DNA of 61,991 bases, counting the filler, from Sanchytrium tribonematis (Eukaryota): NCBI GenBank assembly GCA_018985235.1. It is 10 parts of 10 records of this genome, joined end to end, with 100 filler letters (N's around TTAATTAATTAA, not from the genome) between each part and the next. Parts side by side here need not be neighbours in the genome. Positions count along the whole stretch, not along the records: positions 55,924 to 61,991 come from JADGIG010000558.1; 9 more parts are not named here. One strand, 5' to 3'. The notes beneath the pieces were generated by a model. That model was given only the letters and a program-made list of their open reading frames with translations. It did not search any database and was not told the origin of the DNA. Positions 1 through 61,991 of this stretch are shown here, in pieces (position 1 is the first letter of the stretch; the number at the start of each line of letters is the position of its first letter). The translations under genes were made by a program, and so were the position numbers.

Positions 1-9725: not shown

Positions 9726-9959
9726 TTTTTATAGTTGGGGGCGTCAAACTGTTTATAAAGGGTCAAACTATGATTTGATTGGTTTAAAACTCAAAAAGTA
9801 AGCGTCTTTTTTGATTGGCCACTCGCCATCCAATCATATATCTCTTTTACTTTTCACGTTTTTATCCAATCAGATCAATTTATTAATATTTTTCAAGATA
9901 TACACCAATCATCTGTTGTAAATATGGTTTATAAACAAACACCCCTGCATCATAAACAA
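9726..9959. promoter_or_regulatory. Bidirectional H2A/H2B promoter with five CCAAT boxes and two TATA-like elements
   Basis: TGATTGG at 9776 and 9812; CCAATCA at 9830, 9866 and 9905; TTTATAAA at 9752 and 9928. Confidence 0.8.
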
Positions 9960-10337
9960 ATGGCACCAAAAGCAGAAAAGAAACCAGCAGGAAAGGCACC
10001 AGCAAAGGCAGCAAAGAAAACATCTGATGGACCAACAAAAAGACGTAAGGTTAGAAAAGAAACTTATTCTACTTATATTTACAAGGTGTTAAAACAAGTG
10101 CACCCAGATACTGGTATTTCCAACAAAGCTATGGGTATCATGAACTCATTTGTCGGTGATATCTTTGAAAGAATTGCAAATGAAGCATCAAAATTGGCTG
10201 CTTACAACAAAAAATCCACCATCACATCTAGAGAAGTACAAACATCTGTTCGTTTAATTCTCCCTGGTGAATTGGCTAAACACGCTGTGTCTGAAGGAAC
10301 CAAAGCTGTTACTAAATTTACCTCTTCAAATAAATAA
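9960..10337 (+). CDS. HTB: Histone H2B
   Basis: [53 protein letters not shown]. Confidence 0.98.
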
Positions 10338-10385
10338 TCTCAAATTTACAAAACTGCAATTTTCATTTATAAAAGAATAAACCAT

Positions 10386-10769
10386 TTATTCTCCTAAGCG
10401 ACCTAGCTGCTCAATAGGTTCTACACCTAGTTCCTTCAATGTAGGTTCCAAAGTCCCCATAATACTCTTATATTCGCTTTGATGTTCTTCTGCTTTCTCT
10501 TTTAATCCCTCTAATGCTCTCACAGCTAATCCATATTGATTTAATTTACGACATGCTTTCAACATCTCTTGAACTACTTCAGCAGGTGGCACAATCTGAT
10601 GTGAATACGCATTATTCAATAATCTGATTAAATCAAATCTAGAATCACAATTTTGGAATTCTTTAGTGAAATATGGGATGTATTTAGAGGGTTGTGACAT
10701 TTCTTGCCAATAATGGGCATGATCATGTGCGTGGTTGGCTACATTGCGCATCATTCGATTGATCAACAT
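10386..10769 (-). CDS. COX6: Cytochrome c oxidase subunit Va / yeast Cox6 family
   Basis: Presequence-like N-terminus; IVPPAEVVQEMLKACRKLNQYGLAVRALEGLKEKA; LEPTLKELGV. Confidence 0.9.
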   Translation of the reverse strand: MLINRMMRNVANHAHDHAHYWQEMSQPSKYIPYFTKEFQNCDSRFDLIRLLNNAYSHQIVPPAEVVQEMLKACRKLNQYGLAVRALEGLKEKAEEHQSEYKSIMGTLEPTLKELGVEPIEQLGRLGE

Positions 10770-11137
10770 TTTCAAAGTGTGTTTGGAAAATTATCTCCTT
10801 GAGATTTTAATTCGGAATTTCATCGATTTCATTTCTATGGCGCATTGGATAGTTGCGATCTAATAATCAATGCAGGATTAACATATTCTTATTATGAAAT
10901 CATTCATAGTTGCTCAAGTGGCTTATACAGAATATCATTATTTTGCCATTTCAAGTCATTTTGTCGGGGATTTGGTCAAATACGCTTTCCACGTACATCA
11001 AGCACCGTGACAATCAGCTACCATCAATCTCATTCTGTGATTGGTTACAGATTCTATTCTTCATTTTGATTCGATGTTTTCACTGTGTCATGTCTGTGTG
11101 AGTTGTTAAAAGGAGAAGGATCTCATACAATTACAAA

Positions 11138-12073
11138 ATGAATTTACTGATTCTATTTACATTATTTGCATTGCCAGGTTTGGCAGGTCTTGCTGCAGGT
11201 CCAAAAGCTTTTGCTCCAAAAAGTGTCAATGACTTAGCAGAAGGCGTTGAGAAAGTATACCAAGATTACGAGAAATTTCATGACGATACTGCCAAAAATG
11301 TCGTCCAGAAGATATCTACTTTGAAAAAAATCAAATCACATTTAATCAATATTTTTCAAAATGACCCAAACGAACTGAAAATAATTGCGAATAATTTTAA
11401 ACCAATTGATGAGTTTCTTGCTCCTTATGAAAGTGTGATTCGTGACATGTATGTCATGTACCAAAAAGCAAGTATTATCCCTGCAGATTTGGAAACTTCC
11501 GACATGAAGACCAAAATTGCCAAATTGGTGCTTGCAAAAAGTCAAATTGAAGAGAAATTTGGAGATAGCGTCACGACGTACTTCGATTTACTTAAGCAGT
11601 ATATCGAAGCAAGTAATTTGAGAGACTTCGTATCCACTTATTTGACTGAAGTGGCTACTACCGAAGAAATAAAATCAGGATTGACTCAAAGAAATAAAGA
11701 ATTGAAAGCGGCAAATGGAAATGCAGAGAAAATTAAGGAAATCAATATTAAATACAAGGACTGGATTGAAGCAGCACAAGCTAGGGACATGCACGAGTTG
11801 AAGATTCTTTTAAAGCAAGGTGACACATACTCAAAAGTTAGAACAGGATTTGTATCTAAAATTACAAAAATGGCTGAAAATGTCGTGGCAACCTTTAATA
11901 GGCAAGGGAATCAACCACCTAGTAATCCCGACAATATTGCAGGTGATGGTGTACAAAATCCTACTATCGGAGGAGATGGATCTCTTGATTTGCCACCAAC
12001 AACAGAAACTGGACTAGATACAGGAATAGACATTCCAGTTGAAGAAAAACCTGCAAAACGTATCTTTAAATAG
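11138..12073 (+). CDS. Secreted helical hypothetical protein
   Basis: 311-aa ORF; leader MNLLILFTLFA; ends in basic KPAKRIFK. Confidence 0.75.
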   Translation: MNLLILFTLFALPGLAGLAAGPKAFAPKSVNDLAEGVEKVYQDYEKFHDDTAKNVVQKISTLKKIKSHLINIFQNDPNELKIIANNFKPIDEFLAPYESVIRDMYVMYQKASIIPADLETSDMKTKIAKLVLAKSQIEEKFGDSVTTYFDLLKQYIEASNLRDFVSTYLTEVATTEEIKSGLTQRNKELKAANGNAEKIKEINIKYKDWIEAAQARDMHELKILLKQGDTYSKVRTGFVSKITKMAENVVATFNRQGNQPPSNPDNIAGDGVQNPTIGGDGSLDLPPTTETGLDTGIDIPVEEKPAKRIFK

Positions 12074-12100
12074 CAATACAATAAATTATATGAGATTTTA

Positions 12101-12419
12101 TTAAGTCATTCTAGAGTCTCTAGTTACCATATCAGACATGACATATGTGGTTTCATTCCCTATTATACTTCTCTTTCTCATAAATCTTGTAATATACCAT
12201 AAAAATACAATTAATAAAATCATAAAGAATCCAATGACACTTGCAGTGAGAATATCAACAGAAAAGGTATTTTGAGGGACTGGATTGGATTTAGAAGATA
12301 GAGTGACAGTAGATATTTGTAGTAATGTGGATATAGATGGATTTATAGATGGAGAAGTGAGAATTACGGTGGATTGAGACACGTCACGCATCATTTGTGT
12401 CATTTGAAAGGTAGTGGGT
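12101..12419 (-). CDS. 3' end of an S/T-rich single-pass membrane protein (partial)
   Basis: S/T stalk, TM helix, RFMRKR stop-transfer; cut by contig end. Confidence 0.6.
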
Positions 12420-12519
12420 NNNNNNNNNNNNNNNNNNNNNNNNNNNNNNNNNNNNNNNNNNNNTTAATTAATTAANNNNNNNNNNNNNNNNNNNNNNNNN
12501 NNNNNNNNNNNNNNNNNNN

Positions 12520-12912
12520 AAGCGTTCGTAACAAAGTCCTTTACTTCTCCAAATTACAAAAAATCAGTCCAAAAGCCATTTGTTTTGGTGATTCAAATAT
12601 CCCTTTTTCGGGTACACCAAATAGTGTGGCAACTAGATTTGCAGACTATATTTATGGTATAAATTACGAATTGATCCTTCCTGGCAACTTTGATTTTACA
12701 CGAATTAGCTATGACAATATTCATTATACTAAATCGACTACGCAATTGCCCCTGTTAATGTCACAAACCAATATAAATTAGAACTGAACTGTTGGTCAAG
12801 TACCTGCTCCGATCATTTGCCAATTATCCTAGAAATGGTCACAAATGACAAACCACAAGACATCATTGTTTCAAAAGAATCCAAATTGAGAATTTACAAA
12901 CTTCTGATCTGA
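12520..12912 (+). pseudogene. Frameshifted APE-endonuclease remnant of a non-LTR retrotransposon
   Basis: AICFGDSN; after a frameshift near 12732, IDYAIA...CSDHLPIILE; stop at 12910-12912. Confidence 0.75.
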
Positions 12913-13204
12913 TCTGAAATGATTTTTAAATTTGGGCCATACCTAATTTAATGTAATTTTGACTAAATTGAGTCGATTCGGTATTTATACATATCTCATC
13001 TCATTAAGCTGCTAATTTTGCTGCATTTGCACAAACAATGCTCTGTTTTTTGCACTTTATTGAAAATATCATTCTTGTAGTCTATTTCATCACAACACAG
13101 CCCTCTTCAACGTCAAATTTGCTTGCGCCTCGATTCGGATATTATTATTGTCCAAATTGGTAATTTCTAGATTTGACGAAATAATACTGTACTTAGTTTC
13201 ATTA

Positions 13205-13540
13205 GCTTTGGATTCAAGTAGGTTTTATTAATCAAATCACCTCGTTATTGAATTACTCTTTCCAATCTGTCTTTAACTGAATCTGCCAATCGAACCAAAG
13301 TTGCTTCACTAAAATTTATCCAATCTTTCATGAATATACAGTACTAGGAATATCCAATTTAGTAAGGTTGTTGTGAATCAACGCCCATACATCTTCAATG
13401 GGATTGAGGTCAGGGCTACACGCTGACAACTTTAAAACGTCAGTCCCATTAGATGCAAACCAGGCAGACGTTGTTTTAGCTCGATGAGGGGGTGCATTAT
13501 CTTGTGTTAAAATGGGGCGAAAACTCTTTCTCGCTTCTAT
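13205..13540 (-). mobile_element. Tc1-family (DD34E) transposase pseudogene fragment
   Basis: QDNAPPHRAK...SPDLNPIEDVW with 34 residues between D and E; frameshifted C-terminus LADSVKDRLERVIQ*RG. Confidence 0.88.
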
Positions 13541-14621
13541 AATTTAAACCCCGCAGTCGGCCATTGAAAGTTAACGACAAAAATCGAAATTTAATGAAGA
13601 CTGATTAGTAAGTAGGAACAGGATATATTGATTCCATCATACAAAATTTGCGTACATGACAACGCGAAATTGTTGTTAATAAAGGTGCTGGGACGACTGC
13701 CTGATTGTATTAAGTCAATTTTTTCAATTAGCTCTCCCCTTTTTTCTCGCATAATTTTCAATATGCCAGATTACTCAAAAATATTGCAATTCTCATAATA
13801 GTTTTAGATACACGCAGTTCTATTCAATTACCTGCAATAAATACTATTTTGACATAATGGGGAAACAGTCTTAGTAAAGACTATCAACTGGATTTGAAAA
13901 TCAAAGATGCAAAAGAGAGTCTCAGGAGATTGCAATACTGCGATGTCTCGTGAATGCGGTATTTCCTGCTCGTCCTCAGAACCGACCACGAGCAACGGAT
14001 TCCGGCATTCTTTCTAGCGTGAATCACTGCACTAAATTGTCCTGAGTGTTTTGCTTCCTCTGCTTCTAGTAAACTGACGTTTGCTAAACTTTCCCTCCTG
14101 CTTACGTTTTCCTCTCTTTCCGATCAAGCCTTTTCTCTTCTCTTAAGTTATACTCGGGCTAAATGCGCTCCGTTACACGCATCATATTGCAATTCGCTGG
14201 CTGTTTTCTCTTTAATACTGATCTCTAAGATGCTAGGGTGTGAGACTTGGTCCTCTTGGGGACTATAAGTCTGCGTTTGCATCTGTTCTGATAAAACAAC
14301 AGGTGTTTCTTCTTGTAATTCTTTTGTGTGTTGTTTATTCATAGAAATTGTATTTATTGTCTCTAAGTGAAATCTGCTAAGGCTAATTCATTTCCAACGT
14401 TTTCCAACCAATCATTTGGCTCTGTTTTCTGACTATTTGGCAAACTCCCACTAGCAATGATTGGATCATCCCTTGAATCCGCAGGTTGAATTCTTTCAAC
14501 TTGCTTATTTGTCGCCCCTGACTCGCTTTGCGACACGGTGTATTTGCCAATTCTATCAATAAAAATGTTGAAACGCAAGAAGAAAACACTGATTTAATTT
14601 GTGAAAATTAATAAATTTGCA

Positions 14622-16088
14622 TCCCCTTGAATATAAAAATATTGGTCATGAAATATTTTTCTGCGCTCGGGGTAAAACATTTGAATGGTCAAGTGGCAAA
14701 GGTATGTCAAGAGGCAAATATTTATTTTGGATCCAAAAGGTAGTTTGATAGCTCCCAATTACAATGAAATGAAGTAAAGCACTTATCACATAGAGGTGCA
14801 TGGCAAATAACACACGCTTTACTCACCGTAGTGCCACATCCTTTCGCAATACACTTTGGACGCCATTTCCATATGAGTTTTCCTCTCTCGTCTCTTTGTC
14901 CTCTTCTAGGATCTTGTATTTCCTCTAATCTATGCATATGATCTGTAGCTAGGTAAAATGGCTGATGCACTATTGGTTTTCTTGTCTCTAGTGGGACGCG
15001 ATCATCTCTATTTAATAGATATGGTGTCCAATTATGTAGTTGGCTATTTAATGGTACAGATAGTTTGTTATTTCGTGATATCCTTGATTGTTCAGCAGCT
15101 GTGGGTTGGGTTTGAGTGTATGCCATTAAATCACTTGCCAATGATTCTCTAAATGCTTTATGTGTCATTGGTGATGCTTGTTCTTCTGCACAGTGTAATG
15201 TATACAACTTATATGCATTTGTAATAAACATATTTAAGAAATAATAATGGCTAGAAACTGTCCATCTTTGAGTACGTCTATTAAACGAATAATTTGACAT
15301 TAATTGATCATGCTGGTCAACTCCCTAACCTATTAATCCCATTGTAATCTGCACTCCAAAGAATCTATAAACATCTTGAGTTGATATAAATGATATTTGA
15401 ATATTTGCCGTAGTTGGCTGGTTACTAGGTGATCCAGAAGATAAATCTATTGGATTTAATGGATCGAATGACCCATCATTATCATCAGGAATAAATTGGG
15501 AAAAATTAATTGCATTTAAATGCTCATTATATCTACAATTCATTTCATTTTTGACTTCTTTCATCATGGTATGTGTGTATAATAAAGAGAAGTAGTGGAT
15601 TGGTTTCGGATTAGCTGGAAATGAGGTAGGTAAGTTTGTTTTAGGAGTCTTCATATTGGCATGGAATTCAGAAAAATTAAATGGGATATTGGTGTCAAAA
15701 AACGGTTTTTTAGGGACCCTACGAGATGCACGTTGTCGAGTGGTTGGAAGAGTATCATTATCGTTACCTCTATAGTCTTCAGAGGGGTTATATTCTTGAT
15801 CATCGATTATCTCAGTATCACTATATTCCTCCTCGCTTGCAGTTTCATCGCCAATGGCTGCTATTATATCTTCTTCATTTGCAGCATTTTGAAGTAATGT
15901 TTGGTTTCGAACTCTTTGCGGTCGCGAATCCATAGTCATAAGGGGTTAATCTGAAAGAAAAAAGTATTTTAACCAATCATGAATGTTTATTTGAAGAAAT
16001 GACCATTGCCAACGGACCTAGGTCATATGGAGCGGGGCCAAAAATAATTTGAAACCTTGCCAATTGACCAGGTAAATCCTCAAGGGGA
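14622..16088 (-). mobile_element. Internally deleted piggyBac-like DNA transposon
   Basis: N-part PIHYFSLLY...FFGVQITMGL (15325-15939) directly abuts C-part GVDQHDQLMSNY...RW..NAYKLY with Cys-rich CVICHAPLCDKCFTSFH (14722-15324); terminal inverted TCCCCTTGA/TCAAGGGGA; TTAA on the right flank. Confidence 0.85.
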
Positions 16089-16578
16089 TTAAGTGATAAA
16101 TATATTATTTTCTTGACATTTTAAGACATGTGGGGGAGTTTAGTATACCGTGTTAATAACTAACTCGAGTCCTCTCTGGGAGGTGAAGACTTTAGTTTAT
16201 ATCCGAAAAAGGCTGGAAGGTTAATATTTTTATACCTGACTAAATTTAAAGCGAGAGCTCCTTCTATCTGCAATTGATAGGTAGGGAGCATTATTGTCAG
16301 TAGTACCCACCAAACTTTTTTAGAGTAGTCCGAGTTCACGTAAAATCTCTTGGAACACTTTCCAATTTCCAAAAAAAATCATCGCTAATCTAAATAACTT
16401 TATATTATGGTTGAAATTAGGCACATTGCACATTTTGGCAAACTCAACCAAATAAACTATTTTGATTTGTGGCAAAACCAAACCATACGCTCTATGGTAT
16501 TTCAACATTATGAATTCAGGAGTGGTCCTCCTGAGGTGCTTTATCATCAAATGAGTAACCCTAGATAAGAGTTTGAAG

Positions 16579-17406
16579 ATGATTGTATTTACGTTACTTA
16601 TTTTTGGATACGTTTTAACAGATACGAAATTGATATATAAAGCAATTGGTCCAGCTAGAATTGCTGCTGCCACTTACTGTCTCAGCAGGTCTGCAAAAAA
16701 TTGGAATTGTAAAAGGCATTGTCAAGCAAAGGAAACGCTTGGAACGGAAATTGTTGACATATTTGACAATAATTTTACCGGTACATATGGCTTTGTAACC
16801 GTAAATCACATTTCAAAGCTAATTACGTTTGCATTCAGAGGAACTATGACGCCCCAAAACTTGATCTTGGACGCAAAATTCTATTTGAAATCCATCAAAA
16901 AAGAGATGAATATTCCAGACAACAAAGCTGCAGTTCATTCAGGTTTTCTAGATTCGTATCTATCCATCCAAAAAGATGTTATGGCCGCATACGATAAGCT
17001 CAACAAGTTGTATCCTACTTATTTGTTGCATTTTTCTGGACATTCATTGGGATCCGTGGTGGCTCAATTAGCAGCGTTGGAAATATCATATAAGTATCAG
17101 AACCATGAACAAATAGAGCAGTTTAGCTTTAATTCCCCACGTGTAGGCAATATGGAATACGTTAATCTGATAAAATTCAAAATTTATCGATTTACGCAAG
17201 GACCTGATTTGATAAGCAGACTTCCATTCAGATTTCTAAATTATCGACACCCAAAGACTGAGGAACATTGGGAAACAAAAAATGGGTTTTACACTTGCAG
17301 TGATTTTGAGTCATCAGAATGCAATAATTCGATTGCTTTACCTTATTTTGATTTGATAAATGTCCATTTGAAATCGGGTACTGTTCACTTTGGTCCTTGG
17401 TGCTGA
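16579..17406 (+). CDS. Secreted class 3 (fungal-type) lipase
   Basis: Signal peptide, AFRGT, VHSGF, GHSLG nucleophile elbow, SPRVGN, DLISRLP, YRH. Confidence 0.93.
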   Translation: MIVFTLLIFGYVLTDTKLIYKAIGPARIAAATYCLSRSAKNWNCKRHCQAKETLGTEIVDIFDNNFTGTYGFVTVNHISKLITFAFRGTMTPQNLILDAKFYLKSIKKEMNIPDNKAAVHSGFLDSYLSIQKDVMAAYDKLNKLYPTYLLHFSGHSLGSVVAQLAALEISYKYQNHEQIEQFSFNSPRVGNMEYVNLIKFKIYRFTQGPDLISRLPFRFLNYRHPKTEEHWETKNGFYTCSDFESSECNNSIALPYFDLINVHLKSGTVHFGPWC

Positions 17407-17566
17407 TGAACAAATAAATTTCACTGAATTGCTTATAAATTACGTCGAGATATTGGAAATTAATTTTTTTTTAAACAATGGGAGATTCACAGAGTTTAGT
17501 GTCATCCATCAATCCATAAAGTGATACCAAGATGTCCTTTATTTTTAAGTTTATAGATTAGTTTAT

Positions 17567-17776
17567 TTAAATATTGTGAACCTGATATTGTTCCATGATA
17601 GTCCGCAGATTTGGCGTAGCATTTTGCATTTTGAACTCTAGCCGCTGTTCCTGAATACCCCTAGAAAGCATTTCCAGTTCTATCCTAGTTATTTCCTGCT
17701 GAATCTCACGAATATCCTGATATATTTGTTTTTGTTTTACTAATTTTTTGATTGCTAATAGTTGTGCGTTGTACAT
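17567..17776 (-). CDS. Small coiled-coil hypothetical protein
   Basis: 69-aa ATG ORF with a heptad pattern; no homology recognised. Confidence 0.35.
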   Translation of the reverse strand: MYNAQLLAIKKLVKQKQIYQDIREIQQEITRIELEMLSRGIQEQRLEFKMQNATPNLRTIMEQYQVHNI

Positions 17777-18084
17777 GAATACTCCTCATCGATGTGTAAC
17801 AATTTATGTGCAGATCGTATCCAATTACATTTAAACGATTGAGAAATTTAGAAATCATCGATGTTGATTAAATTCGGATCATTCCGACTCGACGATTGTG
17901 TTTGGTGTAATGGAAAAATGTGGCGTTAATGTGTCGAATGCGGCGGAAATGTACAGTATAGACTAGAGCAGAGGCAACACGCCATTGTTCGCTTATTTGT
18001 TGCATTCCAAAATATTAGATAATGATTTTGTTGCCTCGATAAACCAATTGAACGATTTGTGGATTCCGTATCGTACCAAATTTA

Positions 18085-18639
18085 TTAAGTTCCTCCAAAT
18101 ACATAATGTATTCCTGTCAAATGGCCGAAAATTGCACCAATAGCTCTAAAAGAGCACGAGAACACTTCATGGAAGTGACCGATTAGTGCAAATGGTGCTG
18201 CAACAATTGCAGAGATCAGACCCGCAAAACCAAATGTAATGACTATTCCTATGAGCACGATTATCATAAAAATGTTTTTTGCTATAGATTGTAATCGTGA
18301 TGTTTTTGATTCTTTCGCGCAAACCTGCTTTTCTTGCTCGATATCTTTACTTAGCTCCGCAACGGTAGGCAATTCGGATCTCAGTAAATTTTGAGTGGCT
18401 TCTTCTATATGTTTTGAATCGACTCTATTTTGAGATTGTGGCATCAAATCCATTGCTTCCTTGCATTCCTGAATGGTTTGCTTAGGTAAGTTTGAATGAA
18501 TACATGCTGCCAAGTCTCCACTGTTTTCAGCTATTGAGCAATAATTCTTCGCTTCTACAATTACTTGACAAGGTTTGGGAATAATATTATCTAATGAAGA
18601 GCCAGTTTGGACAGAATGATCAACTGTCAAATCTTTTAA
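18085..18639 (-). CDS. Hypothetical membrane protein, 3' part
   Basis: Open frame to the contig end; C-terminal hydrophobic helices. Confidence 0.6.
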   Translation of the reverse strand, partial: LKDLTVDHSVQTGSSLDNIIPKPCQVIVEAKNYCSIAENSGDLAACIHSNLPKQTIQECKEAMDLMPQSQNRVDSKHIEEATQNLLRSELPTVAELSKDIEQEKQVCAKESKTSRLQSIAKNIFMIIVLIGIVITFGFAGLISAIVAAPFALIGHFHEVFSCSFRAIGAIFGHLTGIHYVFGGT

Positions 18640-18844
18640 NNNNNNNNNNNNNNNNNNNNNNNNNNNNNNNNNNNNNNNNNNNNTTAATTAATTAANNNNN
18701 NNNNNNNNNNNNNNNNNNNNNNNNNNNNNNNNNNNNNNNGGACCATTACCAGCCATATTTGGCAATTCTCTAGCATTATTTGTCATTTGTAAGCTATGTA
18801 ATTACCAATTAAATCCAATAGCGACGAGATATCAGCCAAAAACG

Positions 18845-19129
18845 TTGCAGAAAATATATCATGAAATTACTCAAAATGAGCAAAATAATCCACTATATTT
18901 GCATTATAATGAATTGGTGTATTTATTAGAAGAAATATATCACTATAGAAGCATCATTAGTGGACAAATACAGCAATTGACAGTGATTAGAATAAATCCA
19001 GATTTGCCACTCAAAATTGAGAATGCTATGGTTGTCACCAAAAAAGAAGCAAATTTAATTAAAAATGGTAAGCTTGAATTGAAAGACGACATAAGGAGCG
19101 CAGCCATGAATAAATTGGAAAATATTTGA
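18845..19129 (+). CDS. Hypothetical protein (possibly partial)
   Basis: Open frame near contig start with protein-like composition. Confidence 0.4.
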   Translation: MQKIYHEITQNEQNNPLYLHYNELVYLLEEIYHYRSIISGQIQQLTVIRINPDLPLKIENAMVVTKKEANLIKNGKLELKDDIRSAAMNKLENI

Positions 19130-19228
19130 GTATTTTTGAGATCACGCTGATTTTGAAACATAAAAGTTTGGCACCAATGAGCCCATTTAGAGCGTATCAA
19201 AACTCAAACATCCTCACTCTCCAGACAT

Positions 19229-19519
19229 ATGAGGTATATTCAACCGCCAATTCAGAAATCTGATTCATCTAATCCTCCATTAAATCTCCGTCGATCCATG
19301 CAAATCCCCAGAAATGAAATTTCTTTCAATAGATGCAAGAATTTACTAGATAAAATAGCCACTGAACTGGCTATTGATTCATCGTGTCTCTCAAAAAGAC
19401 AGAAAATGAATATTTTGGAAATGCAATGTTTGAGTTATTTGCAAATCAATGAAATGCCTCAAGAATTTGCAGATTTTGTAGAAAAATGGCAAAAATACCA
19501 TTTAGAAAATAAATTTTGA
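19229..19519 (+). CDS. Small hypothetical protein with a weak HLH-like pattern
   Basis: ATG ORF; SFNRCKNLL...SKRQKMNILEMQCLSYL; AATAAA near the stop. Confidence 0.5.
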   Translation: MRYIQPPIQKSDSSNPPLNLRRSMQIPRNEISFNRCKNLLDKIATELAIDSSCLSKRQKMNILEMQCLSYLQINEMPQEFADFVEKWQKYHLENKF

Positions 19520-20029
19520 GATTTATTTAAGACTGAACCCTAAACAAGTTCGGATTTTCTTCAACTTTATCAGAAGGATCGAGATCAGTATTACCACATT
19601 CTGAACCAGGCGGTTGAAGTCCAACTAGTGGACATCTAAGGACCGGGACTGTTTGAGCCATCAATTTGTCACATGAAATCATGGTGTTGAAGTAAAGATA
19701 GTTTCTATGTATCGTTAAATTTTTGATCTGTTTTGCCACAAAGGATATTTCATAATTACATGTGGCTATAGATGACGGTTTAGACTAAGTCAAGTCGAGT
19801 CAAGTCGAAAAATAAATAATCTGCCTTAAGTCGAGTCTGTCAAAGGTTAACAATAAATGTTAATGAAATGGGATTTAAATGAATATCAAAGCCACGTTGT
19901 CCCGGAAATTATATTAGGTATTGGCTTGCAAATATAATCATTGGGTAAACGAAATGTTTGATTCAATTCTGTGATTGGGGCAAGTTTGCATCTCAAATTG
20001 AAAAGAAAAGGATCACTCTCTTTTGAAAA

Positions 20030-20494
20030 ATGACTTTGAGTTTAGACCAACTATCAGCATCATGTCTGTCTGCATTTTTGGCATTTTCAGATTGTTCTGA
20101 TCCCACATTCACGAAACCCAGAAAAAATCCAGAAATACCCTCAAGTTGTGATACTTGCAAACATTTATCAGACAAGGTATTGAGTTCATGCAATGAGAAT
20201 GACTTTCAGTCAACAAGCGTCTGGCTAGCAGCATCGCAATGTCATAAAGAAGAGGGGAAATGGTGCCAGTCTCCGCCACAAATGATAGATGTGAGTGGAT
20301 GTCTTGATAAATGTGCGCAATTTAGGGCAAGACTGAGTCCTTTTATTAATGATCCAGAATGTGCTGCGAAATATACGCCAAGTTCAGGTGGTGTAAAAGT
20401 AACCAAATCTACTAAAACTACTTCAAAATCAAGTTCATCTGCCAGTAGTACTAGATTTACAGTGTTGACACTGTCTACTTTCTTGCTTTTTTAG
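20030..20494 (+). CDS. Cys-rich protein with S/T tail and GPI-like C-terminus
   Basis: Many Cys, S/T stretch, hydrophobic end FTVLTLSTFLLF. Confidence 0.7.
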   Translation: MTLSLDQLSASCLSAFLAFSDCSDPTFTKPRKNPEIPSSCDTCKHLSDKVLSSCNENDFQSTSVWLAASQCHKEEGKWCQSPPQMIDVSGCLDKCAQFRARLSPFINDPECAAKYTPSSGGVKVTKSTKTTSKSSSSASSTRFTVLTLSTFLLF

Positions 20495-20643
20495 ATCAAA
20501 TAAATTGGATCTGTTTGCATCCAGTTGCATTTATTCACTTGTATCTATGACTGTACCCCTGGTAGTTTGCATACTGAGCCTTGATCGCAAAATCCTTTCA
20601 GTTTAATAGTAACAAAAATTTATTTAGAAAATAAATTTTGAGA

Positions 20644-20919
20644 TTATTGATATGAAGATGGATCCGCAAGACAGTTGGTGATACTTTTGATTTGACACGA
20701 TAACTGATCTTTACCGCAGTCTTTTATTTTAGAAAAGTCTGGCGATTCGGCACCGTGTTGAAAATTATTAATTGCCTGGCAATGATTATAATTTTCTTGA
20801 CATGTACCATTTCCTCTTATAATGCATGCGTTTACGTCTCCCAATAAAATTTGAGAATGTGTTTTTGTGGTTGAAGCTGCTGGACTTGCAAAAATTGTGA
20901 AAGCGAATAATGAAATCAT
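20644..20919 (-). CDS. Small secreted Cys-rich protein (effector-like)
   Basis: Leader MISLFAFTIFA; six Cys in ~80 mature residues. Confidence 0.65.
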   Translation of the reverse strand: MISLFAFTIFASPAASTTKTHSQILLGDVNACIIRGNGTCQENYNHCQAINNFQHGAESPDFSKIKDCGKDQLSCQIKSITNCLADPSSYQ

Positions 20920-21160
20920 GATGTTGTAGTGGGAATAGTCTCTATTTATACTTAGAATTGTTAAACTGTTTTGCAACACAGAACGATAATAAATGATATA
21001 GACTCTTTGTAATTAATTAAATATGCCAAACAGATCATGTGCAAGGCAATCTTAATTAACTTAATTACTTAATTTACAGCCGAGCAGCGTGGTCTACTTG
21101 TCAAATCTCTCCCATTCGCCATCCAAATGTTTTCTCCCTCTAGTTTCGTCTCGTCGTTCA

Positions 21161-21946
21161 ATGCTCATATTCTTCATTTCCATGTCAGACGCTGCCGTAT
21201 TCTGCAATGAGTCCTACATAGAAACCAATTGCTTATCAAATATGCCTGTCTCCTGCTGGGTCAATACATTCACAGAACCACATTCGACGCTCCAAGAAGA
21301 TTTACAATATTCCCAAAGCACCTGCAATTCCAAATGTGGTCAGCATTATATTGATTTAACCAATTGCATCCAAAATCCACAAATGAAGTCTGTTTGTTTG
21401 GCTTCTTGGAATTTGGCATGTAATCAGATCAATTCAGAGTATTGTCAACAGTCTTTAATCAATTATTGGATACTTCTTGGTTATAAATCATATGACGCTG
21501 TTAATTCTACTTATAAAATGGACTGTAGAGATTGTTTTGCACAAAATGCGCTTTATAATAAGAAATATTATGATTTAACGCATGAAAATGTGAAAGGGTT
21601 AGACAGTGAAAGTGTAGAATATGGCTGTGGGGATTCATATGTCAGTCAATATGCAGAGAAAGCCAATTTAAATGTAGGAGAATTTAATGGATTGAAACAG
21701 CAATCTAGTCAATCTAGTGGATTAAGTACATTCTGGATAGTTGTGATTGTGATTGGATGTGCTATTGTCATGTTATTGTTCATGATTTGCTTGCTTTTAT
21801 TCAAAAAAAGACGAAAATCAAATTTATCAAATTTACCAACTCAACCCTTCCTTTCACAACCCATGCAACCAACAGAAGATAGAACTAGTGGTACGACTTA
21901 CAATAATTCACTGTCGGAAAAGTATTATGTGACTAGTTATGCGTAA
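21161..21946 (+). CDS. Cys-rich single-pass type I membrane protein
   Basis: Short leader, Cys-rich ectodomain, TM helix, KKRRK, cytoplasmic tail. Confidence 0.8.
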   Translation: MLIFFISMSDAAVFCNESYIETNCLSNMPVSCWVNTFTEPHSTLQEDLQYSQSTCNSKCGQHYIDLTNCIQNPQMKSVCLASWNLACNQINSEYCQQSLINYWILLGYKSYDAVNSTYKMDCRDCFAQNALYNKKYYDLTHENVKGLDSESVEYGCGDSYVSQYAEKANLNVGEFNGLKQQSSQSSGLSTFWIVVIVIGCAIVMLLFMICLLLFKKRRKSNLSNLPTQPFLSQPMQPTEDRTSGTTYNNSLSEKYYVTSYA

Positions 21947-21964
21947 TAAAATCCATTTTATTTT

Positions 21965-22519
21965 TTATGCGTCTTCAAAGAATTCATCCTGTTCTGGTTT
22001 ACGGACTAATTCTGCTTCCATTCTCATACCTTTAAAGTTCTTTCTTAATAAAGATGGAGGGGTGTGAAATGGTTTAAAGCAGACTTCTGTGTCTAATTCA
22101 CCAGATTTGGTTCTTTCATAAATTTCTTGCCAAATTTCAATCTTTTTAGAATTATCTTCAGCTACATGTAATAATGAAATATATTTACGATCCATTGGGA
22201 ATTGTAATGTGTAAATATAATCTGCTTTAGCTTTTAAAATGTCTTCTTCTGATTTTTCTTCTCTAATGGCTCTATTATACAATTTACGGGTCTTTTTACG
22301 CTCAAAGAACATGACTTTCTTATATTTGGTACTATATCTTCTATAGACTTCCAATTCTTCTTTAATTTTGAGGATTTGTTTGAGTGCTTCTTTTAATTCA
22401 CCTTCTGATTTACCCATTTGTTTCTTGATTTTATAGATTCCAATATCTACTACGTCTTGCAAATCATATCCTTTTGGGAGTTCTGCTTCTTGCGTTGCCA
22501 ACAAATCTTTCATTAACAT
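21965..22519 (-). CDS. EFG1: rRNA-processing protein Efg1
   Basis: KYKKVMFFERKK and DYIYTLQFP..RKYISL match the Efg1 family; acidic DEFFE end. Confidence 0.82.
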   Translation of the reverse strand: MLMKDLLATQEAELPKGYDLQDVVDIGIYKIKKQMGKSEGELKEALKQILKIKEELEVYRRYSTKYKKVMFFERKKTRKLYNRAIREEKSEEDILKAKADYIYTLQFPMDRKYISLLHVAEDNSKKIEIWQEIYERTKSGELDTEVCFKPFHTPPSLLRKNFKGMRMEAELVRKPEQDEFFEDA

Positions 22520-22724
22520 TTTCAAAGGAGATCACAAAGAGGGGTCACATTTTGGAAATTTCTTCGATTTGGAATGATTTGTTGAATCAATACGTGAGCG
22601 TCTTTCTCAACCCTAAAGAAAGCTGCTACCACGTGTAAGAACTAAACAAGAAAAAGTCAATACTACTTTGAAACAGATTACCCATCTCTTTGACCAAAAA
22701 GTAAACGCGCTTTTATTTTTGAAA

Positions 22725-23502
22725 ATGAGCCAATTTTCTCCAACGAGTCCAAATGTTGAAAGTGAATTTGTGACGCACTGTAGAACTGAAGCAGAATGTA
22801 TAGAAATGGGCATAGATCAATTGGTCGACATTGAGATCATCAGATTTTATCAAGCCGCTCATGGTGATGTCATACGTGCTGTTCACGATCTAAAAGAGTT
22901 ATTAAATTGGAGAAAACTAGTGAATTATCAAGACATATTAAATCGCGACTATCCAGATTATTGTAAATCATTGATTTATTTCTATGATTTGAGTCAAAAT
23001 GGACATCCCATACTATTTTATAAAGCTAAAAACCATTTACCATTGACGGATGATATTGAAATGCTCGTAAATTACTCAATATCATTGATTGGTAATTTAC
23101 AAAAAAATCACAATTATTCAAAAGTGTACTTGTTATTTGATAGAGACGGGGCCACCAAGGATAACGTCAACTTGGCACTTGCTAAACAAACCATATCTCT
23201 ATTCACAAAGTATTTTCCAGAAACATTAAAAGAATTATTGGTATTTCCAAGTAATTTCCTTTTATGGTCTTTGTGGTCTATTATTAAACCATTTATGGAT
23301 CCAGATACTGTTCAGAAAGTATTTTTAATTGATTTAGGTGTCGATATTGAGTGATGATGAGTATAAACGAGTTTTGATTGAAAAATTGGGTGCTTCAGCT
23401 GTTCCCCTTCGATTGACTGGTGAAAACAATAAATCAGAACCCATTAGACCCGAAATGACACTAAAAACACCTCCAGCAAGTCCGTCCAAAGGTTTCTGGT
23501 AG
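22725..23502 (+). CDS. CRAL-TRIO/Sec14-like lipid-binding protein, 2 exons (22725-23318, 23338-23502)
   Basis: IIRFYQA...LNWRK, GHPILFY, KYFPETL, WSIIKPFMDPDTVQKV. Confidence 0.88.
23319..23337 (+). other. 19-nt intron (GTATTTTTAATTGATTTAG)
   Basis: Removal gives TVQK/VSILSDDEYKRVLIEKLGASAVPLRLTG, a typical CRAL-TRIO end; near-identical to the tubulin intron. Confidence 0.85.
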
Positions 23503-23524
23503 CAATAAATCAATTATATTCTAT

Positions 23525-23779
23525 TTATTTCTCTAGTAATTTAATATGTGCTTGTATAAACTGTATTTTATTCAAGTGATCCTGTATTTTATTTTGGATC
23601 TTCTTTCTCTTCTTGATGTAATATTGGGTACGTTGATTTTGAATACATTGGATGTTAAACAGGCTATTTTCTGATTTCTGTGGTATTTCTAATGATTTAA
23701 GTTTTGCAATTAAATTGAATACGATTTCTTGTTGACTAAATAACAGATTATATGCAGAGTCAACCTCTTTCATACTCAT
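23525..23779 (-). CDS. Small coiled-coil protein, possibly Snapin/BLOC-1 subunit-like
   Basis: Two helices, LLFSQQEI and QYYIKK..KIQ..LNKIQ; family call is weak. Confidence 0.45.
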   Translation of the reverse strand: MSMKEVDSAYNLLFSQQEIVFNLIAKLKSLEIPQKSENSLFNIQCIQNQRTQYYIKKRKKIQNKIQDHLNKIQFIQAHIKLLEK

Positions 23780-24067
23780 TTATGACGGTGGCAGTTTGAC
23801 GGAGTGATCGGTGCCCTGATCGTGGCACAAAATCCCTCCCGATTTGCAATCCGATTGGATCCTCCTTTGTAAAATGACAGACACATGTGACTCTAAATGG
23901 GTAATCTATTCGATGATGAGCACATTTCATCGCACCTCGCCAGTTCAGACTACAGTCATGTAGAAGAAGTTTTTATGAATGAAAAAACCCGTCATGATTT
24001 GCTAAAATTTTAAAGGCAGTCTAAAATCACATTTCGGTATTTAAAATAGATACGGTTTAATTAGAGC

Positions 24068-24520
24068 ATGTCAATAGTTAAAGATGTTGATTTTATCCGC
24101 ACCGTATTGGCATTTATGATGACAATCACCATGATGTTTGCCATTTATCAAATAATTGTTGCAGAATGGACTACTGGCATTATCTGGTTATGTGCTGCAT
24201 TAGTACAAATGGTAGGTTTATTTAGTGATGATTTACGGGCTATTAAAGCATCTATTGCGACTTCCATCATCTTTTTAGTGGCAGCTTTGATTTGCCATGT
24301 CGTGATTTTAATTATCTTAAACAGCTGGGTTGTAGGACACACAAAGATGGTGCATTGGCTGGATACCAACTATTTCTTTCGATTATTACGAATCACGCAT
24401 ATTGTGGGGATTGTTTTAAGTATTGTGTTAATGACCATTATTGGATTTATGAGTCATTTATTAACTCAAGTATTGTCAGATAAGAGCGCAGGTCCAACTT
24501 CACCGCATGATAAGAAATAA
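24068..24520 (+). CDS. Four-TM membrane protein of unknown function
   Basis: Four hydrophobic helices; a 5' exon could be missing. Confidence 0.7.
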   Translation: MSIVKDVDFIRTVLAFMMTITMMFAIYQIIVAEWTTGIIWLCAALVQMVGLFSDDLRAIKASIATSIIFLVAALICHVVILIILNSWVVGHTKMVHWLDTNYFFRLLRITHIVGIVLSIVLMTIIGFMSHLLTQVLSDKSAGPTSPHDKK

Positions 24521-24956
24521 ATTGACTTTTAAAAATGACTAGAATTCCTTGCGAAAAGACAAATGACTAATGAAACCCAATCTCTTGACATTTTCAATCA
24601 AACATACTGGTGATTGTCTGATGGAATAAATCATTATTCGTGGATCCAATTCTAATAATTTGACCAATAATATTCCCATTATATTTCAATTTTGAGCACA
24701 CCAAACTGATTTCTTTATTTTTGCAAGATTGAAATGTTTTATGGTAATTTATAGTGATAATTGTGCCATGTACATGAAATGGATTGAATTTGACCTTGTT
24801 TAATTGTAAATGATCTATGCAAATTAATTCATTTTCATAAAATAATTCAATTTTTGNNNNNNNNNNNNNNNNNNNNNNNNNNNNNNNNNNNNNNNNNNNN
24901 TTAATTAATTAANNNNNNNNNNNNNNNNNNNNNNNNNNNNNNNNNNNNNNNNNNNN

Positions 24957-27382
24957 ACAACTTTCCAAGGTGTTCGAAATAAAACTACAATTATAATGAT
25001 TGAATTTAAAATTAATTGCAAAATCGCTTTCACGCTAATAGTCAATTGGAACGCCTGTTGACTATGAAAATAAACATTCAAAGTGCTTGTAGTTTGCATT
25101 GTGTGATTATTTGTCGTTGCGGCGAACTGAGAACTAACTATCTGAGAGAATGTCACTTTGGCTGGAAATAAAGGACGTGTATTAACAATTCTTGTGGCAG
25201 AGTCAATCAAAAGTGAAGGACTCAAGAGAGACATCTGTGTGGATACTGATAATGAGGTTAGCAGGTTTACAGTCACTGAAGGTAAAAAAGAATTTGCATT
25301 GGAGTTGTTGGAACTATGATAAGTGGCTGTACCTATTTTCTGATTTGTCGTATGGCTTTCAGACAAAGAATCAACCTGGTTTAAAATTTTACAAACATTA
25401 GAGTAAATGTCATATTTGACATTATTAGTGAGTGTGTTATTGCTAATATCACATAATTTTAATTTAGAGTAATATGTAATTGTGATATCTGTAAGCAGAT
25501 TTGAATTCAGAAATAGAGATTCAATATTTTGATTAGTGACTACAGCAACTCCTTGAATAAAATTGTTGCTTAAATCTAATATGCGCAAAGAGTCTAGTGA
25601 TGACTTGAATGTTAATTGGCCCGCCAAGTTCATGAATGGCCAAGAGATACTCTGAACTTCGTTATATAAACTGCAGCTAATTCCTTTCGCCGCACAACAA
25701 TTAATTTGCAACTGATTAAATATTGAAGGCTGGATAATATTAGCTTGTAGGTTTAGAGCCAAATCAACAATTGTAAAGCAATCTGGTAGAAAGCATCGGT
25801 TATAGGCAGTGTAGTATTGCTGATACATTAATGGGTTACTTCTTAAATTGCAATAATCTAACATATCAGGGCGATTAATAATAACATCCGTAAAGGAATT
25901 ATTTTCTACCCTTAAGTCCTTAATTGAGGTCGTTAAATTCAAAATGCCAGAAAATTGATTGTTGCTTAAGCCAAGTGTATTTAAAGTGACAGGCAACAAG
26001 GTTAAAAAAGGACCGTTAAATAAATTTGACCCCAAATTGAGAAACTCTAAATTTTGTGAAATATTGAGTTTTTTTAAAGTTCCACTTAATTTGTTTCCTT
26101 CAATATTAAATTTAACTAACGAATTAGGCATGTTAATATCAAGAGCACCTTGCAAATTATTATATTGTATCTCCAGAAATCGCAGACCATTAGGCAATGC
26201 TGGTAGAAAGCCATTAAAGTTATTTCCGTCCGCTTTGAAAATTGTTGTATTTTGTGGTACGGCAGGTAAATTTCCACTTAGGAGATTTATACTTACATCA
26301 AAAATTTTGAGTCCCACAGGGAGTAGGTTTGGTAAATTTCCAGTGAGTGTATTCCTTGATATATTTATAGTCAAGAGTCCAGTAGGCCACGCACCAGACA
26401 GAACACCTTTGAGCTGGTTATTCGATAAATCTAAATCCGTTAATCCACTTGGTACGTTAGCAAAATCAAGATTTCCGGTTAGATTCCTGCTAGAGAAGTT
26501 GATTGACGATATTAAATAATTTGCACCACAAATAACACCTGGATCGCTGCAACAATTGATTTGCAAAGAATTGAATACAGATGGCTGAGATTTGTCCATG
26601 TTAAGGCCTTTAGCTAGACTAATGACTTTTTCACAATCTGGAGGTAAGTATGAAATAGGAAGTGTACAAATTGAACCATAGCTAGCGTAGTAGGGCTGAT
26701 ACCATAAAGGATTGGTAATCATCTCACAGTATCCTAAAGCACTGCGGTCTAGTAGTGTAATCTGAGAAAGCAAGTTTTCGTGCGCTAAAAATATTTGGAC
26801 TGGAGAAGGCACTGTAATTTTGCCAGTAAAAAAGTTGGTATGTAGATATATAACAACCAGATTTGTTGGAATATTAAACGTAATTGGACCTGATAGCCGA
26901 TTCTCGCCCAAACTTAAAAGCGTTAGTGAATTTGGTATTATTAGATCGACTTCCCCATGAAATTGATTTCCTCCTAAATTCAAGGAAGTCAAGGTATTTG
27001 GCAGTTTCATACGAACAGTTCCATTAAATATATTGAACTGCATTTCAAATACTTGTATGATGCCTGGAACGACTTTTATATCACCTTCAATATTATTGCC
27101 CCCGAGCAGGACATTTACAATATTTGGAGGTAAATTAGACTCGTTAAATTTTCCATATAGTCCAGTTCCTGACCAGTCAATTTTAATAACTCTAGGGGTG
27201 CTATCACAAGTCACGCCTTTAGCATTGCAGCAGTTTTTATTCAATGAAGTCCAAACTGCTGGTTTTACAGTTGGTACATTCAAGTCTTGTCCCATTGCGA
27301 TAACCGCAGGGCAATCAATAGAGACGGAATACGCGACTTGGAACCAAATCAACAACCTAAAAACAAAAACTCCAATGGTCAT
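24957..27382 (-). CDS. Secreted/membrane LRR protein with three Cys-capped LRR modules and an S/T stalk (3' end cut)
   Basis: Signal peptide; three DC..L..NCC...G(V/I).C caps; LxxLxLxxNxLxG repeats; TM helix near the C-terminus. Confidence 0.92.
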
Positions 27383-27497
27383 GACAGATTTTAAAGTGGC
27401 TTGTAGGTAATCTTACAATCACCGACACGGGATGATATTTCATAATTATTCCAGCAATCAAAAGAGATCAAATTTCTCATAAACAATTTATTTATCG

Positions 27498-29234
27498 TTA
27501 CATCAAATTTACAATTAATAACCACAATATAATTTGCAATACTTTCGCATTATTCTGTCCTGCTAGCGTGACAGTAGGATGTGGTGCACTTGGGTCAGAT
27601 GGAGTAACTCCAAAATTGGTCTTGTCATATCCACAAATTGCCAAATCATTCAACTGTAACCGTGAATTATTTTGTCCCATGATATAAATACTATAAACCG
27701 GATAACTATCTACAGTAGTGCTATTCCAAGACCCATAAATATTGGTAATAGCAGCTGTCAAATCTACTTCTTTCAAAGTATTCGCAAAAATAGAAGAGGT
27801 TAATTGAGAAGTGGTATATTGTCTCTCGCATCCTCTCCATGAACAATATTCGTAATAAACTTCAGTGTAAATCTGAATTATATAGGTAGCAGTCTCAACA
27901 TCATCATATCCTGCTTTCAACGTTAATCCTTTTCGCATATCAATCCCAGGTGTCATTAATGCATAACTAGAATAATAATCAGAGTATCCATAATATCCAT
28001 AATAAGTAAACCATCCACTTAATTTCTTACATCCATCGTCTACTTGTAAATCCGTGTGCACTTTTTTGATTTCTGGCACCTCATCAAATCGAATATCTTC
28101 AGCATTTGGCGCACAAATCTCAATAAAATCAATCTCAGTTCGACTGCTAGCATATATTTGCAACTTGTCTGCGTGCATTTTATTAGCATAACTGTAATAA
28201 AATGCATTTTTGAAACTCAAACTATCTGTCAAACTTGTGTTGCTGGTTGTGTAATTAAAAGTATAAGCCAAGTAATCGTATCCGTAATATGATTTTCTGT
28301 AAATATCAACTTCAACATACTGGTATCCATAATAATTAAAATTGGGTGTACTGTTTGTATAATGTACTTTCATGGTCGTGGAAGTCGTCAAATTAAATGA
28401 TCCATAAACATTGTAATAACTGTAATAATAGCTGTAATATTCATAAGCTAGAGTTGGCTTATGGGATTGACAGGTTAATGGACCTGTGTAATTGTCGTAA
28501 ACTACGCCAAATGTTTCACTTGGATATGGCGTGTAAGATGCGGTTACGGTTGGTTCAATTCCAAAAAAGAAATTCTTTGGAGGTGCTCTGTAGCATAATG
28601 AACCACTATTTACAGTGATATAGGAGTAGTAACTGCCATAAATTTTGAGTTGGTATGCACGGATTGACTTTAAATTTCTAGTTGCCAAAATGGAAGCAAA
28701 TGTTACATTTGCAGAACCATAAGTATAGTAATTCGTGTTCAAAGTCACGTAATCATAGAATCCATCAGGACCATATACCTCAACATAAACTGTGCTGTAG
28801 TAATATGAATAGTAATCCAAATACAAAACAGTATTGGAATCAATTTCAAAATCACCATCTACATATTTACCAGAAACAGACCATTTCCAGGTCAAATCTT
28901 GACAATATGAACCATTTCTTGTTGTGTAGTCGGCGATTGGGTGAGATGGTGGGGTAATTAAATTAGTTGGAGAGGCTTTCATAGAAGAGTCATACATATT
29001 GCCAATAGCAAATGTGATTTTATCATCGGCCATTTTAGTAGGTGATGGTTTAGCGGATTCACTAGCAGTCATTACTTGATGATTCCAAGTAGAGCTATTT
29101 TTCATGATCTCCATGCTAGACGTTGGCTTGAATGTCACCGAGCCATTAAGAATTCCCATAGAAGTTAAACTCATATTTGCAGTGGAATTCAATGTACCGA
29201 TTGGCTCTAATGCATAAAGCAATGCTGTTAACAT
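27498..29234 (-). CDS. Tyr/Ser-rich surface protein with three Cys-bounded repeats and a GPI-like tail
   Basis: Leader MLTALLYA; three ~110-aa YY-rich units; C-terminal VLQIILWLLIVNLM. Confidence 0.8.
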   Translation of the reverse strand: MLTALLYALEPIGTLNSTANMSLTSMGILNGSVTFKPTSSMEIMKNSSTWNHQVMTASESAKPSPTKMADDKITFAIGNMYDSSMKASPTNLITPPSHPIADYTTRNGSYCQDLTWKWSVSGKYVDGDFEIDSNTVLYLDYYSYYYSTVYVEVYGPDGFYDYVTLNTNYYTYGSANVTFASILATRNLKSIRAYQLKIYGSYYSYITVNSGSLCYRAPPKNFFFGIEPTVTASYTPYPSETFGVVYDNYTGPLTCQSHKPTLAYEYYSYYYSYYNVYGSFNLTTSTTMKVHYTNSTPNFNYYGYQYVEVDIYRKSYYGYDYLAYTFNYTTSNTSLTDSLSFKNAFYYSYANKMHADKLQIYASSRTEIDFIEICAPNAEDIRFDEVPEIKKVHTDLQVDDGCKKLSGWFTYYGYYGYSDYYSSYALMTPGIDMRKGLTLKAGYDDVETATYIIQIYTEVYYEYCSWRGCERQYTTSQLTSSIFANTLKEVDLTAAITNIYGSWNSTTVDSYPVYSIYIMGQNNSRLQLNDLAICGYDKTNFGVTPSDPSAPHPTVTLAGQNNAKVLQIILWLLIVNLM

Positions 29235-29336
29235 TTAATGATTCCGTCTGGGAGAAGAGAGATTTTATAGGACGAAATAGGCCCAAAGCGTGCTCGTGGG
29301 TAACACGTTTTCTAATATTTTTAATGATCAAACAAG

Positions 29337-29567
29337 ATGTTCTTCAGTACTCTCATTTCTGCTATTTGTAAAATTGATGGTCAAATTACCAATGTAATTT
29401 GTGACGATGCGTCAAATACTTTATTGAAATGCTCCTTATTAGTAGATAATCATTTTGAAAAGTTGGGATTTTGTAAGTGCCCTCCACCTCAACCCAAGAC
29501 CCAATTGACTGTAAAAATTGATAATGATGATGTTAAGGTGAATTACTGTTTATGGCATGAAATCTAA
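29337..29567 (+). CDS. Small secreted Cys-rich protein
   Basis: Leader MFFSTLISA; six Cys; AATAAA at the stop. Confidence 0.6.
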   Translation: MFFSTLISAICKIDGQITNVICDDASNTLLKCSLLVDNHFEKLGFCKCPPPQPKTQLTVKIDNDDVKVNYCLWHEI

Positions 29568-30204
29568 TAAATGCGTTAAATTTTTATTAGCCAAATTAAA
29601 CGGAAATGGTTTAGCGGAGCCAGTTCTTGGGACTCCAGCCAACTACCTTTAAAAGTGATTTATTGTCATAGCGCAAGTAAATGTTTGAACTGGCATTAAT
29701 TGTGGAATGCAATTGCATTCGCATCAAGTCCCAAGGCGGACTTGGAAAAGTCGACCAAATAACCTTTTCAATTCCCCCGGGGAATTGAAACGCAACAGAC
29801 AAATTGCAGAATTTACTATTGAAAGAATTAAGGGTGATGGGATGAAGATAATATGTATTTATTAATGATAAAAAATGGATGGAAAACCAAGAGATGTGTT
29901 AAATTAGACATCATTGAGATAAAAGATGATTAAATTATCAAATTTACCAACAAAAGATGAGTCACGCAATCATTATTTGGAAATGAATTGCTTATTTGGG
30001 AAAATTAATCAGCATATGGACTGAATATTCAGCAAAAAAAATAAAAGGCTTGTATGTTCCAAAAGGTGCAATTAAAATTTGTCAAGTAGAAGATGTGGAT
30101 GTTATTTCCAAATTTCAATTATTCTTTTTGAAAATCACAGAGCAATTTTTAACAGGACTCAAACCATGTATCCTGTGTCTCACCCCAGTGATATTTAATT
30201 GACA

Positions 30205-30682
30205 ATGAGAGAAGACAAAAAAAGTTGAGCAGAATCATTTTTTGTAACAATGAAATGAAGCCTACAGCTATTAGTGAATCATTGTATCTAACTTAGATCA
30301 ACTTAAAAGCTATTTGAAGAGATATCGATTTGCTAAAAAGTTACACAAGCTTAATGTGATAGGAAAAGGAGTTATTAAAGGAAGAGAGGCTTTTAAAATT
30401 AAAAATTACGTTGAAAAATACACAAAAAAGTCATTGCGACCACGATTAAAAGCTTTGAAAGCAATTATGGTATCCAATTGAGGGCGTGTGGGCGTTGATT
30501 TCCAACAATATTGATAAATTAGAAATCCTTGGTTCAGCGGGCGAATTGTGAGATATTTTCCTAAAGGAATGGGAAAACTTCAGTCAAGAAACGTTAATTT
30601 TATTAGCAGATTATTTGAAGGACGATTGGAAAAGGTAATTGAATTAAGAGGCGAATTAATTAATAAAACCTACTTAAATTGA
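30205..30682 (+). mobile_element. Decayed, internally deleted Tc1-like transposase related to 13205-13540
   Basis: PIEGVWALISNNIDKLEI and WENFSQETLILLAD...RLEKVIELRGELINKTYLN parallel the contig-3 copy; shared TTAATAAAACCTACTT. Confidence 0.7.
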
Positions 30683-31192
30683 TTTATATTTAGGGTGTGA
30701 AAAGTAATGTGCTTAGTGATATTGTACAGTACGTACAATTATTGTAAAAAGAAAATACAATAAATTTTATTGTGGGGGTAAACGTCAGATCACAGACCAA
30801 TCATAGTGTGGGCATCACGACGTGTCACGTTGCTTCTCCAGTAGCCCCTTTGAATCACGAAACACGAGTTTACCATGATAAAATCTCTCTTCAAGTCTTT
30901 AACGGGTGATCCGAATGTATTGGATGACTCGCATAACTATAATAATAAATTATTAAACGATGAGATTGAAATAAACAGTTACATAATTTCGCTCCGTTAG
31001 CCAGCCAATCAAATTCAATGTTCTAGCCAATTAAAGTAATATCATTATCCAATCAACATCAACGGGANNNNNNNNNNNNNNNNNNNNNNNNNNNNNNNNN
31101 NNNNNNNNNNNTTAATTAATTAANNNNNNNNNNNNNNNNNNNNNNNNNNNNNNNNNNNNNNNNNNNNTCGTCTCCATACTTAGGTGAAACTG

Positions 31193-31516
31193 ATGTCCAT
31201 TCTTGGAGTTGGTTGTGATGTTCTAAGCTTACCAAGATTTCATCGGGTTTTTAAGAAATATCCCGATAGGATAAAATCCAAATTATTATCGGAAGAAGAG
31301 TTGAAGATGTATAACGGGGATTGGAATTATTTGGCAACTAGGTTTTCAGTTAAAGAATCGGCATTCAAAGCAACCCAAACACATACTTGGAAAACATTGA
31401 CTCTCTCAAAGGACGGTCGAAAACCAATTCTCAAAAGCGAATTAGGTCACAAACTTCTTGTGTCGATATCGCATGATTCCGGAATGATTTTCACAATTGT
31501 TAATTGGATAGCATAA
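31193..31516 (+). CDS. PPT2: AcpS-type phosphopantetheinyl transferase (mitochondrial Ppt2-like)
   Basis: ILGVGCDV, YLATRFSVKESAFKA, GRKP, VSISHD. Confidence 0.88.
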   Translation: MSILGVGCDVLSLPRFHRVFKKYPDRIKSKLLSEEELKMYNGDWNYLATRFSVKESAFKATQTHTWKTLTLSKDGRKPILKSELGHKLLVSISHDSGMIFTIVNWIA

Positions 31517-31521
31517 ATTTA

Positions 31522-34500
31522 TTATATAAGATTTTGATCTTCGTCATCGCTGCCTGTATAGGTATAGTCCAAAGCGTTTAGTAGCTTATCCACATCTCCT
31601 AGCGTATCTTCTTTAGGAGAAGACGTATTTTGAATTTCTTCCTCTCCCACATCTTCCATCGCCTTTTTTTCTTTTCTTTCTCGCAACAAAACATGTCGAC
31701 GTTTCTTTACCTTTTCTGAAATTGTCAAGAATGAATCTTGTAGCTTTCCTGGTTGAATCTTTGGCTTTAATGCAGGATTTGTCGTTGCAGAAAATGGTAA
31801 TTTGTTTGAAGAAGGCGGGGTTAGCACCATCAACACCGTTATATTTTTATCGAAAAAGGCTTCTAATCTTTCGTCTGCTAGAACAACACCTCTTAATGCA
31901 TTGAAACTAATCCGGAAATTCTCTGTTTCTTTTATAGCAGTAGTTGGAGAGGTTGATTTGGAAGCCGTAAATTCTGATTCGGCCTGAGCAAAATCATATG
32001 CGGTTCTTAAAAATCTGGAAATAGCATCCAAATGTTGCTCTCCTTTCAAATTTCGAAAAACGAAAAGGAATGACTCAGAGAGTTGAAAAAGCTGCTCTTT
32101 ATCAAGATATTTATCGTTATCGTCGTCGAAGAAAGAAAACCAAACATTCATTCGTGACAACAAGTCGCCAAAATATAATTTTCCCAAACCTGTGACAATA
32201 TCCTGAAAAGATAGACCTCCATCGCTATTGCTATCCCATGATTTAAATATTCTCTTGATCAGAGTAGCCCCCATAACTATATTTTTGAGATTTTCACTGT
32301 CTTGAGTATTATTTGAATTGTTGTCTTCGACATCTTTCACTTTATTTAAAGTCGTTTCTGCAAGATTAGATATTGTTCGTTGATGTATTTTCTCAACAGA
32401 AAATGTGAGTTGTATCTCTTTTTCACTCAAGAAAGCCCAAGATGCTAAATCGCCAATGAATTTTGCAAAATAATATGAATTAAGATTTTCGTCGCTTCTA
32501 AATCCTGCGTAATACAGAACTCCTGCAAAAAGCTTGTAAAGCTCTTCCAGTTGATCTCTAGAAAATTTGGAGCTGTCTTTAAGATTCCGTATGCGACTCT
32601 TTTTCGCGAGGTCTTCAACACCCTTAATGACTGATAGCTGAAATTGTTTTCTCAAATCGTGTATTTGATTGGAATTAACAGTGCGAAATTCCTTGAGTGC
32701 TACAATCATTAATTCATCGAATTTGGTTGCCGATTCCTCATTTAAACCAGAATTCTTTGAAAACATGGGGTCATCACTCTTTGCTTCCAAAGTACTGAAA
32801 TAAACCTTCATTATTTGATATATTTCACCTTCATCCCTAGCTTTGAGGATCGCCTCTGAATTAATTCTAAAAATAGCAAGAGCTATTTGAAATAAAACTT
32901 TAGGACCTTCAACAAATAGACAATCTAAAATTCTGACAGCGAATTTTAAAGGGACAATACTGACATACAAAGATAGAAACCATGGCAAACATTGCATACT
33001 CACACTAATCTCGATGCTTCCCAAATGTCTAGAAATTATTGGAAGCTGTTCATCTAATAAATACTCCAATACTTTCAAATCCAACATTCCGCCATACATA
33101 TTTGTGCTATAGTATTGCGGTAAAAGTCTTTCGCAAATCACAGTCAAGACCCAAAACGCTTGCTCTTCATTCAGATATATCAGTAAAACAGAGGCAACTA
33201 AATTCATGGCCTGACAATACCCTAGCTCAATGTTGCTGATGCTGTATGCTAATAGCACCCGCCTCAATCTGTTTATTCCTTCGTCCGAGTGATAAGCTTG
33301 ATATTCTGGTAAACTTCTATGTAAGTCTTTCTCTATTTCTTCACTGCTTATTGATTTATGGCCAGCTGGAATACTGTCTAATATTTCTTTGTAATAACCT
33401 GCAGTCAAAAATTGCTCATACAGAGCGCCACATGACCAAAGCCAAAAGTCCGGTCTGTATTTGTTTGGCACGCCTAGTCTGACTAGTCGGACCAATTTCG
33501 AGGTTTTACACATCGTCAAATTGGCGCCGTTTTCCATCATGTAGCTTAACCACGCCTTGCTTTTTACGTTTTCTCTTGACTCTCTATATTAAAGAAAATT
33601 ACGACTCATTATATGGATAGCCAAATTCGCTGGCTAAATTCGGTTGAAAGGTAGTGTCCTTGTTTTTAATTCTTCTGTTTAATCGTTCTAAATAATCGTG
33701 TTGAGTCTGTAAAGTACTTACAAAGCTGGAGACACTTTTCACGATGGGTTTTTGCTCCTTAAGCCTTTGCAAAAATAACCTCAGAAATTTATCTTCTAAT
33801 TCTTTACCAGTCAGTTCAGGATTTCCCATAAACATGAACGAAAGCTTTAAATAATGAAACGTTTGTATTGAAATTATACCAGGCTGTCGTTCCTTTTCTT
33901 CAGTATCACTTCTTTCTACTTTTCTCACTACAAACAGTGGAAGCACAAACATGAGTTCTTTATGTTGAGCTGTAAAGCAGAAAAATGTTTCAGATAAAGC
34001 AAAATGACCAAAAAGATTGACAAATTTGCCTTGGTTGACATTACATGATCCATCTAATAGTACGTGCTCGGAATCAGGTAAATTGTACGACATTCGCATG
34101 TTAAAATCCTTTTTTTCTTTCTTTACATCTATATCACTCATGTCTTGCTTTTTCTTGTCTCCCTCTTTTGAAGAAAAATTTTGTCCAGGAAGAGAATCTG
34201 CAGCTGCAGTTTTGAGCATCCTTTCCACTGCCTTTGTGCCTAAAGATTCTAAAACTTCCACTGTTTCTTGCAAATGGAAAAGATTTACAAAGTGATATTG
34301 TTTGTCACTCGCTGTTATTTGAATTCCCCCGCTAACTAAATTTTTCACAGCATTGTCTTTTGTAATTTGTTGAATGTCTTTCATTCTAATAACTTCTTTG
34401 ATTTCCTGACCCATTAAAAAAGAATAATAGCATATATAATTATGTGATATGTACAACCAGCCTTGTGACATGCTAAAAGAACAAGAATAGTAAGCGACTA

Positions 34501-34912
34501 ATTTTTCTTCCTCGCTAATTTTAAACAATTCATGGAATGCTCTTTCGGCATTCAATACGCTAACATCCTTGCCGGAACTATTCATTGACATCAATTTGGT
34601 AAAAACATAATTTGATCGGTCATCTTTGTCTTCGAGTTCTGTTAGTTGGGTCAAAATGTTATCTTTCATATTTTTTAAATCCTTTTCCAGTCCTTTTAAA
34701 GAGTCATTAGATGCTACTATGTAAGTGTTTGAGTCTCTCGAAATAACCATCCGAAATGGTAGTTGACTATAATCCATTATACTCTTTAGAGTACCCATAA
34801 TGTTAGTAAATAATTTAGATTCAAATGATTTTTGCTTTTGAAATATAAAAACGTCATCGACTAAGGAATTTTCCCAGCCAATATTGCTAACTGCCTGCGG
34901 AAATAAAATCAT
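31522..34912 (-). CDS. Rab-GAP with GRAM-GRAM-TBC-EF-hand domains (Mdr1/Gyp2, TBC1D8/9-like), 2 exons (34912-33603, 33583-31522)
   Basis: EEKLVAYYSC..QGWLYIS GRAM domain; IEKDLHRSLPE and GYCQAMN TBC fingers; DSNSDGGLSF and DDDNDKYLD EF-hands. Confidence 0.92.
33584..33602 (-). other. 19-nt intron (GTAATTTTCTTTAATATAG)
   Basis: Joins the 437-aa and 672-aa ORFs in frame: FGYPYNES/ESRENVKSKAWLSYMMENG. Confidence 0.88.
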
Positions 34913-34972
34913 GAAAACAATGTTTCAACTCAATTTCTACGATTTGGTGGTTATGTAAATTAACAATGATAT

Positions 34973-36452
34973 TTATTCAGAGATTTCTTCCGGGACTTCA
35001 TGGAATATGAGTGCTTCCACAATTGTCATGATTACAACTATTGTACCAAAAAGGATACTCAGAAAGTGTGGGAGATATTTGTACCATACTTGCTTGTAGT
35101 CTACGTTATTAAGATGCCAATTTAAATATAAATAAGATGCCGGGGGCACAATAAATGCTATGTTAGTTTAAGTTACCCAGCGTGCAAGCAGCAACCCCAC
35201 CAGTAAGATCGAGAACGATTGCAAGATTCTCTGTGAATAAAGTTATTCCAAGTGTCGACAGGCTCAGTCCGACTGTCCATGCCACATGCCTCGAAAGCGG
35301 CATAGGAGGGGGTTGAAACTCATCTTCATTTGACAATGGCATAACTCCGCCTTCTTGTTCCTGAATTTTGGGATCGTGGAATTGAACTGAATGATGGCTG
35401 TGTACCATCGATTGTTTTCTTGATAGTGTCAAGGACTTTAAAGAATTAGATCTGATTGATTTAGATTGTATGGAAGATTCACCGTCGTCTATTCTATAAA
35501 GTTCCATATTTTCCATTGCTGCAGAATTTTGCCTCTGGGCTATAGATTCCTGAACAACTTTTCCAGGGCTTGTAAAAAATAAGTTGTCGGCAACTTCCCT
35601 TGCTACAAATAATTCAAGCGGATATGTCATCATCATGATAAAACAAAAGGCTAATTTTGCGCAAAAACTCATTGTGTTTTCAGCGAAACTATCCAAAAGG
35701 TCACTTCTTGTATGTTCACCAAATATATAATAACCAATAATCCCAGTTACTAAACAACAAGAACCTGCAGTTAAGAAACAAATATGTATAACGGTAGAAA
35801 ATCTTTCGTATGTTGCATTATTCAATGATGCCCGCATTAAAAAGGTATTGTGGTGACATACAAATGAGAATGCTAAGATTCCGATTGCACCAAACAAACC
35901 CGACTCTGAATCACTGACTTGCTGCGGCTCATTCTTATAAGGACCATGAAATAATCTGTACACAACAACTCCAATAATAAAAAATATCGTTCCTACGCTC
36001 AATGCAGACGCTTTTGCTAAAGCACTTAAATTACGTAAAAGTGATATGGCTAGGATAATAGGGTAAACAAGCACTAAAACTATGTTTCTGGGAACATCTA
36101 GTCCTAATTTGTTCAATAGCTTGGGGAGGTTATCCCCTATAATTACATAAAATGCACATAATCCACCGTATGCCATAGCAAATTGTAAAATAGTCGAAAT
36201 AATGTATCCCTTATACCCCAATACATAGTCAAGCAATAATGGATATCTAAATCTATTCGTCATTTCACCGCACCTAACTAGAATTTTCATGGTCCAGCCT
36301 GAAAGAAAAGCGAGTAAAATTGTTAAAAAAATTCCAAGAGGAAATCCAACCAACCTGAAAGCGAAAGCAACACCAACTACACCAGCTCCAAGAACTGAAT
36401 TGATCATGTTAATAGTAACACCTGGAATACCTGCTTTAGAACCATCGTGCAT
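34973..36452 (-). CDS. Amino-acid transporter (Aa_trans, Avt2/SLC38-like), 2 exons (36452-35177, 35157-34973)
   Basis: NMINSVLGAGVVG, FSFVCHHN, TYPLE; after splicing GGVAACTLAFIVPPASY plus a last TM helix. Confidence 0.9.
35158..35176 (-). other. 19-nt intron with canonical CTAAC branch site (GTAACTTAAACTAACATAG)
   Basis: Restores the conserved LAFIxP motif; CTAAC sits directly before ATAG. Confidence 0.9.
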
Positions 36453-36596
36453 ACTGGAGTTTCAAGTAAACAAATTCAAGCCACAGTATTGTTTTCACGA
36501 TAATATTTAAAATTTGTCATTTATATTTAAATCATAATTATTCAGTATTTTGGGATAAAAATTAAAGGGTTCAATCTCCAATTCCCTTATTTAGGA

Positions 36597-37275
36597 ATGT
36601 TTCATTTATTAAAATTTTTGGAGACGGAAAAAAGAGATACTGATGAAATACATTGCTACATTAATAATTATCTGACAGATGTGAGAAGCAAATCATCTCA
36701 GACTGAAAGAGAATTAGAAGACAAAGAAATACAGGTAAAATTTAGGGGAAAGGATATTGAAGCCCAAGCAAAAGCAAATGTCTTAGATGTTGGGTCCGAT
36801 GCCATTGTAGAGCAATCTACTAGAGGCACAGATGCGAATTTCCAAATGACTGACCAGTGTTGCGGTAATCATGCATTTTTTTCTGATAAAACTTCTCAGT
36901 TCGCACTAGAATTAAATGATCAAGGCACTTCAAGCTCCGATTTGATTGAGAAGAAAACTTATTTTAGCGTTGCGATACACGCTAGTCCCAAAAGAGTGGA
37001 CTCCTGTACCGTATCGGATAATTTTCACTTAAAAGCCTTGGCTGGTCAGATAATGAGTTTGCAAAACAAACTAATTTACGAAAAGATGGACAATGTTCCA
37101 GGCATCAAGCAATTGAGACACAAAAAGCCGACTGAAATTGCCATAGCTACGAAGTTCAAATTTGTCGAGAGAACTTTTGAGGAAATTAAAAAAAAGGTGG
37201 TGAAAATTGCAAATGTCAACACCACTGATTCTGAGATGTTTCAGCAAGTCTTAGAAAACACGGATATTATTGGAA
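36597..37275 (+). CDS. Hypothetical protein, 5' part
   Basis: ATG ORF open to the contig end; no recognised domain. Confidence 0.55.
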
Positions 37276-37375
37276 NNNNNNNNNNNNNNNNNNNNNNNNN
37301 NNNNNNNNNNNNNNNNNNNTTAATTAATTAANNNNNNNNNNNNNNNNNNNNNNNNNNNNNNNNNNNNNNNNNNNN

Positions 37376-38890
37376 AAATTTAATAGATCCAGAAGAACTG
37401 ATAATAATAGGCCACGATCCCGCTTTTAAAGACATAATGTGTACGAAAGGCAGTTTATGCAATAGTTGTGAAAAGTTGCATACATCTTCAGTATCTAATA
37501 GAAAATATGTAAAAATTGTTTCTCAACTTAATGGAATAGATCCTTATGATGTAGCCTTTCCAGAGCAATTCTGTTTACAAAGCCTAGTCCGCTATATGCT
37601 TCATGAAAAAGCGATATTGTATAACATTGGACTGACTTCTGGGATATACTTACCAAATTTGCAGGCGATGAAAGCCTCACTTTTTGAGCAATTTCCATTA
37701 GCTGCAATTATAAGGCACCATCCTGAATTATTTCACTATTTGCTTGTAGAAAAGGAATGCTTCTCTGTGCAACAACTCAATGTAATAGATGCTCCAAAGC
37801 CTTTGTTTTTTGGTCTCAAATCTTTCTTCGTAGATGAAAGGTTTTAAAGATTCCCTTTCCATCCAGTTATTCCATTGATAGAGATACCACTGAATATTTA
37901 CTGACCCGGCTCTACGGGCTGCCTATTGAAGACATTTATGATCCCAAAAAGTTTAGCATGGAACTGAATTATCAAAATGTCGGTTTAAGGCAACATTACT
38001 TTGGTGGAAAATTATTTGAATTAAATTCGAGTGGAACAAGCATATCAAGTAAAGAAGTCGAAAAATACAGAAAATTTCTCGGAAATAAAATGGGAAAAAC
38101 AACTGAATTGATTCCGATCAAAGAAACAGATAAAGTGGACGGCTTTACTTATCAAAAGTGGAGTACAATTGAGCAAATGAAATTTGGAAGCTTTGAAGAC
38201 TTTCATAAGTTTTTCTACAATTACAGATTTGAGTGCCCACTCCACGACCCTGAAAGAAGTTCTAAAAATATCAATTTGGGAAGCACGCTGAGTGCGAGGG
38301 ATGTTGAGTTTTATTTTCGAACGGATGGGTTTGTTGTATTACGTAAATTAGATATTTTAATCCCATTTGAGGTTTTTGGTTCTGATAAAAAATCAATTTT
38401 GATTTTCCTCTATGCCACAGTATTTCAATGCCAAAATATTCAAGCCGTATCCCTCTATGAATTTGAGAAAATCATACGAATTCTTTACAATTTCAATGTC
38501 GCGAAATATATCCCAGACTATTTTGATAAACACAATTTACCGAATACTTATAAATTCAGCGTTGAATACAATTGTGGTATTTTAAAGTGCACACAGTATT
38601 TTCCACCAAATAAGTTACGCATCCGGAAATACATATCAATGCTAAAAAGTTTCCGGAAAGAGGTGGATCAGAATGTAAGGGCCAAGACTTTGAGATCTCT
38701 CACAAATTTTGAAGGCTGGGGAAAACCTAGAGTAGCCAATCTGGGAGATCTTCCTTGGAATAACACCGTAGGAATACAACCCTCGACATTTTTTAATTTG
38801 ATTTTTAGTGAAATGAATCTTGGAATGACTCAAACTCAACAAAACAGCACTACGATCAACATGATAGACTCAGAGGAAGAAGCTTTTTAA
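37376..38890 (+). CDS. Hypothetical protein (two ORFs, probably one gene)
   Basis: ORFs 37437-37847 and 37958-38890 join in frame if 37830-37849 (GT..AG, 20 nt) is removed. Confidence 0.5.
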
Positions 38891-38920
38891 TTTTGGCAAT
38901 TGAAGTGTAAAAGGAATTTA

Positions 38921-41900
38921 TTAATACTTTGGGATACCATTTATCACTTCCTTGGCGGGCCTGTGCTCACCATAAAGCGCATCAGATACCAGTTGCTGTT
39001 CCTCTAAGATATGTATTTTTTTCATACCAGTTGCAACTGCTGCACTCGCTGGTCTTGCACAGACAATTATTGGATCTGACCTGAGTTGTTGATGAGAAGT
39101 TTTACCGCTAGCCGATTTTGTCAAAGTCGAATGTTTGACTTTGTTGGCACACGACTTCAGTCTTGGTTCGACAAATGACCACATGCCCATGTTTATTGGC
39201 TCTTCTTGAGTCCAAACGACTTCCGCATTTTTGTATTTATCCATTTGATCTGCGACTTCCATCCATGGGAATGGCGTTATCTCCTCAATTCTAACGACAG
39301 CAATGTCCTTTATCTTGTTAAGGTCTCTTGCTTGTACCAATTGATAATAAACTTGTCCAGAGCAAAATACCAACTTTTTGACCTTTTCATCTGATTGCAA
39401 AGAGCCAGTTTCTGGAATTACTCTCTTAAATTCCGATCCCTTTTCGAATTCATCGAGATTACTTTTAGCCATAGGATGTCGCAGTAATGACTTACTAAAC
39501 GGTAAAATTAAAGGTTTTCTGAAGTCCCGTGAAACCTGTCTTCGTAGAGAGTGAAAGTAATTAGATGGTGTAGAAGGATAAACAAGTTGGATATTGCAAT
39601 CTTGATACTGTCTTTTAAGCTGATTTTCATTTGGAAAGGCAAATGAACTTTCATCTGACAGCTGGAGAAATCTTTCAATTCTTGAACTAGAATGTTCGGG
39701 ACCTTGACCTAAATTAAAAATTATTTACCATCATAACCATGAGGAAGATTTAAAACTAAACCAGTATTTTGAAACCACTTTCTTTCGCCAGAAACTAAAA
39801 ATTGGTCGATCATAACTTGGGCATTATTTGCAAAGTCCCCAAATTGAGCTTCCCATATGATCAAGCTGTTGGGATCCACAAAACTGAACCCCAATTCAAA
39901 TCCCAAGATCCCAAATTCACTTAAACTTGAATTGCATACAGTGTATTTTGCCTGAGAACTATTTAGGTGATTTAACGGAATATACCTATTTTCAGTTTTT
40001 TGATCTATTAAAACTGCGTGTCTCTGTGAAAATGTTCCACGCTCCACATCTTGTCCACTAAGTCTAACAAACTTATTTTCCACTAATAGACTTCCGAATG
40101 CCAACGCCTCAGCCGTAGACCAGTCAATATCCTTTTCCTTTTCCAAGCTTGTTAGTCTACTTTGAATGATACGAGTAAGCGCTCGATGTCCATTAAAATC
40201 TTTTGGCAAAGTATTAGTTTTTATGCCGATTTCTTTTAAAATATTTTTATCGACACCAGTTGGTCGAGTTTTTGCGACGGTTTTTGCAAGCTGTTGTGGG
40301 GACGGAAATCCAGCCCACAAGCTAGAAACCCATTCTTTTGGCTCCGGCAAATAATCTTTGGAACGCTCATAACTTTGTTCTAAAAGACCGAAGATTCGTT
40401 CGCTATTCTCTTTCACATAACTTTCGGTCACGCTTCCCTCTTTAATTAATTGAGAAATGTATTTTTTCACAACTGGATCCATTTTGGCAATTTTTTGGTA
40501 CATTTTAGGTTGGGTAAAAAGTGGCTGATCTATTTCATTATGACCATATTTTCTATAACAAACAATATCTATAACAACATCCTTATGATATGTCTGTCTC
40601 CATTCAGCTGCTATCTCCATGCAAAAAACGACTGCTTCCACGTCATCTCCGTTTACGTGCAAAATAGGAGCCCCAACTGTCTTGGCAACATCACTACAAT
40701 ACGGCGTGGATCTAGAAAATCTAGGATCTGTTGTAAAGCCTATTTGGTTATTAACAATGATATGAATGGTTCCACCAGTCTGATATGAAGGCAACTCACT
40801 AAGACCAAAAGTTTCATAAACCACGCCCTGACCAGCAAAGGCCGCATCACCGTGTAAAAGGATTGGCATTGCTACCTTGTGACTATTTTTTTCGCCATGT
40901 TTGTATTGTAAACCTTTCACTTTACCAACAACTACAGGATCAACTGCTTCTAAGTGTGATGGATTTGCCACCAAAGACAATTGAACCCGTTTCCCACTTG
41001 GCGTCGGTCTATCGTATGTCATTCCCAGATGATATTTCACATCACCACTACCTTCAATCTCTTGTAAATGAGTACCTTTGAACTCGTTAAATAAACTTTC
41101 ATTGGGTTTACGTACAACGTTACTTAATACATTGAGTCGTCCTCTATGAGGCATTCCCATGACAATGTTGTTTACACCCATATCAACAGCTTTGTCAATT
41201 AAGCACTTCATTCCGGGGATTAAGGCTTCGCAGCCCTCTAATCCAAATCTTTTATCACTAGGATATTTCTGAGCTACAAATTGCTCAAAATGATCAGCCC
41301 ACATCAGCCTATCTAAAATCACTTTCTTTTTCTCACTCGAAAACTTATAAGGCTGCGGAATCTCAAATTTTTCTCGAAGCCAATCACACTGTGTCCTACT
41401 TGGAATATGGAAATATTCGATTCCAATTGACTTGCAATATATGTTATTCAAGGTTTCAACAATTTCCTTTAATTTCATTTTTGGTTTTATATGCTGAAAT
41501 CTACTCAAGATTCCAGGACCCAAAGCAAATTCTTCCTCTAGGTCCTTTAAACCATAGTGTGCTGGGAATAGTTCTGATGGTTGTTTACTATCCAAATCCG
41601 CGTGTCCAAGTTCAAGCGGATCCAATTTTGCAATATGATGACCAGTCACTTGATATGCTCGTACTAATAATTGTACTTTTTGATGTGCAGATATGCTGGA
41701 AAAATTAAGCTCGGCTAACGGTGGTGTCTCTACGCCTCCAGGAGCATATCTTTGCATGTCGCCCTGACCAATTCGTGTAATATCTTGCTCGAACTTGGCC
41801 AAGTCTGCAGTACTTGGATTTTGACCAAGCTGGTTAAAAAATGCCTTCCAACTTGAATGAACACTCTCAGGATTTTTGAGAAAATCCCTATACAGCTGCT

Positions 41901-41943
41901 CAGAGTATCTATTAATTAAATTTCTTGCAACTCTGTTTAACAT
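38921..41943 (-). CDS. KGD1: 2-oxoglutarate dehydrogenase E1, 2 exons (41943-39729, 39708-38921)
   Basis: KRFGLEG, GMPHRGRLN, HGDAAFAGQG, RLSGQDVERGTFSQRH, PHGYDGQGPEHSS after splicing. Confidence 0.98.
39709..39728 (-). other. 20-nt intron (GTAAATAATTTTTAATTTAG)
   Basis: Removal restores the conserved PHGYDG/QGPEHSS motif exactly. Confidence 0.96.
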
Positions 41944-41979
41944 GAAAATTAAGTGTTTTCTCCGTTGAAAAAATATATT

Positions 41980-43116
41980 TTATTTTGGTGTAGTAAAATT
42001 TCTTGATTCTTTTTGGATGCTACTTTTATGAATGTGGTCGAATGGAATAGTTTTATGTGATTTGTTAGCTAAAGGGGTTGAGTAATCTTCCATAAATGGA
42101 ATGTTTCTATTCGGTGTTGATTTATAAGGCGTTGCCACGGGGGTTTTCGTCAAGTTCATCATAAATTGAATTCTATTTTTTTCCTCTTGCCTAATCATGT
42201 GCCTTAGCTCCATCCTTTCCCTAGCAATTTGATTCATATCTTCAGCCAACCGATTCCGCTCTCGTTCCATATTTTCTCTTTCTGTAATGTACTCACTTTT
42301 GCTAAACAATATTTCATCTACAGCTTGTGCGGGGTTCGTCTCGGCATAGTATGGCTGCTGAAATTGTGCGCTAGTAGCAAGGTCTAGCAATCTATTTTGC
42401 TCTTCAATGATCTTGGATATCATAGAATTATCAAATTTTCGTTCCGTTTGTAAATTTAATTTTTGAACAAGTTCGTTGATAACCTCCTGTGGATCCTTGG
42501 TCTCAAATTCTGATGGCAATTCGAAAAGTACTCCTTTATACAGTGATTTATAAAATGACAACTCTTCTTTCAAATACGTATTTCGGTCATTAAGCATATC
42601 AATGTATTCTTGATAAGCATCAGGGACATTTTCTAAATGAGTTTGCCCCAAGTAATTTTTATACGTAGGACTAAAATAAATTTCACTTTCTTTTCTTACA
42701 TTTAGTTTCATTGACTTGATCGTCATATCCTTCACCTTCCCGAACTCAATATCTTTTCTTTTCGAGTCACTTGAAGTTTTAGACTTTAAAAAATTCATAT
42801 CTTGTCGAACAGACTGTTCCTGCTTTTTAATTTGTGATATTAGATTTTGAGACAATTCTAGTTCGTGGTATATTTTGCCATACTGCAATGTTAATTGATT
42901 AAATTGAGACTGTACTTGTTGATGTTCTGTTTGTAGGTAATTGTGACTTTGTTGTAATTGTGAATATTCACCATCCAATTTGGTAAGTTGATCATGAACA
43001 ATATTAACTTGTTGCCTGTATTGCTTGACTAAATTTAGCAAATCCTGCATTGCTGTACCAGAATCATTAAAATCAATATTGAGCAAACTTAGCTCATAAC
43101 TCAAGTGCTCGTCCAT
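41980..43116 (-). CDS. Coiled-coil protein, possibly ADIP/SSX2IP/Msd1-like
   Basis: Long heptad region and a DSKRKDIEFGKVKD pattern; family call is tentative. Confidence 0.6.
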   Translation of the reverse strand: MDEHLSYELSLLNIDFNDSGTAMQDLLNLVKQYRQQVNIVHDQLTKLDGEYSQLQQSHNYLQTEHQQVQSQFNQLTLQYGKIYHELELSQNLISQIKKQEQSVRQDMNFLKSKTSSDSKRKDIEFGKVKDMTIKSMKLNVRKESEIYFSPTYKNYLGQTHLENVPDAYQEYIDMLNDRNTYLKEELSFYKSLYKGVLFELPSEFETKDPQEVINELVQKLNLQTERKFDNSMISKIIEEQNRLLDLATSAQFQQPYYAETNPAQAVDEILFSKSEYITERENMERERNRLAEDMNQIARERMELRHMIRQEEKNRIQFMMNLTKTPVATPYKSTPNRNIPFMEDYSTPLANKSHKTIPFDHIHKSSIQKESRNFTTPK

Positions 43117-43287
43117 GAAACTAGGGTTATTATTTTCGCTTGAAAGTGGTGTTTTCAAATTCTAACGTGGACAATTTAAGCAAGGCACTTCATTAATGAA
43201 TTTTTAAAAATTAGATTCTTTAGACTTGGTACGTATAGAGTAATAAATCCCTCAATTGTTAAGGAGACAACATAAAACGCCGAATCT

Positions 43288-43472
43288 ATGATTAACTTTA
43301 CAAAGCAATTTTTTTATCCAAATATCTCATTACACGACTATCCTATACTTTCGAGATATCCGAATCCCCATTCTAGTCACGTTATTGCTAGTGATACGGT
43401 GAAAGCATACACTACTACAATTAATGGAAAAATTTCCATGATTGTTGAAAAGTTACATACCAAAACTTCGAA
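43288..43472 (+). CDS. Hypothetical protein, 5' fragment
   Basis: ATG ORF open to the contig end. Confidence 0.35.
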
Positions 43473-43572
43473 NNNNNNNNNNNNNNNNNNNNNNNNNNNN
43501 NNNNNNNNNNNNNNNNTTAATTAATTAANNNNNNNNNNNNNNNNNNNNNNNNNNNNNNNNNNNNNNNNNNNN

Positions 43573-43981
43573 ATGTAAACTGAGGAACCTCTAATTTTCT
43601 AAAATATAATGAAAATCCATGCATGAGTGAGAAGAATCCATATCCATCTGTATATTGATGATGTATGCCACTCATAATTAGCATCCCATCATTCAATTTG
43701 ACTTGATGAAGAAAGAAAATTGGAAATTCTATTTCATCTGGGTAAATCGAATATGGAAATATGTCGTATTCTTGAAAAGAATGCTCTAAATAGTTTTTAT
43801 GAGATATGTTTTGAGTAGTCAATTGATAATATGGCCTATATTGAATCAAATGAAACAAATCCAAATAATTTGAATTTAAATATTCTGATAAAGATTCTTT
43901 CAAGTCAACATAGTAATCATAGACCCAAATCAATGGAATATAACAGGAAGGCATCGATTGATCCAGTGCATTATTGATCAT
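43573..43981 (-). CDS. CoA-dependent (BAHD/Tri101-like) acyltransferase, 5' part
   Basis: LDQSMP..Y N-terminus and HHQYTDGYG (HxxxDG) active-site motif. Confidence 0.8.
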
Positions 43982-44040
43982 GACGTCGTGGCGTATATTT
44001 GAGACTCGCTAGAAGTAGCACGACGTCTCAAACATCAAAC

Positions 44041-45347
44041 ATGCTATTTCAATCTCTAGTATTTTCAATTGAATGCGGACTCATTAATGGAGTAGCTACC
44101 AAGTGCTCAGTCGGTGGATGTTCCCAATGGGGTTGGTGCGGAACCGGAGCTGCATATCAATCTGGATTATGTCAATCTCAGTATTCTGCTCCAAATGGAT
44201 GTAATCCAATCGTCACCAGCATCCCATCTGGTAGTACCATATCCACAGATGGTCTCTGTGGTTTAACAAACTCTAAAAAGTATTGCCCAGATCAGCAATG
44301 TTGTTCTCAATGGGGTACTTTTCATTTATTTAGGTTATTGCGGTACTACTGCACCATATTGTGGAACTGCTTGTCAAACTGGATTTGGTAAATGTACTGG
44401 AACTACCCCTCCACCCACTCCTCCATCTCAAAGCCCATCTCAAAGCCCTTCAGCTTCTCCAAAGCCATCAGCATCACCATCCCCTAGCCCAAGCCCATCT
44501 CCTCCACCTACCACCCCTCCTCCAACTGTCAAATTAGTAACTCCATTTGCGCAATGTAAAAATCCTAAACATGTCGCTTTGACATTTGATGATGGCCCAT
44601 CTGATAACATCACCCCACAAGTCTTTACTTTACTTGAGAAATTGAATATTCCAATTACATTCTTTCAAATCGGTTCCAACATTGCTCAAAACAAAGTAGG
44701 GGCAGCTGCTATTAAAAGCGCATTAGCCAGAAGACCAGATCTCTACACGATTGCCGTACACACATGGCACCATTTTGACTCTTCAGATATCATGAAGAAT
44801 CCTGGTAAATATAATACTGGCTCTGCTGGTAGTTTATACGCTGATAATGCAGATGCAGCACTTTACAAAGGATTAACAGGTGCACAAATCTTGCAATTAG
44901 AAATTAAAAGAACCAGTGATTTAATTCAAAGCACTTATGGCGTTAAAAAGCCAGCATTATTTCGTCCTCCGTATTTTCAATTAATTTAGTTATGGAGAAT
45001 GTAGTTATGGCGCATTAGATGTATTTAACAAATTGGGATTAAATACTGTTGTCTGGTCTATTGATTCAAGTGATTGGGCTGCTGGTACCACTGCCAGCAA
45101 GGTTTACAATAATATTCAGACTCAATTGGGACAAGATCCTGCAAATCACGAAGTAGCTGTAATTGATGCAAATGGAGTATCTCATTTACCTACCATGGGA
45201 TTCCAATTTGGTCAAATTGTCTTGTGTCACGATTTATACTCATTTTGTTCCATTGATGATTTACAGAGTATTTATAATTTGTTTACTGGCAAAGGATTTA
45301 CATTTGTAGACTTGGCAACTTGTTTAAATGTACCTGCATATCAATAA
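44041..45347 (+). CDS. Chitin/polysaccharide deacetylase (CE4) with two hevein/CBM18 domains, 3 exons (44041-44314, 44334-44970, 44990-45347)
   Basis: CSQWGWCG and CCSQWGYCG, Pro/Ser linker, TFDDGP, HTWHH, RPPYG, DSSDW, LCHD. Confidence 0.93.
44315..44333 (+). other. 19-nt intron (GTACTTTTCATTTATTTAG)
   Basis: Restores the hevein motif CCSQWG/YCGTTAPYCG. Confidence 0.93.
44971..44989 (+). other. 19-nt intron (GTATTTTCAATTAATTTAG)
   Basis: Restores CE4 motif 3 FRPP/YG and joins the 45033 ORF in frame. Confidence 0.93.
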
Positions 45348-45377
45348 ATTGATGAATGTACGACTCCCTTCTAAACA

Positions 45378-45842
45378 ATGTTTGTGCCACTGGATCGACC
45401 CAAACATGCCATACCCAAAAAGAAGAGAGATCCAATTATACCGGATATTAAGAATGTGAATTATAAAGATGTGCAGTATATGAGAGAGATACATTCAAAA
45501 TATTTGAAGCATGTCATGTGTAAAAATGGGAAATGGATTAATGAGAGTGAATTGAATTTGACAATCTTAAAATGCGCATTGGAAGGTGCATTTGTGACTA
45601 TAGTAGATAGCAAACAATCAAGTTATATTGGAGTGAGTGGGATTGTATTAATGGAATTGAAAAATGCATTTGTCATTTGCAATGAAGATGGGAATAAAAT
45701 GATTTTGAAGCGGAATATCAAGATGGAAATGATATTTAAATATAAAGATGATGAAATGATAGCCACTTTATATGGAAATGGGTTGATAAATAGAGGCATT
45801 AATAAGAAATATAAACCACAAAATACAATTGAATTTCAATAA
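45378..45842 (+). CDS. POP4: RNase P/MRP subunit Pop4/Rpp29
   Basis: LKCALEGAFVTIVDSKQSSYIGVSGIVLMELKNAFVI...LYGNGL. Confidence 0.85.
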   Translation: MFVPLDRPKHAIPKKKRDPIIPDIKNVNYKDVQYMREIHSKYLKHVMCKNGKWINESELNLTILKCALEGAFVTIVDSKQSSYIGVSGIVLMELKNAFVICNEDGNKMILKRNIKMEMIFKYKDDEMIATLYGNGLINRGINKKYKPQNTIEFQ

Positions 45843-45844
45843 AT

Positions 45845-46681
45845 TTACTTAAAAAAGCGAGATATAAATGTGGATCTTTTACCACTAATAAATGTATGCT
45901 GCATTGCTTTCTTACAATTAAGCCGCTTTTGGGGTACCCGACAAAGCATACCATTCATAAATGATTTTATAGGAAGTGGTAAATTGCCAGGTAATTTAAA
46001 TTCCAAAGTGTTCCGCCGTATGGCTTCAAAATCATTAGATTCATCATAAAATGGATTACAATTATATATCATTTCATAAATAACAACACCCAATGCCCAC
46101 ATATCTGATTTTAAAGGACTATATTTTTTACCCATTAATTGCTCTGGAGCAAGATAAGTCGGTGATCCAAGTGATCCAGTCGTATATTTAGATTTGCACA
46201 CTGTAGCACATCCAAAATCACCCAATACTAATTCGATTTCACCATTATTTTGAGTCAAAAAGATATTTTCACTCTTAATATCATTATGTGCAATATTCAT
46301 TGAATGGCACGCACTCAATCCAATTAATAGCTGCTTTGTAAATATCTGGACTTGCATCAACTCCAAAGCACCATTTGCATTCAAATACATATTCAAATCT
46401 CCCATTTCGTAGCATTTTAACACCAAATGCAAATATCTAGATTCCCAAAAGATATCATACAATTCAACTACATGTGGCGCATTTTGAAGTTGTTTCAATG
46501 CAAATACCTCCCTTTGGAATCCCTCCAAGCAATAATAATCAGTAGAATTCATTTTTTTAACAATCACTACTTTTTCATTAATTTTACTCTTGTAAATACT
46601 CCCAAATCCTCCCTGTTGATAGTATTCCAAATGTTCTAATGATTGCATGGATTCTTTTTGAATATTTTGAATGGGAATCAT
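45845..46681 (-). CDS. Ser/Thr protein kinase
   Basis: GGFGSIY, IVKK, HNDIKSEN, DFG, GSPTYLAPE, DMWALG. Confidence 0.95.
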   Translation of the reverse strand: MIPIQNIQKESMQSLEHLEYYQQGGFGSIYKSKINEKVVIVKKMNSTDYYCLEGFQREVFALKQLQNAPHVVELYDIFWESRYLHLVLKCYEMGDLNMYLNANGALELMQVQIFTKQLLIGLSACHSMNIAHNDIKSENIFLTQNNGEIELVLGDFGCATVCKSKYTTGSLGSPTYLAPEQLMGKKYSPLKSDMWALGVVIYEMIYNCNPFYDESNDFEAIRRNTLEFKLPGNLPLPIKSFMNGMLCRVPQKRLNCKKAMQHTFISGKRSTFISRFFK

Positions 46682-47110
46682 TTGTATTTGTTTTGGTTTG
46701 TAGGGGATTTTTGGAGATTTAAACCGTGAATGACACATTTTGATTGGCCATCGTGATTGGTAAATTGGTAATTACATGTGGGCAAATTAGATGGCAGTAT
46801 TGATGGATCGACAGGACTCTTTATTAGATACCATAAATTGCCAATTTTCAGTTGGTCCCTCGCTGCACGTGGAGAAGATTTGTTTGATACGTGATCAACA
46901 AATCATCAAACTAGTGATAAATGGCAAATGATTGCCAGAAATGTACCCATTGAGTTACATTGTCAAGTTGTCATGATATCCAATTCATCGTCACGCGCAA
47001 TCAAATCATTCACGAAAATACAATTTATCTGAGATCCAATGAAATATCAAAATAGGTCTGTTGCATTCCTGCCATCGTCTATTTAATCATCACGCGCATC
47101 CCAAGTCAAT

Positions 47111-48292
47111 ATGCTGCTGACATTCCTTCAAGTACTTGCAAATCCAATTGCATATCCAGAACCAGAACCAGAATCAGACACAAACGTATTCATGGGCTAT
47201 ACAACTAATTGGGACTTTGACACCACCAAAATTCCAGAATATTTGACCCATATCATGCACGCATTTGCCAAAATCAGTGAAGATGGCACCGTTTCACCAG
47301 ATGCCAAAGATATTGGAAAACCAGATGGATGCAAAATCGATGGCTATTACGCACAATTAAATGAGATTAAACGAAAACAAGGCAGTAAAATCTCATTATC
47401 CATTGGTGGATGGACATATAGAGAACAATTTAAACCAGTTTTAACAGATGAAAAGAAAAGACGTGTTTTTGTGGTTTCTGCGATTGAATTGATGTTGGAT
47501 GGTGGATTCGATGGAATTGACTTGGATTGGGAATATCCACAAGATTTGACAGAGGGACAAGTATACGTAGACACTTTAAAAGATTTAAGAGAAGCATTAG
47601 ACAAAAAAGGAACTTATTTATTAACAAGTGCCATTCCAATTTCTGTGGACACATTAACCAATTTCAAATTGATGGAAGCTAAAGAATATGTGGATTGGTT
47701 CAATGTCATGAATTATGATGGCGCTAATGGCGAAACTGCATCTCCATTTAGTGCAGTCTATCCAGGTCCTTCTACGCGCACAAAAGTTGCAAATTTCAGA
47801 GATGCACTTAAATATATGCAAGGATTAGGTGTTGAGAATTCAAAAATCGTACTAGGCATTCCATTATATGGTAAATCTTACAATATTGCAAAGGATTTAG
47901 ATTCTGATAAAATCATAGATGCTAAATTATTGGATAACAAACCAACTGATCTAACGCATAGTGAAATAGTGGATTTAACCAATAAAGGGGGCTATGAGAA
48001 ATACGAGGATGAACCCACTAGATCTGTTTATTTATATAATAAGGCAGAAGGGAAATTCGTTACATTTGATGACAAGTCCACAGCTGAGAATAAAGCGCAA
48101 CTAGTTCATAATGAGGGACTAAGAGGCGTCTTCTTTTGGGAATTAGGGCAAGATACCGTGCAAGAAGATGGGGTCATTGCAACAGCTAGAGGCACATTTT
48201 CAAGAAGTGTCTTTCAACGAAATATTGATTTTGTCAAAAAAACACCAGAGACATGCACTAGTGGCACAGGCAAATACTGCAATATTTGCTAG
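47111..48292 (+). CDS. Secreted GH18 chitinase
   Basis: SIGGWT, catalytic FDGIDLDWEYP, NVMNYD, GVFFWEL. Confidence 0.96.
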   Translation: MLLTFLQVLANPIAYPEPEPESDTNVFMGYTTNWDFDTTKIPEYLTHIMHAFAKISEDGTVSPDAKDIGKPDGCKIDGYYAQLNEIKRKQGSKISLSIGGWTYREQFKPVLTDEKKRRVFVVSAIELMLDGGFDGIDLDWEYPQDLTEGQVYVDTLKDLREALDKKGTYLLTSAIPISVDTLTNFKLMEAKEYVDWFNVMNYDGANGETASPFSAVYPGPSTRTKVANFRDALKYMQGLGVENSKIVLGIPLYGKSYNIAKDLDSDKIIDAKLLDNKPTDLTHSEIVDLTNKGGYEKYEDEPTRSVYLYNKAEGKFVTFDDKSTAENKAQLVHNEGLRGVFFWELGQDTVQEDGVIATARGTFSRSVFQRNIDFVKKTPETCTSGTGKYCNIC

Positions 48293-48329
48293 ATTTTAAT
48301 AAAAGAATATCATTAAACACGGAGTGAAA

Positions 48330-48848
48330 ATGGCAAATCACTTTCACAATTCTCTTCAATCTCTATTTCAATCCAATTCACAAATACCAGATCTTATCAA
48401 AGAATATATATTCTATTTAGTAGCTAATCAAAATAAAATGTACGCACATGAAATCCAACAAATGTATTCGCATCAATATGAATATTATCTTGCAGAAATG
48501 ACAAATCACTACAAAATCAAATCCCATAAAGATGGATTCTTTATAATAGATAATGACAAGCATAAACTAGTCAAAATTGCATTAATCGGTGGTCATTTGC
48601 CATTTTTAGACCATTTTAGAAAATTAGATTTATTGCCAAATTACAATTTACTCATGTATTTGATTATTAAATATGGTAATTTGGAAATATTCCAATGGGC
48701 TATCGCGCATCAATTAGATGTAGATACCAGTGTCTTCCATTTCGCTAAAATATTAAATAATTGGGTGATTTTAGAATATATACAGGATACCAAAATGGAT
48801 AAAGAAAATAACAGGACACATTTCTCATTCGCATTAGACGAAGCATAA
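48330..48848 (+). CDS. Hypothetical protein with degenerate ankyrin-like repeats
   Basis: ALIGGHLPFL and IIKYGNLEIFQW motifs. Confidence 0.55.
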   Translation: MANHFHNSLQSLFQSNSQIPDLIKEYIFYLVANQNKMYAHEIQQMYSHQYEYYLAEMTNHYKIKSHKDGFFIIDNDKHKLVKIALIGGHLPFLDHFRKLDLLPNYNLLMYLIIKYGNLEIFQWAIAHQLDVDTSVFHFAKILNNWVILEYIQDTKMDKENNRTHFSFALDEA

Positions 48849-48853
48849 ATTAT

Positions 48854-49652
48854 TTATTGAACAGATAAATAAATAGAATCTTCTTTCGCTTTTCGTTTTG
48901 CTCTAAATTTACTTAAATTGGTTAATAAATATTGAACAATTGCACCAAATATCATTGCAGACAAGACGACTCTTATAATTTTAGTAAATGTGAAATCAAT
49001 GACTGAAAAATGAGCAATTCCATTATATTCCTTGTCTGAGATCGTAGTGCTCTCAATCCCGTATTCAAATGTGGTTAATTTTGATGAAATAGTAGTGATT
49101 TCTGTTGTTTTTGCCTTGAAAATCACTCGAGTTGGAATTACAGTTGGTGATTTGGTGGGTGGAGCATTGACTGTTAATACTTTGTCTATTGTCTCAACTC
49201 GTACAGTGGTTGGTAAATCACTAGAAATGCTGGCAATATCACTACTTTGCAATGTTTCACTGGGAGATGTCGTCTGCAATGCCATTATTTTAGTTTGTCC
49301 CAAATGGTCCATTTTACAAATACCTGCTAAATACAAAACAGTCTCAACTGTAAACACATTATTAGAAATATCACAAAATGTCAAAGATGACTGATTTAAA
49401 CTTATATAAACAAGTGCATTATTCTTCACATTCAATTTAACCACATTATAGATCTCTAATCCATCAAAATAGTTATTAGATAGATCCAATGATTTGATAG
49501 ATATAGTCAAATTGCCATTTAATTGATTATTAGACACATTAAATTCATTTCTCGTAATATTAGCATTTAATTGCATATTGCCATAAATCATGTTATTTTG
49601 AGCATAAAATACTTGTAATTGATCACCAATATATGGTAATGCATCATTGATA
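48854..49652 (-). CDS. LRR surface protein, 3' part (same family as 24957-27382)
   Basis: LDLSNNYF, LTFCDISNN cap, S/T stalk, TM helix, basic tail. Confidence 0.85.
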
Positions 49653-49752
49653 NNNNNNNNNNNNNNNNNNNNNNNNNNNNNNNNNNNNNNNNNNNNTTAA
49701 TTAATTAANNNNNNNNNNNNNNNNNNNNNNNNNNNNNNNNNNNNNNNNNNNN

Positions 49753-50268
49753 ATCACACCAATTTTTAAAGGCTGGATAATATTCTAAATCAGTAGTGTC
49801 ACATGCATCTTTCAAAATGCTGTGGAAATGTTTGCAATCTTCCGAGTATAAGATAGACGGTGTTAGGTCACAACCACCTCCAAACCAAAATTGGGGTTCA
49901 TTGTCGTTTTTTTCTTCAATCATTTCAAAATAACGGTAGTTCAAGTGAACGGTTGGAGCATGCGGATTGTGTGGATGAAAAACAAGAGAGATTCCTGCCG
50001 CGAAAAATTTGACCTCATCAGATTCGATTTCTTTTCCTCTTGATTTCATTTGTTGTATCGCACTTTTTGTCAAGGTCCCTTCAACGACACTTACTCCACA
50101 TCCAGCTTTTTCAAAAATCTTACCTTTTTGTAAAACCATTGTCCTTCCAAACCCGCCTTCTTTTCGCTCCCATTCGTCCACCTTGAATTGGTTACCATCT
50201 ATCTCTGCCATTTTTTCACAAATTTCTGATTGTAATTTCAAAACGTAATTTTGCATCTGTAATCTCAT
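49753..50268 (-). CDS. HEM13: Coproporphyrinogen III oxidase, 5' part
   Basis: FEKAGCGVS, ISLVFHPHNPHAPTVHLNYRYF, WFGGGCDLTP. Confidence 0.96.
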
Positions 50269-50441
50269 TTGTTTGTCGTTTACAATTCTCCGATTGTCCC
50301 AATGCAATCGATAAAAATAAGTCGGAATTTTTCTGCACTATATCACCAAACTCCATACGATTTTCAATTGAACGCATCTGAATTAGCAATCGCTACTACA
50401 GAGTGCGTCCCCATTTGTATTTGCCAATCTAATTATTGGAT

Positions 50442-50560
50442 AGCTACGGCCATACACACCTGGAAACACCTGATCCTGTCAAATTTCAGAAGTTAAGCAG
50501 GTGCTGGCATGGTTAGTACTGCCATCGGAGACGGGGTGGGAATCCCATGTGCTGTAGCTT
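50442..50560 (+). rRNA. 5S rRNA gene (dispersed, divergent)
   Basis: AGCTACGGCCATAC start, GAAGTTAAGC, GGTTAGTACT, GGGAATCC...GCTGTAGCT end; helix I pairs; ~119 nt; T-run terminator follows. Confidence 0.93.
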
Positions 50561-50640
50561 TTGCCTTTTGCGATGTTTTTAACTTGATAGGAATCTAGCC
50601 TTAACTTATTTCTGAATATCTCCTGTATCAAATTTACAAT

Positions 50641-50793
50641 ATGCCAAAAACAAATATTGAAATGATTGATGATTTGACTGTAGAGGATATGCTTAAATAT
50701 ATTGAGGTATTACAAAATGTTCCAATTGGGATTTTGGTGGAAAGATACAAAAAATTCAAGGATACAGCCAAAGTACAAGATTTATTCAGTTGA
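50641..50793 (+). CDS. Possible 50-aa microprotein
   Basis: MPKTNIEMIDDLTVEDMLKYIEVLQNVPIGILVERYKKFKDTAKVQDLFS; AATAAA shortly after the stop. Confidence 0.35.
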   Translation: MPKTNIEMIDDLTVEDMLKYIEVLQNVPIGILVERYKKFKDTAKVQDLFS

Positions 50794-50826
50794 AAAAACA
50801 AAAATAAAATTGTAACTTACAATACT

Positions 50827-51423
50827 TCAAGATTTTAATGGAATGATGCTGGGCCATTCTTTGATATTGAATATATCAAATTCCTTTTTGATCAACGAAA
50901 ACCATGGAGTCAACACCGATTCATCCATATTTTGAATCTCCACTGCATTACACCACCGAATTGCATTGACTTCTTCCCTATCAAATGGAATAAGTTTTTG
51001 ATGTATATGTGCAGTATAGATATGGTCTAGTTCATGCTCACCCCAATCTTTTTCGAGAGCCTTGTACAGAATTTTTCCTTTAAACTTAAGATTTTTTGGT
51101 ATTATTCCTAACTCTTGCACGCACTTTCGTTGTATTGCAGAATATACATCTTCCTCATTGTTATTTATACGAAGTGGATGACTGCAACACGAATTGGCCC
51201 ATTTTAATGGCCAAGTGACTTTATTTTCGGATCTTTGCTGCAATAAAATCTGATTTTCGTGGAATATAAATACGGAAAAAGCTCTATGAAGCGGCAGTCC
51301 TTTGCTTACCAAATGACAGTCTTCTTTCGAAGCATATCCTAAGCTTTTGTCACACTGATCAACTAATATGCAAAACTCATTTTTTAAAAATTGCAGCTGC
51401 TTCGAGTTTACTTTTTGCAGCAT
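50827..51423 (-). CDS. IDI1: Isopentenyl-diphosphate delta-isomerase type 1
   Basis: LHRAFSVFIF, LLQQRS, WANSCCSHP, WGEHELDH, TPWF. Confidence 0.96.
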   Translation of the reverse strand: MLQKVNSKQLQFLKNEFCILVDQCDKSLGYASKEDCHLVSKGLPLHRAFSVFIFHENQILLQQRSENKVTWPLKWANSCCSHPLRINNNEEDVYSAIQRKCVQELGIIPKNLKFKGKILYKALEKDWGEHELDHIYTAHIHQKLIPFDREEVNAIRWCNAVEIQNMDESVLTPWFSLIKKEFDIFNIKEWPSIIPLKS

Positions 51424-51441
51424 AAAAGGGGAACAGACTAT

Positions 51442-52254
51442 CTAAATATTTATTCCTGCAGACTTGAGTCGCTCTTCGTATTCCGAGGACATTTTAAAAT
51501 ATTTTCCCAAATATTTCGCTGAATTCTCACTAATCCAAACAAGCAAATTTTCTGTAAATTGCTGAAACTCTTCTTCTACGCCTTTTTCTACATTATTTAA
51601 TGGCATTAGAGAGGGCAAAATTGTGAATAAACGCAAAAAGTGTTGTAACCCATAAATGTTGCTACTCTTAAAATCTTTCTCCTTTAGGAAATCTTGGTAT
51701 TGAATTCGCTCTTGGAGGTAAAGCAAATTTGAACCCAAACTATGATCAAAGTATGACACTAAGCCGTCTAAATATTCATGTATGTAAAAAAAGGTATCTG
51801 TGACAGACTCTTTGTAGGTTTCAATAATTGCGGAAACAGAATGTTCATAAGTGACAAGATTTCTATCTACTGCTATTTGTTCTCTATCATCTAGAAGAAT
51901 TTCTTTAAGACTATCGGGTATGCTGAAGTATAATGTAGTACGCACAGGTACAAATTTGGCTTCCTGGCTACTTTTGGATCCCTTTCTTGACTTTCGAGGT
52001 TCATATCTCTTTTTAGTTTTACTATTGGCAAGAGAAAGCTGCTTTTGCAATTCCTTGTTTTCTAGAGTCAATTCGAGCAAGTTGCTTGGATCATACCATT
52101 CATCAAATCTATTGCTCCAGCCATGGTAGTGAACCAGGTAACATTTTTCAGCATTTGGATTAACTTCTGATATTTTTGCTTTATAGAGAAGGTCGCCATA
52201 GTAAGCCAGCACGGAATCTGATTGTTTAAATTGCAATTCCCTTTGATTTGACAT
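51442..52254 (-). CDS. EAF3: Eaf3/MRG15 chromo-barrel plus MRG domain protein
   Basis: LLYKAKI, YLVHYHGWSNRFDEW, LLYLQERIQY, YGLQHFLRLF. Confidence 0.93.
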   Translation of the reverse strand: MSNQRELQFKQSDSVLAYYGDLLYKAKISEVNPNAEKCYLVHYHGWSNRFDEWYDPSNLLELTLENKELQKQLSLANSKTKKRYEPRKSRKGSKSSQEAKFVPVRTTLYFSIPDSLKEILLDDREQIAVDRNLVTYEHSVSAIIETYKESVTDTFFYIHEYLDGLVSYFDHSLGSNLLYLQERIQYQDFLKEKDFKSSNIYGLQHFLRLFTILPSLMPLNNVEKGVEEEFQQFTENLLVWISENSAKYLGKYFKMSSEYEERLKSAGINI

Positions 52255-52313
52255 TGTTCAGTTCCAAGGAGTTTCAAACTGATGAAAGTAACGCAAATAG
52301 GTCACTTCACAAA

Positions 52314-53084
52314 ATGGATTGGCTTGGGATTGGATTGCCTTTCAAACAGGTAGATTTCTTGCTGGAACATCAATTTAATTTAGAAATAGAAAGACTGTAT
52401 CATTTAAAGAGACTTTCCTATATACCAGAAATTTTGCATCGTTCCATTCATTCAACGTTTTTTCAAGAGTTTATTTCGACTTTTGACTTGAATACAATGA
52501 CAGAAGCACAGGCATCATATGGAATAGAATGGCTTACTATTTTGTGCAGGGAGCATCAAGTTATACCATATATTCGAAAATTGCCACTACAAGAAATGAT
52601 TTGCAATTCTCACCAAAATGTGAGGAAAGCATCTTACAAACTTCTTTCATCTGTATTGAAGATAGCAATTCACGACGATGACTCTCTCTTTTTTTCAAAT
52701 TCACTTCACAAATTTGTTCTAAATGAATGTTTGAACTCAGTCGAGTCGTTAGCCTTTGATGATTGTAAACTGATTGAATCTATGTTCATATGTTTGAGCT
52801 TATTTATTTTTGGATATAATCAAAATAATGACTCCGCATTGTTAAATCCGAATGACTTTGAGAAATTGGGAATTTTACTGACAAATACTTCCAATTTAAG
52901 TGTGCATCGGCTATTGGTGATTTATTTGAAAAATCTAGCTTTTTTCCAGTTTTATAGAAATATAATTTACAATTGTTCGATGCTGGACAAAATCAGAGAA
53001 TGTCGCTCTTCTCCCGAGGTTGACGCTCTTAAGCAGCTACTCTCTGTTGATCCAAGACTTAAGCGTTTGTTGGAAATAAATTGA
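52314..53084 (+). CDS. Hypothetical helical (ARM/HEAT-like) protein
   Basis: Leu-rich helical ORF; no firm family. Confidence 0.6.
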   Translation: MDWLGIGLPFKQVDFLLEHQFNLEIERLYHLKRLSYIPEILHRSIHSTFFQEFISTFDLNTMTEAQASYGIEWLTILCREHQVIPYIRKLPLQEMICNSHQNVRKASYKLLSSVLKIAIHDDDSLFFSNSLHKFVLNECLNSVESLAFDDCKLIESMFICLSLFIFGYNQNNDSALLNPNDFEKLGILLTNTSNLSVHRLLVIYLKNLAFFQFYRNIIYNCSMLDKIRECRSSPEVDALKQLLSVDPRLKRLLEIN

Positions 53085-53120
53085 AGTAATTCTATATTTT
53101 TTGCCGTCAAACTCTGAAAC

Positions 53121-54188
53121 ATGAAAGATGACAGTTTAAATGATCAAAGTTTGGTCAAAATTTTTAATCAAATTAATAAAGAGACAAATCATCAAAAAAT
53201 ACATGATCATTACCAAAAGAAAATAAAAAAGCTTTATCAAGAATTAATTAAATATAAATACGACAGAAATATTCAACATGAGAAATCCGATTCCCGATTG
53301 AAATTGAATGAAAATGAGAAAGCTTTACATGATTTAAAAAATCTGAACCATAGACCCAGTGGATTTGTAAATAAAAAAATTGCAACTAGAGCACTGATGG
53401 CCCAAGATAAGTTGGCTTATTACGGTCAAGCTCTAGCAGAAGAAGACATTGATATGACGTGGATTCAGTTATGTACCTTGCTAAAAGTGACCGACAAAAA
53501 ACAAGTTCTTCGTACCGTCAAAGGATACCACGATAAGTTGCCAAATTACTTAAATTTGAAAGAAACGTTAGTTACTTTGATAAATACGGTGGATCCTCTT
53601 GGAGCGATTGTGCCTATGAGCTCGAGGAATAGTGACGAGTGTTTGAAGTACTCTGAGAGACTGATTAAGCATATTACTAAGATTGCTGAACATACCGCAC
53701 ATACCAAACCAACATTGCTGACTCCAAGTAGAGAACCACTGCCAGTAAGAAATTCTTTACCCTCGAAAAGCAAATCTAGAGACTTCACACTGTCAAAAAA
53801 ATCCAGCGTTCATTCTTTGCCGAAATCTGTTCAGACTCTTCCCAAAAAATCTTCCCAAGCTAATCTGAAAAGAGATTCAAAATCTGATATTCGGTTGAGT
53901 GTTAGCAAAGATAGTCCGAACAAAGTGACGAGTCCTGTTTCTGCTATCGATTCTCACAGAGACGACATTTCAGTAACATCTTCTATGATTGATCGTATAA
54001 TCAATGAAGTACCTACGGAACAACGCGATGAAGTATCAAACGCTTCTTTTGGTTCTAATCTTGACAATAGCTTCCTTGACCAATTTGCAAATCAGTCATT
54101 CAGAGACGATTCTTTAAATACCAGCTTTCTCAATAACATTTCAAGATTCAAAACAGATAAACAAGGATCTTCTGTTTCTGATTTATAA
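53121..54188 (+). CDS. Hypothetical coiled-coil protein with Ser-rich tail
   Basis: 355-aa ATG ORF; converges on the SAS-6 gene with an 8-nt gap. Confidence 0.7.
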   Translation: MKDDSLNDQSLVKIFNQINKETNHQKIHDHYQKKIKKLYQELIKYKYDRNIQHEKSDSRLKLNENEKALHDLKNLNHRPSGFVNKKIATRALMAQDKLAYYGQALAEEDIDMTWIQLCTLLKVTDKKQVLRTVKGYHDKLPNYLNLKETLVTLINTVDPLGAIVPMSSRNSDECLKYSERLIKHITKIAEHTAHTKPTLLTPSREPLPVRNSLPSKSKSRDFTLSKKSSVHSLPKSVQTLPKKSSQANLKRDSKSDIRLSVSKDSPNKVTSPVSAIDSHRDDISVTSSMIDRIINEVPTEQRDEVSNASFGSNLDNSFLDQFANQSFRDDSLNTSFLNNISRFKTDKQGSSVSDL

Positions 54189-54196
54189 ATATTTTA

Positions 54197-55526
54197 TTAA
54201 ACTTTTTCTTTTGGTCTATACATAATTATCCTTTTTCCATTTGGTCTAGGTGGATGGATGCTGTCTTTTTTCAGCCAGTCGTTGACTAAATGAATGTATT
54301 TTACCATTTTTGGTTTCTAATTGAGTATTTGCAAAATGAAGTTTTTTCTTAAGATTACTATTTTCATGGTCAATCTCGTCAAAATCATGTTGAAATTGTT
54401 TTGTTCCATTAAGTCGATCAACTTCAGCTGTCAATTCCTTAATTTTATTCTCTTGTGTTAATGCCAACTGCGTTGAGAGTTTCAACTTCGACTTATTTTG
54501 CTGCAATTCAGATTCTAAATCTTGAATAATTGAATTGCCTTTGTTAACCTCATGGCTTGTGGAGTTGACAGTTTGTGAAATGCTTTTTAATTGGCTCTCG
54601 AGCTCGTCGACTTTCCGCTCTAAAGATTGTTTCTCTAGCGAATCTCGATGATTTTCACTTTTTAACCTTTCCATGGCATTAGTGCGTGCCTTGAGTTCTT
54701 CTTCCAAATGAGATATGCGACCCTTTGATATTCCCAATTGGTTCTGAAATGAATTGAAATCATTGGTCATTTGCTGCTGGCTGTGAAATTGGTTTCCTAG
54801 GTCACTTTGTAATTGTTGGACCTGTGTTTCCAAGTTTGAATTTTGTTGCCTCAAACTTGATACTTGTGACTTCAAAATACCATTTTCACTAGTCAAGGTG
54901 TACAGATTTTGTTTCGTAGATTTTTCGGATTCATTTAGCGCCAATTGAAGTTTCTCAATTTCTTTCTCGTAGTGACCATTACTTATTTTCTGATCTTCTG
55001 CAAACTTATTTTGGGAAGTGATTTGCTTCTTATTTGCTTCTTCTAAAAGCCCTTGGATTTCTTTAATTTTAAGACCGTATTGTATTATTTCAGTTTGACT
55101 CTTTTGTTCTAGTGCAGTAAGTTTCTCTTTCAATTGGGTATTAGCTTGGATCAATTCAAGTATTTTGCTTGCCAAATATTGATTTTTGACATCCAAACTG
55201 GGTATAGTCATTTTAAGTTTAAGGTGTGTGATCGCACGCCAAGGTGTGATTTCTACCAATTTAAAATTGTTTTCCGAGTCCAAAATCTTGGTCCACTCAT
55301 TTTTTGAAAGCAGTACCTTGAAATGGTCTACAAATTCGTCATAGTCCATTCTTAAATCTTGCTCTTTGACCAAATCTGCAAATACTGCTGGGGTCATATT
55401 GAATTGAGCTAAGTATGTAGGGTTTAATGGATCACTTATAGTAATAGAGATATGATTCTTGACTACGATTTCTAAAGATAGTTGACAGAGCTCATTATCT
55501 TTTTGAACTTTTAGATTGAAAAACAT
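54197..55526 (-). CDS. SAS6: Centriolar cartwheel protein SAS-6, 2 exons (55526-54305, 54285-54197)
   Basis: Head ISDPLNPTYL...FADLVKEQDLRMDYDEF...LVEITPWRAITHLKLKM, long coiled coil; spliced end KNVNDWLKK resembles the SAS-6 NVIxWLNK motif. Confidence 0.82.
54286..54304 (-). other. 19-nt intron (GTAAAATACATTCATTTAG)
   Basis: Matches the intron consensus and yields the SAS-6-like V.WL.K motif. Confidence 0.75.
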
Positions 55527-55546
55527 TTAAGGAGATTGATTGTTTT

Positions 55547-55823
55547 ATGGTAAATCTGTTTTCTTTAATGGAAGTCGCTCCAAATTGTACCGATGAAGAA
55601 TTATATGAACAATATAAAAAATTGGCTTTACAAAAACACCCAGATAAACATGGAGGTTCTCATCAGGATTTTTGCGATTTGCTTGATGTGTACAATTTTT
55701 TAAAAACAAAGAGAAAAATTTATTCTGACATGGTTTATGGTAATGCAGTCATATATGAGGAGATCAATCTAAAAGATATGGAATTTGATGGTAAAAATTA
55801 CGAGTATGACTGTCGATGTGGAG
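55547..55823 (+). CDS. DPH4: Diphthamide biosynthesis J-domain protein Dph4/Jjj3, 5' part
   Basis: J-domain with HPDK followed by the start of a CSL zinc finger YEEINLKDM...YDCRCG. Confidence 0.85.
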
Positions 55824-56103
55824 NNNNNNNNNNNNNNNNNNNNNNNNNNNNNNNNNNNNNNNNNNNNTTAATTAATTAANNNNNNNNNNNNNNNNNNNNN
55901 NNNNNNNNNNNNNNNNNNNNNNNAACAATGAGTTTTGCTGCAAATATGAGATTGAAATAGATCATGTATTGGGAGATGGGGTCATTTGATATATGACTTG
56001 CTCAATTTATGGAACCAATTAAAAGTGTTGCAATTCATTTGCAATCAATTGGTACTTGGGATTGCGCGTCCATTTATCATTTGAATATCAATCTGTGTCA
56101 TCT

Positions 56104-59100
56104 ATGTCATTTATGAAACCTGGGGTCGAAAATTTCTTTGTAAAATTTTCCGGTTACGCGATTAATTGCCAAACTGCCCAATTCTTAACAGGAATCATAA
56201 CTAAAAAGGTATCCAAGTCTAAAACTGACAAAGATATACATAATTTGCAATCTAATTGCTTAAAAAGCGACACGAAATGTGTTGAAATGACTTCTAAAAA
56301 TTTCAAATTTTTTCCTTTGATCACGCTGTTTTGTTGTATCACTCACATGATTACACAAATTTTTCTCGTGCTACTGAAGCAAACATCGAACGTCTTCGTG
56401 CCATCTTATGTAGAAAACATGATAATTAAACTAAAAAATCAAAAAAAGATTTATTCACTCTGCTGCACTAATTTGCTCGAATTATGCATTAATCTACCTT
56501 GGCTCCTGCTTTTAGTTGTTATAATCAACGAATCGTTGCCAAAATTTGACAGCCGGGTCTACTTTAATGCTAATGAACAGATTCCGAAAATATTTAAAAA
56601 AGTGACTCACTTAAATATTTTTAAAATCCCACATTTAGTCTCAATAAATAGTATTTTGTATTTAAATTCTCCAATACAACTAGTCTTGTTTGCTTCATGG
56701 AATTCCAGCTCCCAAATTAGTGTAATTGTACTATTACACAATAGACAATTTGACGAATACTTTGATCTGATGCTAATCACAATAAACAATACAAATACAC
56801 AGTGTGCAACAATAAAATGTATTTATTCTCTGGCCATTCCACTCGCTATGGCAACATCTTTCGCTGGTATTGGATTAAAACACAAACAAATTTTAGAAAC
56901 AACTTCTAAAATTGCAAAATTTCAACTGGGTAAACTATTATTACTCTCCACCTATCTTGAAAATGAAGGATTTGGTCAAAATATTACTCTCAAGTGTCAA
57001 AATGACTCCAAAATCACTGCTATCTTGAAAGCAGATTTCGTAGTCGCATCATGTGAACACGAACCAGTTACAATAGAAATTCAGTCAAAGAAGAAAGAAA
57101 CAAACACGACCGTGTTTAATCAATGCAGGGAATTTTGTAATTTGAAACCCGACGCGGTGACAAAACACTTTGAAAATGTGCTTTCTAAACATGTTCATTT
57201 GGATCTGGAGGAGATTCTGCAAGCATTCACTGATTTTGTGCAATCCAATAGATCAATTTCTGACGATGTCCCCATTCTTGTCGAATTTAGCCCTTCTGTC
57301 ATGGATTTCCAATTCAAAATAGCCGAAAATTTGAATTTTACATCAAAATTGCCTACTGTCCCTGACCCCAACACTCTACTAGACATGTCCAAAGATAAAT
57401 TACTACAATTACAAGCGCGTTCCCACAACTCAAACACCAAAATTTCTGTCAATTTAATAATTGGCATGCGATCACAAGAAGATGTATGTCGTAGATTTCG
57501 CAATAAGCTATTGGGAAAAGAATTGGTTCAATACGCAACAAACTACACTAGTAATCATCACTGCTATATATTGATAGGAAGCAGCACAAAGATTTCAGAA
57601 CATGAAAAGGAACTGATTCGCGATTTGAATCTAAAAATGGCTACAGTAGATCAAGCACGCTTATTTTTTAATAATATCCTACCAGAAACATACTTCAAAG
57701 ACAAAGAATTGATTTACTTCCAATCCATTAAAAATGAAACAAACAAAACTGGAGCAATTGCCGTTGCAATCCAAAATACTGCTGCCAAAATCAAATTGTA
57801 TTGTTACAGAAACAAGCAAATGGAACTTAACAAGTACTGTCGCGAAAACTCAGGGAAAATTGGCAAATTAATCTCAGAAATAAGAAATGGAACGCACTCC
57901 CCCGGGTACCGCAATTTTACAATTGCGAAATTGCAATTCAATTTGAGCTATCAAACACATGATTTTAGAGTTGAAAAAACCCAGAACATGAAGGAATTCT
58001 GCGACAATCTAACCACAGAATGGTGGACACCATCTGAATTAGCAGGGGCTAAAATAATCTACTTAGCCAAAAATGAGAATGGTAATTGTGATTCTATTCA
58101 GTTTCTGATTGAAGAAGACATGAATGCAAATGATTTATACTCCATCGGGGTGCGATTAATTAGATCATCAATTGATTTTGAGAATGAAGCTCAATTAGCC
58201 ACAAACTCTGACCTTGGACCGAATAAAAGAGCAAAAACAACCGACAAAATGGTCTATAATACTTATTTAGCAAGAATAACAACCGGAATCACTTTTAATA
58301 AAGAATCTTTAATGAGTTTTGAAATTGAAAAAAACCAGCACTTTGACTCCCTCTATTTATATTATGCGACTCAATCTGGCTACTTTTCACAGACTTTATC
58401 CCGCAACACGCAAATAAATCAAGATGTTATCAAACAACATTTACAACAACACCCAGTCAATCAAATAGAATACACAATTTATGGCAAACCACAAATAAGC
58501 AGATTTTATATTCCTTGCTTTGCTACCTTCAATGAACTTAAACACTATTTACACATGACATTTGGTATCACAAACTTCACACAATACTCTTTGAAGCACA
58601 GACACGTGCATTTTGAGGTTGCAAATATAAGTCATCCAATTCCCACAAACTCATATAAATTACAACTAAAAGGGCTATTAGGTGGTACCAATAAACGAGA
58701 TTTGATACTTTCGGACTCAGTAGACACAGATGAAGAGTCGCAAAATGCTCCAAACAACAAGAAAATCAAATTAGATCTGACAGAAATTCCAGGAAATTTA
58801 AAACAATCACAAGAGCTCAAAAGAAAAGCATCATTGAATAAAATAGTTAAAAAACCAAAGCAAAGTGATTTTCTTTCGTCAAACTTTAATTCTATTTTGA
58901 CTGATCCTCCCTCAAATATGGATGATATCACACTTCCAGATGAGCTAGACACTTTAGACAGATACAATGTCTATCTTGAGCATGATCTCTCTATCATTCA
59001 ATACAACTGCAATGGGTTTAAGAAACTTGAAAATAATCAAGAAATCTGCAACATTTTGGAATACAATCCACATCTGATTGCTCTGCAAGAAACACAGACG

Positions 59101-61962
59101 GATAAACCACTTAGTAATCTACCCAACTACAAACAGATTCACTTGCCACATTCTAAAAGGCAGTACAAGCAGCATTTATTCATAAATAATTCAATAAAAA
59201 ATTTCAAACAAATTCATGTTTCTGATAATTGCTATATATATGAAGTAAATAAACAAAAAATAGCATTTATTTATATTCCATATGCTTTCTATCTTGCCAA
59301 GGATTTCGCAGCAATCAAGAGAATTCTGCAACCTGCAATCGACCATAAAGCCATCATTATCGGCGATCTCAATTTCCATTTACTTGCAGTCGATGACCAA
59401 CAGAATGCACTTGACAAAATCCTTGTTCAATATCTTGAAAACAACTGTTTCCAGTTTCATAATAGGCATGAAACATCCATGGTAAAATCTCAAAAAATTC
59501 TTGACCATTGTTGGTCCCACACTTCTCAAATTAGTAAAATCAATAGCCACAATGTATTAAACAGACCAGAAGCATTCACTTCTGATCACTGGCCTTCTTT
59601 AATAAAATTAAAACTGGATACACCAATCATTGATCCTGAAAAAGTGAACTGGAAAAAGCTTAAATTGGCTCATTATCGTAGGAAATACAAAGCAGTGCTC
59701 AATAAATTACTAAATAAGCATCAAATAGATCTCTTGAATAAAACAGATTCAAATTTTATCGACTTGATATTTTCAAATTGCATTTTGACTGCTGGAAGAA
59801 TCACCCTTGGAATTATCCCAAGATTTAATGCTAATGTGAATAGAACTAAAGATATCCAATCAATAAATAAGAAAATTAAAATAAATCAACGTAAATTCAA
59901 ACGAACAAGAAACAAATCAAAGAAAAAGCAGCTTTTGAAACAAATTCAACAAAGTAGGGCATTTTATAATGCAGAGGCTAAAAAACAAGTCATTGAGACT
60001 CAACTTGAAGTTGTAGAGGAACTGTTCAAAGATCCCAATGCAGCATATCACAAATTATGTGAAATAAAAAATAAAATTTCCAAGACAAATCTTTTTTGCG
60101 ATATCCAAGACATGCTTGATTATCAAAAACAACATTTTAATCATCGAACACATGAGTGGATCAAACAAGAACTAACAGAAACTGAGAAATTGAGAACCAA
60201 ATTGGTAATTTCTCAATTATTTACTACAAATAAAATCAAGTCTGAACTCAAATATCTAAACATAAAAAAGGCATCAGGCGGTTTAATACCCACCATTGCC
60301 TACAAATTCTTGCCCAGAAATGGTATCAAAACCATTATTTCACTTTCTTATTTTACAGGTGAAATTCCAAATTCTTGGTCCGAATCAGGAATCGTTGAGA
60401 TTTTTAAGAATAAAGGATCATCTGAAGATCCCAAATACTACAGACCAATTAGTCTGTTGGTTCCACTGCGGAAATTGTACGAAAAGATAATTTATTATCA
60501 CAGACTAAAAAATAAATTGATCCCCTCATATCGCCAACATGGCTTTTGCGCTTCTCGTAGCACCAACACACAACTCCACTATGTCCATAATCTTATAAAT
60601 CAGTTTAAAAAAGAGGGAAATGTGATCATGGGATCACTTGATTTATCCAGTGCTTTTGATGGAATCATTTATGATGATATTTATAGCATTGCTAGTCAAA
60701 ATCTTGAAAAACATGATCTGAATGCACTCAGATCACTTCTAGTAAATCAATCTTTACATTTATTGCGCGATAATAACAAGCAAAATGTAAAAATGAAGAA
60801 AGGGGTGCCCCAAGGTGGCACTCTTTCACCAATGCTCTTTTCTTTTGTCATTGACAAAGTGCTCTCCGAATTGGATTATGATCCAACTAAATTGGCCATC
60901 TGTTTATACGCAGATGACATCTTTTTAATTTCAAATGATCCAAAATACTTTGAAATGATTCTAAATAAACTCACAGATTTATTTCTTACATTCTCGTTTG
61001 AACCCAATCCTGATAAGTATCAGATTTGCTCAAATGAGCCAGTAAATATCAAAATAAATGATCAAATTATAAAACAATCTCCTTGGATTAAATATCTAGG
61101 AGTCCACCTTGACCACACAGGCATTTGTTACGAACAGGAATTGAAATGGAAGAAATCCAAATTAGCATTCCTCTCAAAGAAATTCAAAACAATGATGACA
61201 GAGCAGCAAACTTCCAGTAAGAAATTTGAAAAAGTGGGCCATTTATTTCATGGCAAGAGTCTTTTTGCTAAAGGAGTTATAGAATCTGTACTCAGTTATG
61301 GGTTATCATTGTGGGACAAGTCCTATTTGAGTGAATTAGAATCAATTAGAAGAGTTGCAATAAATGGTTTATTTTCAAACACCCGTCTGATCCACGAATA
61401 TCTTTGCAAATTTAAGAATACTGAAGAACTACACTTAACGTCACGTATTTCAAGTGAGAAACAGCTAATCAATTTCATTGAGCAACTCGAATCAAATTCA
61501 ATAAATACACCACAATCTTATTTGATCACTATTAAACATAATACGTCTTTTTCTGAGGACCTTACTACTAGAATTGAGTTAGAATGTGCAAATAAAGAGG
61601 ATTTGAATGAGAGAATTGATGAAAGATTGGACAGAATGTGGAATGAAAACAGCGCAAAAAGAGCAACACGCTTGCCACTTGACTCCGCGCTAATGGTGAT
61701 GTTGAAGAAGCATAAGTATCATTATAATTACACCCATCACGTATTAAAATTGGGTATAAAACTGATAATGGGCGATTTCCCCTTTAGAAATGGTGCATGC
61801 ACCATGTGCAATCAGCCGTACGACTCGCTATTTCACTTTGAAGGCGAGTGTTTGAACAATTATATGGATTGGAGTGAAGACAGCATCTACGAGGTGCTAA
61901 ATAATGGCAACTGTAGATTGTTTGGAGTGTTCATGGTGAGATGCGTCAGTGAAAACAAGTGA
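56104..61962 (+). mobile_element. Intact single-ORF non-LTR retrotransposon: long N-terminal region, UBL-like module, APE endonuclease, RT, CCHC (frame open from 56056)
   Basis: APE 58987-59616 (QYNCNG, ALQET, GDLN, LDH, SDH); RT (YRPISLL, QHGF, DLSSAFD, GVPQGGTLSP, YADD at 60907, KYLG); C-x2-C-x8-H-x4-C at 61798-61851; no stops in 5.9 kb. Confidence 0.95.
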
Positions 61963-61991
61963 TTTCCCAATAGGAATTGTGGATTGCAAAT

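Follow-up and report, generated by a model that had tools for sequence, protein, structure and literature searches.

The way in which LINEs obtain two proteins from a single RNA is treated as an open question in the accessible text of Odon et al. 2013 (PMC3708506). The question returns at one locus in the window, by which we mean the whole stretch of 61,991 nucleotides from Sanchytrium tribonematis analysed here: a LINE is read there in a single frame, and a predicted ubiquitin-like (UBL) module with a terminal Gly-Gly precedes its endonuclease and reverse transcriptase (APE-RT). Could this module be what separates the two parts of the product? The stop-free frame spans positions 56023–61962 (+) and comprises 1952 codons when counted from the first in-frame ATG at 56104, which agrees with the single polyprotein of about 1950 aa proposed in an earlier note on this DNA. 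The element is made up as follows, with positions counted along the window.

56058–56103 (+): short leader up to the first in-frame ATG, starting at the probable 5' end of the element, where one contig of run X1 diverges (56058)
56104–61962 (+): single ORF of 1952 aa (P0003) with leader, ORF1-like region, UBL-GG, linker, APE, RT and CCHC finger
56104–56880 (+): N-terminal leader of about 260 aa, hydrophobic and acid-poor (few D/E), homologue not found
57007–58155 (+): ORF1-like region, common to the long Sanchytrium element P0079
58459–58686 (+): divergent ubiquitin-like module with a predicted beta-grasp fold (AF2 model and structural matches)
58681–58686 (+): Gly-Gly, aa 860–861, putative cleavage site and sole GG upstream of APE in 8/8 members reaching there
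58687–58995 (+): linker from GG to APE with basic clusters (family range 21–105 aa)
58996–59589 (+): APE-type endonuclease (Pfam PF03372, Exo_endo_phos, E 3.9e-7)
60418–61110 (+): reverse transcriptase (YADD; Pfam PF00078, RVT_1, E 5.4e-28)
61798–61851 (+): C-terminal CCHC-type zinc finger, by its motif C-x2-C-x8-H-x4-C
61909–61991 (no strand assigned): foreign DNA in place of the 3' end of the element, joined via an 8-base shared stretch at 61901–61908

Judged by its sequence, the element is an APE-type non-LTR retrotransposon (LINE), with the endonuclease lying N-terminal to a non-LTR RT and both Pfam families scoring above cut-off. The module lies upstream of APE and RT, as detected by Pfam, and of a CCHC finger further downstream, in the order already given by the earlier note. 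The top PDB sequence matches of the RT were R2 RTs, and a CCHC-type finger was found in all six checked relatives that reach the C-terminus; such a finger is common, not universal, in APE-type LINEs. Dispersal in multiple copies, as expected of a LINE, was evident from variant contigs of run X1 and from a near copy, P0071, at 89%. A fragment of a different non-LTR element is present at 7039–8662 (−), consisting of the C-terminal part of an RT (Pfam E 1e-12) followed by a separate RNase H frame (E 6.5e-9), and shares no similarity with the UBL element at the DNA level.

For the RT, a tree of 58 rows was calculated by a quick method, in which the 13 rows of the family formed one clade with a support of 100 and a stem of 0.87. 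The other 45 rows, LINE RTs without clade labels, served as the outgroup, and hence no named clade (L1, I, Jockey, RTE, Tad1) was assigned. Elements bearing the GG occur in both main branches of the 13-row clade, and the RT path lengths across them amount to 1.4 or more changes per site. The element belongs to a distinct clade of APE-type LINEs with the ORF1-like region and APE-RT in one frame. The APE-RT-CCHC core is like that of the canonical two-ORF APE LINEs (L1, I, Jockey, CR1, Tad1), from which this element differs by the in-frame fusion of its ORF1-like region and by the long separate branch of its RT.

The first part of the frame is open to an extent not expected by chance, with 0 stops between 56023 and 56850 vs. 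19.4 expected and not one stop-free sequence among 20000 shuffles. The Pfam scan returned no credible family for the leader, and it is missing from P0079 as that protein is predicted. The composition of the leader at 56104–56880 (+) resembles untranslated sequence, though it is stop-free, and one genomic copy contains 25 bases in place of 487 leader bases; this part of the protein is possibly disposable. The ORF1-like region that follows (about 400 aa) gave no match in the Pfam and PDB searches. Its residues 302–684 are colinear with P0079 over 402 columns, with 19% identity and a pairwise E of 0.004, and because the ORF1-like region, the module and the start of APE of P0079 likewise lie in one frame, the fusion of the ORF1-like part to APE is not peculiar to the window copy. 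Two impressions gained by eye only concern the window at about 56990–57150 and 57440–57680 (+): Cys and His residues common to it and to P0079 suggest a degenerate RING-like finger, the RING hint in P0079 having a Pfam E of 0.012, which is below cut-off, and a later stretch has a BRCT-like alternation.

Regarding the state of this copy, the word "intact" used in the earlier note proved too strong: the frame is open, yet the copy is not pristine, as three RT codons are missing and the last 17 codons are foreign. In the RT region, at 60337, a sister copy contains 9 extra bases, corresponding to the three codons missing from the window copy. Contigs of run X1 have loose ends at 61901 and 61908, and past 61908 the continuation of the sister contig resembles the C-termini of P0004 and P0068. 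Because the sister contig keeps this relative-like C-terminus, the last 17 codons of the window copy derive from other DNA, and the replacement of the 3' end is either a genomic event or an amplification chimera. No terminal repeats were found in this copy, whose 3' end is replaced at 61908 and for which the window stops at 61991. On the minus strand, 61909–61991 contains an FTDAS motif, which we take to resemble the first RNase H motif, and shows high contig depth; the segment may belong to a further retroelement, joined in tail-to-tail orientation. The contigs of run X1 possibly stem from the source sample and hence are not independent. They represent several variant contigs or copies, some of them frameshifted. 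The GG codons are identical in the sister contig that covers them, and a decayed copy lacks 48 bases of the module. Among the genomic copies, 17 of the 51 classified listed sites (167 reported) carried synonymous substitutions, which are too few, with dead copies mixed in, to show selection.

The element is embedded in compact eukaryotic DNA with fungal-type genes. Just upstream of it, at 55568–55822 (+), lies a gene with DnaJ and CSL zinc finger domains, presumably DPH4-like by its architecture, which is truncated by an assembly gap. The N gaps at 55825–55924 and near 6200–6260 contain a short central TTAATTAA-containing spacer, which is a scaffolding mark and not biology. A divergent gene pair at 9390–10000 is, as we assume, histone H2A/H2B-like, and leucine-rich-repeat proteins with cysteine-capped modules are encoded at 24905–27412 (−) and 48854–49696 (−), apparently belonging to an expanded secreted family.

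Translation confirmed that the module at 58459–58686 (+) consists of exactly 76 codons ending in LLGG. Its likeness to ubiquitin, which had been claimed by eye, was not significant for the single sequence but gained support once relatives were added. Searched singly, the 76-residue segment matched 0 Pfam families at E<=10 and only one, unrelated, PDB entry by phmmer (E 1.7), and the AF2 model produced without an alignment reached a pLDDT of 49.7 and a best Z of 4.6 in the fold search, with no clear match. At E<=10, no ubiquitin family of Pfam was detected for the window or for its seven relatives. Searching the PDB at E<=10 with a profile of three sequences (A2) yielded 20 rows, 16 of which were ubiquitin or ubiquitin-derived and 2 lysin; the two further rows (FERM, VCIP135) are presumably other chains bearing a beta-grasp. 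The best whole-chain E of 0.0038 was aided by repeats, and the per-domain E for ubiquitin was above 1. A profile of five other members (A7) returned 0 ubiquitin entries among 16 PDB rows.

When AF2 was run on the three sequences of A2, it predicted the order strand-strand-helix-strand-strand-strand with a pLDDT of 61 (39–51 for the other models). Among 48,161 solved chains, the best 50 rows listed for this model were all ubiquitin or beta-grasp proteins, judged by the title or the identity of the entry. The best match was the UBL domain of HOIL-1L (Z 7.2, rmsd 2.1 Å, 69 residues aligned), and ubiquitin itself matched with Z 6.5–6.6; none of the listed rows reached Z 8, the caution line of the tool. 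The structural identity to the ubiquitin-fold matches was about 5–18%, and in several rows the GG of the model (residues 80–81) aligned near ubiquitin residues 74–76. Foldseek listed a ubiquitin variant as the best row (E 0.048, prob 0.97) and none at E<=0.001, and the viral structure library gave mainly ubiquitin-family proteins and five listed BVDV polyprotein fragments, again none at E<=0.001. The model agrees with the beta-grasp fold that the earlier note expected, and we assign this fold to the module with moderate confidence. A second, GG-less ubiquitin-like domain further upstream, suspected by eye at aa ~645–755 (window ~58040–58370 (+); residues 49–140 of P0005 and 31–122 of P0202), found no backing in the profile comparison (hhalign probability 0.1–0.2).

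To follow the GG through the family, relatives were collected with an APE-RT query, which returned 65 proteins including two close ones, P0004 (50%) and P0005 (28% over full length), and further ones came from a complete HMMER run over 1.84 billion representatives (best 150 listed). Sequence upstream of APE was available for seven relatives (P0004, P0005, P0074, P0078, P0079, P0123 and P0202), five from Sanchytrium tribonematis and two from environmental ENA contigs. All seven carry a GG upstream of APE, exactly one each, as in the window; over the 2766 upstream residues in total, 2.4 GG would be expected anywhere. When the whole proteins were aligned without a seed, the GG fell into the same two columns for seven of the eight rows; P0074 was misaligned but shares the tail context. 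Alignment A6 brought six GGs together and shifted those of the window and of P0079, both with long linkers, which shows that the placement of the GG depends on the aligner; alignments A8 and A9 likewise misplaced the window module, and all three were set aside.

The tails of the eight members read GLLGG (window), RLLGG, RQLGG, KMLGG, RMRGG, RIRGG, KLRGG and KGCGG (P0074). The pattern [RK]x[LR]GG is present in six of the eight members, i.e. in six of the seven relatives, and is missed by the window and P0074. At the position equivalent to ubiquitin Arg72, 7/8 members have R or K, and the GG is followed by S, T or A in 6/8 and by Pro in none. The expectation of the earlier note that LxGG is kept where its flanks diverge was borne out for the GG itself, which stands in every relative, with the module body and most flanks diverging: compared with that of the window, the bodies are 15–26% identical, mostly without pairwise significance (z −0.7 to 3.4), vs. 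19–49% identity for the first 150 aa of APE as a comparison region. Two module profiles without a common sequence matched each other at 94.9% probability; with a different split, by sub-clade, the match covered the last 23 columns only (4.3%). These counts come from eight related elements of few organisms and are not independent.

As a control, we used 75 proteins or frames outside the family with an APE match, 15 of which have at least 40 aa upstream. Among these 15 LINEs, one has a GG within 120 aa and none the [RK]x[LR]GG motif. Outside the family, 2808 proteins and frames gave no convincing match to the module HMM (best E 0.011), and the 2A core NPGP (DxExNPGP) is absent upstream of APE in all eight members. 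All 80 loci obtained from the metagenome scan were distant LINEs (23–35% identity), and none had the module; the viral contigs and phages searched gave no match, and searches with P0078 and A10 added no further family members.

The single frame, the order of the domains, the GG kept across the clade and, in six of the eight members, the [RK]x[LR]GG-type tails were observed directly. A protease site would be expected to look much like what is seen here, with a terminal GG that does not vary, a predicted beta-grasp body that drifts and a position between the ORF1-like and ORF2-like parts, and we consider it somewhat probable that the conserved GG of the predicted ubiquitin-fold module is cut by a host deubiquitinase (DUB), which would release APE-RT from the ORF1-like part. 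An ancestor of the clade would have captured a gene of the ubiquitin family, fusing ORF1 to ORF2 through it; the body of the module would have drifted, and selection would have maintained its tail for use as a protease site. A host enzyme of the USP/UCH type would then cut after the GG, as with the ubiquitin inserts of pestiviruses and Fubi-eS30, and a single start codon would give rise to separate ORF1-like(-UBL) and APE-RT-CCHC proteins in a ratio of about 1:1. The separation would be the job done by 2A peptides or stop-restart translation in other LINEs. In the accessible part of O'Dea et al., an RXRGG tail is assigned to ubiquitin and an RXLGG tail to Fubi (PMC10611586). Because the tails observed here are like those of ubiquitin and Fubi, which are USP substrates, ULP/SENP-type enzymes are less likely, and the tail pattern points to enzymes of the USP/UCH type. 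According to the accessible passages of the respective reports, processing of FUBI-eS30 requires the diglycine and USP36 (PMC8354635), and pestivirus Ubi-NS3 is cleaved by cellular UCHs (PMC8310069). Our main doubt on cleavage by host DUBs concerns the recognition of the diverged body: most DUBs do not accept Fubi, whose identity to ubiquitin is 36%, as far as the available text states (PMC10611586), and with the much greater divergence of the module its body may go unrecognised by host enzymes.

A conserved tail on a body that is not conserved would also suit an enzyme reading the tail only, either a protease from the ORF1-like region of the element itself, where some 400 aa of conserved sequence have no assigned function, or a non-DUB host protease recognising the short xLGG/xRGG end. 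However, Pfam found no protease family in any member scanned, three members begin only 170–200 aa before the module, and the tail alternates between two known DUB-substrate patterns, so that we regard this explanation as quite improbable. It is also unlikely, if not negligibly so, that the module stays attached as an integral UBL domain, binding the proteasome, p97 or other host factors or acting as a decoy for DUBs or E1, with the GG kept as a flexible hinge or for a role in binding. Many of the top fold matches are indeed UBL domains that are not cleaved (HOIL-1L, TBCE, NUB1, Rad23), and the extreme divergence may defeat recognition by DUBs. However, a binding surface should keep the body conserved, whereas the body is near background and the GG is invariant; moreover, integral UBLs usually are without a GG.

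Cleavage after the GG would leave a free beta-grasp-GG end on the ORF1-like protein, and together with the R or K at the Arg72-equivalent position of nearly all members this raises the idea that the protein becomes attached to proteins of the host or of the element as a ubiquitin-type modifier. We give this idea very little weight, as E1, E2 or E3 enzymes were not found in the element and the body is probably too divergent for the expected recognition by E1. Equally little speaks for the view that the module resembles ubiquitin by chance or is left over, without a function, from an old ubiquitin capture. The lack of a significant database match for the single sequence would fit such a reading, but the GG in 8/8 members over the RT distances given above and the open frame across the module in all members argue against it, and judging from the conservation of the GG we regard it as largely ruled out. 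Cleavage by a host DUB is the reading we prefer.

Ubiquitin-like domains in some non-LTR ORFs are reportedly listed in reviews. A similar arrangement is found in cytopathogenic pestiviruses (BVDV Osloss, CP Rit), in which, by the accessible parts of the reports, a ubiquitin-fold unit lies within a polyprotein and host C-terminal hydrolases free the downstream enzyme (PMC8310069, PMC13517609). These inserts belong to an RNA virus, were copied from host ubiquitin recently and match it almost exactly, whereas the LINE module appears ancient, has the low structural identity described above and is fixed across a retrotransposon clade, with its cleavage being putative. The 2A-bearing APE LINEs (L1Tc, Ingi and members of CR1/L2/Crack) also have APE-RT in one ORF with a separating signal upstream of APE, as described in the available text of Odon et al. 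2013 (PMC3708506), in which the word "ubiquitin" occurs 0 times. They use ribosome skipping, whereas in the family described here NPGP is absent and the separator would be a predicted folded UBL-GG that requires a protease. Fusions such as FUBI-eS30 and the ubiquitin-ribosomal proteins share the UBL with an RXLGG or RXRGG tail before a cargo, from which it is removed by USPs (PMC8354635, PMC10611586, both in part); these are host genes with an N-terminal UBL, unlike the internal and far more divergent UBL of a mobile element. The giant Gypsy elements Burro/GYPSM1 of planarians likewise encode a retrotransposon polyprotein with a ubiquitin/SUMO-like domain, but these are LTR elements with their own protease, the domain has another position and the superfamily is different, and the accessible text gives no role in GG cleavage (PMC6431247). 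In the openly accessible literature that was searched, seen in part, no description of a UBL-GG before the APE of a LINE was found, and the accessible main text of the genome paper on the sanchytrid phylum contains "transpos" 0 times (PMC8371127).

The chances appear about even for the wider proposal that a deep-branching LINE clade of sanchytrid fungi and environmental hosts swapped the two-ORF design for a polyprotein processed by host deubiquitinases via a domesticated, highly diverged UBL, which would add a further route, the third besides stop-restart translation and 2A peptides, by which LINEs obtain ORF1 and ORF2 proteins, and would place transposition under the control of the host ubiquitin system. 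The family also defines an RT clade, not placed among other LINEs, in a little-known group of fungi. If true, the question of how two proteins are made from one RNA would have a new answer in the conserved UBL-GG separator; the ratio of ORF1 to ORF2 would be fixed at about 1:1, host DUBs could gate transposition, and the module would show how far the ubiquitin fold can drift and still be compatible with a role as a protease substrate.
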